Shown here: piece after piece, positions 1-62,701 of the stretch
How positions within the stretch are numbered: the stretch's first letter is position 1
Layout of the letters: the number at the start of each line of letters is the position of its first letter
Assembly: GCA_012799095.1 (NCBI GenBank)
Contig: JAAZLX010000151.1
Span: forward strand, 1 to 62,701
Reading direction: 5' to 3'
Source: Tissierellia bacterium
GTDB taxonomy: Bacteria > Bacillota > Clostridia > Peptostreptococcales > Acidaminobacteraceae
DNA: 62,701 nt
The notes under the pieces: generated by a model
What the model saw: only the letters and a program-made list of their open reading frames with translations
Databases searched by the model: none
Told to the model about the DNA's origin: nothing
Position numbers and translations under genes: made by a program

Positions 1-556
1 TACAAGAACGTTTACACAAAACTCTTTACACTACCAAATTGAAGCTAGGGATCTATATAATATTGTTCTTGAAGATATACAATATCATGGAAATATGGCA
101 CTATCTGCTAAAGAAGACTTTGTAGAAAAGATAATAGAAAAGATTGAGGTAGAAAAAATTGACGAGGGAAAAGAACTATCTAATAAGCTGGAGCTTAAAA
201 AGAACCAGTTAGCAGAATTAGATAGAAGCTACGAACAGTTATATGAAGATAGGTTAGAGGGAAATATAACCGAAAGAAACTTCAATCTAATGAATGTGAG
301 CATATCTAAAAAACAAGACAAGTTAATCGAGGAAATCAAAGTCTTAGAGGGCGATATAGAAGTATCTTTAGAAACTGAAGATAACTACAAAAAATTTATG
401 AATAATATTAGCAAGTACGCTAAGATAAAATCGCTAAACAGATATATCCTAAATCAAGTTATAGATAAAATATATGTCTATGACAAGGAAGAAATAGACG
501 GACAAATTAGCCAAAAGGTTGAAATTCACTACAAGTTTATAGGTAAATTAAATTGA
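1..556 (+). mobile_element. Terminal segment of an integrated mobile element (edge carrying the recombinase gene)
   Basis: The block is visibly AT-rich (about one third G+C by eye) up to the recombinase stop at 554-556. Composition then switches abruptly to that of the rest of the window. The recombinase gene lies at the very edge of the AT-rich block. Confidence 0.6.
2..556 (+). CDS. Large serine recombinase, C-terminal part (5' end lies outside the window)
   Basis: The frame is open from base 2 (RTFTQNSLHYQIEARDLYNIVLEDIQ...). A long coiled-coil segment is followed by a DUF4368-like tail (YILNQVIDKIYVYDKEE...KVEIHYKFIG), as in TndX/TnpX/SpoIVCA-type recombinases. Confidence 0.75.
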   Translation, partial: TRTFTQNSLHYQIEARDLYNIVLEDIQYHGNMALSAKEDFVEKIIEKIEVEKIDEGKELSNKLELKKNQLAELDRSYEQLYEDRLEGNITERNFNLMNVSISKKQDKLIEEIKVLEGDIEVSLETEDNYKKFMNNISKYAKIKSLNRYILNQVIDKIYVYDKEEIDGQISQKVEIHYKFIGKLN

Positions 557-771
557 CCACTTCGGACTACTCACCAGATTTTGATGGCCAAGGCAGGTTT
601 AAAAACAACGTACAATATACTGCGGTCATGACGATAACTCCCGCTGCAGGTTATTCGATTACGGCTGACACAAGCCTTAGCGTAGTCGGTGCAACCTCGG
701 TCAATATCAACTATGGTCCGGATAGTGTAATTGTAACTGCGATCTTCCCTTTGACTTCTCCTGGTCCGTAA
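553..771 (+). pseudogene. Probable 3' remnant of a host gene interrupted by the element (72 codons)
   Basis: Only a TTG start is available and there is no Shine-Dalgarno. Upstream, the frame is closed by TAA 544-546 inside the AT-rich element. Composition is host-like and a terminator-like structure follows. I did not recognise the product. Confidence 0.35.
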
Positions 772-822
772 CTAGATCACGCCTCAAGGAAGTCATCCAT
801 GCACAAATAGACCGACAAAAAT

Positions 823-882
823 ACGCCTTTCCTTACGGCATAGTGGAAGACCCGCTATTCTGTTCGGAAAGGTGTTTTTCTT
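823..882 (+). terminator. Extended hairpin plus U-run, candidate terminator of the remnant gene
   Basis: A 10-bp outer stem (823-832 / 866-875, one G-U) encloses a 7-bp inner stem (840-846 / 852-858). TTTTTCTT follows. Confidence 0.45.
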
Positions 883-949
883 GTAACCATTGGTCTATTG
901 CTTTAATCTATGTCACACGTATTGAATTCTCAAGTGTCTCAATCCATAA

Positions 950-978
950 TAAAAAACCGGTTGGAAACCCAACCGGTA
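950..978 (-). terminator. Rho-independent terminator of the Fe-S protein gene
   Basis: A 9-bp stem (956-964 / 969-977) is flanked by an A6 run on the plus strand, which is a U-run on the minus strand. It lies just 3' of the stop at 983. Confidence 0.75.
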
Positions 979-982
979 GGAA

Positions 983-1675
983 TTAGAGTATTTCTCCTTC
1001 GGCACTGATCGTGACCTCGGCATATGGCACGATGGCACCGGATTGTTTGATTGCATCCTGGACAACTCGGGTCATCCCACCGCAGCACGGGACGCTCATC
1101 CGAACAACGGTCACACTGGCGATGTCGTTTTGCATGAATATCTGGGTCAATTTTTCCCGGTAGGCCGAGGTGTCATCGAGTTTGGGACAGCCGATGATGG
1201 TAACTTTCCCCCGCATAAACTTATGATGAAAATCACCATAGGCATACGAGGTGCAATCAGCCGCAATCAACAGGTTGGCACCTTGCAGATAGGGCGCGTT
1301 CGGATTGACCAGGTGAAGCTGGACCGGCCATTGACGAAGTTCGGAATTTATCGGTTGAGTCGTTTGAGGCTTTGGTTTTACGCTCAGACTAGCCAGGGTC
1401 TTAGGTTGGCTGCCGGCACAAGAAGTCCGGGTGGTTTGCTTTAAGGCAAAGTCTTTTCGACTCTCATCAAAAGCGGATGTTTCTTTTTCTATCAGCTTGA
1501 TCGCATCCACCGGGCAATTGGGTAGACACATCCCCAGGCCGTCACAGTAGGAATCACTCATCAGTTTGGCCTTGCCATCTACCAATTGAATCGCCCCCTG
1601 GTGGCATGCCTTGGTACAAAGACCACAGCCAATGCAGAGGTCTTGATCTATTTCAATCACTTGTCGTTTTGTCAT
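983..1675 (-). CDS. 4Fe-4S dicluster domain protein with an uncharacterised Cys-rich C-terminal domain
   Basis: Ferredoxin motifs CIGCGLCTKAC and CLPNCP are present, and the C-terminus carries PCCGGM. I chose the ATG at 1675 (AAGGAG lies 10 nt upstream) rather than the GTG at 1684. Confidence 0.7.
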   Translation of the reverse strand: MTKRQVIEIDQDLCIGCGLCTKACHQGAIQLVDGKAKLMSDSYCDGLGMCLPNCPVDAIKLIEKETSAFDESRKDFALKQTTRTSCAGSQPKTLASLSVKPKPQTTQPINSELRQWPVQLHLVNPNAPYLQGANLLIAADCTSYAYGDFHHKFMRGKVTIIGCPKLDDTSAYREKLTQIFMQNDIASVTVVRMSVPCCGGMTRVVQDAIKQSGAIVPYAEVTISAEGEIL

Positions 1676-1898
1676 ATGTAGCACTCTCCTTAATAAAAAC
1701 AGTCTATACCATTCCGATATTTAATTCAGTAACATTTGGTACATGAGAGCCATTTATGTCCCTTTATATATTCCTGTAACTTCCGTTGCAATTGCCTGAT
1801 AAAAACGTAACAAAATGTATATTTTAAGGATTATTAGCCCAATTCTCTACTATAGCTCGGGATGTTAGGGTATGATAAAGAGTAGAAAGGAAGTGTAA

Positions 1899-2636
1899 AT
1901 GAGTAAAATTTATGCCAAAGTCGCGGGAGTGGAAATCACTCGCGAGACGCTAGATGAACTGATCCAGTCCATGCCGCAGCAGTATGCCCAACAGCTACAG
2001 CAAGCAGGCGATGATGCACTGGTCGAAGAAGCGATCAATCAGGAGCTGTTCCTGCTGGACGCAAAAGAACAAAACCTGGAAGAAACACCGATCTACCAAG
2101 CAGAGATGAAACGCCTGCAAAAGCAATTGTTACGCGGTGTAGCCATTAATTCCGTGTTGGAAAATGTTACAGCCAGTGAGGAAGAGATCAAGGCTTATTA
2201 TGATGAGCAGGGTCACGAGTTTATGGCTGAGGAAGAGATCAGTGCCAGCCACATCCTGGTAGAGGATGAAGCGACAGCCAACGATGTTAAACGTCGTTTG
2301 GATGACGGTGAAGATTTTGCTGATGTCGCCCGTGAATTGTCGACCTGCCCCTCAAATGAAAACGGAGGCAACCTGGGTCATTTCACTCGCGGACGGATGG
2401 TGCCGGAGTTTGAAGAAGCTGCGTTTGCCCTTGAGCTTGATGAAGTATCTAAACCGGTAAAAACTCAGTTTGGTTACCACATTATTAAGCTGGATCACCG
2501 GCATGAAGCCAGAAAACAGGAGCTGGAAGAAGTCAAAGATCAAATTGGTCAGAATCTGCGTAATTTCAAACAACAAGAAGCTTATACAGAATATCTTGAT
2601 CAACTGAAAGCCAAATATCCCGTCGAAAGAGAATAG
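1899..2636 (+). CDS. PpiC/parvulin-type peptidyl-prolyl cis-trans isomerase
   Basis: Parvulin core is present: SASHILV...GGNLGHFTRGRMVPEFEEAAF...FGYHIIK. No obvious signal peptide. Confidence 0.8.
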   Translation: MSKIYAKVAGVEITRETLDELIQSMPQQYAQQLQQAGDDALVEEAINQELFLLDAKEQNLEETPIYQAEMKRLQKQLLRGVAINSVLENVTASEEEIKAYYDEQGHEFMAEEEISASHILVEDEATANDVKRRLDDGEDFADVARELSTCPSNENGGNLGHFTRGRMVPEFEEAAFALELDEVSKPVKTQFGYHIIKLDHRHEARKQELEEVKDQIGQNLRNFKQQEAYTEYLDQLKAKYPVERE

Positions 2637-2662
2637 GATCTACCTGAATTTTCAGAAACCGG

Positions 2663-2686
2663 GCCCGTCGAAAGACGGGCTTTTCA
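2663..2686 (+). terminator. Rho-independent terminator
   Basis: GCCCGTC-GAAA-GACGGGC followed by TTTT. Confidence 0.7.
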
Positions 2687-2710
2687 GGTATAATAAATTA
2701 GGAGGTCAAG

Positions 2711-3091
2711 ATGGCATTTATATCGCTTGATCAAATGACAGAAATACTCGAGGAATTGGTCGATGAACTGCCGCAACGGTTGTTCGACGGTTTGAATCAG
2801 GGGATCATTATCAAAGAAGAGGCCAAGCTTCATGCTCAGTCTAAACCGGAGCGCCCCTTGTATATCCTGGGTGAATATACCCGATCCAAACTGGGCAAAC
2901 AGATCCTGATCTACTATGGTTCATTTAAACAAACTCACGGTCACTTATCCCAGGAGAACATCAAAGATAAGTTGCGTGATACCCTGCGCCATGAGTTCCG
3001 CCACCACTGGGAATATTTGGCCGGCGAGCAGGATCTGGCTTATCTGGACGACGAATTTTTACGAAAATACATCTTTGGTACCGAACGCTAA
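2711..3091 (+). CDS. Small zincin-like metallopeptidase family protein (DUF1025-like)
   Basis: HExxH motif (HEFRH) near the C-terminus. AGGAGG Shine-Dalgarno upstream. Confidence 0.55.
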   Translation: MAFISLDQMTEILEELVDELPQRLFDGLNQGIIIKEEAKLHAQSKPERPLYILGEYTRSKLGKQILIYYGSFKQTHGHLSQENIKDKLRDTLRHEFRHHWEYLAGEQDLAYLDDEFLRKYIFGTER

Positions 3092-3107
3092 CAGAAACTG
3101 AGGTCAT

Positions 3108-4436
3108 ATGAAACGCAAAATCTTTATTATGATCATCGCGATAACATTGTTATTCCCGGTGTTTTTTGCTTTCCGATCTCAACCTATCACTTATTGGTTG
3201 ACCGGATCTGACTATCGGATCAAAGAAAGTCTATCGCAACCTGCCTTAGCCAATTCAGCCAATCTGATCAGTCTTGATTTTATAGAGCCCGACCTGAGTC
3301 GGATGCCTTTTTTACTCAATCTCGAGGGTCAACACTTGTTTGGCGGGCGTCCGTTTTCGGTTGAATTTTATCCCGGAGGGGCTATCCTGACCGACAAAGA
3401 CGACAAGGTCGGTGTGATCGATGACACCGGGCAGACGATCATTCCATTTGATTATGATCGGATCCAGTATAGTGATGATACCTTTATGGCGACAGCCAGC
3501 GGCAAACCGACTGTTTACTATGCTGCATCGGGTCAGCCGCTGTTTCAAACGTCCCAACCGCTTCAAACGCCGTTTTCCGATGGACTGGTATATCTTACCA
3601 ATGGTGTGCATAATACGACCGGCAAGATGATCTTCAATCCGGAAGCACCTATTCTCAAAGGTTTTAAAGACGGTGTGGCAGCTGCGGCCAATGGTCGTGA
3701 GATCGTGGTCTATCGTAAGGATGGTTATATCCTGGCCCGTTTACCCTATAAGGAAGTCTATGACTGGATCGACGGTTATGTCCTGGCGGGAGAGGGGGAC
3801 AACCGGGTCCTGGTCAACTATGACAACGAGGTCCTGCTACGGCTGCGGGTCGAAGGCGATGGTCAGTTTGTTGTGACTACGCCTGCCGGAGATAATTTTG
3901 CCGGGTTGAAATATGATCAGATCGAGTTGTTGGAAGAAGATTCTCTGATGCTGCGCCATCGGCTGACCTATCGGTATTACGATTTTTCAGGCAATCCTCT
4001 GATCAATCCGAATATCGGCTTACTGGAACCGTTTCAGGACGGTTACAGTCTGAGTCAATCAGGTGGTCAAGTTCAGATCTATCATCAGTCCGGCCGACTG
4101 GTCAAATCGGTCCCGGGGGACTATGTCGCCGACTCATTGTCTGAAGGCACCTTTGTGGTAGCTCGTCCCAGTCTGAACGGTCAAGACAGTCACTATCTGT
4201 GTTCGATTACCGGAAAACAACTGAGTTACCGGCCATTAAACCGGATCATGCCGCGACGATTCGGCATATCTGTGGTGTTTCAGGCCGACAAGGGGATCGG
4301 TTATTTGCGGGATGAACCGGCAACGGAGTGGGTGTTTGTTCCCTCCAAGCTGTTACAGGCCGGACGCTGGAGCCTGCCGATCGGCGCAGTGATAACACTG
4401 TTATTATATTTATTTATCCGACGTTACAAATTGTGA
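3108..4436 (+). CDS. WG-repeat (KWG-like) protein with N- and C-terminal hydrophobic helices
   Basis: Repeated units of the type GVIDDTGQTIIPFDYDRI. Hydrophobic N-terminus, and a C-terminal helix (WSLPIGAVITLLLYLFI). Confidence 0.6.
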   Translation: MKRKIFIMIIAITLLFPVFFAFRSQPITYWLTGSDYRIKESLSQPALANSANLISLDFIEPDLSRMPFLLNLEGQHLFGGRPFSVEFYPGGAILTDKDDKVGVIDDTGQTIIPFDYDRIQYSDDTFMATASGKPTVYYAASGQPLFQTSQPLQTPFSDGLVYLTNGVHNTTGKMIFNPEAPILKGFKDGVAAAANGREIVVYRKDGYILARLPYKEVYDWIDGYVLAGEGDNRVLVNYDNEVLLRLRVEGDGQFVVTTPAGDNFAGLKYDQIELLEEDSLMLRHRLTYRYYDFSGNPLINPNIGLLEPFQDGYSLSQSGGQVQIYHQSGRLVKSVPGDYVADSLSEGTFVVARPSLNGQDSHYLCSITGKQLSYRPLNRIMPRRFGISVVFQADKGIGYLRDEPATEWVFVPSKLLQAGRWSLPIGAVITLLLYLFIRRYKL

Positions 4437-4495
4437 TTCCTGTCGGGTTTTCAACGGCAGATATGGGTCTGCTATAATAGTTATAAGGAGAGTCT

Positions 4496-5446
4496 ATGCA
4501 AATATTAATTCGAGATTTTATCACTGGTGACCGGATCGAAGGCTATTATTTGATCAAAGCCCTCAACCTGAAAACCAGTTCCAATAACAAAAAATACCTT
4601 GATCTGATGCTGGCCGACAAGTCGGGTGAGGTCAACGCCAAGATCTGGGATGTCGATCAGGAAATTGAACAGTCCTATCATTTAGGCGATATCATCAAGG
4701 TCCGAGGGGATGTTACCCTGTGGATGGATCAGATGCAATTAAAGGTCATCCGGACCCGTCCCCTGGAATATGGTGAAGAAGTCGACTATGATTCCTTGAT
4801 ACCGAGCGCACCGATGAAAGGTGCCGACATGCTTGCGTTTATTGAAGCCAAGGTATCGGCCCTGGAAGATATTGAAATCAAGCGTTTGCTTGAGCATGTG
4901 ATATCTGTAAATCGGGAAAAACTGTTGTATTATCCGGCGGCCATGAGAAATCATCATGCCATTCGCGGAGGACTGCTTTATCACCTCTACCGAATGATCG
5001 AGAGTGGAGAAGCTCTGTGTAAGATCTATCAACTCAACTGGGATCTGGTCTTAGCCGGGATCCTACTGCATGATATCGACAAGCTGAATGAAATGGAATC
5101 AAATGAATTAGGCATTGTCAGCGGCTATACGACTGACGGTCAATTGCTGGGACATCTCGTCACCGGTGTAGTGGCTGTCGATCGCTGGTGTGAGGAACTC
5201 TCGATCAGTCATGAGATCCGACGACTGATTCAGCACATGATTTTAAGTCATCACTATGAACCGGAATACGGTTCGCCCAAGAAGCCCCACTTTGCCGAAG
5301 CGGAACTGTTACATCATCTTGATATGATCGATGCCAGAATTTATGATATTGAAAAGGCGACCAATGATCTGAAACCGGGTACTTTTTCAGAACCGATTTT
5401 CTCGCTTGAACGCCGCCGGGTCTACCGTCCGATATTAGAGGAATAA
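4496..5446 (+). CDS. yhaM: YhaM-type 3'-5' exoribonuclease (OB-fold plus HD domain)
   Basis: The N-terminal OB-fold region (GYYLIKALNLKTSSNNKKYLDLMLADKSGEVNAKIWD) and HD motif (LLHDIDK) resemble the Bacillus YhaM family. Confidence 0.75.
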   Translation: MQILIRDFITGDRIEGYYLIKALNLKTSSNNKKYLDLMLADKSGEVNAKIWDVDQEIEQSYHLGDIIKVRGDVTLWMDQMQLKVIRTRPLEYGEEVDYDSLIPSAPMKGADMLAFIEAKVSALEDIEIKRLLEHVISVNREKLLYYPAAMRNHHAIRGGLLYHLYRMIESGEALCKIYQLNWDLVLAGILLHDIDKLNEMESNELGIVSGYTTDGQLLGHLVTGVVAVDRWCEELSISHEIRRLIQHMILSHHYEPEYGSPKKPHFAEAELLHHLDMIDARIYDIEKATNDLKPGTFSEPIFSLERRRVYRPILEE

Positions 5447-6495
5447 TGTTTAAACGCAACTGGAGTATCTGGCTCCTGCTCATCCTGACACTTGGGGTTA
5501 TTTTGACCCGATATTTCAGTGACCACTTTGCCCGCGATCAGCGGATCTCGATTGAAGATTTTCGGATCGAAGAAGTGGCATTGGATGCTGATGGCCCACA
5601 GGACACAGCTTATGTCTGGGACGAAGAGATTCGATTGGCAAGTGATGAGAGTCTGTATGATGTTTCAGCCTTTGACGGCATGGCTTATTATGTCACGGCC
5701 GTAAATCAGTTGCGTGAACAGTATGCCTATACCTATCGGTTTTACCGATATGGCACAGAACCTGAATTGATCACCGAACTGCCGGACGCGAAGCCACATC
5801 GGCTCAACATTGCGGCTATTGATAGTTCGGCGATTATTTTTGCCAAAGAATATTCTGACGGCAAGACGGAGTTGGCCGGTTATCATTTTGCCAGTGGACA
5901 ATTTTCAGCCATCAGTCAGTGGGATGGACCGCCTTCACGAGCCAAGATCAGTTATTTTCAAAACACCGTAGGTTTGGTCATCGATAACACCTGGGGCATT
6001 TATAATCTCCAGGGACAGATCCGCCCGGTGAGAAAGAATTTGCCTGCCGGGTCCATCGTCCGTTCATTAAGTGCGGGACCGGGTTCTGCTCTGATCTATT
6101 ATGAAGTGGATGAGCTGCGTTATTTGATGTTATATCAGTTTGGTTCGCAGCAGAGCACAACCTGGCTGGTCAATGACCGAGTCAACCGGATCTACCTTCA
6201 GACCGGTTGGGCAATAACTCAATCTGACAATGGACTTCAGCTGTATACCTGGCCCAATCTATCTATCCAGCGTCTGACTGTCACCGGCAATCTGAATTCA
6301 TTGCAGGTGATAAGCGACCGGTTGATCGATATCCGTTTGCTGGGTTCGCGTAACAGACCATATATCTTTGACATGTCAGATAGGCAGACGATATTCAGCC
6401 AGCAGGTCGACGTGTCCGGCTCAGCCAATGAGACCATCAGATACTATTATGTACCGGCGGTCGATCGGATCAACCGATTACGATTTGTCGATTAG
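5446..6495 (+). CDS. Hypothetical membrane-anchored protein
   Basis: N-terminal TM helix (WSIWLLLILTLGVILT). The start overlaps the yhaM stop (TAATG). No recognisable domain. Confidence 0.5.
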   Translation: MFKRNWSIWLLLILTLGVILTRYFSDHFARDQRISIEDFRIEEVALDADGPQDTAYVWDEEIRLASDESLYDVSAFDGMAYYVTAVNQLREQYAYTYRFYRYGTEPELITELPDAKPHRLNIAAIDSSAIIFAKEYSDGKTELAGYHFASGQFSAISQWDGPPSRAKISYFQNTVGLVIDNTWGIYNLQGQIRPVRKNLPAGSIVRSLSAGPGSALIYYEVDELRYLMLYQFGSQQSTTWLVNDRVNRIYLQTGWAITQSDNGLQLYTWPNLSIQRLTVTGNLNSLQVISDRLIDIRLLGSRNRPYIFDMSDRQTIFSQQVDVSGSANETIRYYYVPAVDRINRLRFVD

Positions 6496-6513
6496 AAGCA
6501 AACCATTCATTTT

Positions 6514-6541
6514 AAAAGGCTGCCCTGAGAGGCAGCCTTGG
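6514..6541. terminator. Hairpin between convergent genes, possibly a bidirectional terminator
   Basis: 9-bp stem AAGGCTGCC / GGCAGCCTT with a 6-nt loop. The flanking T/A runs are weak. Confidence 0.5.
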
Positions 6542-6542
6542 C

Positions 6543-7076
6543 TTATTCTTGATTTTGTTCCAGCTCTTGTGCCTGATCCTGGCGCATATGGCAGTGTTTG
6601 TACTTCTTACCGCTGCCGCAGTGGCATGGATCATTCCGGCCGGGTGTATCCTGCTTAAAGACGGTGCCTTCCCGGGCGTATTTTCGTTTGATATCCAGTC
6701 GGGTTTCCTTGTCCAGGATATCATCCCATTCATCCAGACCGGAGAGCCATTTGGCTTTGGCTTTGAGCATATTCAAATACAGCTCCTGATAGTCGATCTC
6801 AAGACGGACCGGACTGGTTTCCTCAAGTTCTTCCAGCTCGACCGGAGTTTTGATCGATTCATTGATGCCATCGATAAAACCGGCCATTACCGGGTTCTCC
6901 AGACCGAAACGTTGAGCCAGTTCTTCCAGTGTGCCTTCGATCACATCAGGCTGCTGTTGTAAAATCTGCTGATAGACATCTTTTTCGACCGGGAAATACT
7001 CGTTCCAGAACATTGCCCGCTGTTGATCATTCAGTCCGGTGTCGGACATCTGTTGCCATAGTTTATAAACTTTCAT
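6543..7076 (-). CDS. SEC-C metal-binding motif protein
   Basis: C-terminal CHCGSGKKYKHCH (SEC-C motif). GAGGT Shine-Dalgarno. Confidence 0.7.
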   Translation of the reverse strand: MKVYKLWQQMSDTGLNDQQRAMFWNEYFPVEKDVYQQILQQQPDVIEGTLEELAQRFGLENPVMAGFIDGINESIKTPVELEELEETSPVRLEIDYQELYLNMLKAKAKWLSGLDEWDDILDKETRLDIKRKYAREGTVFKQDTPGRNDPCHCGSGKKYKHCHMRQDQAQELEQNQE

Positions 7077-7207
7077 CTTTACCTCACTTTATCTACCTCT
7101 TCTATTATAAAGAAGCCAGTTAAAACGTCAACGATTGATTGCATAAAGCTAATGGGCAGCTTAACAAATGGCAAATGAAATTATGTTATTATGGAGGCGG
7201 AGGTATT

Positions 7208-8053
7208 ATGGCAAACATTTATTACTCGGATATGGACGGTACCCTCCTCAACGCTGTCGGCCGACTCGAATCACATCAACGTGAGCGTCTACGCAGGCTG
7301 TTGCTTGAAGGAGTTCAGTTCAGTGTCGCTACCGGGCGAAACATGCACATGATCCGAAGTGAACTGAAGGATCTACCGATCGTCCTTCCGGTGATCGAGA
7401 ATAACGGCAGCTATTTGACCGATTATCAAACGGGTGAAAAACTGGTGGTAAATTACTTTCCCCATGATCATCTCCGTGAGATCATCAATGTGTTCATGGG
7501 CTCATCCACCAGCCCCATGTTCCTTTTGATCGAAGATGGAGTTGAAAAAACATATGCCTCGAACAATCAATTGAACGAAGGGATGTTGCAATTTCGTGAG
7601 TTTCGACGGTCGCTGGGAGAAGAAACGTTTGAATTGATCGATGATCTCAGTGGACTTCCGTTTCATCAGCTGGTAAACCTCCAGGCGGTCGGTCGTGAAG
7701 ACGAGATCCTGGAGCTGACCAAAATTCTTGAGACATTTCCCGAACGCTACGAAGTCCATGCCATGAACACCTACGACGGCTGGTGGTATGCCAATATCGC
7801 ATCGCATGATTCGTCGAAGGCTCATGGACTCGAACTGGTACGTCAGCAATTAAAACCGGAAGATCAGATCATCGTGTTTGGCGACAATGTCAATGACATT
7901 CCGATGCTCAAGGTGGCTGACATCAGTATCGCTGTAAACAATGCACTGCCCATGGTCAAGCAGGCAGCTGATATCGTCATCGGTAATCATGGGGATGGTG
8001 CCGTGATAGATTTTATTGAACAACACCGTGATAAAAAGATTGTGATCAAGTAG
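7208..8053 (+). CDS. Cof-type HAD-IIB hydrolase (phosphatase)
   Basis: DMDGTLL motif I and GDNVNDIPM motif IV are present. I chose the ATG at 7208, behind GGAGGCGGAGG, rather than the track start at 7139. Confidence 0.75.
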   Translation: MANIYYSDMDGTLLNAVGRLESHQRERLRRLLLEGVQFSVATGRNMHMIRSELKDLPIVLPVIENNGSYLTDYQTGEKLVVNYFPHDHLREIINVFMGSSTSPMFLLIEDGVEKTYASNNQLNEGMLQFREFRRSLGEETFELIDDLSGLPFHQLVNLQAVGREDEILELTKILETFPERYEVHAMNTYDGWWYANIASHDSSKAHGLELVRQQLKPEDQIIVFGDNVNDIPMLKVADISIAVNNALPMVKQAADIVIGNHGDGAVIDFIEQHRDKKIVIK

Positions 8054-8065
8054 GAGGTCAAGCAG

Positions 8066-9295
8066 ATGAAACTAAGAGGGAAGATGTTGATTGCCCAGGG
8101 CGGTGGTCCGACAGCGGTAATCAATCAGTCGTTTGTCGGAGCAGTCCTGGAAGCCAAGAAAAACCCCAACATTACTGAGATATATGGAGCGATACATGGT
8201 GTGGAGGGGATCGTCAATGAAGACTTTATTGATTTGACCCTGGAGACTGAGGATAATTTAAAGCTATTGGCTCAAACACCGGCTTCAGCTTTGTTAAGCA
8301 CCCGGGTCAAACCGGATAGGGCATATTGTGAAAAAATGTTTGAAGTCATGCGCCACCATGATGTCCGATATTTCTTTTATATCGGAGGCAATGATTCTTC
8401 CGACACCGTTCGGATCGTGAAAGAGTTTGCAGTCGATGAGGATTACGACCTGGTAGCGGTTCATATTCCGAAAACGATCGATAATGATCTGATGGAAAAT
8501 GACCATACCCCGGGCTTTGGTTCAGCTGCCCGGTTTGTCGTTCAGGCGATGATGGGTGTCAACCAGGATAATCGGGCGCTGGCCGGAGTGTATATAGGCA
8601 TTATTATGGGACGCCATGCCGGATTTTTAACGGCGGCATCAGCGTTGGCGAGGATCTACGAAGATGACGGTCCCCATCTGATCTACTGCCCCGAAATACC
8701 GTTTCACGTCGATCAATTCCTAAGCGACATCAAAAGAGTCTATGACAAACACGGTCGCTGCATTGTGGCTGTGAGCGAGGGAATATCGGACGAAAAGGGT
8801 GAGCCGATCATTGCCCAGCTGATGGATTGTGAGCGTGATGAACATGGCAATATCCAACTCTCAGGTACCGGTGCACTCGGTGATGAACTGGTAGCTGAGG
8901 TTAAAGAAAAGCTCGGGATCAACCGAGTCCGGTGCGACACCTTTGGCTATCTGCAACGAAGCTTTGCCGGGATCGTCAGTGACAGCGACGCGATCGAAGC
9001 CCGCGAAGTCGGTGAGATGGCAGCCAAGTATGCCTTTGACGGACGGACCGGATCGGTCACGATCAAACGGGTGGGTGATTATGCCGTGGAATACGAGCTG
9101 GTCGATCTGTCCATGGTAGCCGCCAAGACGAAAGTGATGGCAAATAACTTCTTTAACAAAGACGGCAATGATGTCACAAAAGTTTTTATCGACTACTGCC
9201 GGCCTTTGGTTGGAACCGGATTACCTCATCCGGGCCGCCTGAGAGCGCCGATGGTGGAAAAGAGTTATCAGAAAAAATTCAACAACAAAGCATGA
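8066..9295 (+). CDS. pfp: 6-phosphofructokinase family, probably pyrophosphate-dependent (Pfp type)
   Basis: PFK motifs are present: AQGGGPTAVIN, IGGNDS, PKTIDNDL, MGRHAG. Asp in the GGxDS position and Lys in PKTIDND are features associated with PPi-PFKs. Confidence 0.65.
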   Translation: MKLRGKMLIAQGGGPTAVINQSFVGAVLEAKKNPNITEIYGAIHGVEGIVNEDFIDLTLETEDNLKLLAQTPASALLSTRVKPDRAYCEKMFEVMRHHDVRYFFYIGGNDSSDTVRIVKEFAVDEDYDLVAVHIPKTIDNDLMENDHTPGFGSAARFVVQAMMGVNQDNRALAGVYIGIIMGRHAGFLTAASALARIYEDDGPHLIYCPEIPFHVDQFLSDIKRVYDKHGRCIVAVSEGISDEKGEPIIAQLMDCERDEHGNIQLSGTGALGDELVAEVKEKLGINRVRCDTFGYLQRSFAGIVSDSDAIEAREVGEMAAKYAFDGRTGSVTIKRVGDYAVEYELVDLSMVAAKTKVMANNFFNKDGNDVTKVFIDYCRPLVGTGLPHPGRLRAPMVEKSYQKKFNNKA

Positions 9296-9303
9296 TCAGA
9301 AAC

Positions 9304-9327
9304 GGCCCAGCAATGGGCCTTTTTTTA
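9304..9327 (+). terminator. Rho-independent terminator
   Basis: GGCCCA-GCAA-TGGGCC followed by T7. Confidence 0.8.
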
Positions 9328-9401
9328 GTCATCTGCATGCACCGGCCCGATAATTTACCATCCGACTTTCTTTCAGACCCGTCTACAGATATAATAAACC
9401 T

Positions 9402-11273
9402 ATGAAGAAACGATCTTATCCGGCTTATTATTTTATACTGATCATGTATCTGGAAATGCTCCTGCGATTTGGCATCGGTTTGTCTTCCTCCTGGGGGCTG
9501 TTTTTAATTACCTCGTTCAGCATTGTATACGCTCTGGTGGTCCATTTGATCGAGCGATGGATTCCCGAGCGATTTCATCGCACTTTTCGCATCGGGTTGA
9601 CCTTTTTGGCTTGTTTTATCTTCGCTGCCCAGTTTGTCTATTTCCGGATATTTCAGACCTTTTTTACGCTCTACTCTGTCTCAAAGAGTGCTCAGGTGGT
9701 GGAGTTTATTCCCGATGTCATCTATGTCATCCGAACAAACATCGCTTACATCGGGTTATTTATGTTGCCGTTTGTATATATCATAGTGGTAAAGCCGACA
9801 GCCAAATTGAAAACGATTTCGGTTCGGCTGATTGCTCTGGCTATCGCTTTAGTCATGATCATGAATTACACTGTTCTCGATGTCATGCATGATGTCACCA
9901 ACAATCCCAAGGATGTCTACTTTCACAACCGGGAGCTGGTCAATGGCATCCGCCAGCTCGGCCTGTTGACGACCATGCGGCTCGATTTACAGCGCATGGC
10001 CGGTATTACCATGAGTACACCTCGTCCGCCGATGGAAGACAAGCAACCGACGGATCCGCAAAATGATAATGTGTTGGATCTGACGTTTCCACAAGATGAA
10101 GAACTGGCTGATTTGACAGCTTACTTTTCCAACCGGGCAGGCAGCAATAAGAATGATCATACCGGGCGGCTGGAAGGCTATAATGTCATTACGGTAATTG
10201 CGGAAAGTTTTTCTCATCTGGCGATCGATCCTGAACTTACGCCCACCCTGTATCAGTTATCTCAGGAAGGGGTCAGATTTGAAAACTTCTACAATCCGCT
10301 CTGGGGCGTCAGTACGATCGATGGTGAATATGCCAACCTGACCGGATTGTTACCGGTGGCAGGTGTATGGGCTTTGTATGAAACAGCCGAAAATGCCATG
10401 CCGTTTGTTCCGGGGCAAATGTTTCAGGCGATCGATTATGCTACGTATTCGTTTCATAATCACAACTACCACTATTACCGCCGTGATGTGATCCATCCCA
10501 ATCTGGGTTATACATACCTAGCCAAAGGCAATGGTCTTGAGATCAGTGATGCCTGGCCTGAGAGTGATGTCGAATTGTTTGAAAATTCTCTCGATTATTA
10601 TATCGATCAACCGCCGTTCCACGTCAATTACCTGACTGTCAGCGGCCACATGATGTATCGATTTAACGGTCATGATATGGCGGATAAAAACCACCATCTG
10701 GTCAAAGATCTCGATATGTCGGAAGAGGCCAAAGCCTATCTGGCAGGACAGATCGAGCTGGACCGGGGTTTGAAAATCCTGATGGATGCATTAGAAGATA
10801 GAGACTTGTTGGATAACACGCTGATCGTTGTGGCAGCCGATCATCACCCTTACGCTTTACCTCACACTGCCATGGAAGAACTGGCCGGACGACAGCTAGA
10901 TAAGCGGAAGGATATATATCAGAGCGCGCTGTTGATGTATGCTAAAGGGATCAATGGTCAGGTCATAACCAAACCATGCAGCAACATCGACATTGTACCG
11001 ACGATCTACAATCTGCTCGGGATGGAGTTTGATTCGCGGTTGTTCATGGGCAGTGATATCTTTTCCGATGCGCCGGCTCTGGTAATGTTTCAGGATCGAT
11101 CGTTTCTGGTCGAAGAAGGCTTTTATGATGCGGTCAAACACCGCTTTTATCCCAATGTCGGCACGTATGATCAAGCGACGATCAAGGATTACCGTGATAG
11201 TGTCGATCGTCGGTTTTACTACAGCGAACAACTGATCATTCATGATTATTTCCGCAGATTGATTGAGGAGTAG
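9402..11273 (+). CDS. LTA synthase family / sulfatase-like membrane protein
   Basis: N-terminal multi-TM region plus an extracellular sulfatase-type domain (VIAESFS, TVSGHMMY, VVAADHHPY). The start codon is uncertain because there is no Shine-Dalgarno. Confidence 0.7.
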   Translation: MKKRSYPAYYFILIMYLEMLLRFGIGLSSSWGLFLITSFSIVYALVVHLIERWIPERFHRTFRIGLTFLACFIFAAQFVYFRIFQTFFTLYSVSKSAQVVEFIPDVIYVIRTNIAYIGLFMLPFVYIIVVKPTAKLKTISVRLIALAIALVMIMNYTVLDVMHDVTNNPKDVYFHNRELVNGIRQLGLLTTMRLDLQRMAGITMSTPRPPMEDKQPTDPQNDNVLDLTFPQDEELADLTAYFSNRAGSNKNDHTGRLEGYNVITVIAESFSHLAIDPELTPTLYQLSQEGVRFENFYNPLWGVSTIDGEYANLTGLLPVAGVWALYETAENAMPFVPGQMFQAIDYATYSFHNHNYHYYRRDVIHPNLGYTYLAKGNGLEISDAWPESDVELFENSLDYYIDQPPFHVNYLTVSGHMMYRFNGHDMADKNHHLVKDLDMSEEAKAYLAGQIELDRGLKILMDALEDRDLLDNTLIVVAADHHPYALPHTAMEELAGRQLDKRKDIYQSALLMYAKGINGQVITKPCSNIDIVPTIYNLLGMEFDSRLFMGSDIFSDAPALVMFQDRSFLVEEGFYDAVKHRFYPNVGTYDQATIKDYRDSVDRRFYYSEQLIIHDYFRRLIEE

Positions 11274-11274
11274 T

Positions 11275-11442
11275 ATGCAGGATATTTTGTTTTTATGGAT
11301 TTTGCCCATCTTTATCATGATCTACTTTGGCTGGGGTTATCTCAGAACCGCGAAAGGCCCGCGCAAGTCCTATTTTGGCGTGATGTTTTTGGTTCTGCTG
11401 GCGGCAATGATTTACCGCCACGTGATCAGAGGCGGAATGTGA
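11275..11442 (+). CDS. Small two-helix membrane protein (55 aa), not in the ORF track
   Basis: GAGGAG lies 4 nt upstream of the ATG. Translation: MQDILFLWILPIFIMIYFGWGYLRTAKGPRKSYFGVMFLVLLAAMIYRHVIRGGM. The stop overlaps the GTG of the next gene (ATGTGA). Confidence 0.55.
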   Translation: MQDILFLWILPIFIMIYFGWGYLRTAKGPRKSYFGVMFLVLLAAMIYRHVIRGGM

Positions 11443-12071
11443 AGAGCCTGAGCTGGCTGGCAGCTTTGCTGTTGGTGATCGTAATACTGATTTCAAGCTT
11501 CTTTTTGCTTGTAAGTTCCCCCGACGTCTATCAGTGGTTGATGAAGCAAAACAATGTCTATCAAGATGTTGATCTTCCGGAGAACTTGATCGATCGGGCA
11601 GCGGTAACGATTGCCGAATATATGACAGGCAGAGCCCCGCATCTTCTGATCGAATATCAGGGAGACAGCCTGTTTAAAGCGCAGGAAGTGTTTCATATGT
11701 ATGAGGTCCGGCGGATTTTTTCTCATATGAGAACCGGACTGATTTTTTGCGGACTGGTCCTGGCCGGGCTGGTTATCGTCTTGGGCAAACAGCGAAATCA
11801 GGTGTTTTTGCATCAATTCTGGTTGATGCTGGGGTTGTTTGGGCTGCTTAGTATGGCCGCTTTGTTTTTTGACCAGGCCTTTTTATGGATGCATCAATTA
11901 TTATTCAATAATGTGTTTTGGGCATTTCACCCCAGTCATTATTTGATTCGTTTATTGCCGGAAGGTTTCTTTCTCGGTTTTCTTCTGCTTACGGCTGTCA
12001 TTGCACTTGGCCTAAGCACAGCCTGTTATCTGGTCGGAAGATCAGACAGAAAACTGAAGTCATACGAATAA
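11439..12071 (+). CDS. TIGR01906/DUF1461 family integral membrane protein (Lit-like)
   Basis: I chose the GTG at 11439 (GAGG 6 nt upstream), which starts directly at a TM helix (KSLSWLAALLLVIVILI). The family-like motif EVFHMYEVRRIF is present. The track start at 11295 adds a non-hydrophobic extension overlapping the small ORF. Confidence 0.6.
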   Translation: MKSLSWLAALLLVIVILISSFFLLVSSPDVYQWLMKQNNVYQDVDLPENLIDRAAVTIAEYMTGRAPHLLIEYQGDSLFKAQEVFHMYEVRRIFSHMRTGLIFCGLVLAGLVIVLGKQRNQVFLHQFWLMLGLFGLLSMAALFFDQAFLWMHQLLFNNVFWAFHPSHYLIRLLPEGFFLGFLLLTAVIALGLSTACYLVGRSDRKLKSYE

Positions 12072-12076
12072 AAAAA

Positions 12077-12103
12077 CCGCTGACGAGATCAGCGGCTTTT
12101 TTC
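12077..12103. terminator. Bidirectional rho-independent terminator
   Basis: CCGCTGA-CGAGA-TCAGCGG flanked by an A-run (5') and CTTTTTT (3'), between convergent genes. Confidence 0.8.
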
Positions 12104-12123
12104 TCGAGTGGGACGGAATTTCT

Positions 12124-12660
12124 CTATAACCGTACTGTCTTGACCTTGCGGCCTAATGCAGGGATCAGCTTGTCCGTCAGATCACTTGTTTTGATTTTAT
12201 AGTGTGTCGTATTAACTGTCGTGCAGGTGGCAAAGTATTCGTTGTTGAGCATATCTTCATCCAGTACCAATTCCACTTTATGGTTTGGATCGTTGATCAG
12301 CGTCGAGATGCTGGCGGTACCGGGCTCGACCTGAAGCAATTCACGCAATCTGTCGCTTGAGACAAATGACATTCTGGGATAGTCATTGTATTGTGCGAAG
12401 CGTTTGGTATTGAACATTTTATCAGCCATCATCGCGATCATGACGATCACTTGTTTTTTTCGATCTGTTATCAGAACCTGTTTACTAATAGGTGCATCCA
12501 ATTTTTCAGCAATTTCCGGGACCTCTTCCATTCGTTTGACAGGCTCGTTTTCTACCCGGACAAATGAGATGTTATGCCGGTCCAATAAATCATAAAAATC
12601 ATTCTCCATATCGGAAACGGGATAGTCCGGTCGTTCGGTCAATAATTCACTTATTTGCAT
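12124..12660 (-). CDS. YbaK/ProX-like prolyl-tRNA synthetase-associated (aminoacyl-tRNA deacylase) domain protein
   Basis: Length and sequence pattern fit this family (e.g. MSFVSSDRLRELLQVEPGTASISTLINDP). AAGGAGG Shine-Dalgarno. Confidence 0.55.
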   Translation of the reverse strand: MQISELLTERPDYPVSDMENDFYDLLDRHNISFVRVENEPVKRMEEVPEIAEKLDAPISKQVLITDRKKQVIVMIAMMADKMFNTKRFAQYNDYPRMSFVSSDRLRELLQVEPGTASISTLINDPNHKVELVLDEDMLNNEYFATCTTVNTTHYKIKTSDLTDKLIPALGRKVKTVRL

Positions 12661-12675
12661 GGTTTCCTCCTTGAT

Positions 12676-12696
12676 ACAATCATATCATATGATTGT
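12676..12696. promoter_or_regulatory. Perfect 21-bp palindrome, candidate operator
   Basis: ACAATCATAT-C-ATATGATTGT, 16-36 nt upstream of the minus-strand start codon at 12660. Confidence 0.4.
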
Positions 12697-12762
12697 GAAT
12701 AAAAAGTTTTTGGAAGGTTTTAATGGATGAAAATTGATTTGTAAGAATTTATAAAAGTGTAT

Positions 12763-12817
12763 GATTGCAATTGATTGGTGAGATTGTACCACGAAATGGT
12801 TTTTGATTATGTACCAC
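12763..12817. repeat. Phased GATTG repeats and duplicated GTACCAC motif in the divergent intergenic region
   Basis: GATTG occurs at 12763, 12773 and 12782 (9-10 bp phasing). GATT(N0-2)GTACCAC occurs twice, with GTACCAC at 12786-12792 and 12811-12817. Confidence 0.35.
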
Positions 12818-12916
12818 AACAGCAGGCATTAAGAGAATTTATAAGTCATATAACTAAATAAATCCGTCGAAATATATGAAACAAACGTTTTTTAAGCTTA
12901 TCGTTAAACAATTGGC

Positions 12917-12945
12917 TTGACCGATATAGTTATTTCGATTAGTAT
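12917..12945 (+). promoter_or_regulatory. Sigma-A type promoter for the ABC transporter operon
   Basis: TTGACC (12917-12922), 17 nt spacer, TAGTAT (12940-12945). Confidence 0.5.
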
Positions 12946-12981
12946 TATTTTGAATATATTACTTGTACGAAGGAGGATTTA

Positions 12982-14583
12982 GTGAAAAGAAGTTGGCAAA
13001 TTCTAGCTTTACTCATGGTGCTACTACTTGTAGTGACAAGTTGCTCACCCGCACCAACTGGTGACGATCCAGCACCGGCCGATCCGGCAGAAACGGAAGA
13101 CCCAGCCGATGAGGAAGAACCGGAAGAACCGGCAGAACCAGCTGATGAGGAAGAAGAACTCATCATTGCTCAAGGCGCTGATGCCGTAAGTTTGGATCCC
13201 CATGGTCAAAACGACCAATCTTCATCACGCGTTCGCGTTCAAATGTTTGATACGCTGCTGATGCAAGACAAGAACATGGAATTCCAACCATTACTGGCAA
13301 CAAGCTGGGAACAAATCGATGATTTGACGGTTGAGTTCAAACTGCGTGAAGGCGTTAAATTCCACAATGGAGAAGACTTTGGCGCAAAAGACGTAATTTA
13401 CTCAATCCAACGGGCGATTGCCTCACCTCAAGCCGGTCACATCGTCGACATGATCGATGGCGACAAGCTGGAAGAAGTCGATAATCTGACGGTTCGCGTC
13501 GTAACCAAAGAACCCTTTGGCCCGCTGCTTGCTCACCTGTCTCACCCGGCTGCTGCGATCACAAATGAAAAAGCAGTAACCGATGCTGGTGATGACATCG
13601 ACATTACCCCGGTCGGAACCGGACCCTACAAACTGAAAGAATGGGCCCGTGGCGACTACATCATCCTCGAAAGAAATGATGACTATTGGGGCGAACCTGC
13701 TAAGACCAAGACCATTCGATTCCGTGCTGTTTCGGAAAATGCAAATCGTACCATCGAACTGGAAACCGGCGGTGTTCATATTGCTTATGACATTCTGCCC
13801 AATGACATTTCGAAAGTTGAAGACAATTCAGATCTGCAATTGTTCCGTGACAAGAACTTCTCGACCACTTATGTTGGTTTCAATGCTCAAAAAGAGCCTT
13901 TCGACAACAAACTGGTCCGTCAGGCCATCAACCATGCCGTCAATATGGACGAAATCGTTGAAGCCGTTTACTATGGTACCGGCAATAAAGCGTCTGGTCC
14001 TCTGGGAGCAAACGTAACCTTTGCCAATACCGAACTCGAGCCTTATGAGTACAATCCGGAATTAGCCAAAGAAATGCTAGCTGAAGCCGGTGCTGAAGAC
14101 ATCAGCCTGGTCATCTGGACCAACGACAACAAGATTCGTATGGACATTGCTGAAATCATGCAGAACCAACTGCAAGCTGTCGGCATCAATGCAACATCTG
14201 AAGTTGTTGAGTGGGGCGCATACCTGTCACAAACCGCTGCCGGCGAACATGACATGTTCATCCTCGGATGGACCACCGTTACCGGTGATGCCGACTACGG
14301 TCTGTACGCTCTGTTCCATTCCAGCCAGTTCGGTGATGCTGGTAACCGTACGTTCTACAAGAACGAGCGCGTTGATGAATTACTCGAGATCGGCCGTACC
14401 GCCACGTCTGTAGAAGATAGAGAAGCTGCTTACAAAGAAGCCCAGGAAATCATCCGCGAAGATGCTCCTTGGATCTTCACTTGGAACGGCGAAGACTTAA
14501 CCGGCGCAAGCAACCGTGTTTCTGGTTTTGAACTGCACCCGGCTGGTCACTATCGTCTCCACAATGTGTCACTAGGTAATTAA
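12982..14583 (+). CDS. ABC transporter substrate-binding lipoprotein, family 5 (peptide/nickel type)
   Basis: Signal peptide with lipobox VTSC, an acidic Pro/Asp/Glu linker, then a family-5 SBP body. GTG start behind AAGGAGG. Confidence 0.8.
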   Translation: MKRSWQILALLMVLLLVVTSCSPAPTGDDPAPADPAETEDPADEEEPEEPAEPADEEEELIIAQGADAVSLDPHGQNDQSSSRVRVQMFDTLLMQDKNMEFQPLLATSWEQIDDLTVEFKLREGVKFHNGEDFGAKDVIYSIQRAIASPQAGHIVDMIDGDKLEEVDNLTVRVVTKEPFGPLLAHLSHPAAAITNEKAVTDAGDDIDITPVGTGPYKLKEWARGDYIILERNDDYWGEPAKTKTIRFRAVSENANRTIELETGGVHIAYDILPNDISKVEDNSDLQLFRDKNFSTTYVGFNAQKEPFDNKLVRQAINHAVNMDEIVEAVYYGTGNKASGPLGANVTFANTELEPYEYNPELAKEMLAEAGAEDISLVIWTNDNKIRMDIAEIMQNQLQAVGINATSEVVEWGAYLSQTAAGEHDMFILGWTTVTGDADYGLYALFHSSQFGDAGNRTFYKNERVDELLEIGRTATSVEDREAAYKEAQEIIREDAPWIFTWNGEDLTGASNRVSGFELHPAGHYRLHNVSLGN

Positions 14584-14591
14584 CACACATG

Positions 14592-14618
14592 GGGGAGTCA
14601 ATGACTCCCCTTTTTTTC
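14592..14618 (+). terminator. Intra-operon terminator/attenuator after the SBP gene
   Basis: GGGGAGTC-AAT-GACTCCCC followed by T7, 22 nt before the permease start. Confidence 0.7.
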
Positions 14619-14639
14619 TTTAGAACATTGGAGGGCTAG

Positions 14640-15569
14640 ATGCTCCGTTACATCGCCAGACGCCTATTGTTGCTGATCCCAGTTATTTTAGGTGTCACGC
14701 TGATTACATTTACGATGCTCTATTTTACACCCGGCGATCCGGCCCGCCTGACATTAGGTGAGCAGGCCGGGGCTGAACAATTAGAGCAATTTCGTGAAAT
14801 ACATGGCCTCAACGACGGCTATGTCGTTCGTTTTGTTAATTATATCAAAAATGCTGTTTTTCATCAGGACCTGGGGCTGAGTTATCGTAACCGGCAACCG
14901 GTCTTTGCTGAGGTTGCCAGTCGTTTCCCAACGACGCTTAAACTGGCAGGACTGGGGGTGCTTGTAGCTATTAGCATAGGCATTCCGGTTGGGATCATCT
15001 CGGCTACCAAACAGTACTCACTGTTTGATAGTGTTTCAATGATATTTGCACTAATCGGAGTCAGTATGCCGAACTTCTGGCAGGGCATGTTGATGATTTT
15101 ATTTTTTTCGGTATATCTCAAATGGTTGCCATCATCGGGTTTTAATACCTTTCAGCAGATGATATTGCCGGCACTGACGATCGGCACATCGACTGCGGCT
15201 GTTATCACCCGGATGACCCGGTCTTCGATGCTTGAAGTAATCCGTCAAGATTACATAAGAACTGCCAGGGCCAAGGGACAAAAGGAATCAAAAATTATTA
15301 CCAGACATGCTCTGGGGAATGCTATGATACCGATCGTCACTGTTATTGGACTTCAGTTTGGCTACCTGTTAGGTGGTGCGGTTTTGACTGAGTCGATCTT
15401 TGGGATTCCCGGAGTTGGTCGATTGATGGTTGATGCCATCAAACAAAAGGACTATCCGGTCGTTCAAGGTGGCGTGTTGTTTATTGCTGTGACATTCAGT
15501 GTGGTCAACTTGTTTATTGACATTCTGTATGCTTACTTAGACCCGCGCATTCGGTCGCAGTACAAATAG
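14640..15569 (+). CDS. ABC transporter permease (DppB/OppB-like)
   Basis: Typical N-terminus MLRYIARRLLLLIPVILGVTLITF, a multi-TM body and the EAA-loop region. Confidence 0.85.
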   Translation: MLRYIARRLLLLIPVILGVTLITFTMLYFTPGDPARLTLGEQAGAEQLEQFREIHGLNDGYVVRFVNYIKNAVFHQDLGLSYRNRQPVFAEVASRFPTTLKLAGLGVLVAISIGIPVGIISATKQYSLFDSVSMIFALIGVSMPNFWQGMLMILFFSVYLKWLPSSGFNTFQQMILPALTIGTSTAAVITRMTRSSMLEVIRQDYIRTARAKGQKESKIITRHALGNAMIPIVTVIGLQFGYLLGGAVLTESIFGIPGVGRLMVDAIKQKDYPVVQGGVLFIAVTFSVVNLFIDILYAYLDPRIRSQYK

Positions 15570-15578
15570 GGGGTAGGT

Positions 15579-16469
15579 ATGGAAAAGAAAAATAATACAC
15601 CGGCCCCGACCCAGCAAGTAGCGCAAAAGCGTAACCAATGGAAGGAAGTCTGGCGTCGTCTCAGGCAAAACAAGATGGCGATGGTCGGATTGGCCATTTT
15701 GATCATTCTGGCACTGGCGGCAATATTTGCCGATGTGATCGCACCGAACGGATTCGATAATCAGGTGATAAAAGATCGTTTCCAAACACCCAATTCGACT
15801 CACTGGTTTGGAACAGACAACCTGGGACGAGGGGTATTTGACCGGGTGATCCACGGTGCACGTGTGTCGCTAAGCATAGGGATCATCAGTGTCTCGATAG
15901 CGATCGTCTTTGGTGGACTTCTCGGTGCACTTGCCGGTTTTTACGGTGGCCGAGTCGATAACGTGATTATGCGTTCTATGGATATTCTGTTGGCGATCCC
16001 AAGTATTCTGCTGGCTATTTCGATCGTTTCCGCACTGGGAGGCGGCCTGTTTAATGTCATGTTGGCGGTCGGGATATCGTCGATTCCGGGATATGCCCGG
16101 ATCGTTCGGGCGTCAGTTATCACACTAAAAGGTCAGGAGTTTATTGAAGCGGCCAGAGCGATCGGAGCCAACGACAGCCGTATCATCATGAAACACATTA
16201 TTCCCAACTCACTGGCACCGATCATCGTTCAGGGAACGTTGGGAGTTGCAGGTGCTATCTTATCGGCAGCCGGACTCAGTTTTATTGGACTTGGTCTGTC
16301 GCCACCAAACCCGGAATGGGGTGCTATGCTATCCGGTGGCCGGGACTATATCCGTGACCACATGCATATGACTCTCTTCCCCGGTTTGATGATCATGGCT
16401 ACGATTTTCGCACTCAACTTATTAGGCGATGGTCTGCGCGACGCGCTTGATCCCAAGCTGAAGAATTAG
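15579..16469 (+). CDS. ABC transporter permease (DppC/OppC-like)
   Basis: Multi-TM protein with the conserved HWFGTDNLGRGVF segment. Confidence 0.85.
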   Translation: MEKKNNTPAPTQQVAQKRNQWKEVWRRLRQNKMAMVGLAILIILALAAIFADVIAPNGFDNQVIKDRFQTPNSTHWFGTDNLGRGVFDRVIHGARVSLSIGIISVSIAIVFGGLLGALAGFYGGRVDNVIMRSMDILLAIPSILLAISIVSALGGGLFNVMLAVGISSIPGYARIVRASVITLKGQEFIEAARAIGANDSRIIMKHIIPNSLAPIIVQGTLGVAGAILSAAGLSFIGLGLSPPNPEWGAMLSGGRDYIRDHMHMTLFPGLMIMATIFALNLLGDGLRDALDPKLKN

Positions 16470-16478
16470 GTGGTGAAT

Positions 16479-17462
16479 ATGACAAAGAAACCGTTATTAG
16501 AAATTAAAAACCTGCATGTTCACTACATCACCAACGAAGGAACTGTTCAGGCGATCAATGATTTAAACCTTGAACTGTATCCCGGTGAGACCTTGGGTCT
16601 GGTCGGAGAGACCGGAGCCGGAAAAACCACAACAGCGCTTGCTATGATGCGGCTGGTGCCGAATCCTCCCGGTAAGATTGTTTCAGGTGAAGTCCTGTAC
16701 AAAGGTAAAAACCTGGTCGAGATGAAGGAAGCTGATTTGCGAAAGATTCGGGGAAATCAGATATCAATGATTTTCCAGGATCCGATGACCAGCCTCAACC
16801 CCATCATGACAGTAGGCGATCAGATCCGTGAAGGCATTATGCTTCACCAGAAAGTCGACAAAGCGACTGCTACCAAGCGAGCCATGGATATGCTCGAGGT
16901 AGTTGGCATCCCGATGGAACGTTACGATGAGTATCCTCATCAGTTCTCAGGCGGGATGAAACAACGGGTGGTCATTGCCATCAGCTTGTCGTGTAATCCG
17001 GAAATCCTGATAGCCGATGAACCGACCACCGCACTCGACGTTACGATCCAGGCTCAGGTGCTCCAATTGATGGAAAACTTGAAAGTGGAATTTGACACGT
17101 CCATGTTGATGATAACTCATGACCTTGGTGTGGTTGCCAAAGTGTGTGACCATGTCGCAATCATGTATGCCGGAACGGTGATAGAACATGCCCAAAAGCA
17201 CAAACTTTACCGAACACCAAAGCATCCCTATACCATTGGGTTGTTTGAATCTATTCCAAACGTCCATGAAACCACTGAACGCCTCAAACCGATCATCGGT
17301 TTGATGCCAGACCCGACCGATCTGCCGACGGGCTGCACCTTCCATCCCCGGTGTCCTCATGCCATGGATATCTGTAAGGTCGAGTTTCCTGAGGTCACTC
17401 ATCTTTCGGATGAACATTGGGTGCGCTGTCACCTCTATCCAGCGGATAAGGAGGTGGAATAA
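16479..17462 (+). CDS. ABC transporter ATP-binding protein (OppD/DppD-like)
   Basis: Walker [10 protein letters not shown], signature FSGGMKQR, and the C-terminal Cys-containing oligopeptide-type extension. I chose the ATG at 16479 behind AGGTGG. Confidence 0.85.
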
Positions 17463-18556
17463 TGAAAAAAGTTATGCTTGAAGCGCGTGAACTGACCAAG
17501 TATTTTGATGTACCGGGCGGAAAACTGCACGCCGTTGATAAGGTCAACTTTCAGATCCACGAGGGCGAGACCTTAGGTTTGGTCGGTGAGTCCGGGTGTG
17601 GTAAGTCGACTACCGGTCGCTTGCTGCTTCGCTTACTCGAACCGACCAGCGGAGATGTCATCTTTGATGGCGTCAATATTACTAAGTTGTCTCAACGCGA
17701 ATTTCGCAAGTACCGGACACAGATGCAGATCGTGTTCCAGGATCCATATGCTTCGCTGAATCCACGGATGAGTGTGGCTGAAATAATTGAAGAACCGCTT
17801 CTGATCAATAAGATATATAACAATGCGGCTGATCGAGCCAAACGGGTCAAAGAACTGATGGACACCGTCGGTCTTGCGCCCCGGCTGCTCAACGTCTATC
17901 CCCACGAATTGGACGGAGGACGTCGTCAACGGATCGGTATCGCCCGGGCACTTGCCCTGAAGCCCCGCTTTATCGTTCAGGATGAGCCGGTCTCGGCATT
18001 AGACGTGTCGATTCAAGCCCAGATCCTGAACCTGATGGATGATTTGCAGGATGAGTTTCAATTGACCTATATGTTCATCTCACATGACCTGAGTGTCGTT
18101 AAACACGTATCCGACCGAATCATCGTCATGTATCTTGGTGTTATCGTGGAAATGGCGGAGTCTCAAGAACTGTTTGAGCGTCGCTTACACCCGTATACCA
18201 AAGCCCTTTTATCGGCTCTTCCTGTCCCGTCGGTCGATATTGAAACAGAGCCGATCATTCTTAAGGGAGAGATCACTTCACCGATCAATCCAAAGAATGC
18301 TTGCCGCTTTGCCGGTCGCTGTGCCTATCGCCAGGATCTGTGTGATCAACAGCAGCCGGAACTACGCGAGCTTCATCCGGGACACTGGGTCGCCTGTCAT
18401 TTTGCCGAAAATTTAGTCCAAACCGAAGATATCGTAGTCGGCGGAAGCCTTTCGCATCCCGACAGCACTGTGACTAAGCCGTCCCAGGTGATTGAAGAGG
18501 AACCAGTCACTGAAGTTGAACAGGCGAAATCCGAGGAGTCGAATATCTCGAAATGA
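17462..18556 (+). CDS. ABC transporter ATP-binding protein (OppF/DppF-like) with an acidic low-complexity tail
   Basis: Walker [10 protein letters not shown] and Walker B FIVQDEP. The start overlaps the upstream stop (TAATG). Confidence 0.85.
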
Positions 18557-18795
18557 AGCGACCGCTGATCGCCAAAGAAAACTCTATCAAATGGATGCTG
18601 AGGGGACTGTTTTTTATTCCCATTCTGATGCTGACAGATTATTTTTACCGCCAGCATCGCTACAGCGGAAGTGTTACCGAGACCATATTGATGGTTTGTG
18701 TCATCATTTCAGTCTTCGGCGTGGTTCAGCTGTTTATCGGTATGTACGCTTGGCTGAAACATCGAATATTAGACAAAGAGCAAGGCCCTTTCTAA
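18553..18795 (+). CDS. Small two-helix membrane protein (80 aa), coupled to the ABC ATPase gene
   Basis: ATGA overlap with the upstream stop. Two hydrophobic segments (LRGLFFIPILMLT, ILMVCVIISVFGVVQLFIGMYAWL). Confidence 0.5.
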   Translation: MKRPLIAKENSIKWMLRGLFFIPILMLTDYFYRQHRYSGSVTETILMVCVIISVFGVVQLFIGMYAWLKHRILDKEQGPF

Positions 18796-18812
18796 GGGTC
18801 TTGTCTTTTTTT
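18781..18812 (+). terminator. Rho-independent terminator of the ABC operon
   Basis: 10-bp stem (18781-18790 / 18794-18803, one G-U) followed by TCTTTTTTT. Confidence 0.75.
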
Positions 18813-18952
18813 GACAGATTCAGTGTTATAGTAATATCAGGAGATCATATGCGATATCACAGTCACCATTCACAAGATACTACAACCGACTCACAGCTCA
18901 TCATGCAGACAATGTGCAAGGATGATCGAGGGATTATATTGGGAGAAAGGTC

Positions 18953-19510
18953 ATGACAGCCAAACAATCGATCCATCGTGCTTTTCGTGCACTTCTCAAA
19001 CAACTGCCACTCAGTCGGATCACTATCACCCAGATCTGTGATGAAGCGAATGTCAATCGTCAGACTTTTTATTATCACTATCAGGACATCCTTCACTTGG
19101 TCAAGGCGATCCTGTTCGAGGAAATCAGTGATGAAATTGCCAAGGGTCGAGCCTATGACACATGGAAACATGGCTTTTTGACGGCAACTACTTTTTTTCG
19201 CGATCATCACGCTGAATTCATGAATATTTATTATTCGAATTACTGGGAGGAAATCAACCGCCATTTTAGTCAACTATCTCATCAGTTGTTAACCGGCGTG
19301 ATCGAAGAGTGCCTGAAAACAAATGCCTATCGGGTGAGTGAACAAGACAAAGACTTTATCATTCGTTTTTATCGACTGGCCTTTAACGGGGTGATGTCGG
19401 AGTGGGTGACCGAAGGTATGTCCAACTCACCGGAGGAATTATTAGCTCAACTCGAAAAAGTGGTTGACGGGACAATGTGTACGGCGTTGAGTCGCTTTAG
19501 CAAACGTTAG
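18953..19510 (+). CDS. TetR/AcrR family transcriptional regulator
   Basis: N-terminal HTH (ITITQICDEANVNRQTFYYHYQD), as in the DhaS-like TetR subgroup. Confidence 0.8.
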   Translation: MTAKQSIHRAFRALLKQLPLSRITITQICDEANVNRQTFYYHYQDILHLVKAILFEEISDEIAKGRAYDTWKHGFLTATTFFRDHHAEFMNIYYSNYWEEINRHFSQLSHQLLTGVIEECLKTNAYRVSEQDKDFIIRFYRLAFNGVMSEWVTEGMSNSPEELLAQLEKVVDGTMCTALSRFSKR

Positions 19511-19555
19511 ACATTTGATGGTGATTGTCTAAGGATATTCTGTTGAGAATCATTT

Positions 19556-19596
19556 AACATGGTAATAACGAAAGTTACTACCATGTTTTCTTTTTG
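19556..19596 (+). terminator. Rho-independent terminator
   Basis: Long interrupted stem (AACATGGTA...TACCATGTT) with a GAAA loop, followed by TTTTCTTTTT. Confidence 0.7.
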
Positions 19597-19705
19597 AAAA
19601 AAACTCAGTGGTAGATCAAACTGACGAAACTATCTCAATACTGCTCAAAGCAAGGTATACTTACGCTTTCCAGGCGAGAAGAGCCTGGCAGACTAGGAGG
19701 ACCAA

Positions 19706-22444
19706 TTGTCAAGAACGATCCCCTTTGCAACGGATTACTCTCCGACCCGACGTTCGCAAATCCTGTTGGACTTTGCCAATCACATCAATCGAACCAAGCC
19801 CGGCTCGAAAGGTGCGCTGACTTTTGAGGACCCGGAATACTATGTCATGGAAAACATCGTCAATGATGACATGGCCAAAGTAGGCATGGGTGCGATGTTT
19901 AAAACTCATCGGAACGCACAGGAAATAGCTGATGCGACCGGCATCCCGCTGGAAGAAACCAAGCATCATCTTGAAGCTTTAATGGATGCAGGAGCGATGT
20001 TCTGGGAAAACGTGGATGGCGTGGATGAATACTGGCTGGAAGTCTGGGTGCCAGGTCACATGGAAATGATTGCCAATAACCGAAAGAACACGTCAAAGTA
20101 TCCAGAGATCGCCTATGCGTTTGATGCTTATGGCAAGAAAAAAGGCTTGATCGCTCCCGGGGTTATGCCGATGGGAATGACTCCAATGCGAGTTATTCCG
20201 ATCGAATCAGCCATCGATAGCAATTCCAGACGGGCCAGCTTTGAAGAAATCTCACATTACCTCGATGCTCATTCTGTTTTTTCGGTATCAGACTGTTCAT
20301 GTCGAACCGTACGTGAAGTCATGCATGAAGGTTGCGGACATCTCAAAGAGGAAATGTGCATCCAATTAGGTTATGCGGCTGAGTATTACATAAGGACCGG
20401 ACGCGGTCGTTCGATCGATCGGGAAGAAGCTAAAGAAATTCTTTTGAAAGCCGAAGCCAATGGATTGATGCATCAGATTCCCAACATGGATGGTTCAGGA
20501 GAGACACATGCCATCTGTAACTGCTGCGGATGCAGTTGTCTGGCGCTTCGCAACGCAACTATGTTTGGAAATCCTGACTTTAGCCGCTCGAATTATGTGG
20601 CTGTAATCGATGAGGACAAGTGTGTTGCCTGCGGTGAATGTGTTGAAAACTGTCCCGTCAACGCCCTGAAACTCGGACAAAAGGTTAAATCCAGGACCCC
20701 ACTGCCAAAGGTCGACCCGCACCAGGATCGGCCGGATAATACGGCTTGGGGGGTCGAGAAATGGGATCCGGATTACCGGATCAATCGACAGGTCGTTATG
20801 AGTTCAGGCACCAGTCCGTGTAAATCGGAGTGTCCGGCTCATATCGGGATTCAGGGTTATATCAAGCTGGCTTCAGAGGGTCGCTATCGTGACGCCTTGG
20901 AATTGATCAAACAGGAAAATCCCTTCCCGGCAGTTTGTGGTCATATTTGTCCACGCTATTGTGAAAAAGCCTGTACCAGAAACTCGGTCGATGAATCGGT
21001 CGCAGTCGATGAAATAAAGCGCTTTATTGCCGAACAGGACATGAAGGAAGAACATCGCTTCGTACCGCAAAAGAAACATGACTATAGTGATATAAAAGTG
21101 GCAATCGTCGGGGCCGGTCCGGCGGGACTGTCTTGTGCCTACTATCTGGCGATCGATAACTATGATGTCACAGTCTTTGAAAAAGAAGAGGCACTCGGCG
21201 GTATGTTGACCTGGGGTATTCCCAACTTCCGTTTGGAGCGGTCAGTCATTGAGTCGGAGATCGATGTATTACGTGAGCTTGGCGTCAAGTTTCAAACCGG
21301 AGTCGAAATCGGTAACGACATAACCCTGAATGAACTGCGTTCTCAAGGATTCAAAGCCTTTTATTTGGCGATCGGTGCCCAGGGAGGAAGACGACTGAAC
21401 ATTGAAGGTGAGGACGCTCAAGGAGTCATGACCGGGATCGATTTTTTACGCCGAGTCAACCAGAGCGAGGAACAAATGCTTACGGGTCACACCATTGTCA
21501 TCGGTGGCGGAAATGTCGCGATCGATGTCGCAAGAACGGCTATCCGGGCTGGTTCCGAAGATGTACGTATGCTTTGTCTCGAGCAGCCGGAAGAGATGCC
21601 GGCCTTGCCTGAAGAGATCCGGGAAGCGAGTCAAGAAGGCATCGTGATCGAAAACGGCTGGGGGCCAAAACGGATCGTGACCCGTGATGGGCACGTGGTT
21701 GGTGTTGAATTCAAAAAATGTCTCCGGGTCTTTGATGAAGACCATCGCTTCCGTCCGATGTTTGATGAGGAGTCGAGCTATTTTATCGAAGCTGATAATG
21801 TGCTCATTTCAGTCGGTCAATCGATCGAATGGGGAAATCTGTTAGACGGCTCAAACGCCAAGTGTAATCCCAATCAGACGATCCAGGCGGATGCCACGAC
21901 CCTTCAAACAGCTCAAAGTGATCTATTTGTGGGTGGTGATGCTTATACCGGCCCCAAGTTTGCTATTGATGCAGTTGCTCAGGGAAAAGAAGGCGCGATC
22001 TCGATTCATCGTTTTGTCCATCCGGGGCAAGATTTGCTGTTGGGACGAACCAAGCGCGACTATCGGGCGTTTGATCAAGCCAATGTCGATCTGAGCGGAT
22101 TTGATATGAAGCCACGTCAGCAAGCTTATGCAGTCCATGATGATTCGACCCGAAAAAGCTTCCGTGATTTCTCCAAAAGCTTTACACCGGAGCAGATCCT
22201 ACAGGAAAGTGATCGCTGTTTAAGTTGTGGCCGGGTGTATGTCGACCCGTATGTTTGTGTTGGATGCGGTCAATGCACTACCAAATGTAAATTCGATGCG
22301 ATTCATTTGGAAAAAGTGACTGATGTCGAAGGCACCCATGTGACAAAGCTAAAGCCGTATGTAATTCGAAATGTCTTAAAAACCAAAAGCAAGCGGTTCA
22401 TTCATCAGACCAAGAAGCGACTGATGGGTGAGCGGAATGCATGA
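19706..22444 (+). CDS. Multidomain Fe-S flavoprotein: Cys-rich N-domain, ferredoxin domains and a GltD-like NAD(P)H/FAD oxidoreductase
   Basis: TTG start behind AGGAGG. Motifs: CSCRT...CNCCGCSC, CVACGECVENCP, a GltD-type Cys cluster (CPAHIGIQGY...CGHICPRYCEKAC), dinucleotide fold VAIVGAGPAGLSCAYYL, and C-terminal CVGCGQCTTKC. Confidence 0.75.
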   Translation: MSRTIPFATDYSPTRRSQILLDFANHINRTKPGSKGALTFEDPEYYVMENIVNDDMAKVGMGAMFKTHRNAQEIADATGIPLEETKHHLEALMDAGAMFWENVDGVDEYWLEVWVPGHMEMIANNRKNTSKYPEIAYAFDAYGKKKGLIAPGVMPMGMTPMRVIPIESAIDSNSRRASFEEISHYLDAHSVFSVSDCSCRTVREVMHEGCGHLKEEMCIQLGYAAEYYIRTGRGRSIDREEAKEILLKAEANGLMHQIPNMDGSGETHAICNCCGCSCLALRNATMFGNPDFSRSNYVAVIDEDKCVACGECVENCPVNALKLGQKVKSRTPLPKVDPHQDRPDNTAWGVEKWDPDYRINRQVVMSSGTSPCKSECPAHIGIQGYIKLASEGRYRDALELIKQENPFPAVCGHICPRYCEKACTRNSVDESVAVDEIKRFIAEQDMKEEHRFVPQKKHDYSDIKVAIVGAGPAGLSCAYYLAIDNYDVTVFEKEEALGGMLTWGIPNFRLERSVIESEIDVLRELGVKFQTGVEIGNDITLNELRSQGFKAFYLAIGAQGGRRLNIEGEDAQGVMTGIDFLRRVNQSEEQMLTGHTIVIGGGNVAIDVARTAIRAGSEDVRMLCLEQPEEMPALPEEIREASQEGIVIENGWGPKRIVTRDGHVVGVEFKKCLRVFDEDHRFRPMFDEESSYFIEADNVLISVGQSIEWGNLLDGSNAKCNPNQTIQADATTLQTAQSDLFVGGDAYTGPKFAIDAVAQGKEGAISIHRFVHPGQDLLLGRTKRDYRAFDQANVDLSGFDMKPRQQAYAVHDDSTRKSFRDFSKSFTPEQILQESDRCLSCGRVYVDPYVCVGCGQCTTKCKFDAIHLEKVTDVEGTHVTKLKPYVIRNVLKTKSKRFIHQTKKRLMGERNA

Positions 22445-22811
22445 ACTGGGAATCATGTTCGAGGTGATTAAACGGGTCGAGGCGGTAGCAAAACAGCATC
22501 AAGTCGATCGAGTCGAAAAAATTGTGCTTCAGGTGGGCGAAATCGCCACCGTTATTCCTCATTTTTTACGCGAGTGTTATCCAGTGGCTGTCGACCGGAC
22601 CGACTTTGTTGATACGGAATTGGTGATCGAAATGATACCGGCTAATGGTTGCTGTCGTCAGTGCGATATCGTATATCACCTGATGAAGGATGAGGGCCGT
22701 TGTCCCAACTGTCATCAGATGAACTTTGATGAACTGAGTGGTCGGGAATTCTCAATTAAAGAAATAGTTGTGGCTGAAGGAGGAAAAAATGGATCAAGTC
22801 CGAATTATTGA
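22437..22811 (+). CDS. hypA: Nickel metallochaperone HypA
   Basis: N-terminal MHE nickel motif and zinc site CRQC...CPNC. The ATG at 22437 overlaps the upstream stop by 8 nt. Confidence 0.85.
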   Translation: MHELGIMFEVIKRVEAVAKQHQVDRVEKIVLQVGEIATVIPHFLRECYPVAVDRTDFVDTELVIEMIPANGCCRQCDIVYHLMKDEGRCPNCHQMNFDELSGREFSIKEIVVAEGGKNGSSPNY

Positions 22812-23454
22812 AATAAAAGAAGGGGTATTCGAACAGAACAATCAAAAGGCACAGGAATTGCGTGATAGTCTGAAGCAGGAAAAAGTATTTCTGTTGAACC
22901 TGATGAGTGCACCCGGGTCGGGTAAAACCACCACCTTGGTACAAACGATCAAAGGGCTGCAGGATGAAATGAAAATTGGGATCATGGAGGCGGATATCGA
23001 TTCCGATGTTGATGCCCGGACCATTCAACAAACCGGTGCTCGAGTGGTACAACTCCACACCGGAGGGATGTGCCATCTGGATGCCGAAATGACCCGTCAG
23101 GGAATCGATGCTCTGGGCCGCGAAGACCTCGACCTGATCGTGCTGGAAAATGTCGGCAACCTGGTATGTCCGGCGGAGTTTGATACCGGTTCGACCAAGA
23201 ATGCCATGATTTTAAGTGTCCCGGAAGGAGACGACAAGCCCTTGAAGTATCCTCTGATGTTTGCTGTTGCCGATGTGGTCTTAGTCAACAAGATGGATGT
23301 AGCTGAGCATTTTGACTTTGATTTGGAGCGATTTAAAGACAATGTTCGACTTAGAAATCCGGAGGCGATCATACTTCCTATATCAGCCCGCACGGGAGAA
23401 GGCATGGAACCCTGGCTTGATTGGCTACGCCAGCAGATCGAGCGACAGCAATAG
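22789..23454 (+). CDS. hypB: Nickel-incorporation GTPase HypB
   Basis: P-loop SAPGSGKTT, metal site GGMCH and ENVGNLVCPAEFD, NKMD motif. I chose the ATG at 22789 behind GGAGG. It overlaps the hypA 3' end. Confidence 0.85.
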   Translation: MDQVRIIEIKEGVFEQNNQKAQELRDSLKQEKVFLLNLMSAPGSGKTTTLVQTIKGLQDEMKIGIMEADIDSDVDARTIQQTGARVVQLHTGGMCHLDAEMTRQGIDALGREDLDLIVLENVGNLVCPAEFDTGSTKNAMILSVPEGDDKPLKYPLMFAVADVVLVNKMDVAEHFDFDLERFKDNVRLRNPEAIILPISARTGEGMEPWLDWLRQQIERQQ

Positions 23455-23458
23455 AAAT

Positions 23459-23480
23459 ACGGCCTGAGGGCCGTTTTTTC
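23459..23480 (+). terminator. Rho-independent terminator
   Basis: ACGGCC-TGAG-GGCCGT followed by T6. Confidence 0.8.
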
Positions 23481-23569
23481 GTGAGGATATTGCTCTAACC
23501 AGTGATAAAATAAGCCTGAGAGTATCAGACGTTTCAGTGATGGATTTGTTAGCTATAGGAAAATGAAAA

Positions 23570-24154
23570 ATGAGAATGGAAGCTTTACAAGTATATTTAC
23601 GCGACATGGTGCCGGACGATATCAGTATGCGGCGCCACTGGGAGCTGGTCGATACCGAATGGAAAGAGTGGGATGCCCCCTGGGAATATGTTGATCTGGA
23701 TCAGACAGAACTGGAACTTGAAAGTCAGGGGTATATACAGTCGCTTATCCGGAGAATGCAGCGGCTCAATTCAGATGAGAAAGGATTTCGATCCGGCTTT
23801 GAGATCATTCACAAACAAAACGATCGCCATATCGGCTGGGTCAACAGTTATGAAATCGATCATCAATTCGAGTGGACACCGGGCATCAATGTCCATGGAA
23901 TAGCCATTGGCGTAGTCATTCCATCACGATCCGACCGGGGGCACGGCTTAGGGCAGGAAGCACTGCAAGCTTTTTTGACTTATTTCCGAAAAATCGGATA
24001 TAAGGAAGTCTATTGTCAGACCTGGTCAGGCAATCTGCCGATGGTTCGACTGGCTCAAAAGGTGGGTTTTCGAGAAGTCGAACGAAAAAGACGGGCCCGT
24101 TATGTCAGGGGAGAAAGATACGACGCGATTACCTACCGGATCGAATTGGATTGA
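23570..24154 (+). CDS. GNAT family N-acetyltransferase
   Basis: Acetyl-CoA binding region RGHGLGQEALQAFL and a RimJ/RimL-like C-terminal part. Confidence 0.7.
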   Translation: MRMEALQVYLRDMVPDDISMRRHWELVDTEWKEWDAPWEYVDLDQTELELESQGYIQSLIRRMQRLNSDEKGFRSGFEIIHKQNDRHIGWVNSYEIDHQFEWTPGINVHGIAIGVVIPSRSDRGHGLGQEALQAFLTYFRKIGYKEVYCQTWSGNLPMVRLAQKVGFREVERKRRARYVRGERYDAITYRIELD

Positions 24155-24160
24155 GCGACA

Positions 24161-24186
24161 AAAGCAGCCGAAGGGCTGTTTTTTCC
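24161..24186. terminator. Bidirectional terminator between convergent genes
   Basis: AAAGCAGCC-GAAG-GGCTGTTTT, with a T-run 3' and an A-run 5'. Confidence 0.7.
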
Positions 24187-24214
24187 TTAACAGAAAAATC
24201 CGGGCAACCCCGGA

Positions 24215-24709
24215 TCATTCGAATAATCGTTTATAGTGTGGCGTCAGCCTTTCCCGCTGATATGGGATCATCTCTTTGTGAAAGAAATCAGCGAAAGCTG
24301 CCGGATCGATCCAACGATAGTCGATCGTCTCGCCGGCCTGCAGGACGATCTGATCTTTCGGCCAGTCTGTCAGACAAAAAAAACTGACAAAAATTGCTCC
24401 GACATCGGTCAACTGACGGCCCAACTCAGACAACTCACCTGAGGTGATGCCGGTTTCTTCGGCTAACTCCCTGCAGGCGGCTTCACGAGCGGTTTCTCCT
24501 TTTAACGCACTGCCTGAAGCAGACACTTCATACCATCCGGGAAATATCTGTTTGGTATGATCCCGTTGGACCAGTAAAAAGGTACCGTCAACATGACGGA
24601 CGATCACTTCCACAACCAAATGGTAATAACCCTCAGGTATCTCGCGATCTCGGATCAGGTCGAATCCGGCCAGGCTGCCATCGGCGTATCGGGCGTCCCA
24701 TAACTCCAT
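24215..24709 (-). CDS. NUDIX hydrolase
   Basis: Nudix box GETAREAACRELAEETGI. The start overlaps the upstream stop (TGATG). Confidence 0.8.
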   Translation of the reverse strand: MELWDARYADGSLAGFDLIRDREIPEGYYHLVVEVIVRHVDGTFLLVQRDHTKQIFPGWYEVSASGSALKGETAREAACRELAEETGITSGELSELGRQLTDVGAIFVSFFCLTDWPKDQIVLQAGETIDYRWIDPAAFADFFHKEMIPYQRERLTPHYKRLFE

Positions 24710-26118
24710 CAGCGACGCTTCTTTCGTTTGTTCGACTTGAGACGTTGCCGCAAAAATCTCAGGACCAGCGTTCGTAGCAGGAATAGTGGGATCAGTAAAG
24801 CAGCCAGATACAGGCTGAGAGTGAAAATGCTTCGTTTCACTCCGGTATTACCGGCGTCCTCAGGTGGATCAGACGGATCGGCGATCGATTGTTCGCTTGT
24901 TTCAGGCATTTCCGGTTCCGGGATGATCGGTTCCGGTTCGGGCTCAGTAACTACCTGATAAGCGACATTTGGCGCCTGATAGCCGGCCAGATATTCACGC
25001 TCGAGATCGACGATCAATCGACCGGTGTCGGGTCCGGGGTTCGACGGCTGCAGATCAAAGGTAATATCTTGATTCTTGGGCACGGTATCATAAAAATCAT
25101 CTTCGGTAACAATAGTCTGCCCGTTGATGGTATGTTCACCTTTGGGTAAAACCAGGCGGTATTCGTATTCCCGGAAAGCTTTTTCCAATAGAGAGTTGCC
25201 AATCAAGCTACGAACGGTCTCACTCTCTTTGATAAACCAATCGCCCACACCTAACACCACTTCGACCAGGCGGGTGTCGCCTCGTTGAGCTGTTGTGGTG
25301 AAGTTGTAAGCTGCCGGTCCGCTGGAACCTGTTTTCAGACCATCCAGGCCCTCCAGACCGTAGGCTGCCCCTTGCAGGGAGTAATTAAACGTGGTGAAGG
25401 AGTCTTCCAGAGCGGTGCCCGGTCGGACAACCGTGGTCAGTTTGGAAGAATGATTTAACACCCGGGGGAATTCTTTGACCAATTGGCTCGAAAGAATAGC
25501 AAAATCATGCGCGTTAGACTGATTGTCCCCTTCAGGGGGCTTGCCTTCAGGTAAAAAAGGGCCCAATACGGCATTGGGTGCGCCGATGGCATTATGGAAA
25601 TGGGTTTGCTTCATATTTAAATCTTTGGCTGTCTGATTCATCAGATCGACGATCTCACCATGAGTCAGACCCATCTGATAGACCAAAAGCATAGTGCCTG
25701 CAGCAGAGGACGGTATGATCAGTAGGTCGATCAATTCAGATACACTGTACTCGGCATCGACCGGCATCCAGTTATTGCTCAATTCAGTATATGCCGATAG
25801 CTGTGATATTTCCGGCGTGACACGGACCATTGTCTGCTCGTCAAATTCACCCCGGTCGATGGCCTGGTACGCCAGGTACAGCACCATCAACTTGGTCAAC
25901 GAAGCCGGAGCCCATGGTTTATGGATATCTTCAGCCCATATTATTTGAGCGGTTGCTGCATCGACGACGATGGAGCCGCCTTTGGGTTGAAACGCAGGGT
26001 CGACCGGGTAGCCCATCAGATTGGTGATATCGATCGCCGTGTCTGCCATAGCCGGCGAACTCATGATGGGACTGAGCATTACCAGGAGGCATAGCACGAC
26101 AGCCAGAAATTGTTTCAT
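24709..26118 (-). CDS. D-alanyl-D-alanine carboxypeptidase (S11, PBP5-like), membrane anchored
   Basis: Signal peptide, SLTK (SxxK) and KTG motifs, a PEPEP linker and a C-terminal TM anchor with a basic tail. I chose the second ATG (26118) on Shine-Dalgarno spacing. Confidence 0.8.
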   Translation of the reverse strand: MKQFLAVVLCLLVMLSPIMSSPAMADTAIDITNLMGYPVDPAFQPKGGSIVVDAATAQIIWAEDIHKPWAPASLTKLMVLYLAYQAIDRGEFDEQTMVRVTPEISQLSAYTELSNNWMPVDAEYSVSELIDLLIIPSSAAGTMLLVYQMGLTHGEIVDLMNQTAKDLNMKQTHFHNAIGAPNAVLGPFLPEGKPPEGDNQSNAHDFAILSSQLVKEFPRVLNHSSKLTTVVRPGTALEDSFTTFNYSLQGAAYGLEGLDGLKTGSSGPAAYNFTTTAQRGDTRLVEVVLGVGDWFIKESETVRSLIGNSLLEKAFREYEYRLVLPKGEHTINGQTIVTEDDFYDTVPKNQDITFDLQPSNPGPDTGRLIVDLEREYLAGYQAPNVAYQVVTEPEPEPIIPEPEMPETSEQSIADPSDPPEDAGNTGVKRSIFTLSLYLAALLIPLFLLRTLVLRFLRQRLKSNKRKKRR

Positions 26119-26250
26119 AGACATCCTTTCGTGTATTATTACCCCTCTATCTTAATTGAAATAATAGCCGGATACAACCGCTGTCGAGCAGCGGAGAGTG
26201 AAACAACTCAAGAGAGCTATGATACAATTATCGTAATGACAGGAGGCGAT

Positions 26251-29200
26251 GTGAAAGTATATATCGGTCCCGACAGTTTTCTAAAACGAAAACAATTGTT
26301 TCAAGAGATCAATAGAGGTGGTGAGGTCACTGTGATCACCCCGGAGCAAAGTACGCTGGCATATGAATCACAGATGATCCATATGCTGGATCTGCCCGGA
26401 ATGATCGATGTACAGGTGACTAGCCTCAACCATCTATTGACAAAATTAAGTCGTGATATTTTTATTCCGGAGCAGGATCTTATCGGTGATATCGGCAAAA
26501 AGATGCTGTATCGCGACATCATCGACGAACTGGGAGATCGATTGCAGGTGTTTCGCCGGATCGATCAAGCCGGGTTTTATGAAGAGCTCGAGTCGACGAT
26601 CGATCGGTTAAGTCGTGATCAGGTCGGACCTGAGGTCCTGCTTGAGTTGGCTCAGGAGCAAGACAAGAATTCTCTGGTTTATAACAAACTGGTCGATCTC
26701 CACTTGATTTACCAACGGTATCAGGAGCGGATCGGCGGAGAATATTTTGATCAGGAGCAACAACTCCAACTGTTCGAACAACAAGGACATCGTTTCCGGC
26801 TATACAGTCCGGAAGAAGTATGGCTGGTCGATTTTAAACATTTTGATGCCCGAAGCCTGCGTATGCTGAAAGCGATCGATGCTCACACCAAACGGCTGTG
26901 CATCGCTTTGCCATACGAAGCCGATAAACCGTGGATCTATCAGGTGACACATGAAACCCTCGGACTGTTAGCAGATACATTCGGTCCGGTCGAAGTGATC
27001 GAGATAAAAACACCAGAAACGCCGATTCGACGACTGGCGCAAAACCTTCACGCGATCGAACCGGAAACAGTCAATGCCCCGTTTCGAGTGTTTGCTGCTG
27101 AAGATCCCTATGAGGAAGTAGAATTTATCGGACTGGATATCCTTCAAAAACTCCGTCATGATGAGACCTTGTCATTAGAAGATATCCGGATTATTGCGGC
27201 AGATCTCGACAACTATGAATTTACAGTCAAGAGTGTATTCTCTCAACTTGGTCTGCCGGTTTTCAGTGATGATCGCAAATCGATCGTGCAGAACCGGGTG
27301 GTCAAGAGCATCCTGGCTCTGATGAATGTCTACCTCGACGGCTATCGCAGAGAAGATGTCATCAGCTTTTTAAAAGGCTATTTGAGTGAAGAAGCCTGGG
27401 ATGATCTGGATGTATTTGAAAACTACCTGATCGAAACCGGAGTCAATCAGAAACGTTTTCGTGAGCCTTTGGCTGATGAAGACATGGAAGCCATGCGGCT
27501 CAAGTTTCTTGATCAGGTCATCAAAAGCGAAGCGTACTTCAAACAGCGCCATACCATCGGAGAATATTGTGATGGACTCAGGGAACTGTTTGTTATGCTG
27601 CGCTATCCGGAACGGATCGAACAGGCGGTCAAGATCCACGAACAACGGTCGGAAACCGAGGAAATGCTGATCATCACCCAGGTGTGGAACTTGTTGATCG
27701 AAGCCTTGGCTCAACTCAAGAAAGTCGCCGGTGATAAAAAGATCGGCTTTCGCCAGTACAAGGGCTATTTTGACTCAGCCATCAAAGATCTGAATGTCGG
27801 GATCATCCCTCCGGTCGAGGGACGTATCACCTTGGCGACCCTGCATCGCAGTACCCATGCACCGTGCCGGGTGATGTATTTTTGCGGGATGGCAGAAGGC
27901 GTAGTCCCAAGGGATTACCTCGATACAGGCCTACTAAAGCATCAAGAGAAATACCGGATCAAAGACTTCGGCTATCGTTATTTTGATACACCGGAATTCA
28001 ATGAAAATCTCGATATATTGGATCAGTTTATCGCCTTGTCTCTGGTAGAGGATGAGTTGGTCTTTTCGTATGCCGGAGGTAATTACACTTCTGAAACCAT
28101 GACCCCTTCCCTGTATATCAACCGGGCGATCGGCTTGACCGGAGCAACTATAGAGCGAGGATTGCAGCATCATTATCAGGAACATCCTGACACGGCATTT
28201 CGCTATGCCGTCGAAGCCATTCGGGAAGGTCGCAGAGAACGCATCCATCAGGTCACTCAAGCTGAGATCGATCAGATCCAACAAAACCTGCTTAGTCCGG
28301 TCGAGACACCGCCAATCGACCGAAAGGAACGAAAAACTGTAGCCAGTGCCTCTCGCCTGGAAAAGTTTCGCCGCTGTCCCTACAGCTATTTTGTGACCTA
28401 TGACCTAAAGCCGACCATTCGACGGGAGTTTGTAGTCGAGCATTTTGATATCGGTGATCTGTATCATCTGTTGATCCAACGGGCACTTGAGGCGTATCAT
28501 GAACAACGTGTCACCCGTCGATCAATGGTGGAGTGGATCGAGGTCGAGATGGCCAATATCCTCCAGCTGGAGCAATTTGAGCGATTTTCACATACGGCTG
28601 CCAGCCGGTATTTCATTGAGCGGGCCAAACGGATCGCAAACTTTGTCATCGGTGTTTTGATCGACAATATAGAAAGAAGTGAATTTGTCCCGACCTATTT
28701 TGAGAAGACGATACAGGTCGGCTTGGATAAATTTGATCTGAGAGGAAAAATCGACCGGATCGATATCAAGGACAACCGCTTTACGGTGATCGATTATAAA
28801 ACGGGATCCAAGACGTTTGATCTCAACAGCATCTATCAGGGGATCGATCTTCAATTGACCCTGTATGCCGACGCCTTCCGGGCAGAACAGAGCCTTGAGC
28901 CGGCCGGACTGTTTTATTTTAATATCAAAGATCCGATCGTCGACCAGGCCAAAGACCGGGAAAAAGAACTCCGTCTCAGTGGGATCACAGCCGGTGACAT
29001 TACCGGACTGGATACCGGTGGGGATGTTCCTTTTTTGCCGACTGAACACATCAGCGATGACATGATGGATCGCTTGACCAAGCGGGTCCGGCGGATCAGT
29101 CAGACGTATATTGACCGGATCGATCGGGGGGAGATCACGATCAAGCCGATCCGAACGACCTACCTGGCTTGTGATTACTGTGAATACAGTGCTATCTGTC

Positions 29201-29304
29201 GATTTGACCGAATGAGAAAAGGATTCTCTGAAGAACGAGTCGAGAAGCTGAAAAAAGATGACATCTATGCCAGACTGATGACTGAAAACGACAAAACGGA
29301 GTAG
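26251..29304 (+). CDS. addB: Helicase-nuclease AddAB subunit B (AddB/RexB)
   Basis: I chose the GTG at 26251 behind AGGAGG. PD-(D/E)xK nuclease region (RIDIKDNRFTVIDYKTG) and four Cys of the Fe-S staple (FRRCPYSYF ... CDYCEYSAICRF) are present. No Walker A at the N-terminus. Confidence 0.85.
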   Translation: MKVYIGPDSFLKRKQLFQEINRGGEVTVITPEQSTLAYESQMIHMLDLPGMIDVQVTSLNHLLTKLSRDIFIPEQDLIGDIGKKMLYRDIIDELGDRLQVFRRIDQAGFYEELESTIDRLSRDQVGPEVLLELAQEQDKNSLVYNKLVDLHLIYQRYQERIGGEYFDQEQQLQLFEQQGHRFRLYSPEEVWLVDFKHFDARSLRMLKAIDAHTKRLCIALPYEADKPWIYQVTHETLGLLADTFGPVEVIEIKTPETPIRRLAQNLHAIEPETVNAPFRVFAAEDPYEEVEFIGLDILQKLRHDETLSLEDIRIIAADLDNYEFTVKSVFSQLGLPVFSDDRKSIVQNRVVKSILALMNVYLDGYRREDVISFLKGYLSEEAWDDLDVFENYLIETGVNQKRFREPLADEDMEAMRLKFLDQVIKSEAYFKQRHTIGEYCDGLRELFVMLRYPERIEQAVKIHEQRSETEEMLIITQVWNLLIEALAQLKKVAGDKKIGFRQYKGYFDSAIKDLNVGIIPPVEGRITLATLHRSTHAPCRVMYFCGMAEGVVPRDYLDTGLLKHQEKYRIKDFGYRYFDTPEFNENLDILDQFIALSLVEDELVFSYAGGNYTSETMTPSLYINRAIGLTGATIERGLQHHYQEHPDTAFRYAVEAIREGRRERIHQVTQAEIDQIQQNLLSPVETPPIDRKERKTVASASRLEKFRRCPYSYFVTYDLKPTIRREFVVEHFDIGDLYHLLIQRALEAYHEQRVTRRSMVEWIEVEMANILQLEQFERFSHTAASRYFIERAKRIANFVIGVLIDNIERSEFVPTYFEKTIQVGLDKFDLRGKIDRIDIKDNRFTVIDYKTGSKTFDLNSIYQGIDLQLTLYADAFRAEQSLEPAGLFYFNIKDPIVDQAKDREKELRLSGITAGDITGLDTGGDVPFLPTEHISDDMMDRLTKRVRRISQTYIDRIDRGEITIKPIRTTYLACDYCEYSAICRFDRMRKGFSEERVEKLKKDDIYARLMTENDKTE

Positions 29305-29322
29305 CTCCTGCAAGCTACTCCG
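29297..29322. terminator. Hairpin between convergent addB and transporter genes
   Basis: 10-bp stem CGGAGTAGCT / AGCTACTCCG, containing the addB stop. T-runs are weak. Confidence 0.45.
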
Positions 29323-29339
29323 TCGTTTCCTGATCTTAT

Positions 29340-30998
29340 TTATACTGTGGTTTCTTGGGCCGGAGCCAGTGCTGAGAACCGGGTTTGACCATCCAGTCGG
29401 ACTACCACCTGAGCAATGTTTTTAAAGTGGTCACTGACCCGCTCCAGGTTGCTTAGCATATCCAGTAGCAGCAAGCCTGTGTCAATTGAAGTTTCACCGT
29501 GGTTCATCCGTCCGACGATATTGTTACGCGATGATGCTTCAAAACCATCAAATTCTTTTTCGATCGCGATCACTTGATGGGCTTTTTCCAGATTGCCTTC
29601 CTGGATGGAAGCAATCACCAGATCGATCCCGGTCATGATGCGCTCATGAGCATGATGGATCGTGCTAAGGGAGGCCTCATCAAACTGCAATTCATTATCG
29701 ATAAAAGCTGTTGCCAAATCGGATATGTTTTCTGCGTGGTCCCCGATCCGTTCGATATCATTGATGGTATGAAACAGTGAGTCGATCATCTGCCGGTCCG
29801 CTGCATTGAGCGGGGTATTGGACAACGCGACCAAGTACTGAAAGATTTCTTTTTCCATCAGGTTGATCCGTTGCTCATTGTTGATCGTGGTCATGATCAT
29901 ATCTTTATCTTTGGTGATCAACGCCTGAAGTGACGAATCCAGGGTATCTTTGGACAGTATAGCCATTTGGGCCATTTCTTTGACTGCGTTTTGGGTGGCC
30001 ATAAAAGGGGTTTTTAAGACCCGGGGATCAAGGTGAGTGGTAATAGTCGGGACAGGAATCGCGCGTTCGGGAACCAATAAGGTGGCGAGCCATAACAATA
30101 CTCCACCAAACGGGAACAGGATGATCACGTTGATGATATTAAATAAGGTGTGAGCGTTTGCGATCTGTCGGGCAACCAGCAAGGGATCGATCGTTGTTAC
30201 TAATCGAGCAATATGCGGTCCCAGAACGAGAGAGAATATCAGTGTCCCGATGATATTGAATATCAAGTGGACCACACCGACCCGTCTGGCATTGGTCGAA
30301 GAGCCGATCGATGCAATCAGAGCGGTGGTACAAGTGCCGATATTGTCGCCATACATAATGAACAGAGCTGATCCGAGAGGGATCAGACCTTCTCCGGCTA
30401 ACGCGACCAAAATACCCATCGATGCCGAAGAGCTTTGCAGGATCAAGGTCAGGGCGAACCCGGTGAAGATCCCCATGATCGGGTTGTATTGGAAACTGAC
30501 CAATAAGTCGCGGAACCATTCGACCTCGCGCAGGGGAGAGAGCGAGCCCTGCAACAGGTTCATACCGATAAACAGAATACCCAGACCAACCAAAATGTCG
30601 GCAATGTGCTTTCTGGACTCGATCTTCGAAGACATCTTGATGATCATACCGGCCATGACTAAGATCGGTGCGTATGTATAGATATCGAAAGAAATCAACT
30701 GGCTGGTGATGGTGGTCCCGATATTGGCCCCCATGATGACACCGACCGCTTGGGATAATCTCATGATCCCGGCGTTGACCAGACCGACCACCATGACCGA
30801 GGTGGCAGAGGAACTTTGGATGACCATGGTGACGATAGTACCGGCAAACACCGCAATCAGACGATTACGAGTCATCCGTTCGATAAAGCCTTTCAACCTG
30901 CGTCCGGCTGCTTTTTGCAACCCGTCCGACATCAGGCTCATACCAAATAAAAACAGTCCCAGACCGGAAATTGCTCCGAGGACAATATTGACCCACAT
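29340..30998 (-). CDS. Na/Pi cotransporter family protein with C-terminal PhoU-like repeats
   Basis: Multi-TM NptA-like N-terminal half. Two PhoU-type motifs (ERIGDHAENI, ERVSDHFKNI). I chose the ATG at 30998 behind AGGAG. Confidence 0.8.
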   Translation of the reverse strand: MWVNIVLGAISGLGLFLFGMSLMSDGLQKAAGRRLKGFIERMTRNRLIAVFAGTIVTMVIQSSSATSVMVVGLVNAGIMRLSQAVGVIMGANIGTTITSQLISFDIYTYAPILVMAGMIIKMSSKIESRKHIADILVGLGILFIGMNLLQGSLSPLREVEWFRDLLVSFQYNPIMGIFTGFALTLILQSSSASMGILVALAGEGLIPLGSALFIMYGDNIGTCTTALIASIGSSTNARRVGVVHLIFNIIGTLIFSLVLGPHIARLVTTIDPLLVARQIANAHTLFNIINVIILFPFGGVLLWLATLLVPERAIPVPTITTHLDPRVLKTPFMATQNAVKEMAQMAILSKDTLDSSLQALITKDKDMIMTTINNEQRINLMEKEIFQYLVALSNTPLNAADRQMIDSLFHTINDIERIGDHAENISDLATAFIDNELQFDEASLSTIHHAHERIMTGIDLVIASIQEGNLEKAHQVIAIEKEFDGFEASSRNNIVGRMNHGETSIDTGLLLLDMLSNLERVSDHFKNIAQVVVRLDGQTRFSALAPAQETTV

Positions 30999-31161
30999 AA
31001 CTGCTCCTATACTTACTTGAGTTATTGTCATAAAATGAATAATTGGTTGTACTCAACGTTATATTAACATAAGCGCGACTTTGATTATACACTTAAATGG
31101 ACGGACCCGGACAGTATATCTGTCGATTTTTACATGATAATATATTAGTCAAGAGGTGACA

Positions 31162-34100
31162 ATGAAGTGGACTGCTCAACAACAACAAGTCATAACTGAT
31201 CGGGGGAGAAATATCCTGGTTGCTGCTGCTGCCGGATCAGGCAAAACAGCAGTATTGACCGAGCGGATCATCAGTCTTCTGATCGATGGTCATTCTTTGG
31301 AAGATTTTCTTATTATTACTTTTACCAAAGCTTCCGCCAAAGATATGAAAGAAAAAATCCGCCGGGCGATTCAACATCAGCCTCGTCTTCGACGTGAGGA
31401 AAAACGTCTTGCGACCGCCCAGATATCAACGATCGATTCGTTTTGTAATGCGATCGTCCGGGATAACTTCTTCTATTTGAACATTGATCCGGCTTTTCGG
31501 ATCGGCAATCAAAATGAATTAGCTATCTTGCAGGATGATGAATTGAATGACCTGTTTGAGGAGCACTATCAAACAGGTGACAACTCATTTTTAGATCTGG
31601 TCGAAGTATTTGGGAGTGACCGAAGTGACTGGGGTCTACGTGAAACGGTCCTGCAATTGGACACTTACCTGAACAATCGAGTCGACCGTGATCAGGCGAT
31701 CACTGAGATATTAGACGGTTTTACTGATATGAATTATTGGCGTGATAAGCTCGATCAGTTTATCGATCAGTATCATGATGAGATCGATGCCCTGCTCGAT
31801 CAGGCTGAAGATTTGTGTTTCAATGAAAAAACCAGACAGACGATCATATCGGATCAGGCTACGATTCAACAGTCTGAGCTGGTATTTACCCGTTATCCGG
31901 TCCTGTCGAAAGCCGAAAAGGAAGACCCCTTATTGGTCGAGGCGAATATCAACTTAAAAAAGATCAGAGACCGCTATATTAAGATGGCGCGTGAGTTTGA
32001 AAAGAATCTCCGGGCAGAAGGAGATTTCACCGACATGATGTCGAATTATCAGACACAGCAAAGCCGGATGGATGCTTTGATCCAGTTGACTGAAGAATTT
32101 AATAAACGTTTCTTTCAAAAGCGAAAAGAGATGAATATGCTGTCCTTCTCCGATGTTGAGCACCTCGCACTTCGAGCGGTCCAAAATCCGGAAATCGCCC
32201 AGGGTTATCGCGAACGTTTCAATTATATCTTTATCGATGAATATCAGGACACCAACCCGATACAGGAAGGTCTGATCGAATGCATCAAACGACCTGATAA
32301 TGTCTTTATGGTCGGTGATATCAAACAGAGCATTTATCGTTTCCGTCAAGCCGATCCGACGATCTTTTTGAAAAAGTTTCATGATTATTCCCAGCCTGAT
32401 CAGCAGTCCGTCCGGATCGATCTCAATCGCAATTTCCGTTCCGCCAAACCGATCATTGAAGGGGTCAACCGGATATTTCAAGCGATCATGTTACCGGACT
32501 ACGGCGGCATCGCCTATGATGAAAAGTCCGCCCTGGAATTTGGCAATGTTGATTTATCACACCTGGAAGATGATGTAGAAATTATGCTGACAGAAGCTCA
32601 GACGGTCGAACGGGAGCAAGCCGAGATCGACAACATGATTCGACGGATCCAGCTGCTTCATCAAGAAGGCTATCGTTACCGCGATATGGTGATACTGATG
32701 CGGGCACCGTCTGCTATGGCAGATACTGCAATCAAGCAGTTCAAGGAAGCCGGCCTTCCTTTGATGCTGGATTATTCCAGTGCGTATCTTAAAAGCCTGG
32801 AAGTCGAGATCCTGATCAACTATCTCCGACTGATCGATAATTTTCGTCAAGATATTCCTCTGTTGAGTGTCTTGCGGTTGCCGCGCTACGGCCTGACCGA
32901 CCAGGATCTGTTAGATATACGCCATCAGGTGCCAAAGGTTCCCTTTCATCAAGCAGTCCTGAGTCAGGAACTCGACAAAGAATTACAGCATAAACTGGCA
33001 GTATTTCTGGATGAACTGGAAACCTTCCGCCGTCACAGTCGCTCCTTGACAATCGATGCCCTGTTACAGGAAATCTATTACGAGACCAATTACGAGCCCT
33101 TCATTCTGTTGATGCCCGACGGCAAACAGCGACTGGCCAATGTCCGGCTATTGTTCCGCCTTGCCGGTGAATATGAACAGACATCATTTGTCGGGCTGAG
33201 CAAGTTTTTGCGTTATGTTGAACGGATCATGCAAGTCGATAAAGACATCGAAGCAGCCCGGATCATCCCGGAGGATGCTGATACCGTACGCTTGATGAGT
33301 ATTCACAAGTCAAAGGGGCTACAATTTCCGGTAGTGTTTGTCGCCGGACTGCACCGACGGTTCAACGAGCGTGACCTGGCGCAAAAGGTGATCGTCAGTG
33401 ATAATCGGGCTGTCATGAATCAGGTCGACCTGACAGACAGGACCAGTCGTCAACCGCTGTTTAAGAAGCTGCTTCAGCTGGATTTGCGATCGGCCTCCCG
33501 CCAGGAGGAGATCCGTCTGCTCTATGTAGCCATGACCCGGGCGGAGAAACGCTTGATCTTGTCGACCGTCGTACCTGACCTGGAGAAAGCTTTTCAGACC
33601 GCAGCACCGCACAGCCTCAACAGTCTGCGAGAATGCAACAATTATTGGAGTCTGATTCTGGGCTCTGAGGTGATCGATGCCCAGGGACACTGTTGTCCGG
33701 GGTATCGATTGATCGATCCGAATGATTTGGCCGTCATGATGCCACAGGTGGTTCCGAGCAGTATCACTTCCAGTGGCGTTGTGATCGAGCCGAGGCAATT
33801 GCCGGTACGAGTGGCTGACAGCAAATATTCTGTCACGCGTTTGATCCAACGTGAAGTGGTCGTACCCAGGGTCCGTCAAACCTTTGATGAGGAACTGATC
33901 GGTGGAATTGAGAAAGGGATCCAATTCCACAAGGCGATGGAATGGATCGATTTCAACGATATCGACGGTTCACTCACACTGCTGGAGGAAGAAAAAATCC
34001 TGGAAGACTTCCAGGACCGGGCACTGTTGGAACGTTTTCTTCAACACGATTTGATGCAGGAGTATCTGTTACAGGCCGGTCGGATCAAACGGGAGCTGCC

Positions 34101-34347
34101 TTTTGTCTACCGAATGGATATTGATGGGGAGGAAACCCTGGTCCAGGGTATCATCGATATGGTGTTGGAGTTGCCACAGGGTGATGTTCTGATCGATTAT
34201 AAAACCGATGTCTCCCTGGCCTATCTCGAGAGTTATCAACGCCAAGTCGAATATTATGCCGAAGCCTATCAAGCGATCACCCGACGACAGGTGTCGCGTA
34301 AGCTGATCTGGTTCGTCAGACTGGGTCGCTTTGTCGAAGTGGAATAG
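31162..34347 (+). CDS. addA: Helicase-nuclease AddAB subunit A (AddA/RexA)
   Basis: UvrD-type helicase motifs (AAAGSGKT, FIDEYQDTNP, GDIKQSIYRFR, VMSIHKSKGLQFP) and a C-terminal nuclease motif (GIIDMV...LIDYKTD). Confidence 0.9.
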   Translation: MKWTAQQQQVITDRGRNILVAAAAGSGKTAVLTERIISLLIDGHSLEDFLIITFTKASAKDMKEKIRRAIQHQPRLRREEKRLATAQISTIDSFCNAIVRDNFFYLNIDPAFRIGNQNELAILQDDELNDLFEEHYQTGDNSFLDLVEVFGSDRSDWGLRETVLQLDTYLNNRVDRDQAITEILDGFTDMNYWRDKLDQFIDQYHDEIDALLDQAEDLCFNEKTRQTIISDQATIQQSELVFTRYPVLSKAEKEDPLLVEANINLKKIRDRYIKMAREFEKNLRAEGDFTDMMSNYQTQQSRMDALIQLTEEFNKRFFQKRKEMNMLSFSDVEHLALRAVQNPEIAQGYRERFNYIFIDEYQDTNPIQEGLIECIKRPDNVFMVGDIKQSIYRFRQADPTIFLKKFHDYSQPDQQSVRIDLNRNFRSAKPIIEGVNRIFQAIMLPDYGGIAYDEKSALEFGNVDLSHLEDDVEIMLTEAQTVEREQAEIDNMIRRIQLLHQEGYRYRDMVILMRAPSAMADTAIKQFKEAGLPLMLDYSSAYLKSLEVEILINYLRLIDNFRQDIPLLSVLRLPRYGLTDQDLLDIRHQVPKVPFHQAVLSQELDKELQHKLAVFLDELETFRRHSRSLTIDALLQEIYYETNYEPFILLMPDGKQRLANVRLLFRLAGEYEQTSFVGLSKFLRYVERIMQVDKDIEAARIIPEDADTVRLMSIHKSKGLQFPVVFVAGLHRRFNERDLAQKVIVSDNRAVMNQVDLTDRTSRQPLFKKLLQLDLRSASRQEEIRLLYVAMTRAEKRLILSTVVPDLEKAFQTAAPHSLNSLRECNNYWSLILGSEVIDAQGHCCPGYRLIDPNDLAVMMPQVVPSSITSSGVVIEPRQLPVRVADSKYSVTRLIQREVVVPRVRQTFDEELIGGIEKGIQFHKAMEWIDFNDIDGSLTLLEEEKILEDFQDRALLERFLQHDLMQEYLLQAGRIKRELPFVYRMDIDGEETLVQGIIDMVLELPQGDVLIDYKTDVSLAYLESYQRQVEYYAEAYQAITRRQVSRKLIWFVRLGRFVEVE

Positions 34348-34377
34348 ACAACATCATTGAGTAAGCAAAAAAATAAG

Positions 34378-34401
34378 ACCGCTGTTTTCAGCGGTTTTTT
34401 G
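34378..34401. terminator. Bidirectional rho-independent terminator
   Basis: ACCGCTG-TTTT-CAGCGGT followed by T6 and preceded by an A-run. Confidence 0.8.
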
Positions 34402-34417
34402 CGTGAGCAGATCGGAA

Positions 34418-35071
34418 TTAGATGTCTTCCCAGGATGTGCTGAGTATTCCCTCGAGCTGACTGACCCGTTCAATCAAATTATTGCGGTTGAAATTACGGT
34501 CGACCGTTAGATAGTAAGTCAACTTTCTTTCGTGTCCGTCGGGCATTTCGATGGCCATATCTTTCAATTCAACATGAAGCTCCCGAAACAAATGGGCTAA
34601 ATCGGCGATCGATTGCGGGGATTGGGCATGGACGTAGAGGATCATCTGAAACTTGAAGAAAATCTTTTTTTGCACCAGGGCCAGGAGGGCCAGAGTAATC
34701 ACGACTAACAGTGTCATCATGACAGCTCCAAAATAATAGCCGATACCGACGGCCAACCCGATCCCGCCACAAACCCAAAGCGAAGCGGCGGTCGTCAATC
34801 CGTGAACACTGCCTCCTGTTCGCAATATAGTACCACCGCATAAAAAACCGATGCCACTGACGACCTGAGCTGCCAGTCGGGCAGGATCGCCCGTACCATA
34901 TCGATCAAAGCCATCAACAGATATTAACATGATCAAGGCTGCCCCCATGGTCAATAACATGTGGGTCCGAATACCGGCGGGATGGCCCTTTCGTTCTCTC
35001 TCAAGACCAACAATACCTCCGGCTAATGCAGCCAAGAACAGACGCAATCCTATTTCCCAGGAATGGATCAT
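34418..35071 (-). CDS. mgtC: MgtC/SapB family membrane protein
   Basis: MgtC-type N-terminal TM domain (LAALAGGIVGLERE) and a soluble ACT-like C-terminal domain. Confidence 0.8.
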   Translation of the reverse strand: MIHSWEIGLRLFLAALAGGIVGLERERKGHPAGIRTHMLLTMGAALIMLISVDGFDRYGTGDPARLAAQVVSGIGFLCGGTILRTGGSVHGLTTAASLWVCGGIGLAVGIGYYFGAVMMTLLVVITLALLALVQKKIFFKFQMILYVHAQSPQSIADLAHLFRELHVELKDMAIEMPDGHERKLTYYLTVDRNFNRNNLIERVSQLEGILSTSWEDI

Positions 35072-35183
35072 GGTAGCCTCCTTTGTCTACTTAAGTCTTA
35101 CCCTGAAATCGATCGAAATAAATAAGCGTCAACTTTCTTATCACTTGTGCGATGGATGTGATAAACTCATAGAAGTGGATTAT

Positions 35184-35192
35184 TGATATAAT
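35184..35192 (+). promoter_or_regulatory. Extended -10 promoter element upstream of prdR
   Basis: TGATATAAT (TGnTATAAT), about 20 nt before the prdR start. No good -35. Confidence 0.4.
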
Positions 35193-35211
35193 ATTATGAA
35201 ATGGAGTAGAC

Positions 35212-36951
35212 ATGCTGACAATTATTCAAGACTTGACAGTCGAAGCCATGATGAGCACGAAAATCAGCCAGATCGATCCTGATCAGACAATTTACGATGC
35301 CTTGGTGACGATGAATACAGACGGAGTCAATGAATTGATCATCGGTTCCACATCAAAGCCGGTAGGAATTATCACGGTGACTGACATAACCCGTTCAAAC
35401 GTTCATTTACCGAACGATCTTAGTCAACCGCTTCATCGACAGTTCCTGCGGGAGCTGGTGACGATACATCCCAAGGCACGGGCGGAAGAAGCCCGCAATA
35501 TCATGCGTGAACATGGCATTGGCCGTTTACCGGTCATTCAAGATGGGGTGATCGTCGGTATCGTTCGAACGATCGACATTATGACCTACTATTATCAGGA
35601 AATTGAGCAGATACGAAATACCTATATTAAAATATTGGATGAAATTCACGAAGGAGTCTGTGTCGTCGACCGTGATGGAATTGTCGTTACCTGGAGCAAT
35701 CATTCCGCACGGCTGTACAAAATACCGCCGGAAGAAATTCTACACCGGCCGATCGATGAAAAATTCCCCAGTGCATTGTTACGTCAAGTCCTTCAGACCG
35801 GAAAAGCAGTCGACAATACGATCCACTCGCCGCGCAAGGGGACGGTGGTCAACATCTCTGCTGCCCCACTATATAACCAGGGAGAATTGATCGGGGCTAT
35901 TTCTACCGATCGCGACATCACTGATGTCATGAATCTGACCAACGAACTGGCTGACACCAGAAACCGTCTGGAATTTTTACAAGATGAAGTTGCCAAATTG
36001 AGCGAGACGGCTTACAACTTTGATGCGGTAATAGGTACGAGCAGTGAAATAACCGATGTCATCAAACTGGCCGCAACCGTAGCGCCGACTAATTCCTCGA
36101 TTTTGATCACCGGTGAAAGCGGTACCGGAAAAGAGTTGTTTGCCCGCTCGATCCATGCCGCCAGCGGGAGAAACGGTTTATTTGTTCCCATCAACTGTTC
36201 AGCTATCCCCGAGAGCTTATTTGAATCGGAAATGTTCGGTTATGCGGCCGGCGCTTTTACCGGAGCGCTCAATGAAGGCAAAGTAGGCAAGTTTGAGTTA
36301 GCCAATAACGGTACATTGTTTTTAGATGAGATCGGTGACATGCCACTCAGTATGCAGGCAAAAATGCTCCGGGTGATCCAAGATAAAGTAATTACCCGCA
36401 TCGGGGACAATCAGTTGATCAAAACAAATGTCAGGATCATCAGTGCTACCCATCGCGATTTGAAAGAATTGGTCGATCAGGGGAAGTTTCGAGAGGATCT
36501 GTTTTACCGTCTCAATGTAGTCGCACTGGATATTCCGTCCTTGAAGGAACGGGCGGAGGATATTCCGCTGTTTGTCCAGCATTATCTCCAGGAATTCAGT
36601 CATGACAATATGAAACCGATCAAACCGATCGATTCTGGCGTGATAGAACAAATGATGCGTTATTCCTGGCCGGGAAATATCCGCGAGCTGAGAAACGTTG
36701 TCGAGCAGATGGTCATTTTTGCCGATGAACGTTTAACGATCGATCTATTGCCGGTCCATATCCGCCGATCTCAGGACACAACTTCGTCTAACAGGCGGGA
36801 ACTGGCCAGCTCAGCGGCTGACCTGGAGCAGATGATGATCGAAAAGGCACTAAAAGAGGCCGACGGGAACAAAGCCAGAGCGGCCCGTATCTTAGGTATT
36901 TCAAGACCGACACTATATTATAAATTGAGTAAATACAATCTGGATGTCTAA
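35212..36951 (+). CDS. prdR: Sigma-54-dependent transcriptional activator (CBS pair, PAS, AAA+, Fis-type HTH), PrdR-like
   Basis: GESGTGKELFARSIH, GAFTGA, ESEMFGY and a C-terminal HTH (ARILGISRPTLYYKL). It lies immediately upstream of a sigma-54 promoter and the prd genes. Confidence 0.85.
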   Translation: MLTIIQDLTVEAMMSTKISQIDPDQTIYDALVTMNTDGVNELIIGSTSKPVGIITVTDITRSNVHLPNDLSQPLHRQFLRELVTIHPKARAEEARNIMREHGIGRLPVIQDGVIVGIVRTIDIMTYYYQEIEQIRNTYIKILDEIHEGVCVVDRDGIVVTWSNHSARLYKIPPEEILHRPIDEKFPSALLRQVLQTGKAVDNTIHSPRKGTVVNISAAPLYNQGELIGAISTDRDITDVMNLTNELADTRNRLEFLQDEVAKLSETAYNFDAVIGTSSEITDVIKLAATVAPTNSSILITGESGTGKELFARSIHAASGRNGLFVPINCSAIPESLFESEMFGYAAGAFTGALNEGKVGKFELANNGTLFLDEIGDMPLSMQAKMLRVIQDKVITRIGDNQLIKTNVRIISATHRDLKELVDQGKFREDLFYRLNVVALDIPSLKERAEDIPLFVQHYLQEFSHDNMKPIKPIDSGVIEQMMRYSWPGNIRELRNVVEQMVIFADERLTIDLLPVHIRRSQDTTSSNRRELASSAADLEQMMIEKALKEADGNKARAARILGISRPTLYYKLSKYNLDV

Positions 36952-37111
36952 TTTCTGACGGTGTCTAAACACTTTACACTATCGTGCAAACGCGATGGAA
37001 AATGAACTTTTCTACTTTTTTTTGCGAGTATTAGATCATAAACCGTCAAAAACTTGACACCCATAATAAAGTCAAACTCGTCAAACCCTTGCAATCACTG
37101 TAAAAAAATAT

Positions 37112-37127
37112 TGGCATGATATTTGCT
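37112..37127 (+). promoter_or_regulatory. Sigma-54 (-24/-12) promoter of the proline reductase operon
   Basis: TGGCATGATATTTGCT has GG and GC spaced exactly as in the consensus TGGCACG-N4-TTGCW. It lies about 30 nt before the prdC start. Confidence 0.8.
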
Positions 37128-37156
37128 TCTATTAAACAGTGAAAGGAGGTGACAAC

Positions 37157-38437
37157 GTGAGAGTTAAGTTATTACTCAAACAGCATGTTGGCGCACCATC
37201 GAGTCCAATGGTCTCAGTAGGTGACCAGGTCGAACGCGGACAGCGTATTGCCAAACGCGAAGGTCTGGGCGCTAATATACATAGCTCCTTAAGTGGAGAA
37301 GTCGTGGCTGTAACTGATGAGTACATTGAAATTGACGGGGAAAAGACCGACAGTTTTCTGCCTATCGAAGCAAGTGATAATCTGCTGGACATGGTTGAAG
37401 CTGCCGGGATCGTCGGCGCCGGTGGTGCCGGTTTTCCTGCGCATGTCAAGCTGAATATTTCATTGCCCGGTGGTTACATTATAGCCAATGCCGCTGAATG
37501 TGAGCCGGTATTGCATCACAACATAACCATGTTGGAAACAGAACCCGAAAAAGTGATTTCGGGTCTTTTGCATGCCAAGAAAATGATTTCAGCCGAGCAC
37601 GCTTATGTGGCGATCAAAGCCAAATATACTCAGGCAATCAAAGCCATCAAAAAAGTCAAAGATCAAGTTGGTGGTTTTGAACTGAAAATTCTACCCGATA
37701 TGTATCCATCCGGGGATGAGCGCGTCATCGTACGTGAAATCCTGGGCGTGGAACTGGAACCGGGTGCTCTGCCAAGTGTGGCCCATGCTGTGATCCAAAA
37801 TGTTGAAACGCTGAAGCGGATCGCCGAAGCGATCGACGAACGAAAGCCGTTTATCGACAAGGACATGACTGTCGGGGGACGAGTTCGAAATGCCAATTCA
37901 GGAGTGGTCTTCTTAGATCAACCGATTGGACGACGGGTTGTCGAATTGATCGAAGAGTGTGGTGGTTATCAAGAGCCACACGGAGAAATCGTACTGGGGG
38001 GTCCGTTTACCGGTGCCACCGGCGGTGAAGAATCGATCATAACCAAGACGATGGGAGCGGTCCTGGTGGCTATGCCATTTCCGACCGAAAAGTCTAAAAT
38101 GGGCCTGTTGGTCTGTGAATGCGGGGCCAGTGAACAGCGAATGCGCGACATTGCTACCGGTATGGGAGCAGAAATCGTAGCCGTTGAACATTGTAAACGA
38201 ATGACAGAAGTCGGCGGACGTGTCCGCTGTGAACTGCCCGGAGTTTGTCCGGGACAAGCTGAAAAAATATTACTTATGAGAAAAAAAGGTATGGATGCCA
38301 TTCTTGCCGGAACGTGCGGGGACTGAACGAATACTGTGATGACAGTTGCTCCTAGGTTAGGAGTAAAAACATATCATACGACCGATCATGTCCTTCGAGC
38401 TACCGGTGAACGTCTGGTCCGCCGTACCAAAGATTAA
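37157..38437 (+). CDS. prdC: Proline reductase-associated electron transfer protein PrdC (RnfC-like), read through in-frame TGA 38324-38326 as selenocysteine
   Basis: GTG start behind AAAGGAGGTG. RnfC-like motif GIVGAGGAGFPAHVKL. The TGA sits in the context C-G-D-TGA, followed by 36 further open codons ending at a TAA inside the prdA Shine-Dalgarno. The total is 426 aa. Confidence 0.65.
38346..38366 (+). promoter_or_regulatory. Candidate SECIS hairpin for the prdC UGA
   Basis: 8-bp stem TTGCTCCT / AGGAGTAA (one G-U) with apical loop AGGTT. The loop starts 27 nt after the UGA. Confidence 0.45.
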
Positions 38438-38449
38438 GGAGGAAATGAC

Positions 38450-40336
38450 ATGTCGATAACTGCAGAAACCGTTCAGGCACATGCCAATGACCCGGCTGTC
38501 TTATGCTGCCGGACTGAAAAGGGTGTTGTCATCGGTCCCGACCATCTGGAAGATCCCGGTATCTTCGAAGACCTGGTTGATTCAGGACTTCTCGAGATTT
38601 CGGATGATGTACTGACCTTGTCACAGGTCATGGGCGCTACCATGAAAGAAACCGCGGACTCGCTGACACCACTGACACCGGCTTTAGTGGAAGGCTTTGC
38701 CGCAGCTGAAAAAGCTCCGGCCGAAGAGAAAGAAGAAGTTGCTGAAGTAGAACAAACTGCTTCGGTAGTTTCTGCTGCTCCGACCATGACCACCAGCTCA
38801 CCCGGCATGGTCAAGATCCACATTGGAAAAGGCAAAGACATTACCCTTGAATTCCCGCTATCAGTCTCAGGTGCGATTGCCGCAGCTCCGGCTGATGCAG
38901 CTCCCCTGGCCGTTGCCTCGGAAGCACAGCAACCTGAAGCAGTTCAAGCAGCTCCGGCTGTCGGTGAGGCTCGCCTGCTCCGTTCGTTAGTCAAGAAACA
39001 CTATCAAATCGATAAGGTCGAAATGGCTGATGAAACCAAGATTGAAGGAACAACACTATATCTGCGCAAAGACATTACCAAAGGCGCATTTGATGATCAT
39101 GGTCTAGTTAAAAATATTGAAATAGAAATCATCACCAAAGAAGACTATGGTAAATATTCTGAAACCATCATGGACGTTCAGCCCATCGCTACCAAAGAAG
39201 GCGACTCTGTGCTGGGCAGTGGTGTCACCCGGGTCCTCGACGGCGTTATCGTTGTCGTGACCGGAACGGATGAAAATGGGGTTCAGATCGGTGAATTCGG
39301 TTCATCAGAAGGTGAAATGGATCGTAACATTATGTGGAATCGTCCCGGAGCACCGGATCATGGCGAGATCTTCATTAAAGCCCAGGTCACCATTCAAGCC
39401 GGAACCGGTATGGAACGTCGTGGACCATTGGCCGCTCATAAAGCAGTCGACCACGTAACCCAGGAAATCCGCGAAATAATGAAAAAACTGGACGACTCTT
39501 TGGTCGTTGAAGAAGAAGTATTGGAACAATTCCGTCGTCCCGGCAAGAAAAAAGTCGTTATCATCAAAGAAATCATGGGCCAGGGCGCCATGCATGATAA
39601 CTTGATTCTTCCGATGGAGCCGGTGGGTGTACTTGGCGCGAAGCCTAACGTCGATCTGGGGAACCTCCCGGTCGTACTGAGCCCGCTTGAAGTACTTGAT
39701 GGTGGTATCCATGCCTTGACTTGTATTGGCCCTGCCTCGAAGGAAAATAGCCGTCACTACTGGCGTGAACCGCTCGTACTCGAAGCCATGCAAGACGAAG
39801 AACTCGACCTGTGCGGCGTTGTATTTGTCGGATCACCTCAAATCAATAGTGAAAAGTTCTATGTCTCCAACCGTCTCGGTATGACGATTGAAACCATGGA
39901 TGTTGACGGTGCCTTTATTGGAACCGAAGGGTTCGGAAACAACCACATCGACTTCGCCTCTCACCATGAGCAAGTCGGAAGTCGGGGAATTCCGGTCGTC
40001 GGTCTGAGCTATTGTGCTGTTCAAGGCGCATTGGTCACAGGTAACGAGTATATGACAGCCATGATCGATCTCAATAAGAGCAAACAGGGAATTGAAAACG
40101 AGATTCTGGCAAACAACACCTTGTGTCATGAGGATGCTGTCAGGGCGATCGCCATGTTGAAAGCCGTTATGGCCGGTGAAACGATCAAAAAGGCAGAACG
40201 CAAGTGGAATCCGTCCGTCAAAGAACTCAATGTTGACATTATTGAGGATGTTACCGGCAAAACGGTAGAGCTGGTAGATAATGAGCAAGTACTTGAGAAG
40301 AGCAGAAAACGACGCGAAATTTACGAAGTCGAATAA
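38450..40336 (+). CDS. prdA: D-proline reductase proprotein PrdA (pyruvoyl enzyme precursor)
   Basis: 628 aa with an Ala/Pro/Glu-rich linker. The conserved self-cleavage context ...GGIHALT-CIGPASKE has its Cys codon at 39722-39724. Confidence 0.85.
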   Translation: MSITAETVQAHANDPAVLCCRTEKGVVIGPDHLEDPGIFEDLVDSGLLEISDDVLTLSQVMGATMKETADSLTPLTPALVEGFAAAEKAPAEEKEEVAEVEQTASVVSAAPTMTTSSPGMVKIHIGKGKDITLEFPLSVSGAIAAAPADAAPLAVASEAQQPEAVQAAPAVGEARLLRSLVKKHYQIDKVEMADETKIEGTTLYLRKDITKGAFDDHGLVKNIEIEIITKEDYGKYSETIMDVQPIATKEGDSVLGSGVTRVLDGVIVVVTGTDENGVQIGEFGSSEGEMDRNIMWNRPGAPDHGEIFIKAQVTIQAGTGMERRGPLAAHKAVDHVTQEIREIMKKLDDSLVVEEEVLEQFRRPGKKKVVIIKEIMGQGAMHDNLILPMEPVGVLGAKPNVDLGNLPVVLSPLEVLDGGIHALTCIGPASKENSRHYWREPLVLEAMQDEELDLCGVVFVGSPQINSEKFYVSNRLGMTIETMDVDGAFIGTEGFGNNHIDFASHHEQVGSRGIPVVGLSYCAVQGALVTGNEYMTAMIDLNKSKQGIENEILANNTLCHEDAVRAIAMLKAVMAGETIKKAERKWNPSVKELNVDIIEDVTGKTVELVDNEQVLEKSRKRREIYEVE

Positions 40337-40590
40337 TGAACTATCAAGATAAAATCAATTACTTCGAAGGCATTATCACTGAAGTCGATGATTGCAGTGT
40401 CTCGATCGATCTCAAAGGTCGTCTGGGACACATGAAACTGCCTCGTCGCATGGTGATCACCGATTATGAGCTTACGATCGGCCAGGAGGTCGGCTTTCGG
40501 ATGAGTTTTCCCGAAGTCCTCCGAGAAGAGCCGGATGAGCATTATCGAGCCAATATCTTAAAACGATCCAAAAAGGAGGAAGGACAATGA
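40336..40590 (+). CDS. Small conserved-position prd-cluster protein (84 aa), function unknown
   Basis: Overlaps the prdA stop (TAATG) and the prdB start (ATGA). Basic/acidic C-terminal tail. Confidence 0.55.
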   Translation: MNYQDKINYFEGIITEVDDCSVSIDLKGRLGHMKLPRRMVITDYELTIGQEVGFRMSFPEVLREEPDEHYRANILKRSKKEEGQ

Positions 40591-41309
40591 ACTCAGAGTA
40601 TAAAGGGTTGCAATCGGAAATTTTTGTTCCGATCACCCCTCCGCCAGTTTGGGCTCCGGTAACCAAAGAACTAAAAGACATGCGGGTTGCCCTGGCATCA
40701 GCTGCCGGAATTCACTTAAAAACAGACAAACGCTTCAACCTGGCCGGAGATTTTTCGTTCCGGATCATCCCGGGAGATGCCGCAGCTGAAGACATGATGG
40801 TATCTCATGGCGGATATGACAACGGTGACGTCAACAAGGACATCAACTGCATGTTCCCGATCGATCCCCTGCGTCAACTGGTCAAAGAAGGTTACATTAA
40901 GGAAATCGCTCCGGTCCACTTCGGCTTTATGGGCGGCGGCGGAGACCAGGATAAGTTTAAAAACGAAACCGGTCCCGAAATTGCCCGTTTGTTAAAAGAA
41001 GAGAACGTCGACGCCGTCGTTCTCACGGCTGGCTGAGGCACCTGTCATCGCAGTGCTGTTATTGTACAGCGTGCGATCGAGGAATCGGGGATTCCTACTA
41101 TAGTTATTGCTGCTTTACCTCCGGTTGTCCGTCAAAGCGGAACACCGCGAGCTGTTGCTCCTCTTGTGCCGATGGGCGCGAATGCCGGAGCACCGCATGA
41201 CACCGTAATGCAACGGGCGATCGTTCATGATGCCCTGAAGTATCTGGTTGAGATTCCTTCAGCCGGCAAAATCGTTCCACTGCCTTACGAATACGTCGCA
41301 AAAGTTTAA
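40587..41309 (+). CDS. prdB: D-proline reductase selenoprotein PrdB, with TGA 41034-41036 decoded as selenocysteine
   Basis: The track stops at ...VVLTAG. Read-through gives U-GTCHRSAVIVQRAIEESGIPTIVIAALPPV...YEYVAKV and a stop at TAA 41307-41309. The total of 240 aa and the motif TAG-U-GTC match GrdB/PrdB selenoproteins. Confidence 0.85.
41049..41075 (+). promoter_or_regulatory. Candidate SECIS hairpin for the prdB UGA
   Basis: CGCA-GT-GCTGT [TATTGT] ACAGC-G-TGCG, starting 13 nt after the UGA. Confidence 0.45.
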
Positions 41310-41321
41310 CTTGTCAGCTCT

Positions 41322-41343
41322 AGCCGCACCATGCGGTGCGGCT
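41322..41343 (+). other. GC-rich intercistronic hairpin between prdB and prdD
   Basis: 9-bp stem AGCCGCACC / GGTGCGGCT with loop ATGC. Only a delayed, weak T-run (GGTTTTATT) follows. Confidence 0.5.
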
Positions 41344-41368
41344 GGGGTCTGGTTTTATTGGGGGATCG

Positions 41369-42118
41369 ATGAATCAACAATTACGCAAGCTGGTGATCAA
41401 AACCTATCATGTTCAAGACATTGAATGGTCCGACAAGGTAGGATACAACCATCACACACTAAGTCTGCCGAAACGGACTCATGCGGACCTACTCGATCAC
41501 CCGCATGTCAAAAGCCTCGATGTCAGCTTAATTCGTCCCGGGGAGGATAGACAGATTTATTGCATTATGGATATCCTGCCGATCGCGACCAAGGTATTAG
41601 GCCGACTGGGGGATGGCATCACTCACACAATGACCGGGGTTTATGTCATGATCACCGGTGCCGACGAAACGGGTGAATCGGTCCAAAACTTTGGAAGTTC
41701 TGAAGGTTTGTTGTCAGAGCAACTGTATCGTGGCCGAGCCGGGACGCCGGGAGAGAACGACTTGATCATTCATATCGAAGTCCGACTCAAGGCCGGTAGT
41801 CAGATTTTGCGACAGGCGGTCAATGAGGGTCATGCCCAGGCGGACAGATATGTTCAACTGATCCGTGAGATGTTAAAACAGGTCAGCCCAAATGACTATG
41901 ATGAGCGACATACTTTTGTCGATCAGGTCAGGACCGGCAAACCCAAGGTGGCGATCGTCAAGATGGTCGCAGCCCAGGGAACCATGTATGACAACCTGCT
42001 GTTACCGAGAGAGCCGGCCGGCTATGCCGGAGGCAAATCAGTTGTTGACATGGAAGGTGTTCCAGTGATGTTAAGCCCGAATGAATACCGTGACGGCGCA
42101 CTTCGGGCATTGACCTAA
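41369..42118 (+). CDS. prdD: PrdD (paralog of the N-terminal part of PrdA)
   Basis: Aligns by eye with the PrdA central region (DILPIATK, VMITGADETGESVQNFGSSEG, AIVKMVAAQGTMYDNLLLP) and ends ...GALRALT. I chose the ATG at 41369. Confidence 0.8.
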   Translation: MNQQLRKLVIKTYHVQDIEWSDKVGYNHHTLSLPKRTHADLLDHPHVKSLDVSLIRPGEDRQIYCIMDILPIATKVLGRLGDGITHTMTGVYVMITGADETGESVQNFGSSEGLLSEQLYRGRAGTPGENDLIIHIEVRLKAGSQILRQAVNEGHAQADRYVQLIREMLKQVSPNDYDERHTFVDQVRTGKPKVAIVKMVAAQGTMYDNLLLPREPAGYAGGKSVVDMEGVPVMLSPNEYRDGALRALT

Positions 42119-42128
42119 GGAGGACAGT

Positions 42129-42596
42129 ATGGGCGTAGGACCATCAACCAAAGAAACAAGTCTGCACCATTTCCGAGACCCATTGCTCGATCTGTTTCAA
42201 AACGATGAAGACATTGATTTTGTTGGGTTTATCGTATCGGGCACACCACAATCGAATGATGAAAAGGATTATGTTGCCGCCCGAACAGGTGCCTGGCTCG
42301 AAGCAATGCGGGTCGATGGGGTATTGGTGTCGATCGACGGCTGGGGCAACTCCCACGTCGACTTTGCCCAGACGTTTGAGGAAATCGGACGCCGTGGCAT
42401 CCCATCTGTCGGCTTAAGCTTCATTGGGACTCAGGCGAAATTTGTGGTCGAAAACGAGTACATGCAGACAATCGTCGACTTTAACAAATCGAAAGCCGGG
42501 ATAGAAACAACAGTCGTCGGTGAAAATACCGTTGACTCACTCGATGCGCGTAAAGCGCTGGCGTTACTTAAACTCAAAATGAGAGGAAAAAAATGA
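42129..42596 (+). CDS. prdE: PrdE (paralog of the C-terminal part of PrdA)
   Basis: Begins MGVGPSTKETSLHHFRDP, matching PrdA CIGPASKENSRHYWREP. The remainder parallels the PrdA C-terminus. Confidence 0.8.
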   Translation: MGVGPSTKETSLHHFRDPLLDLFQNDEDIDFVGFIVSGTPQSNDEKDYVAARTGAWLEAMRVDGVLVSIDGWGNSHVDFAQTFEEIGRRGIPSVGLSFIGTQAKFVVENEYMQTIVDFNKSKAGIETTVVGENTVDSLDARKALALLKLKMRGKK

Positions 42597-43597
42597 CTTT
42601 TACAAGAAGCATACAGGTGATTGACTCCCACACGGCTGGCGAACCCACTCGTGTAGTAGTCGGCGGTATCCCGCAAATTCCTGGCAATACCATGATTGAA
42701 AAAAAAGAATACTTAATCGAACATCTCGATCACATTCGGACAGCACTGATGCTGGAACCGCGGGGCCATAATGACATGTTTGGTTCCGTATTGACAGCTG
42801 CTGCCAACCCGGAAGCCGATTTCGGCATCATCTTTATGGACGGCGGCGGATATCTCAATATGTGCGGTCATGGTTCCATCGGAGCTGCCACTGTTGCGGT
42901 AGAAACCGGAATCGTACCCATGGTAGAGCCGGAAACGATCGTCAAGATGGACGCACCGGCCGGACTGATCGAAGCCCATGTCAAAGTGGAAAATGGCCGT
43001 GTGACTGAAGTCAGCTTTGTCAATGTCCCGGCATTCCATTATCTCAAAGGTGTTGAGATGGAATTCGGCGAATACGGCAAGTTGAAGTTTGACATTTCAT
43101 TTGGCGGCAGCTTCTTTGCCATTATTGAAGCCAAGCAGATCGGTATTGAAATCAAACCGGAAAATGCTGCTAAATTGAATGAATTCGGCATCGCCTTCCG
43201 CGACAAAATCAATCAGACAATTAAAGTCGAACATCCTCTCCTGCCGGCCATCAATACAGTGGACCTGGTTGAAATCTATGATGAACCGACACATCCCGAC
43301 GCCGATTACAAAAATGTAGTTGTCTTCGGTCAGGGTCAGCTCGACCGTTCACCTTGCGGCACAGGCACATCAGCCAAAATGGCGACCCTGGTATCAAAAG
43401 GCGAATTGGACATGGATACGAAATTCACCTATGAGAGTATCTCCGGAACATTGTTCTTTGGACGGGCTCTCGAGAAGACGACGGTTGGCGAATATGATGC
43501 CATCATTCCGGAAATTACCGGCAGTGCATACATAACCGCTTTTTCACAAATGGTCATTGATGACAATGATCCATTAAAACACGGATTTAAATTATAA
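42593..43597 (+). CDS. prdF: Proline racemase
   Basis: Two catalytic Cys motifs, NMCGHGSIG and DRSPCGTGTSA. ATGA overlap with prdE. Confidence 0.9.
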   Translation: MTFTRSIQVIDSHTAGEPTRVVVGGIPQIPGNTMIEKKEYLIEHLDHIRTALMLEPRGHNDMFGSVLTAAANPEADFGIIFMDGGGYLNMCGHGSIGAATVAVETGIVPMVEPETIVKMDAPAGLIEAHVKVENGRVTEVSFVNVPAFHYLKGVEMEFGEYGKLKFDISFGGSFFAIIEAKQIGIEIKPENAAKLNEFGIAFRDKINQTIKVEHPLLPAINTVDLVEIYDEPTHPDADYKNVVVFGQGQLDRSPCGTGTSAKMATLVSKGELDMDTKFTYESISGTLFFGRALEKTTVGEYDAIIPEITGSAYITAFSQMVIDDNDPLKHGFKL

Positions 43598-43613
43598 AAA
43601 TTTAGGAGGTTCT

Positions 43614-44501
43614 ATGATTACTGCAGTTCTTGGAGCTCTCGGCGCATTAACCGCCTGGTTTGGTGTAGTTTTTGCAAAAGACCTGGTCGAGCACAAAGAC
43701 AATCTCGAAAAAGAAACGAACTTTGTAACATCCGGTATTATTGGTTTCGTGGTTAACTTTTTCGACACACTCGGTATCGGATCATTTGCACCGGCTACCG
43801 CATTACTACGTGGCTTTAAACAAATTCAAGACCGAATTATTCCCGGTACACTCAACGTATCCTGTACTATCCCGGTCGTAACGGAAGCCTTTATCTTTAT
43901 CACAGCGATCGAAGTGGAAACGATCACTCTGGTTTCGATGCTGCTTGCTGCAACCTTAGGCGCTTACTTAGGAGCCGGAATCATTTCCAAGCTCCCCGAA
44001 AGAAGCATCCAGCTGGTCATGGGTGTTGCCCTGTTAGTCGCCGCAGTGATCTTCTTTGCTCAACAAATGGAATGGATGCCGGGTGGTGGCGATGCTATCG
44101 GTCTCAGCGGTATCAAACTGATCATCGGTATTGTCGGTAACTTTATCCTCGGTGCACTGATGACCGCAGGTATTGGTCTGTATGCTCCGAACATGGTTCT
44201 GGTATCTCTACTTGGCATGAGTCCGGCAACTGCATTCCCGATCATGATGGGAAGCTGTGCTTTTTTGATGCCGGTCGCTTCGGTGAAATTCATCCGCGAA
44301 GGTGCATACAACCGTAAAGCTTCCTTAGCCATCACCGTCTTAGGTTTTGTCAGCGTCTTTGTCGCCGCCTACCTGGTCACATCGATGCCGCTGTACTGGC
44401 TCAAATGGCTCGTCACAGTTGTTGTAACATACACCGGTATTACTCTGTTGTATGCTGCCAGCAAGAGCAAAAATGTTCCGGCAAAACCGGAAGACATCTA
44501 A
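43614..44501 (+). CDS. Integral membrane protein, TauE/SafE-like (DUF81) putative transporter; last gene of the prd cluster
   Basis: About 8 hydrophobic segments and Gly-rich helices (FFDTLGIGSFAP). AGGAGG Shine-Dalgarno 16 nt after prdF. Confidence 0.5.
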   Translation: MITAVLGALGALTAWFGVVFAKDLVEHKDNLEKETNFVTSGIIGFVVNFFDTLGIGSFAPATALLRGFKQIQDRIIPGTLNVSCTIPVVTEAFIFITAIEVETITLVSMLLAATLGAYLGAGIISKLPERSIQLVMGVALLVAAVIFFAQQMEWMPGGGDAIGLSGIKLIIGIVGNFILGALMTAGIGLYAPNMVLVSLLGMSPATAFPIMMGSCAFLMPVASVKFIREGAYNRKASLAITVLGFVSVFVAAYLVTSMPLYWLKWLVTVVVTYTGITLLYAASKSKNVPAKPEDI

Positions 44502-44529
44502 AAACACCTTTCAGTAAGTTGTTTCAATC

Positions 44530-44558
44530 GGAAAAAGACCTCTTCGGGGGTCTTTTCC
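44530..44558 (+). terminator. Rho-independent terminator of the prd cluster
   Basis: GGAAAAAGACC-TCTTCGGG-GGTCTTTTCC. Confidence 0.65.
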
Positions 44559-44664
44559 GATTTGGATCAGCTGATCTATTCGGTTGACTTTTTCCGGCCG
44601 GGAAACCCCCCAAAGGCTGTCCCGCTTTGATATAATGGGTATACGATGATAATGGAGGGTTTGA

Positions 44665-46620
44665 ATGAATATAGATAAACGAAGTATTGAAACGATTCGC
44701 TTTTTATCAGTTGATGCAGTCAACCGGGCGAACTCAGGCCACCCCGGACTACCCATGGGGGTAGCGACGATGGCCTATGTTCTGTTTAAAGAGCATTTGA
44801 AATTTAATCCGGCTGATCCCAACTGGCTCGATCGCGACCGGTTTATCCTGTCTGCCGGTCACGGCAGCATGTTACAGTATAGCCTGCTCCATTTGTTTGG
44901 CTATGACCTGAGCATGGAAGAGATCAAGAACTTCCGTCAGCTCGGCTCCAAGACTCCGGGTCATCCGGAATACGGGATCACACCGGGAGTTGAAATGACG
45001 ACCGGACCATTGGGTCAGGGACTGGCCGCTTCGGTTGGTTTTGCTATGGCAGAGGCCCGTTTGGCAGCTGAGTTAAATACAGAAGAAAACAATTTGATCG
45101 ATCATTATACCTATGTCATCGTGGGTGATGGTGATTTGATGGAAGGTGTCAGCTATGAGGCCTGTTCACTGGCAGGACATCTCCGGCTGAACAAGCTGAT
45201 CGTCTTATTTGATTCGAATGAGATCACGATCGACGGACGGACCGATCTGGCCCGGAGCGAAGACATCCAGCAACGCTTCCGATCGATCAACTGGAATACT
45301 ATCCTGGTAGAGGATGGTAATGATTATCAGGCTGTCAATCAGGCGATAAATCAAGCCAAATCAAGTGATAAGCCGACATTGATCGAACTCAAGACGATCA
45401 TCGGTTATGGTTCGATCAATAAAGCCGACTCTTCGGCGGCTCATGGTGCGCCACTGGGAGTGGAAGAAGCCCGCTTGACCAAGCAGGCCTTCGGCTGGGA
45501 TCCGGACAAAGAATTCCATGTTCCGCCACAAGTAGCGGACAACTATGCCACGATCGTAAAACAAAAACAACGGGACTATGACGACTGGATGGAGCGATTC
45601 AATGCCCTGGACAACAAACAGGAAGTCTTAGACCGGCTCAAAACAGAGCCCGGGGAAGGGATGCTCGACGGGCTGTTTTCTGTTGAATCCGTCTCGAAGG
45701 CGACCCGGGTGCATGGCCAGACCATGATCAACGCCCTGTATCCCTATGCCCCATATCTATTTGGCGGCAGTGCCGATCTGGCCGGCAGCAATCTGTCGAC
45801 GATCGATTCCGCCGACTTTTTCTCGGCGGAGAACAGAACCGGAGCCAATGTTCATTTCGGTATCCGTGAATTTGCCATGGCCTGCATCGTAAACGGCATC
45901 ACACTTCATGGCGGATATCGTGCGTTTGGGTCGACCTTTTTAAGTTTTGCTGATTATATGAAACCGGCCATCCGTCTGGCGGCTCTGATGGAAATACCGA
46001 GTGTGTTTATCTTTACGCATGATTCCATCGGTGTCGGCGAAGATGGTCCGACCCATCAACCGATCGAGCAGGCGCTGATGCTGCGCAGTATTCCCGGGAT
46101 GCATGTCTTTCGACCGGCAGACAGTGCAGAGACAGCCATCGCCTATTACCAGGCATTTAGCGGCGATCGCCCGGCATGCATTTTATTGACCAGACAAAAC
46201 CTGCCGGAGCTGAGCCTGAATATGACTGACGGTCTGCGCGGTGGCTATGTTGCCTATGAGACGGGACAACAGCCTGATCTGATCGTGATGGCCAGCGGTT
46301 CCGAGCTATATCTGGCTGTCGAGGCGGCAAAAGCGTTACAAGAAGAGATTCAAATCCGGGTCGTTTCGATGTTGTCGATGGAACTATTTGAACAACAGCC
46401 CGAAGAATATAAAAAGAAGGTCCTGCCGGATGATATCCGGAAGCGGTTTGCGATCGAAGCAGCCAGCAGGAGAAGCTGGGATCGCTACCTCGGACTGGAT
46501 GGAGACAGCTTGACCCTTGACCGGTTCGGTGAATCAGCCCCCGGCAAGGATTTATTTGAACACTTTGGTTTTACGACCGAACAAGTTACTGAACGTATCA
46601 GGAGGTACATGCAAATATGA
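44665..46620 (+). CDS. tkt: Transketolase
   Basis: SGHPGLPMG and GDGDLMEG (ThDP motif), 651 aa. An extended -10 (TGATATAAT, 44628-44636) lies upstream. Confidence 0.9.
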   Translation: MNIDKRSIETIRFLSVDAVNRANSGHPGLPMGVATMAYVLFKEHLKFNPADPNWLDRDRFILSAGHGSMLQYSLLHLFGYDLSMEEIKNFRQLGSKTPGHPEYGITPGVEMTTGPLGQGLAASVGFAMAEARLAAELNTEENNLIDHYTYVIVGDGDLMEGVSYEACSLAGHLRLNKLIVLFDSNEITIDGRTDLARSEDIQQRFRSINWNTILVEDGNDYQAVNQAINQAKSSDKPTLIELKTIIGYGSINKADSSAAHGAPLGVEEARLTKQAFGWDPDKEFHVPPQVADNYATIVKQKQRDYDDWMERFNALDNKQEVLDRLKTEPGEGMLDGLFSVESVSKATRVHGQTMINALYPYAPYLFGGSADLAGSNLSTIDSADFFSAENRTGANVHFGIREFAMACIVNGITLHGGYRAFGSTFLSFADYMKPAIRLAALMEIPSVFIFTHDSIGVGEDGPTHQPIEQALMLRSIPGMHVFRPADSAETAIAYYQAFSGDRPACILLTRQNLPELSLNMTDGLRGGYVAYETGQQPDLIVMASGSELYLAVEAAKALQEEIQIRVVSMLSMELFEQQPEEYKKKVLPDDIRKRFAIEAASRRSWDRYLGLDGDSLTLDRFGESAPGKDLFEHFGFTTEQVTERIRRYMQI

Positions 46621-47960
46621 GTCAGGTAAAGTTCACTGAAACGATACTGCGGGATGCTCACCAGTCGTTGATAGCGACCAGGATGAGCACAGCCCAGATG
46701 CAGCCGGCGCTGGAAATGCTCGATCAGGTGGGATATTATGCCCTGGAAATGTGGGGCGGAGCGACATTTGATTCGAGTCTGCGCTTTCTAAAGGAAGATC
46801 CCTGGGAGCGGTTGCGCATTATCCGAAAACACGTCAAGAACACCAAGCTGCAAATGTTGCTGCGCGGTCAAAATATATTAGGTTATAAGCATTATCCCGA
46901 CGATGTGCTGGATGAATTCATTTTTCGTAGCGTCGATAACGGGATCGATATCATTCGCACCTTTGACGCCCTGAATGATTTTCGAAACATTGAGCGCTCG
47001 ATCCAAAAAACAAAAGAAGCCGGAGCCCATGCCCAAGGTGCACTGTGTTATACTACCTCGCCGGTACACACGACTGAAAAGTTTGTCCAGATGGCCAAAG
47101 AGCTGGAGCAGATGGGTTCGGATTCGATCTGTATCAAGGATATGAGCGGACTGTTGCTACCATATGACGGGGCCGAGCTGGTCCGGGCGATCAAAGCGGA
47201 AGTCGATCTACCGGTCGAACTCCATTCTCATATGAGCAATGGTCTGGCTGACATGATGTATCTCAAAGGGATCGAAGAAGGTGCCCAGATCGTCGATACG
47301 GCGTTGATGGCCTTTGCCAACGGGACATCCCAGCCGCCGACCGAGGCATTGGCGATGGCACTCAAAGGCACTGAATACGATCCTCAGTTGGATATGGATG
47401 TACTGATGCAATTGGCGGACTACTTTAATCCGATTCGTGATCAGTTTCTGGCGGATGGCACACTCAACCCCAAGGTTTATACCATGGACATCAAAGCACT
47501 CTATTATCAGGTGCCCGGAGGGATGTACTCCAACCTGGTGTCGCAAATGACATTGACCAATCAGCTCGACCTGTTGCCTAAAGTTCTGGCAGAGATCCCG
47601 AAAGTCCGAGAGGAGCTGGGATATCCGCCGCTGGTGACTCCGACGTCGCAACTGGTCGGTGCCCAGGCTGTGACCAATGTGGTCAGTGGTGGCCGATACA
47701 CCATGGTTCCGAAAGAGATCCGGGAATATGTCCGTGGGATGTACGGTCGACCGCCGGCAGCGATTTCTGAGGATATCAAACAGTTGATCCTGAGTGGAAA
47801 GGAGCCGATCACCGAGCGACCGGCAGAGCACCTTGAGCCGCAACTCGAAAAGCTGAAAGCTGAGCTGGGTGATCTGGTCAAACAACCGGAGGATGTCCTT
47901 AGTTATGCTTTGTTTCCCAATGTAGCCCGCGAGTACTTCAAGCATCGAGACGCTCAATGA
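46617..47960 (+). CDS. Carboxyltransferase of the oxaloacetate decarboxylase alpha / pyruvate carboxylase B / 5S transcarboxylase type, lacking a biotinyl domain
   Basis: N-terminal FTETILRDAHQSLIATRM (HMGL-like TIM barrel). At 447 aa it ends before any biotin-carrier (AMKM) domain. ATGA overlaps at both ends. Confidence 0.75.
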   Translation: MSQVKFTETILRDAHQSLIATRMSTAQMQPALEMLDQVGYYALEMWGGATFDSSLRFLKEDPWERLRIIRKHVKNTKLQMLLRGQNILGYKHYPDDVLDEFIFRSVDNGIDIIRTFDALNDFRNIERSIQKTKEAGAHAQGALCYTTSPVHTTEKFVQMAKELEQMGSDSICIKDMSGLLLPYDGAELVRAIKAEVDLPVELHSHMSNGLADMMYLKGIEEGAQIVDTALMAFANGTSQPPTEALAMALKGTEYDPQLDMDVLMQLADYFNPIRDQFLADGTLNPKVYTMDIKALYYQVPGGMYSNLVSQMTLTNQLDLLPKVLAEIPKVREELGYPPLVTPTSQLVGAQAVTNVVSGGRYTMVPKEIREYVRGMYGRPPAAISEDIKQLILSGKEPITERPAEHLEPQLEKLKAELGDLVKQPEDVLSYALFPNVAREYFKHRDAQ

Positions 47961-48316
47961 ACCTGGGAGTCGATTTGTGCCACATTCCGCGGGTGGAACA
48001 ATTGATCAGGCGTCGTCCCGGATTTACCAGGCGATTCTTTACTGAAAACGAGCAGGTCCTGTTTGACAAACCAAACCCGGCTCAGACCGTGGCAGCTCAT
48101 TTTGCCCTCAAGGAAGCCTTCGCCAAGGCGCTGGGCACCGGGGTGGTTGGGTTTGATTTGAATGAAGTAGAGGTGCTGCGCAATTCAGCCGGAGCACCCT
48201 TGATACTTGTTCATGGCCGGGCAAAAGCCCGGCTGGATGAGCAAGGTTATTGTGAAATAGTATGCTCGATGTCACACGACAAAGACTATGCGATAGGGAT
48301 GGTGATCCTAAAATGA
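47957..48316 (+). CDS. acpS: Holo-[acyl-carrier-protein] synthase
   Basis: 119 aa, with GVDLCHI, FTENE and AAHFALKEAFAKALGTG. Confidence 0.85.
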   Translation: MNLGVDLCHIPRVEQLIRRRPGFTRRFFTENEQVLFDKPNPAQTVAAHFALKEAFAKALGTGVVGFDLNEVEVLRNSAGAPLILVHGRAKARLDEQGYCEIVCSMSHDKDYAIGMVILK

Positions 48317-49401
48317 GAGCAACACGTGCCGTGATCGATTTAAACAAACTGGCTCACAATGCCAAGTTGCTGAGTCAAAAAGCCCAGGGCCGAGAGGTGA
48401 TGTGTATCATCAAAGCCGATGCCTACGGTCATGGAGCTGTACCAGTATTACATAGCCTGGTAGAACAGGGGTTTTATTATTTTGGAGTGGCGACTCTGGA
48501 AGAAGCACTTGAACTGCGCCGGGCCAATCGAGAAATTTCGATACTTATTTTAGGCGGAATATCGCCTGAGGACATCCCGTTGGCGTACGAGAATCAGATC
48601 CATGTCGCGATCCACAACCTGGCCAGTCTCGAGGTCATGGAAAACCATGGGTTGAGAGGTCTATGCCACATCAAGATCGATACCGGGATGCACCGGGTCG
48701 GCTTTCTGCCAAATGACCTGCCGGCTTTGGCAAAGCGGATCGTCGCAATCAAACCGGTCGGCGTGTTTACCCATTTGGCGCGGGCCGATGAGGCAGATAA
48801 AACGTCGGCCTTAAAACAGGTGGAAGCATTTCGTCAGGCGGTCGTCATTCTGGAATCGGCCGGAGCTGAGTTTGAGCATGTTCATTTTGCCAACTCGGCT
48901 GCCATCCTGGGCTTGGATCTGAGCTTTTCGACCTTGGTCAGAGCCGGCATTGCCTTATACGGCCTGAACCCCTCTCCTGAAGTGACCGATCGAGGCTTGC
49001 AACCTGTCATGCAGTTAGTCAGTGCAATCAGTGATATCCGGGAAATAGAAGAGTTGGAAGGCGTCAGCTATTCTCATCGCTTTGTTGCCGAAAAGCAGAC
49101 CAGGGTAGCCACAATCCCTGTGGGCTATGCTGATGGTTACAAACGCAACATGAGTACTAAAGTCATGGTATGGATCAATGGTGAGCTGCGACCTCAAATC
49201 GGGCGCATCACGATGGACCAGACCATGATCGATGTCACCGGCCTGGCAGTCGGAGTCGGAGATGAAGTCGAGCTGATGGGTCGACATGTCACGGCTGATG
49301 ATTTGGCGGTGGCAGCTGATACGATTAATTATGAGATCGTTACCAACATAGGAAAACGCGTCCGGAGAGAGTATCTGGAAAGGAGTCACGATGCCATTTA
49401 G
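48313..49401 (+). CDS. alr: Alanine racemase
   Basis: PLP-lysine motif KADAYGHG, 362 aa. The ATG at 48313 overlaps the acpS stop (ATGA). Confidence 0.9.
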   Translation: MRATRAVIDLNKLAHNAKLLSQKAQGREVMCIIKADAYGHGAVPVLHSLVEQGFYYFGVATLEEALELRRANREISILILGGISPEDIPLAYENQIHVAIHNLASLEVMENHGLRGLCHIKIDTGMHRVGFLPNDLPALAKRIVAIKPVGVFTHLARADEADKTSALKQVEAFRQAVVILESAGAEFEHVHFANSAAILGLDLSFSTLVRAGIALYGLNPSPEVTDRGLQPVMQLVSAISDIREIEELEGVSYSHRFVAEKQTRVATIPVGYADGYKRNMSTKVMVWINGELRPQIGRITMDQTMIDVTGLAVGVGDEVELMGRHVTADDLAVAADTINYEIVTNIGKRVRREYLERSHDAI

Positions 49402-49756
49402 AGTCAAACGGGGAGATATATACTTAGCGGACCTGGATCCGGGCCGCGGTTCAGAACAGCGCGGGACGCGTCCCGTGTTGGTACTTCAAAACAATACCGG
49501 AAATAAATTTTCGCCGACGATCATTATTGCACCGATCACCGGCTCGCGCTCTAAGTCACGACTGCCCACACATGTCATGATCGATCAGGAGATTTCAGGA
49601 TTGGAGAAAGATTCTCTGGTATTACTGGAGCAACTTCGGGCCATTGATAAAGAGCGCCTGATCACAAAACTCGGTGAGCTGAACCGAGTCCAGATCATGG
49701 ATGTCGAAGTAGCCACACTGATCAGCCTGGGGCTGGATAAGCGAGAAGAAATATAA
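49391..49756 (+). CDS. mazF: MazF/PemK (EndoA-type) endoribonuclease toxin
   Basis: Close resemblance to Bacillus EndoA (KRGDIY.ADL.P..GSEQ.G.RPVLV.QN..GN.FSPT.I.A.IT......LPTHV). AGGAG Shine-Dalgarno. Overlaps the alr 3' end by 11 nt. Confidence 0.85.
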   Translation: MPFRVKRGDIYLADLDPGRGSEQRGTRPVLVLQNNTGNKFSPTIIIAPITGSRSKSRLPTHVMIDQEISGLEKDSLVLLEQLRAIDKERLITKLGELNRVQIMDVEVATLISLGLDKREEI

Positions 49757-49969
49757 TACGACGGTGCCGCCGGGATAGACTGCGATAATTTGACAAGGGT
49801 GGTATAATAGTCTGTAGATTAAAAGCCGGGTAATATTCAACCTGGCTTTAACAAATGTTTCAAAATCAGGGAATCATCGACTATTTTAGCAATCAAGTAT
49901 TTTCAAGTCTTTGCCAAACTTCGGTTGTTCATTCAACCGTTCATGACTTGACTTCAACGAATAAAAACG

Positions 49970-49998
49970 TTGAGTAGTGCTAATTTAATAGTTATAAT
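49970..49998 (+). promoter_or_regulatory. Sigma-A type promoter upstream of ftsE
   Basis: TTGAGT (49970-49975), 17 nt spacer, TATAAT (49993-49998). Confidence 0.55.
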
Positions 49999-50028
49999 TT
50001 GGTCACGTTTCCCCTGTAGGAGAGCTTA

Positions 50029-50706
50029 ATGGTTGTATTTAAAAACATCACCATGAAGTACCCGACCGGCAATGTCGCTTTGAAAGACGTCAGCATAAAT
50101 ATACAAAAAGGCGAGTTCGTCTTTCTGGTAGGACCAAGCGGTGCCGGCAAGAGTACCTTCATCCGACTGTTAACCAAAGAAATTAACCCGACTTCGGGCA
50201 TTATAACGATTAATGGTAGGAATGTTACGAAACTTCATAAGAGAAGAATTCCGAAGTATCGACGCCAGATCGGCATCGTGTTTCAGGACTATAAACTGCT
50301 TAACAAATTGAATGCATACGATAATGTGGCGTTTGCTCTGGACGTCTTAGGCAAGAGCGGCCGCTATATCCGCCGTCATGTACCGCTATTGCTCAACCTG
50401 GTCGGGTTAAACGGCAAGGGCAAGCAAATGCCGATGCAACTATCCGGCGGCGAACAGCAACGGGTGTCGATCGCCCGGGCATTGGCGGGAAATCCTGATA
50501 TTTTGATTTGTGATGAGCCGACCGGTAACCTCGATCCCGAGACGAGCTGGGGTTTGATGGATCTTCTGGAAAAACTCAACACCTATGGTACCACCATCAT
50601 CATGGCAACGCATTCGCGTGACATCGTTGACGTAATGAAAAAACGCGTCATCGAACTCGAAGACGGCGTTGTGGTTCGCGATGAGAAGCATGGAGGTTAC
50701 CGATGA
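50029..50706 (+). CDS. ftsE: Cell division ABC ATPase FtsE
   Basis: GPSGAGKST and LSGGEQQR, followed by ftsX. Confidence 0.9.
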   Translation: MVVFKNITMKYPTGNVALKDVSINIQKGEFVFLVGPSGAGKSTFIRLLTKEINPTSGIITINGRNVTKLHKRRIPKYRRQIGIVFQDYKLLNKLNAYDNVAFALDVLGKSGRYIRRHVPLLLNLVGLNGKGKQMPMQLSGGEQQRVSIARALAGNPDILICDEPTGNLDPETSWGLMDLLEKLNTYGTTIIMATHSRDIVDVMKKRVIELEDGVVVRDEKHGGYR

Positions 50707-51584
50707 GAAGGTCGCGTTTTCTGACCGCTCTGCGAAATATCTTTCGCAACGCGCTGATGAGCTTCGCCTCGATCGTGTCGGTCGCTTTTACCTTAGTCAT
50801 GCTGGGAATGGTATTGCTGTTATTGATCAATGCGGAGTATGCCACCGACAAGGTCGGCGAGCGATTTGATACCATGCGTTATTTGATTCCTGAATCAGCC
50901 GAAGCGGATGATATCGAAGCCTTACAAGCTGAACTGATCGAGATCGATAATGTCACCAATGTGGTTCTGGTTACCAAAGAAGAGGCATGGCAAGAAACAA
51001 TGGAAGATTTTGGGGAGGACGCAGCTGCGTTTGAGGGGATGGAAAATCCGCTGCCCCACGTTTTTCAGATTCAAATCGCTGATATTGAACAAGCTGATGT
51101 TACGTTACAAGCCATAGAAAATATTGACCCTGATGACAACGTGCGTTATGATAGAGATGTAGCCGATATTATCACAAACTTTGCGCGTGTCATCCGAATC
51201 GCGGGAAGTGTTCTGGTCGGTGCTTTGTTGTTCCTGACAATCCTAAGTATCGTCAACACGATCCGGGTAGGTATTTCCTCCCGCCAGTCGGAAATTACTA
51301 TTATGCGTTATATCGGCGCGACCCGACAGTACATTCGTGGTCCATTCCTGATTGAGGGTGCGATTCTCGGGCTCACCGGAGCCGCACTGAGTGCCGTCAC
51401 AATCTATTATAGTTATCATGAGGTCCAATTGCTGGTGCAGACGTATCTGTCCCGCATGTCGAACGAAATCATGATCACGGATCAAAGACTGCTGTGGCAG
51501 ATCATGATCCTAAATCTTATCATAGGTGTTGGTGTCGGTTTTCTCGGTAGCCTATACTCGATGAGAAAGCATCTGAAAGTATAA
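50703..51584 (+). CDS. ftsX: Cell division permease-like protein FtsX
   Basis: N-terminal RNIFRN motif, a large extracellular loop and three C-terminal TM helices. ATGA overlap with ftsE. Confidence 0.85.
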   Translation: MRRSRFLTALRNIFRNALMSFASIVSVAFTLVMLGMVLLLLINAEYATDKVGERFDTMRYLIPESAEADDIEALQAELIEIDNVTNVVLVTKEEAWQETMEDFGEDAAAFEGMENPLPHVFQIQIADIEQADVTLQAIENIDPDDNVRYDRDVADIITNFARVIRIAGSVLVGALLFLTILSIVNTIRVGISSRQSEITIMRYIGATRQYIRGPFLIEGAILGLTGAALSAVTIYYSYHEVQLLVQTYLSRMSNEIMITDQRLLWQIMILNLIIGVGVGFLGSLYSMRKHLKV

Positions 51585-51594
51585 AGGAGCTAAT

Positions 51595-52920
51595 GTGAAA
51601 AGACTAATAAGCTTGTTTCTGATTGCAGCCTTAGGCCTGGGCTTAGCCTTACCGGCTTTTGCTACAATTGAAGAACAAGAACAACGACTCGAGGAGCTCG
51701 AGGAGCAACAGTCGCAGAAACAAGAAGAGATCAATCTGACGGCAGATGAAGTTTATTTGACGCAAGCCTCGATTGAAGAAGTCCTAGGGACCAAACAGCG
51801 ACTGGAAGAGCAAATCGAACAGACGAATCTTGACATATCGAATAAGAAGGATGATATCGAAAAGGTTCAAAAAGAGCTCAAGAAGGCTCGAGACGAAGTA
51901 GTTGCTCAACAGGATGAATTCGGTGGCCGTTTGAGGATCATGTATCTCAACAAAGACAGTGAGAATTTCCTGTCGCTACTCTTAAAGAGTCGCAGTATTG
52001 AAGATTTCCTGACAAAAATAGACTTCATGAAATCGATTGCCAACGAAGACCAACGCGTATTAGATGAATTAAAAGAAAAACAGGTCGGCATTGAAAAACT
52101 TGAAAAAGAAGAGCAAGCCAACCTGGTGGAACTAGAAGATTTACAAGCAACCTTAGAAGCTGACAAAGCTTACTTAGTGGTAGTTGAAGAAACGCTAAGA
52201 GTGCGTGAAGCTGAACTGCTTGCACGAAAAGCACAGTTGGAAGAAGAAGCAGCCGTATTGGCTGAAAGTTCACAACAAATTCGAAATTCGATCGAAAGCA
52301 TGAAAGCCGAAGCGATCCGGATTGCGCTCGAGCAGGCTGAAGCAGCCAGATTAGCAGCATTAGCAGCCGAACAGGCCATGCAGCCCAAGGTAGATGAAGC
52401 CGGGGCTCCTGTATTGGATGAGTCGGGCAATCAAGTGTATGAGCCGGTTCCGAGTGACGGTCGCACCAGTACTGGAGCAGGCGGCGTCAGCCGGGACGGT
52501 TTCTCGCTGGCTGACATACCGGCAACGGGATTCATCTGGCCGACACCCGGTGTCTATACCATTACCTCATCGTTTGGTTATCGGAGTGATCCGTTCTTCG
52601 GTCACAGCGTATTCCATGAAGGGATAGATATCGGTGGTCCAATGGGTTCGCCTATTGTTGCTTCCGGAAGTGGCGTCGTTATCTATGCCGGCTGGTTTAA
52701 TAACGGTTATGGAAATGCTGTAATCATCGCTCATCCCAACGGCTATGAGACGGTTTATGCTCACGGTTCGGCGGTCAACACCTCAGTTGGATCGATCGTC
52801 AATCAGGGCGATGTCGTGATGTTCATGGGTTCGACCGGTTACAGTACCGGCTCTCACCTCCACTTTGAGGTCATTTCCGGTGGTGTTTTGGTTGATCCAC
52901 TCTCGATCGTTGCCCCATAA
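51595..52920 (+). CDS. Secreted coiled-coil M23 (LytM) peptidoglycan metallopeptidase, EnvC/PcsB-like partner of FtsEX
   Basis: GTG start behind AAAGGAG and a signal peptide. About 250 aa of coiled coil, then HEGIDI ... HLHFEV zinc ligands. Confidence 0.8.
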   Translation: MKRLISLFLIAALGLGLALPAFATIEEQEQRLEELEEQQSQKQEEINLTADEVYLTQASIEEVLGTKQRLEEQIEQTNLDISNKKDDIEKVQKELKKARDEVVAQQDEFGGRLRIMYLNKDSENFLSLLLKSRSIEDFLTKIDFMKSIANEDQRVLDELKEKQVGIEKLEKEEQANLVELEDLQATLEADKAYLVVVEETLRVREAELLARKAQLEEEAAVLAESSQQIRNSIESMKAEAIRIALEQAEAARLAALAAEQAMQPKVDEAGAPVLDESGNQVYEPVPSDGRTSTGAGGVSRDGFSLADIPATGFIWPTPGVYTITSSFGYRSDPFFGHSVFHEGIDIGGPMGSPIVASGSGVVIYAGWFNNGYGNAVIIAHPNGYETVYAHGSAVNTSVGSIVNQGDVVMFMGSTGYSTGSHLHFEVISGGVLVDPLSIVAP

Positions 52921-52941
52921 CAGCTTGACATCATAAATACG

Positions 52942-52970
52942 AGAAGGAACTCCGGTTCCTTCTTTTTGTT
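52942..52970 (+). terminator. Rho-independent terminator
   Basis: AGAAGGAAC-TCCG-GTTCCTTCT followed by TTTTGTT. Confidence 0.8.
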
Positions 52971-53126
52971 AGCATGACTCTCACAGGTTGCATATTTACT
53001 TAAGGTATAATTGCCGTATCGTATTAGCAACAGACGAACATATAAAATAGCTGGTTAATATGAAGATTATTTTTCCAACAGCCAAATCCTGTGTATAATA
53101 GAAACAGATTGTTAGAAGGAGCGAGA

Positions 53127-54335
53127 ATGAATCTGAAACGATATCGAATTGTTTTAATATTAGTCGTCTTGATGATCATCTTGACGTCATGCCGGACCAT
53201 CACCTCGGGTGATAGTGTGGTGATAACAAAACAGGAATATGAAGAGTTGACGGCTCTGGAAGACCGTTTCTCGAAGTTGCTCGAGTTGGAGCAACAGATC
53301 AAAAGCAATTTTTATGAAGATACCACCGAGGTGGATTTTGATACAGCGATTTTAAAAGGTCTGTTTTCAGCCTTGAATGATCCCTATTCGACTTATTTTA
53401 CTCCGGATGAATATACCGAGTTTAATCAGGAATTGTCCGGTGAGTATGTCGGCATCGGCACCTATATCAATCAGCGCGAAGACGGATTGATCGAAGTGGT
53501 CGCGCCGATCAAAGGTTCACCGGCCGACGAGGCCGGGATCCAACCGGGCGACCTGATCTGGAAAGTCGATGATACTGAAATACACACCCTGGAGCTAAAC
53601 CAGGCAGCTGATATGATGCGGGGGGTTGAAGGCACACCGGTCAAGGTGTTCATTCGCCGCGGCAACGAGAATCTTGAGTTCGATTTGGTCCGGGCCAGAA
53701 TTACAGTGCCCAGCATTGAATCAGAAGTTCGCTCAGGCGATGTCGGTTATATTAAGATCAACAGCTTTGAACTGAACACGGCGGGTGATTTTAACTCTGC
53801 CCTCAGTCAACTGGAATCACAAAACGTTTCTTCGCTGATTGTTGATCTGCGTAATAATGGTGGGGGATATCTCTCGAGTGTGATTGAAATTGCCGACCGG
53901 ATCCTGGGCAAAACGGTGATCGTGACAACTGTCGCACCCAACGGAACACCGACCGATTATTCTTCGGATGAGATGACCCGGATCAACATGCCGCTTGTGG
54001 TATTGGTCAACCGCGGTTCAGCCTCGGCCTCTGAGATCCTGGCCGGAGCAGTACAGGACACTGACAGCGGTACCATCATCGGTGAGACCACCTTTGGCAA
54101 GGGGATCGTCCAGTCGACCTTTGATCTAAAGGACGGTTCGGGTTTTCGACTGACGACGTCCTACTACCTGACACCAAATGGTCAAAACATTCATAAGGTG
54201 GGCATAAGCCCTGATATCACCCTGGAGGAATTGGCCGAAGCCGGTTATGAACTGGAAGACAATTACCGGATAGGGGAAGAAGGTGATCGCGTGCTTGATT
54301 ATGCTATCGATTATCTGAAAGAAGAGCTGAAATAG
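53127..54335 (+). CDS. S41 C-terminal processing peptidase (Ctp), lipoprotein
   Basis: Lipobox LTSC, a PDZ region, catalytic GSASASE and TFGKG. I chose the ATG at 53127 behind GAAGGAG. Confidence 0.85.
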   Translation: MNLKRYRIVLILVVLMIILTSCRTITSGDSVVITKQEYEELTALEDRFSKLLELEQQIKSNFYEDTTEVDFDTAILKGLFSALNDPYSTYFTPDEYTEFNQELSGEYVGIGTYINQREDGLIEVVAPIKGSPADEAGIQPGDLIWKVDDTEIHTLELNQAADMMRGVEGTPVKVFIRRGNENLEFDLVRARITVPSIESEVRSGDVGYIKINSFELNTAGDFNSALSQLESQNVSSLIVDLRNNGGGYLSSVIEIADRILGKTVIVTTVAPNGTPTDYSSDEMTRINMPLVVLVNRGSASASEILAGAVQDTDSGTIIGETTFGKGIVQSTFDLKDGSGFRLTTSYYLTPNGQNIHKVGISPDITLEELAEAGYELEDNYRIGEEGDRVLDYAIDYLKEELK

Positions 54336-54355
54336 GCTGGAAACCATTCGATTCA

Positions 54356-54379
54356 AAACCCACCGCAAGGTGGGTTTTC
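54356..54379 (+). terminator. Rho-independent terminator
   Basis: AAACCCACC-GCAA-GGTGGGTTT followed by T. Confidence 0.7.
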
Positions 54380-54445
54380 ACATGACAGGACCATGCTTGA
54401 TCGGACGGTGTGGTATAATTAGCCTATGCTTTTTAAGAGGATACG

Positions 54446-55663
54446 ATGAAAAAACAATATATTATTTTGCTATTTCTTCTAACTATGAGCCTGGCACTGA
54501 TCATTCAATTGATGGAGAGCCCGGTGATGTCAGGGGGAGAACAAATCAGCCTGTCGAAGGCTGAATACTACCAGATGGCAGAAACTCAACAGCGCTTCCA
54601 AAAACTTCTCGACCTGGAACATGAAATCCACCAGAAATATTATTTGGATACTGGTGAGATCGATTTTGATACCGCGCTCTATCGCGGTTTGTTTGGTGCT
54701 CTGGACAAGTATTCCAGTTATTTTACGCCCGAGGAATATGAAGACTATACCGCCGGTCTGTCGGGCGAAATTGTCGGGATCGGAACAACGATCGAGGCCT
54801 ATGATGACGTAGTCCGGGTGGTTCAACCAATCGCTGATGGTCCGGCCGAGCGGGCCGGTATCCTGGCGGAAGATATCATTTGGAAAGTCGACCAGACGGA
54901 ACTGGCCGGATTGACGCTGGATGAGAGCGTTGATTTGATGCGGGGAGAAGCCGGCACAGCGGTAACGATCTTTGTCCGCCGCGGGTCGGAAGACTTGGAG
55001 TTTCGGCTGATTCGCGCCAGGATCACCACTTCCAGTGTCAACTGGGAAGTTCGGGATGGACAGATCGGGTATATTCGGATCAGTCATTTTGAACAACCGA
55101 CGGCGAATCAATTTCGTCAGGCGATGAGACAATTGGAGCAAGAAGACATTCGGGGACTGGTGATCGACCTACGGTCAAATCCCGGAGGCTATCTCCATTC
55201 TGTCGTGGAAGTGGCCCAACAGATCCTGGATGAGACGACGATCGTGACAGAGGTATCCCGGGATGGCCGGGAAAAGGTCTATGCCAGTCAATCGGGCAAC
55301 AAACTCGAGATACCCTATGTGGTATTGGTCAATCGATCATCGGCTTCGGCTTCTGAGATAATGGCCGGGGCGATCCAGGATACCGAAAGCGCAAAAATCA
55401 TCGGGGAAACAACGACCGGTAAGGGGGTTGTTCAGACCTCATATCGACTGGCGGATGGATCCGGTTTTCGGGTGACAACGGCCCGGTATCTGACTCCCGC
55501 CGGACGAGATATCCACGGCGTCGGGATTGAACCCGACATCACGATAGAAGCCATTGAGCAGGCGGGTTATCCGCTGCCTGAGAGCTTGAGATTGGGTGCC
55601 GAAGATGACGCCGTCTTAAACTATGCGGTAGATTTTCTTAAGGCACTGGTGGCGATGCAATGA
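54446..55663 (+). CDS. S41 C-terminal processing peptidase (Ctp), tandem paralog
   Basis: Same architecture as the upstream gene (SSASASE, TTGKG), with roughly half of positions identical by eye. Confidence 0.85.
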   Translation: MKKQYIILLFLLTMSLALIIQLMESPVMSGGEQISLSKAEYYQMAETQQRFQKLLDLEHEIHQKYYLDTGEIDFDTALYRGLFGALDKYSSYFTPEEYEDYTAGLSGEIVGIGTTIEAYDDVVRVVQPIADGPAERAGILAEDIIWKVDQTELAGLTLDESVDLMRGEAGTAVTIFVRRGSEDLEFRLIRARITTSSVNWEVRDGQIGYIRISHFEQPTANQFRQAMRQLEQEDIRGLVIDLRSNPGGYLHSVVEVAQQILDETTIVTEVSRDGREKVYASQSGNKLEIPYVVLVNRSSASASEIMAGAIQDTESAKIIGETTTGKGVVQTSYRLADGSGFRVTTARYLTPAGRDIHGVGIEPDITIEAIEQAGYPLPESLRLGAEDDAVLNYAVDFLKALVAMQ

Positions 55664-55672
55664 TACTGATTG

Positions 55673-55708
55673 AAAGGACTTCCGGGAAGTCCTTTTCCTC
55701 TTTTTTTG
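55673..55708 (+). terminator. Rho-independent terminator
   Basis: AAAGGACTT-CCGGG-AAGTCCTTT followed by a T-rich run. Confidence 0.8.
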
Positions 55709-55717
55709 TCGCTGATA

Positions 55718-55744
55718 TGATATAATAAACAAAACAAACGTTCG
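55718..55744 (+). promoter_or_regulatory. uvrB promoter (extended -10) with an adjacent degenerate LexA (Cheo-type) box
   Basis: TGATATAAT at 55718-55726. AAAAC-AAAC-GTTCG at 55731-55744 compares with the Firmicute consensus CGAAC-N4-GTTCG: the right half is perfect and the left half matches 3 of 5. Confidence 0.4.
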
Positions 55745-55752
55745 GAGGTAAT

Positions 55753-57714
55753 ATGGCTTTTCAAGTCCAGTCTCCGTTTGAACCCAGGGGTGATCAGCCC
55801 GAAGCCATCCAGACATTGGCCGATGGCATCAAACGGGGCGATAAGTATCAGACACTGCTTGGTGTGACCGGTAGCGGTAAGACCTACACGATGGCAAAGG
55901 TCATTGAACAGGTCCAAAAGCCGACTCTGGTACTGGCCCACAATAAAACACTGGCGGCACAGTTGGCAGCCGAATTTAAAGAATTCTTCCCCAACAATGC
56001 GGTCGAATTTTTTGTCAGTTATTATGACTACTATCAGCCTGAGGCGTATGTACCGGGCTTGGATCTGTATATTGAAAAAGATTCCGCCATCAATGATGAG
56101 ATCGATAAATTGCGTCACTCAGCGACAGCTGCTCTGCAGGAGCGAAATGATGTTATCATTGTGGCTTCGGTTTCGTGTATCTATGGTCTTGGGTCACCGG
56201 TAGACTATAAAAATATGGTATTGTCACTGCGCCCGGGGATGAGCCGGGGACAGGACTGGATCCTGACCCGACTGGTCGACATGCAATATAAGCGCAATGA
56301 TATCGATTTTAAACGGGGAACATTCCGGGTCCGCGGGGATGTGATCGAGATCATTCCGGCCAATCAGGAAGAGAATGCCTATCGGGTGGAGTTATTTGGT
56401 GATGAAATCGACCGGATCGGTGAAATCAATGTTTTGACCGGTGAATGGATCGGAACTCGCGATCATATAGCTATCTTTCCGGCATCACACTTTGTGACGG
56501 ATAAAGCCAATATCGAACGTTCCTTGGTAGAAATCGAAAAGGAAATGGATCAGCGGATCGCGTATTTTAAAGACAACAACAAACTGCTCGAAGCCCAGCG
56601 GATCGAAGAACGGACTCGCTATGATATGGAAATGTTGCGGGAGATGGGCTTTTGCTCAGGAATCGAAAATTACTCGAGGATCCTGTTAAACCGGCCCCCG
56701 GGCTCACGTCCGTTTACATTGATCGACTACTTTCCCGAAGACTGGCTTCTGCTGGTCGATGAGTCCCATGTCTCATTGCCTCAGGTGCGCGGGATGTATT
56801 TTGGCGATAAATCACGCAAAGAAAATCTGGTCGAGTATGGCTTCCGCTTACCCTCGGCATTAGATAACCGGCCTTTAAAGTATGATGAGTTCCATGGCCT
56901 GATCAATCAAGCACTGTTTGTTTCGGCCACTCCGGGCGATTTTGAGAAAGAAAAATCGACGCAGGTGGTGGAGCAGATCATTCGTCCGACCGGACTGTTG
57001 GATCCCAAGGTCGAAATTCGTCCCATCAAAGGACAAATCGATGACCTGCATCATGAGATCGTCACTCGGACCGAGCGGGGCGAACGAGTACTGGTTACGA
57101 CGCTGACCAAGCGGATGGCGGAGGATTTGACCGATTATCTGAAAGAACTCCAGATCAAAGTGACCTATATGCACTCGGACATTGACACCTTAGAGCGAAT
57201 GCGAATCATTCGTGACCTGCGAATCGGGGTATATGATGTCCTGGTCGGCATCAACCTGCTGCGGGAGGGTCTGGATTTACCCGAGGTCTCACTGGTTGCG
57301 ATCATCGATGCCGATAAAGAGGGCTTCCTGCGATCAGAGACTTCGTTGGTCCAGACGATTGGCCGGGCGGCCAGACACGTTTCCGGTTCGGTCATTATGT
57401 ATGCCGACAAAATGACCGGCAGCATGCAGCGGGCGATCGATGAAACCAATCGACGGCGTGACATCCAACAAGCGTATAATATCGAACATGGCATCACCCC
57501 GCGCTCGATCGAGAAAAAGGTGCGCTCAGTCATTGAGGCGACCAAAAAAGAAGATGCCCCGTTGACGTTCAAGCAACGGATGAACAAGGTAGAGGCCGAG
57601 GAGCGGATCGCGAATCTCGAGGTGGCGATGTTTAAAGCAGCCAATGACCTGGATTATGAAAAAGCGATTCAATATCGCAATGCGATCGAAGAATTAAAGA
57701 AACGTTTGAAATAA
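55753..57714 (+). CDS. uvrB: Excinuclease ABC subunit B
   Basis: GVTGSGKT, helicase motifs and a C-terminal UVR domain ([16 protein letters not shown]). Confidence 0.95.
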
Positions 57715-57727
57715 CACGGGAGTAGCC

Positions 57728-60571
57728 ATGCATGACAAAATAATAGTCAAAGGTGCCAAGGAGCACAATTTAAAAAATATAGACATCGAATTGCCACGGG
57801 ACCAGTTGATCGTCCTGACAGGACTGAGCGGATCGGGCAAAAGCTCATTGGCATTTGATACCATTTACGCCGAAGGCCAACGGAGATATGTCGAGAGCCT
57901 GTCGGCTTATGCCCGCCAGTTTTTAGGGCAGATGGAAAAACCGATGGTGGAATCGATTGAAGGCTTGTCTCCGGCCATCAGCATCGATCAGAAATCGACT
58001 TCAAAAAATCCCCGGTCGACCGTGGGTACTGTGACCGAAATTTATGATTATCTCCGCCTGCTGTATGCCCGGGTCGGAACACCACACTGTCCTGAGTGCG
58101 GTCGGGAAATCTCTCCCATGACTGTCGATGAAGTGGTAGATCGAATCATGAGCTATAGTGAGGGCGAAAGGCTATACGTCATGGCTCCGGTTGTCCGGGG
58201 ACAAAAGGGGACCCATGCCAAAGTGTTCGATGCTCTGAGAAAAGATGGCTTTTCCCGGGTACAGGTCGATGGTGAGACGTATATTTTAGGTGAAGACACC
58301 ATCACTCTCGATAAAAATAAAAAACACTCGATCGATGTGATCGTTGACCGTTTGGTCATCAAAGAAGATATTCGCCGCCGCTTGTCCGACTCGGTCGAAA
58401 CCGCTCTGAGGTTGGAGGAACACCTGATCAAAGTCCAAATCCTGGGACGGGAAGAGCATATCTTCAATATGTCCTTCAGCTGCCCGGATCATGGACGCGG
58501 GATCGAGGAAATGGAACCGCGGATGTTCTCATTCAATGCTCCGTTCGGGGCCTGTGAAGAATGTAAAGGGCTGGGTTTTCTCCAGGAAATCGACCCTTAT
58601 CTGGTCATTCCCGACAGCAACCTGTCGATCAATCAGGGTGGAATCGCCCCGTTCAAGAATGCCGCCAATGGCGGTTATTACGGCGGCACGATCAAGGGAC
58701 TGTTAAAAGGATCGCCGTATTCCATGGATACCAAACTCAAGGACTTCTCCCAGGATTATATAGCCAAGCTTTTATACGGTGACGCCGGACGGAAGATCGA
58801 TATCGAATATGAATCGACCAAATATGGACGCCGGGCCATCCGAAGTGAATACGAAGGTGTCATCAACAACCTGAATCGGCGCTATCATGAAACCTCAAGC
58901 TCGTGGATGAGGAGCGAGATCGAGCGATATATGGCCGAGATCCCCTGTTCATCCTGTCAGGGAAAGAAGCTGAAACCTGAGGTATTGGCCGTCACGGTAG
59001 GAGACTTGAACATTCATCAGCTGACCATGCTTCCTATCAAGGATGTATATGATTTTTTTGAGAAGCTCAAGCTTCCCAAACAAAAAGCGACGGTTGCCGA
59101 AATGATTTCCAAGGAAATCAAGGCCCGGTTGAAGTTTTTAATGGATGTCGGTCTGGAGTATTTGACCATGGCGCGACAAAGCGCTTCGCTATCCGGCGGT
59201 GAGAGTCAGCGGATCCGTTTGGCTACTCAGATCGGCTCGGGTCTGGTCGGTGTGTTATATATTTTAGATGAGCCGTCGATTGGGCTCCATCAACGGGACA
59301 ATGCCCGCCTGATGGGCACGTTGCGCAATCTAACGGATCTGGGCAACACGTTATTGGTCGTTGAGCATGATGAAGAGACCATGCGGGCGGCCGATCATAT
59401 CGTTGATATCGGTCCGGGAGCGGGTGAACTCGGTGGATATATTGTAGCCCAGGGGACGCTCGAAGAGGTTTTGGAGGTAAAAGAGTCGATCACCGCTCAA
59501 TACCTGAGAGGTGATAAAGAAATCGAGATTCCCCAGGTGAGACGTGAACCCAAAGGATTTATTACCATCAAGGGGGCACGGGTCAACAATCTGAAAAATA
59601 TTGATGTCAAAATACCGCTCGGGGTGATGAATGTTGTCACCGGGGTGTCAGGATCGGGTAAGAGTTCATTGATCAATGATATCTTCTATAAGCAGATGTA
59701 CCGCAACATCTATGGTAATGTCTCGATCAAGCCGGGACCTCATGATGAGCTGATCGGTTGGGATCAGATCAATAAAGTGATCGATATTGACCAATCACCC
59801 ATCGGTCGGACACCGCGATCCAACCCGGCGACTTATGTCAAGTTATTCGATCTGATCCGTGATCTGTACGCTTCGTTGCCCGAGTCGAATATCCGGGGCT
59901 ACAAAAAAGGCCGTTTCAGCTTTAATGTCAAGGGTGGCCGATGCGAAGCCTGTTCGGGTGACGGGATCAATAAGATAGAGATGCATTTTTTGCCTGATAT
60001 TTATGTCAAGTGTGAAACGTGTAAGGGTCAGCGGTATAATCGTGAGACATTGCAGGTCAAGTACAAGGGAAAAAACATCCACGATGTGTTGGAGATGTCG
60101 GTGGAAGAAGCCCTGGAATTCTTTTCAGTCCACCAAAAAATAGTCCGAAAGCTAAAAACACTAAAGGATGTCGGTCTGGGTTATATCAAGCTCGGGCAAC
60201 CTTCGACTCAGCTTTCCGGTGGTGAAGCCCAGCGTGTGAAGCTTGCGTCGGAGCTGTCAAAGCGGGAAACCGGAGACACCCTTTACATCCTGGACGAACC
60301 GACGACCGGTTTGCACATGGCTGACGTCCATATGTTGATCGGTGTGCTGGATCGATTGGTCGAAGGTGGCAACACCCTGGTGATCATCGAACACAATCTG
60401 GATGTTATCAAATCAGCTGATTATGTGATTGATTTGGGTCCCGAAGGGGGAGATCTCGGAGGCGATGTTATTGCCACCGGTACTCCGGAGGAAATTGCTC
60501 AGATCGATACGAGTTATACCGGACAATACCTCAAATCAATCCTCAAGAAGAAGGGAGTCAAGCGTGGATAA
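57728..60571 (+). CDS. uvrA: Excinuclease ABC subunit A
   Basis: Two ABC modules ([20 protein letters not shown]), zinc-finger Cys motifs, 947 aa. Confidence 0.95.
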
Positions 60572-60599
60572 AGAAAAATGCCTCACCGGACGAGAGTTC

Positions 60600-61331
60600 A
60601 TGAAGGACTATGCCCGGGAAATCGTTGACTGGACACAAACCGATCAGGCGAAGGGCGTTGAATTACCACCTCCGGAAGTCCGGATACCAAAAGGTCTGAC
60701 CCGGTATTTTCTGGAGCCATATGAAGATTTGAGTGATGCCTTTCAAATGTCAGATATCCGACAAGTGATCGAACTTCGACGGACAAGGCGAAAGTATACC
60801 GGTGAAAAACTGACGTTCAGTCAATTGAGCGGGCTGCTCTGGGCGACGGCGGGCTATCGCCAGCCGGTAAAAAAACAACTGCGGCATACACCGTCGGCCG
60901 GCAATCGTCAGGCCATCGAGACGTATGCCATTGTGATGGATTCGGATGACATTCCCCCGGGCGTTTATCGCTATGTGCCCAGTCAACATGCCTTAGATCT
61001 GATCAGCGACAATGCGGATGATCTGAGAGAGCGGGCGGTGGCGGCAGCCCGAGACCAAGTCTGGGCCGGAACCAGCGGAGTGACATTCGTATTTGCCGCT
61101 GTGCCGTACCGAACAGAGTGGCGATATGATTACACGGCTCACCGGGTGATCTTGATGGATGTAGGCCATATGTGTCAAAATCTCTATCTGGCAGCCACCT
61201 CGATGGGGCTGGGTGCCTGTGCCATGGCCGCCTATGATCAGGATCTGGCCGACCATTTGATCGGCGTCGACGGAGTCGATCAGTTCACGGTCTATATGTG
61301 CTCGGTCGGCGTGGTCGAAGACGACGAATAA
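60600..61331 (+). CDS. SagB-type dehydrogenase / nitroreductase family protein
   Basis: Nitroreductase-fold motifs (RRTRRKY, PSAGNRQ, LAATSMGLGAC). The start is uncertain: ATG 60600 or GTG 60564. Confidence 0.6.
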   Translation: MKDYAREIVDWTQTDQAKGVELPPPEVRIPKGLTRYFLEPYEDLSDAFQMSDIRQVIELRRTRRKYTGEKLTFSQLSGLLWATAGYRQPVKKQLRHTPSAGNRQAIETYAIVMDSDDIPPGVYRYVPSQHALDLISDNADDLRERAVAAARDQVWAGTSGVTFVFAAVPYRTEWRYDYTAHRVILMDVGHMCQNLYLAATSMGLGACAMAAYDQDLADHLIGVDGVDQFTVYMCSVGVVEDDE

Positions 61332-61339
61332 GAAAATAT

Positions 61340-61374
61340 TCCCGGTGATAGCCAACGCTTCACCGGGATTTTTA
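61340..61374 (+). terminator. Rho-independent terminator
   Basis: TCCCGGTGA-(11 nt)-TCACCGGGA followed by TTTTT. Confidence 0.75.
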
Positions 61375-61418
61375 TGCTCCAGACCAAAAAGACAGGTATA
61401 ATAAACTCGGAGGCAGTA

Positions 61419-62318
61419 ATGAGTTTGAGACGGGGTTATTTTTATGCGCTGATTTCAGCATTGAGTTATTCGATTGTGGCGATTTTTGCCAAATTTGCCC
61501 TGGGAACAGGAGTCGTGCCGGAGGCGATCACATTCTGGCAATACCTTCTCACCAGTGCCATCTTGCTGGTGTACTTTTTGTTGACTGATCGGCGTCTATT
61601 GAGACCGAACAAAGACCAGTTATGGAAGTATGCCACGTTGGGAATTATTGGCAGTATGATGACCAATTTCTTTTATTATCATGCCCTGACGCATCTATCG
61701 GCCGGTCTGGCCTCGATGCTTTTATTCAGCGCTCCGTTTCTGATCAACCTGTTTTTTATTTTGAGCGGTTTGCGTAAAATTAAGACGATATTTTTTTTGC
61801 CGATCGGTTTAGGTTTGCTGGGTAATTTTTTGGCTTTGAATTTGTTGGATGAAGCGATTCAGATATCAACCATAGGGATATTGTTTGGATTATTGGCGGC
61901 CGTGTTTTATGCTTTCTATGCCATCTTTATGGACTTAAAAATAAGAAACCAAAACGCTCATCAGATGAACATGTTTGGGACGTTTTTCGGGATGTTGGCC
62001 TCCGGCAGTTATCTTTTGCTGACGCAACCGGCAGCTTTGATCGTACCAAGTGAGAGCATCGTTTGGTTGATGCTCAATGCCATTTTTGCCAGTGTGATCC
62101 CGGTCTATTTTGCCTATCACTCGTTACAATTGATCGGTTCAGATAAGTTTTCGGTCATATCGACCATGGAGCTGCCGATGACACTGGTGATGGCGTTTCT
62201 GTTATTAAACGAGAGGTTGACACCGATCCAACTGATCGGCATGAGTTTGGTCGTGGGATCGATCATTCTGCTACGGCTGCTTGAGATGAGGATCCAGCGA
62301 ACAAGCGCTCTACTCTGA
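61419..62318 (+). CDS. DMT superfamily (EamA-type) transporter
   Basis: Ten hydrophobic segments in a duplicated EamA-like pattern. I chose the ATG at 61419 behind GGAGG. Confidence 0.75.
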   Translation: MSLRRGYFYALISALSYSIVAIFAKFALGTGVVPEAITFWQYLLTSAILLVYFLLTDRRLLRPNKDQLWKYATLGIIGSMMTNFFYYHALTHLSAGLASMLLFSAPFLINLFFILSGLRKIKTIFFLPIGLGLLGNFLALNLLDEAIQISTIGILFGLLAAVFYAFYAIFMDLKIRNQNAHQMNMFGTFFGMLASGSYLLLTQPAALIVPSESIVWLMLNAIFASVIPVYFAYHSLQLIGSDKFSVISTMELPMTLVMAFLLLNERLTPIQLIGMSLVVGSIILLRLLEMRIQRTSALL

Positions 62319-62387
62319 GAACAACCGGACGCCTTCTTTTCCGGACGTTCCGGCTGAACTTCACCCCTGACAAAAAAGGAGTCACAC

Positions 62388-62701
62388 ATGTCATTTACTA
62401 TCGGTTGTCACTTATCATCTTCGAAAGGTTTTGTCGCCATGTATGATCAAATGCTTGAGGTCGGTGGCAATACCTTTCAATATTTTTCGCGAAATCCGCG
62501 AGGGTCATCCAAAAAAAACTTCGACCAGGCGGATGCTGAACAATTCACCCACCTGATGCGACAGAATGACTTAGCTACGATCATCTGTCATGCACCCTAT
62601 ACCTATAACCCGGCTTCTGCAACTGAGCGGGTGCGCGAGTTTGCTAGGATGGCAATGGCTGAAGATCTGGCCGAGCTAAAGCACTTTGATGATGTATTGT
62701 A
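62388..62701 (+). CDS. nfo: Deoxyribonuclease IV (endonuclease IV), 5' part; continues beyond the window
   Basis: MSFTIGCHLSSSKGF...GGNTFQYFSRNPRG...CHAPYTYNPAS matches the Nfo family N-terminus. The ORF runs off the window end. Confidence 0.7.
   Translation, partial: MSFTIGCHLSSSKGFVAMYDQMLEVGGNTFQYFSRNPRGSSKKNFDQADAEQFTHLMRQNDLATIICHAPYTYNPASATERVREFARMAMAEDLAELKHFDDVL

Follow-up and report, generated by a model that had tools for sequence, protein, structure and literature searches.

A complete D-proline reductase cluster

The window, i.e., the whole stretch of 62,701 nucleotides that was analysed, carries a complete D-proline reductase cluster on its forward strand, for which NCBIfam and Pfam matches gave the gene order prdR-prdC-prdA-prdH-prdB-prdD-prdE-prdF (35212-43597). 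The genes and smaller features of this region are the following:

35212-36951, + strand: prdR, sigma-54-dependent activator (NF041552 TF_PrdR, 732.5 bits)
37112-37127, + strand: sigma-54-type -24/-12 promoter-like site TGGCATGATATTTGCT, the sole match in the window (0.05 expected by chance)
37157-38437, + strand: prdC read through its UGA, 426 aa (TIGR04481; Pfam RnfC_N and Complex1_51K)
38315-38326, + strand: predicted CxxU redox motif Cys387-Gly-Asp-Sec390 (TGC GGG GAC TGA)
38324-38326, + strand: in-frame UGA, predicted selenocysteine codon for residue 390 (alignment column and independent assembly)
38327-38434, + strand: C-terminal tail TNTVMTVAPRLGVKTYHTTDHVLRATGERLVRRTKD, 36 codons (conserved in Cys and Sec homologues)
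38335-38378, + strand: extended SECIS fold, comprising the upper hairpin and a 7-bp lower stem (38335-38341 with 38372-38378)
38346-38366, + strand: SECIS upper stem-loop (fold, conservation in 22 Sec forms and frozen synonymous sites)
38435-38442, + strand: TAA, the true prdC stop on this reading, overlapping the prdA Shine-Dalgarno TAAGGAGG (sequence)
38450-40336, + strand: prdA, D-proline reductase proprotein (TIGR04480, 970 bits)
40336-40590, + strand: small prdH-like gene with a CBO2463/CBO2479 domain (NF041553, 94.9 bits)
40587-41309, + strand: prdB, selenoprotein with TGA at 41034-41036 (Sec150 of 240; TIGR04483)
41336-42118, + strand: prdD (Pfam and NCBIfam)
42129-42596, + strand: prdE (Pfam and NCBIfam)
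42593-43597, + strand: prdF, proline racemase (Pfam and NCBIfam)
43614-44501, + strand: TauE/SafE-family membrane protein gene (PF01925, no NCBIfam match)

The score of prdR lies below the equivalog cut-off of 795, yet NF041552 is by far its top match. The promoter-like site TGGCATGATATTTGCT is located just downstream of prdR and 30 nt upstream of the prdC start. The small protein PrdH is encoded together with PrdA and PrdB (PMC11229817), and the prdH-like gene found here probably corresponds to it. The TauE/SafE gene follows directly 3' of prdF, in the place that a final gene of the prd cluster would have.

The second gene of the cluster in which a TGA interrupts the reading frame is prdB, which the ORF track splits at its canonical Sec codon, leaving 149 of 240 aa, while the read-through protein matches TIGR04483 with 406.6 bits over model positions 3-238 of 238. 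The hairpin downstream of this codon (~41047-41077) has the apical loop UUAUUG, neither of the first two loop nucleotides being G, and as folded it lies outside the consensus rule for bacterial SECIS (bSECIS) loops.

Elsewhere in the window, a gene at 19706-22444 (+) encodes a 912-aa protein with Fer4 and Fer4_20 (4Fe-4S) and pyridine-nucleotide-disulphide oxidoreductase domains, and a CobW/HypB/UreG-type GTPase gene comes next, at 22768-23454 (+). Three consecutive ORFs at 3108-6495 (+), of 442, 316 and 349 aa, had no Pfam match at E up to 1e-8, and a DUF4368 fragment is present at 95-556.

The in-frame TGA of prdC and the tail beyond it

The prdC gene starts at GTG 37157, with the Shine-Dalgarno AAAGGAGG upstream, and its product has an N-terminal domain resembling RnfC, a domain that binds FMN/NADH and a C-terminal domain rich in Cys. 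The ORF list closes the gene at 38326, giving an apparent gap of 123 nt before prdA. The closing TGA (38324-38326) is in frame as codon 390, at the end of TGC GGG GAC TGA (38315-38326, +), and the product is therefore 389 aa if translation terminates there and 426 aa if it is read through. The next stop in this frame is the TAA at 38435-38437, which lies inside TAAGGAGG (38435-42), and the prdA ATG follows at 38450, 7 nt past that motif. A preliminary description of this DNA had proposed that the TGA encodes selenocysteine, and what it reported of the sequence itself holds, i.e., the Cys-Gly-Asp-TGA (CxxU) context, the frame of 36 codons reaching a TAA within the prdA Shine-Dalgarno, the apparent gap of 123 nt and the read-through length of 426 aa. 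By our own estimate, (61/64)^36, 36 open codons are expected by chance in ~18% of cases, so the significance of the tail comes from its conservation and not from the open frame.

This conservation is apparent at the level of the family model. Read through, with Sec written as Cys, the protein matches NCBIfam TIGR04481, the PrdC equivalog model with a cut-off of 490 bits, with a score of 574.6 bits over model positions 2-425 of 425, whereas the 389-aa form scores 510.9 bits and covers positions 2-389 only. The tail thus contributes 63.7 bits (~64) and completes the coverage of the model, which indicates that it belongs to the PrdC family model.

Homologues were compared at the DNA level using 80 listed prdC loci, each from another species, of which 77 were informative, so that together with the window 78 genes were read directly. 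The preliminary description had called for such an alignment, with Cys or Sec in this column and a conserved tail as the support to be looked for, and both were found: the column holds TGA in 22 genes and TGC/TGT in 56, i.e., Cys or TGA in 78 of 78, and the 36-aa tail is kept in every one, Cys and TGA forms alike. The opposite outcome, in which homologues end at this position with no tail homology, was not seen, since the tail is conserved and the 56 Cys forms run on continuously. All 22 TGA forms remain open for 35-43 further codons and have in common the tail consensus TNTVM.VAPRLGVPVYH.TDHVLR, and residues C387 and D389 do not vary among the aligned sequences. In Thermosediminibacter oceani, for example, PrdC is read continuously in its Cys form (CSDCTNTVMGVAPKL...). 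Among the best 120 protein hits the closest, leaving aside a 99% twin, is 72% identical to the window protein, and the closest named genome among the matches listed is that of Halanaerobium salsuginis, with a locus 64% identical.

Database proteins give a different picture of the same region. The claim that automated callers truncate PrdC was borne out, as 106 of the best 120 hits are 385-400 aa long, cover 90-91% of the query and end at the TGA codon; entries named PrdC by NCBI are found among these. Coverage of the query is 99-100% for the other 14 hits, and the 13 of them that were aligned have Cys (7) or Trp (6) at the Sec column. The proteins with Trp are P0005, P0007, P0008, P0013, P0015 and P0026. 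P0005 and the Paraclostridium dentum locus L040 (L040:4171) have identical tails; the DNA of L040 has TGA at this position, and the W of P0005 therefore points to translation with a table in which TGA is Trp.

These observations have to be weighed against three other readings of the codon. Taken as a genuine stop, the TGA would end PrdC at 389 aa and the 123 nt would be an untranslated spacer with a hairpin serving as an attenuator or mRNA-stability element. This is the model that gene callers output and at which most of the best 120 hits end, and the shorter protein does exceed the TIGR04481 cut-off (510.9 vs 490). However, in all 22 TGA forms the supposed spacer is open, in frame and conserved as protein sequence, and in the 56 Cys forms it is simply part of an uninterrupted coding sequence. 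It also supplies TIGR04481 positions 390-425, and no T-run follows the hairpin, all of which makes a genuine stop very improbable. Even less credit can be given to a sequencing or assembly error, or to a recent nonsense mutation of a Cys codon that would leave prdC a pseudogene. The TGA is indeed one substitution away from TGC or TGT, but the same TGA and an identical tail are present in an independent assembly, Logan ERR10900027 (locus L081), which is 99.2% identical to the window over 5.7 kb and in which 11 of 12 differences within prdC are synonymous, indicating purifying selection. Moreover, the TGA recurs in this column in 21 further species, together with a dedicated conserved hairpin.

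An alternative genetic code, in which TGA would be a sense codon for Trp or Gly (tables 4 or 25) and the residue would not be Sec, was raised by the six homologues with W at the Sec column. In the window, TGA is the stop of 15 of 42 supported genes, which points to the standard code, at least one of the W entries (P0005) derives from a TGA, and homologues have Cys rather than Trp in the column. We rejected this explanation on the strength of the 15 TGA stops and of the match between P0005 and L040, and its probability is close to nil. As such, the UGA at 38324-38326 is very probably decoded as selenocysteine, yielding a PrdC of 426 aa; the proposal of the preliminary description is supported by the homologue column, the conservation of the tail, the HMM match and the SECIS hairpin considered below.

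A uniform hairpin downstream of the UGA

The hairpin at 38346-38366 has 8-9 bp and the loop GGU (equivalently A-GGU-U). Its conserved core GCTCCTAGGTTAGGAGT, at 38348-38364, occurs once in the window, with the apical loop GGU at 38355-38357, 28 nt past the UGA. Folded alone it reaches -9.3 kcal/mol (z -3.6), a value equalled in 0 of 200 shuffles, and the extended fold at 38335-38378 reaches -14.6 kcal/mol (z -4.5, more exactly -4.52), again equalled in 0 of 200 shuffles. The lower stem (38335-41/38372-78) showed no conservation in the Sec forms of other species, whose lower stems differ from one another, and it was therefore left out of the conserved element.

Published constraints on bSECIS elements require an apical loop of 3-9 nt on a stem of 4-16 bp, a G in the first two loop positions within the pattern N1-G-[G|U]-N-N2, a spacing of 16-37 nt and an MFE of -7.5 kcal/mol or lower (PMC13188914). 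The prdC hairpin is real and satisfies all four (loop A-G-G-U-U, spacing 28 nt, MFE -9.3), and its conservation in the 22 TGA forms likewise supports the candidate SECIS that had been placed at 38346-38366. Searches of Rfam gave no match at gathering thresholds in the whole window, nor at E up to 10 in 38280-38460, a result explained by Rfam having no model for the prdC SECIS.

Across species, GCUCCUA-GGU-UAGGAGU is nearly invariant and stands at the same offset in 22 of 22 TGA forms, with a mean pairwise nucleotide identity of 94% over the hairpin vs 63% in the 150 nt upstream of the UGA. The two arms are paired in 97.4% of cells across the Sec forms, a figure that drops to 30-51% if the 3' arm is shifted by 1-3 columns, and compensatory double changes (U-A to C-G and U-A to G-U) are seen at two of the seven pairs. 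The constraint extends to the choice of codons, which in the stem-loop of the Sec forms are GCT (19/22), CCT (21/22), AGG (21/22), TTA (20/22) and GGA (19/22). Over the hairpin, third codon positions have an entropy of 0-0.7 bit in Sec forms vs 1.0-1.9 bits in Cys forms, whereas neighbouring four-fold-degenerate codons in the Sec forms have 1.2-1.9 bits and their Thr and Val codons vary freely. Synonymous sites over the hairpin are thus frozen in the Sec forms, and this is the most telling of the results on the SECIS.

The Cys forms do not have the GCUCCUA-GGU-UAGGAGU hairpin; their peptide at this point is APKL or GPKM, compared with APRLG in the Sec forms, and their mean 30-nt folding energy is -5.4 vs -9.0 kcal/mol (Mann-Whitney p = 2.6e-7). 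The SECIS core dictates the local peptide. Four Cys-type loci with GPKMGL (L036, L056, L060 and L061) do have a 7-bp hairpin ~25-41 nt after the Cys codon, with -7 to -10 kcal/mol and a loop of AGA or AAA, not GGU, e.g., GGUCCUA-AGA-UGGGACU. This hairpin may have arisen as a side effect of the conserved Pro and Gly codons, or it may be what is left of a SECIS.

The 17-nt hairpin GCUCCUAGGUUAGGAGU is near-invariant in the Sec-type prdC of very distant lineages, namely Halanaerobium, Natronincola, Niallia/Neobacillus, Enterococcus, Gemella, Megasphaera, Psychrilyobacter and Peptostreptococcaceae. This uniformity might also stem from a Sec-type prd operon having spread horizontally. Whether the prdC SECIS makes up a distinct, definable RNA family we judge to be evenly balanced. 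We also observed the core outside the classical Stickland clostridia, at loci L003, L005, L006, L008, L011, L012, L045, L072, L080, L010, L014 and L004, whose hosts include Niallia and Neobacillus (Bacillaceae), Enterococcus raffinosus, malodoratus and florum, four Gemella species, Megasphaera, Colibacter and Psychrilyobacter (Fusobacteriota).

Decoding, proposed redox role and known relatives

Pfam and NCBIfam scans of the 42 window ORFs found none of selA, selB and selD in the 62.7-kb window, and ARAGORN found no tRNA in it, hence no selC. That the host decodes Sec is suggested by the canonical Sec-TGA of prdB. As generally in bacteria, the hairpin at 38346-38366 of the mRNA would be bound by SelB together with its Sec-tRNA(Sec), leading to the insertion of Sec at codon 390, after which translation would go on for 36 codons past the UGA to the TAA at 38435-38437 and produce a protein with the centre Cys387-Gly-Asp-Sec390. 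PrdC may then take electrons from NADH via its FMN domain and use them to reduce its own C387/U390 selenide-sulphide to the selenol/thiol form. By exchange, the reduced CxxU centre would in turn return the oxidised Se-S bond of PrdB to its reduced state and so complete the catalytic cycle of proline reduction. This relay from NADH through FMN and CxxU to PrdB is a proposal of Fonknechten et al. 2010 (PMC3091704) rather than a demonstrated mechanism. Under selenium limitation, termination at the UGA would be predicted to leave a 389-aa protein with neither Sec nor tail. The PrdC of C. difficile has Cys at the Sec position (PMC3091704), which suggests that Sec is advantageous but not obligatory.

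The practical value of the reading lies in annotation. Gene callers cut PrdC at 389 aa and PrdB at 149 aa, and in PrdC this costs the Sec of the proposed CxxU redox centre as well as the 36-aa tail, so that public databases very often hold the protein cut short or with Trp at the Sec column. Correct calls bear on how the selenium dependence of Stickland (proline) fermentation is inferred in uncultured anaerobes. No new biology is implied, and a CxxU PrdC is textbook-level knowledge in the selenoproteome field. Two points are mildly new, i.e., the uniformity of the prdC SECIS core across distant lineages, where it imposes the APRLG peptide, and the frequency with which PrdC is truncated, or given Trp at the Sec column, in public protein databases.

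One of the known systems close to it is RnfC (subunit C of the Rnf complex; PDB 7zc6_C, 9eri_C and 8ahx_C), with which PrdC shares the barrel-sandwich N-terminal and FMN/NADH domains; the alignments span PrdC residues 2-300, and up to 6-366 for 7zc6_C, with E-values of 1e-31 to 1e-39. RnfC has a 2x[4Fe-4S] ferredoxin domain. The window protein differs from it in its Cys-rich CxxU C-terminal domain and in being encoded in a prd operon, not an rnf operon, and an assignment as RnfC was rejected, as its score against TIGR01945 (198.6 bits) is below the cut-off of 245.95 and it has no Fer4 Pfam match. Its RNA element can likewise be set beside the consensus bacterial SECIS of bSECISearch (PMC13188914), within which the loop size, the G[G|U] motif, the 28-nt spacing and the energy all fall; in contrast to that generic model, the prdC element is far more conserved in sequence across species, and it has no Rfam entry.

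Within the PrdC family, the Cys-type proteins of Clostridioides difficile and Thermosediminibacter oceani have the same length and tail as the window protein and share with it six invariant Cys (C320, C322, C346, C358, C364 and C387), but Cys (TGC/TGT) replaces Sec, the SECIS hairpin is lacking and APKL/GPKM takes the place of APRLG. The PrdC known as form 2 (UPGQ; PMC13188914) belongs to the same family, TIGR04481, and carries its Sec in the xPGQ motif. We considered this form for the window gene and rejected it, because the xPGQ position is occupied by Cys364 (GVCPGQ). The window PrdC is instead very probably the selenoprotein listed in selenoproteome reviews, under TIGR04481, as 'PrdC form 1, CxxU' (PMC9312934, PMC13188914), a form already known since 2010. 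In that year the PrdC of C. sticklandii (CLOST_2236) was described as a CxxU selenoprotein with Sec392 of 428 residues (Fonknechten et al. 2010, PMC3091704); the precedent that the preliminary description had mentioned, a Sec-containing PrdC in a Stickland fermenter, is therefore real. The two proteins share the operon position upstream of prdA and prdB, the domain order, the C-x-x-U motif and the tail after Sec, with Sec at 392 of 428 in C. sticklandii vs a predicted 390 of 426 in the window, and they differ only in host and sequence.
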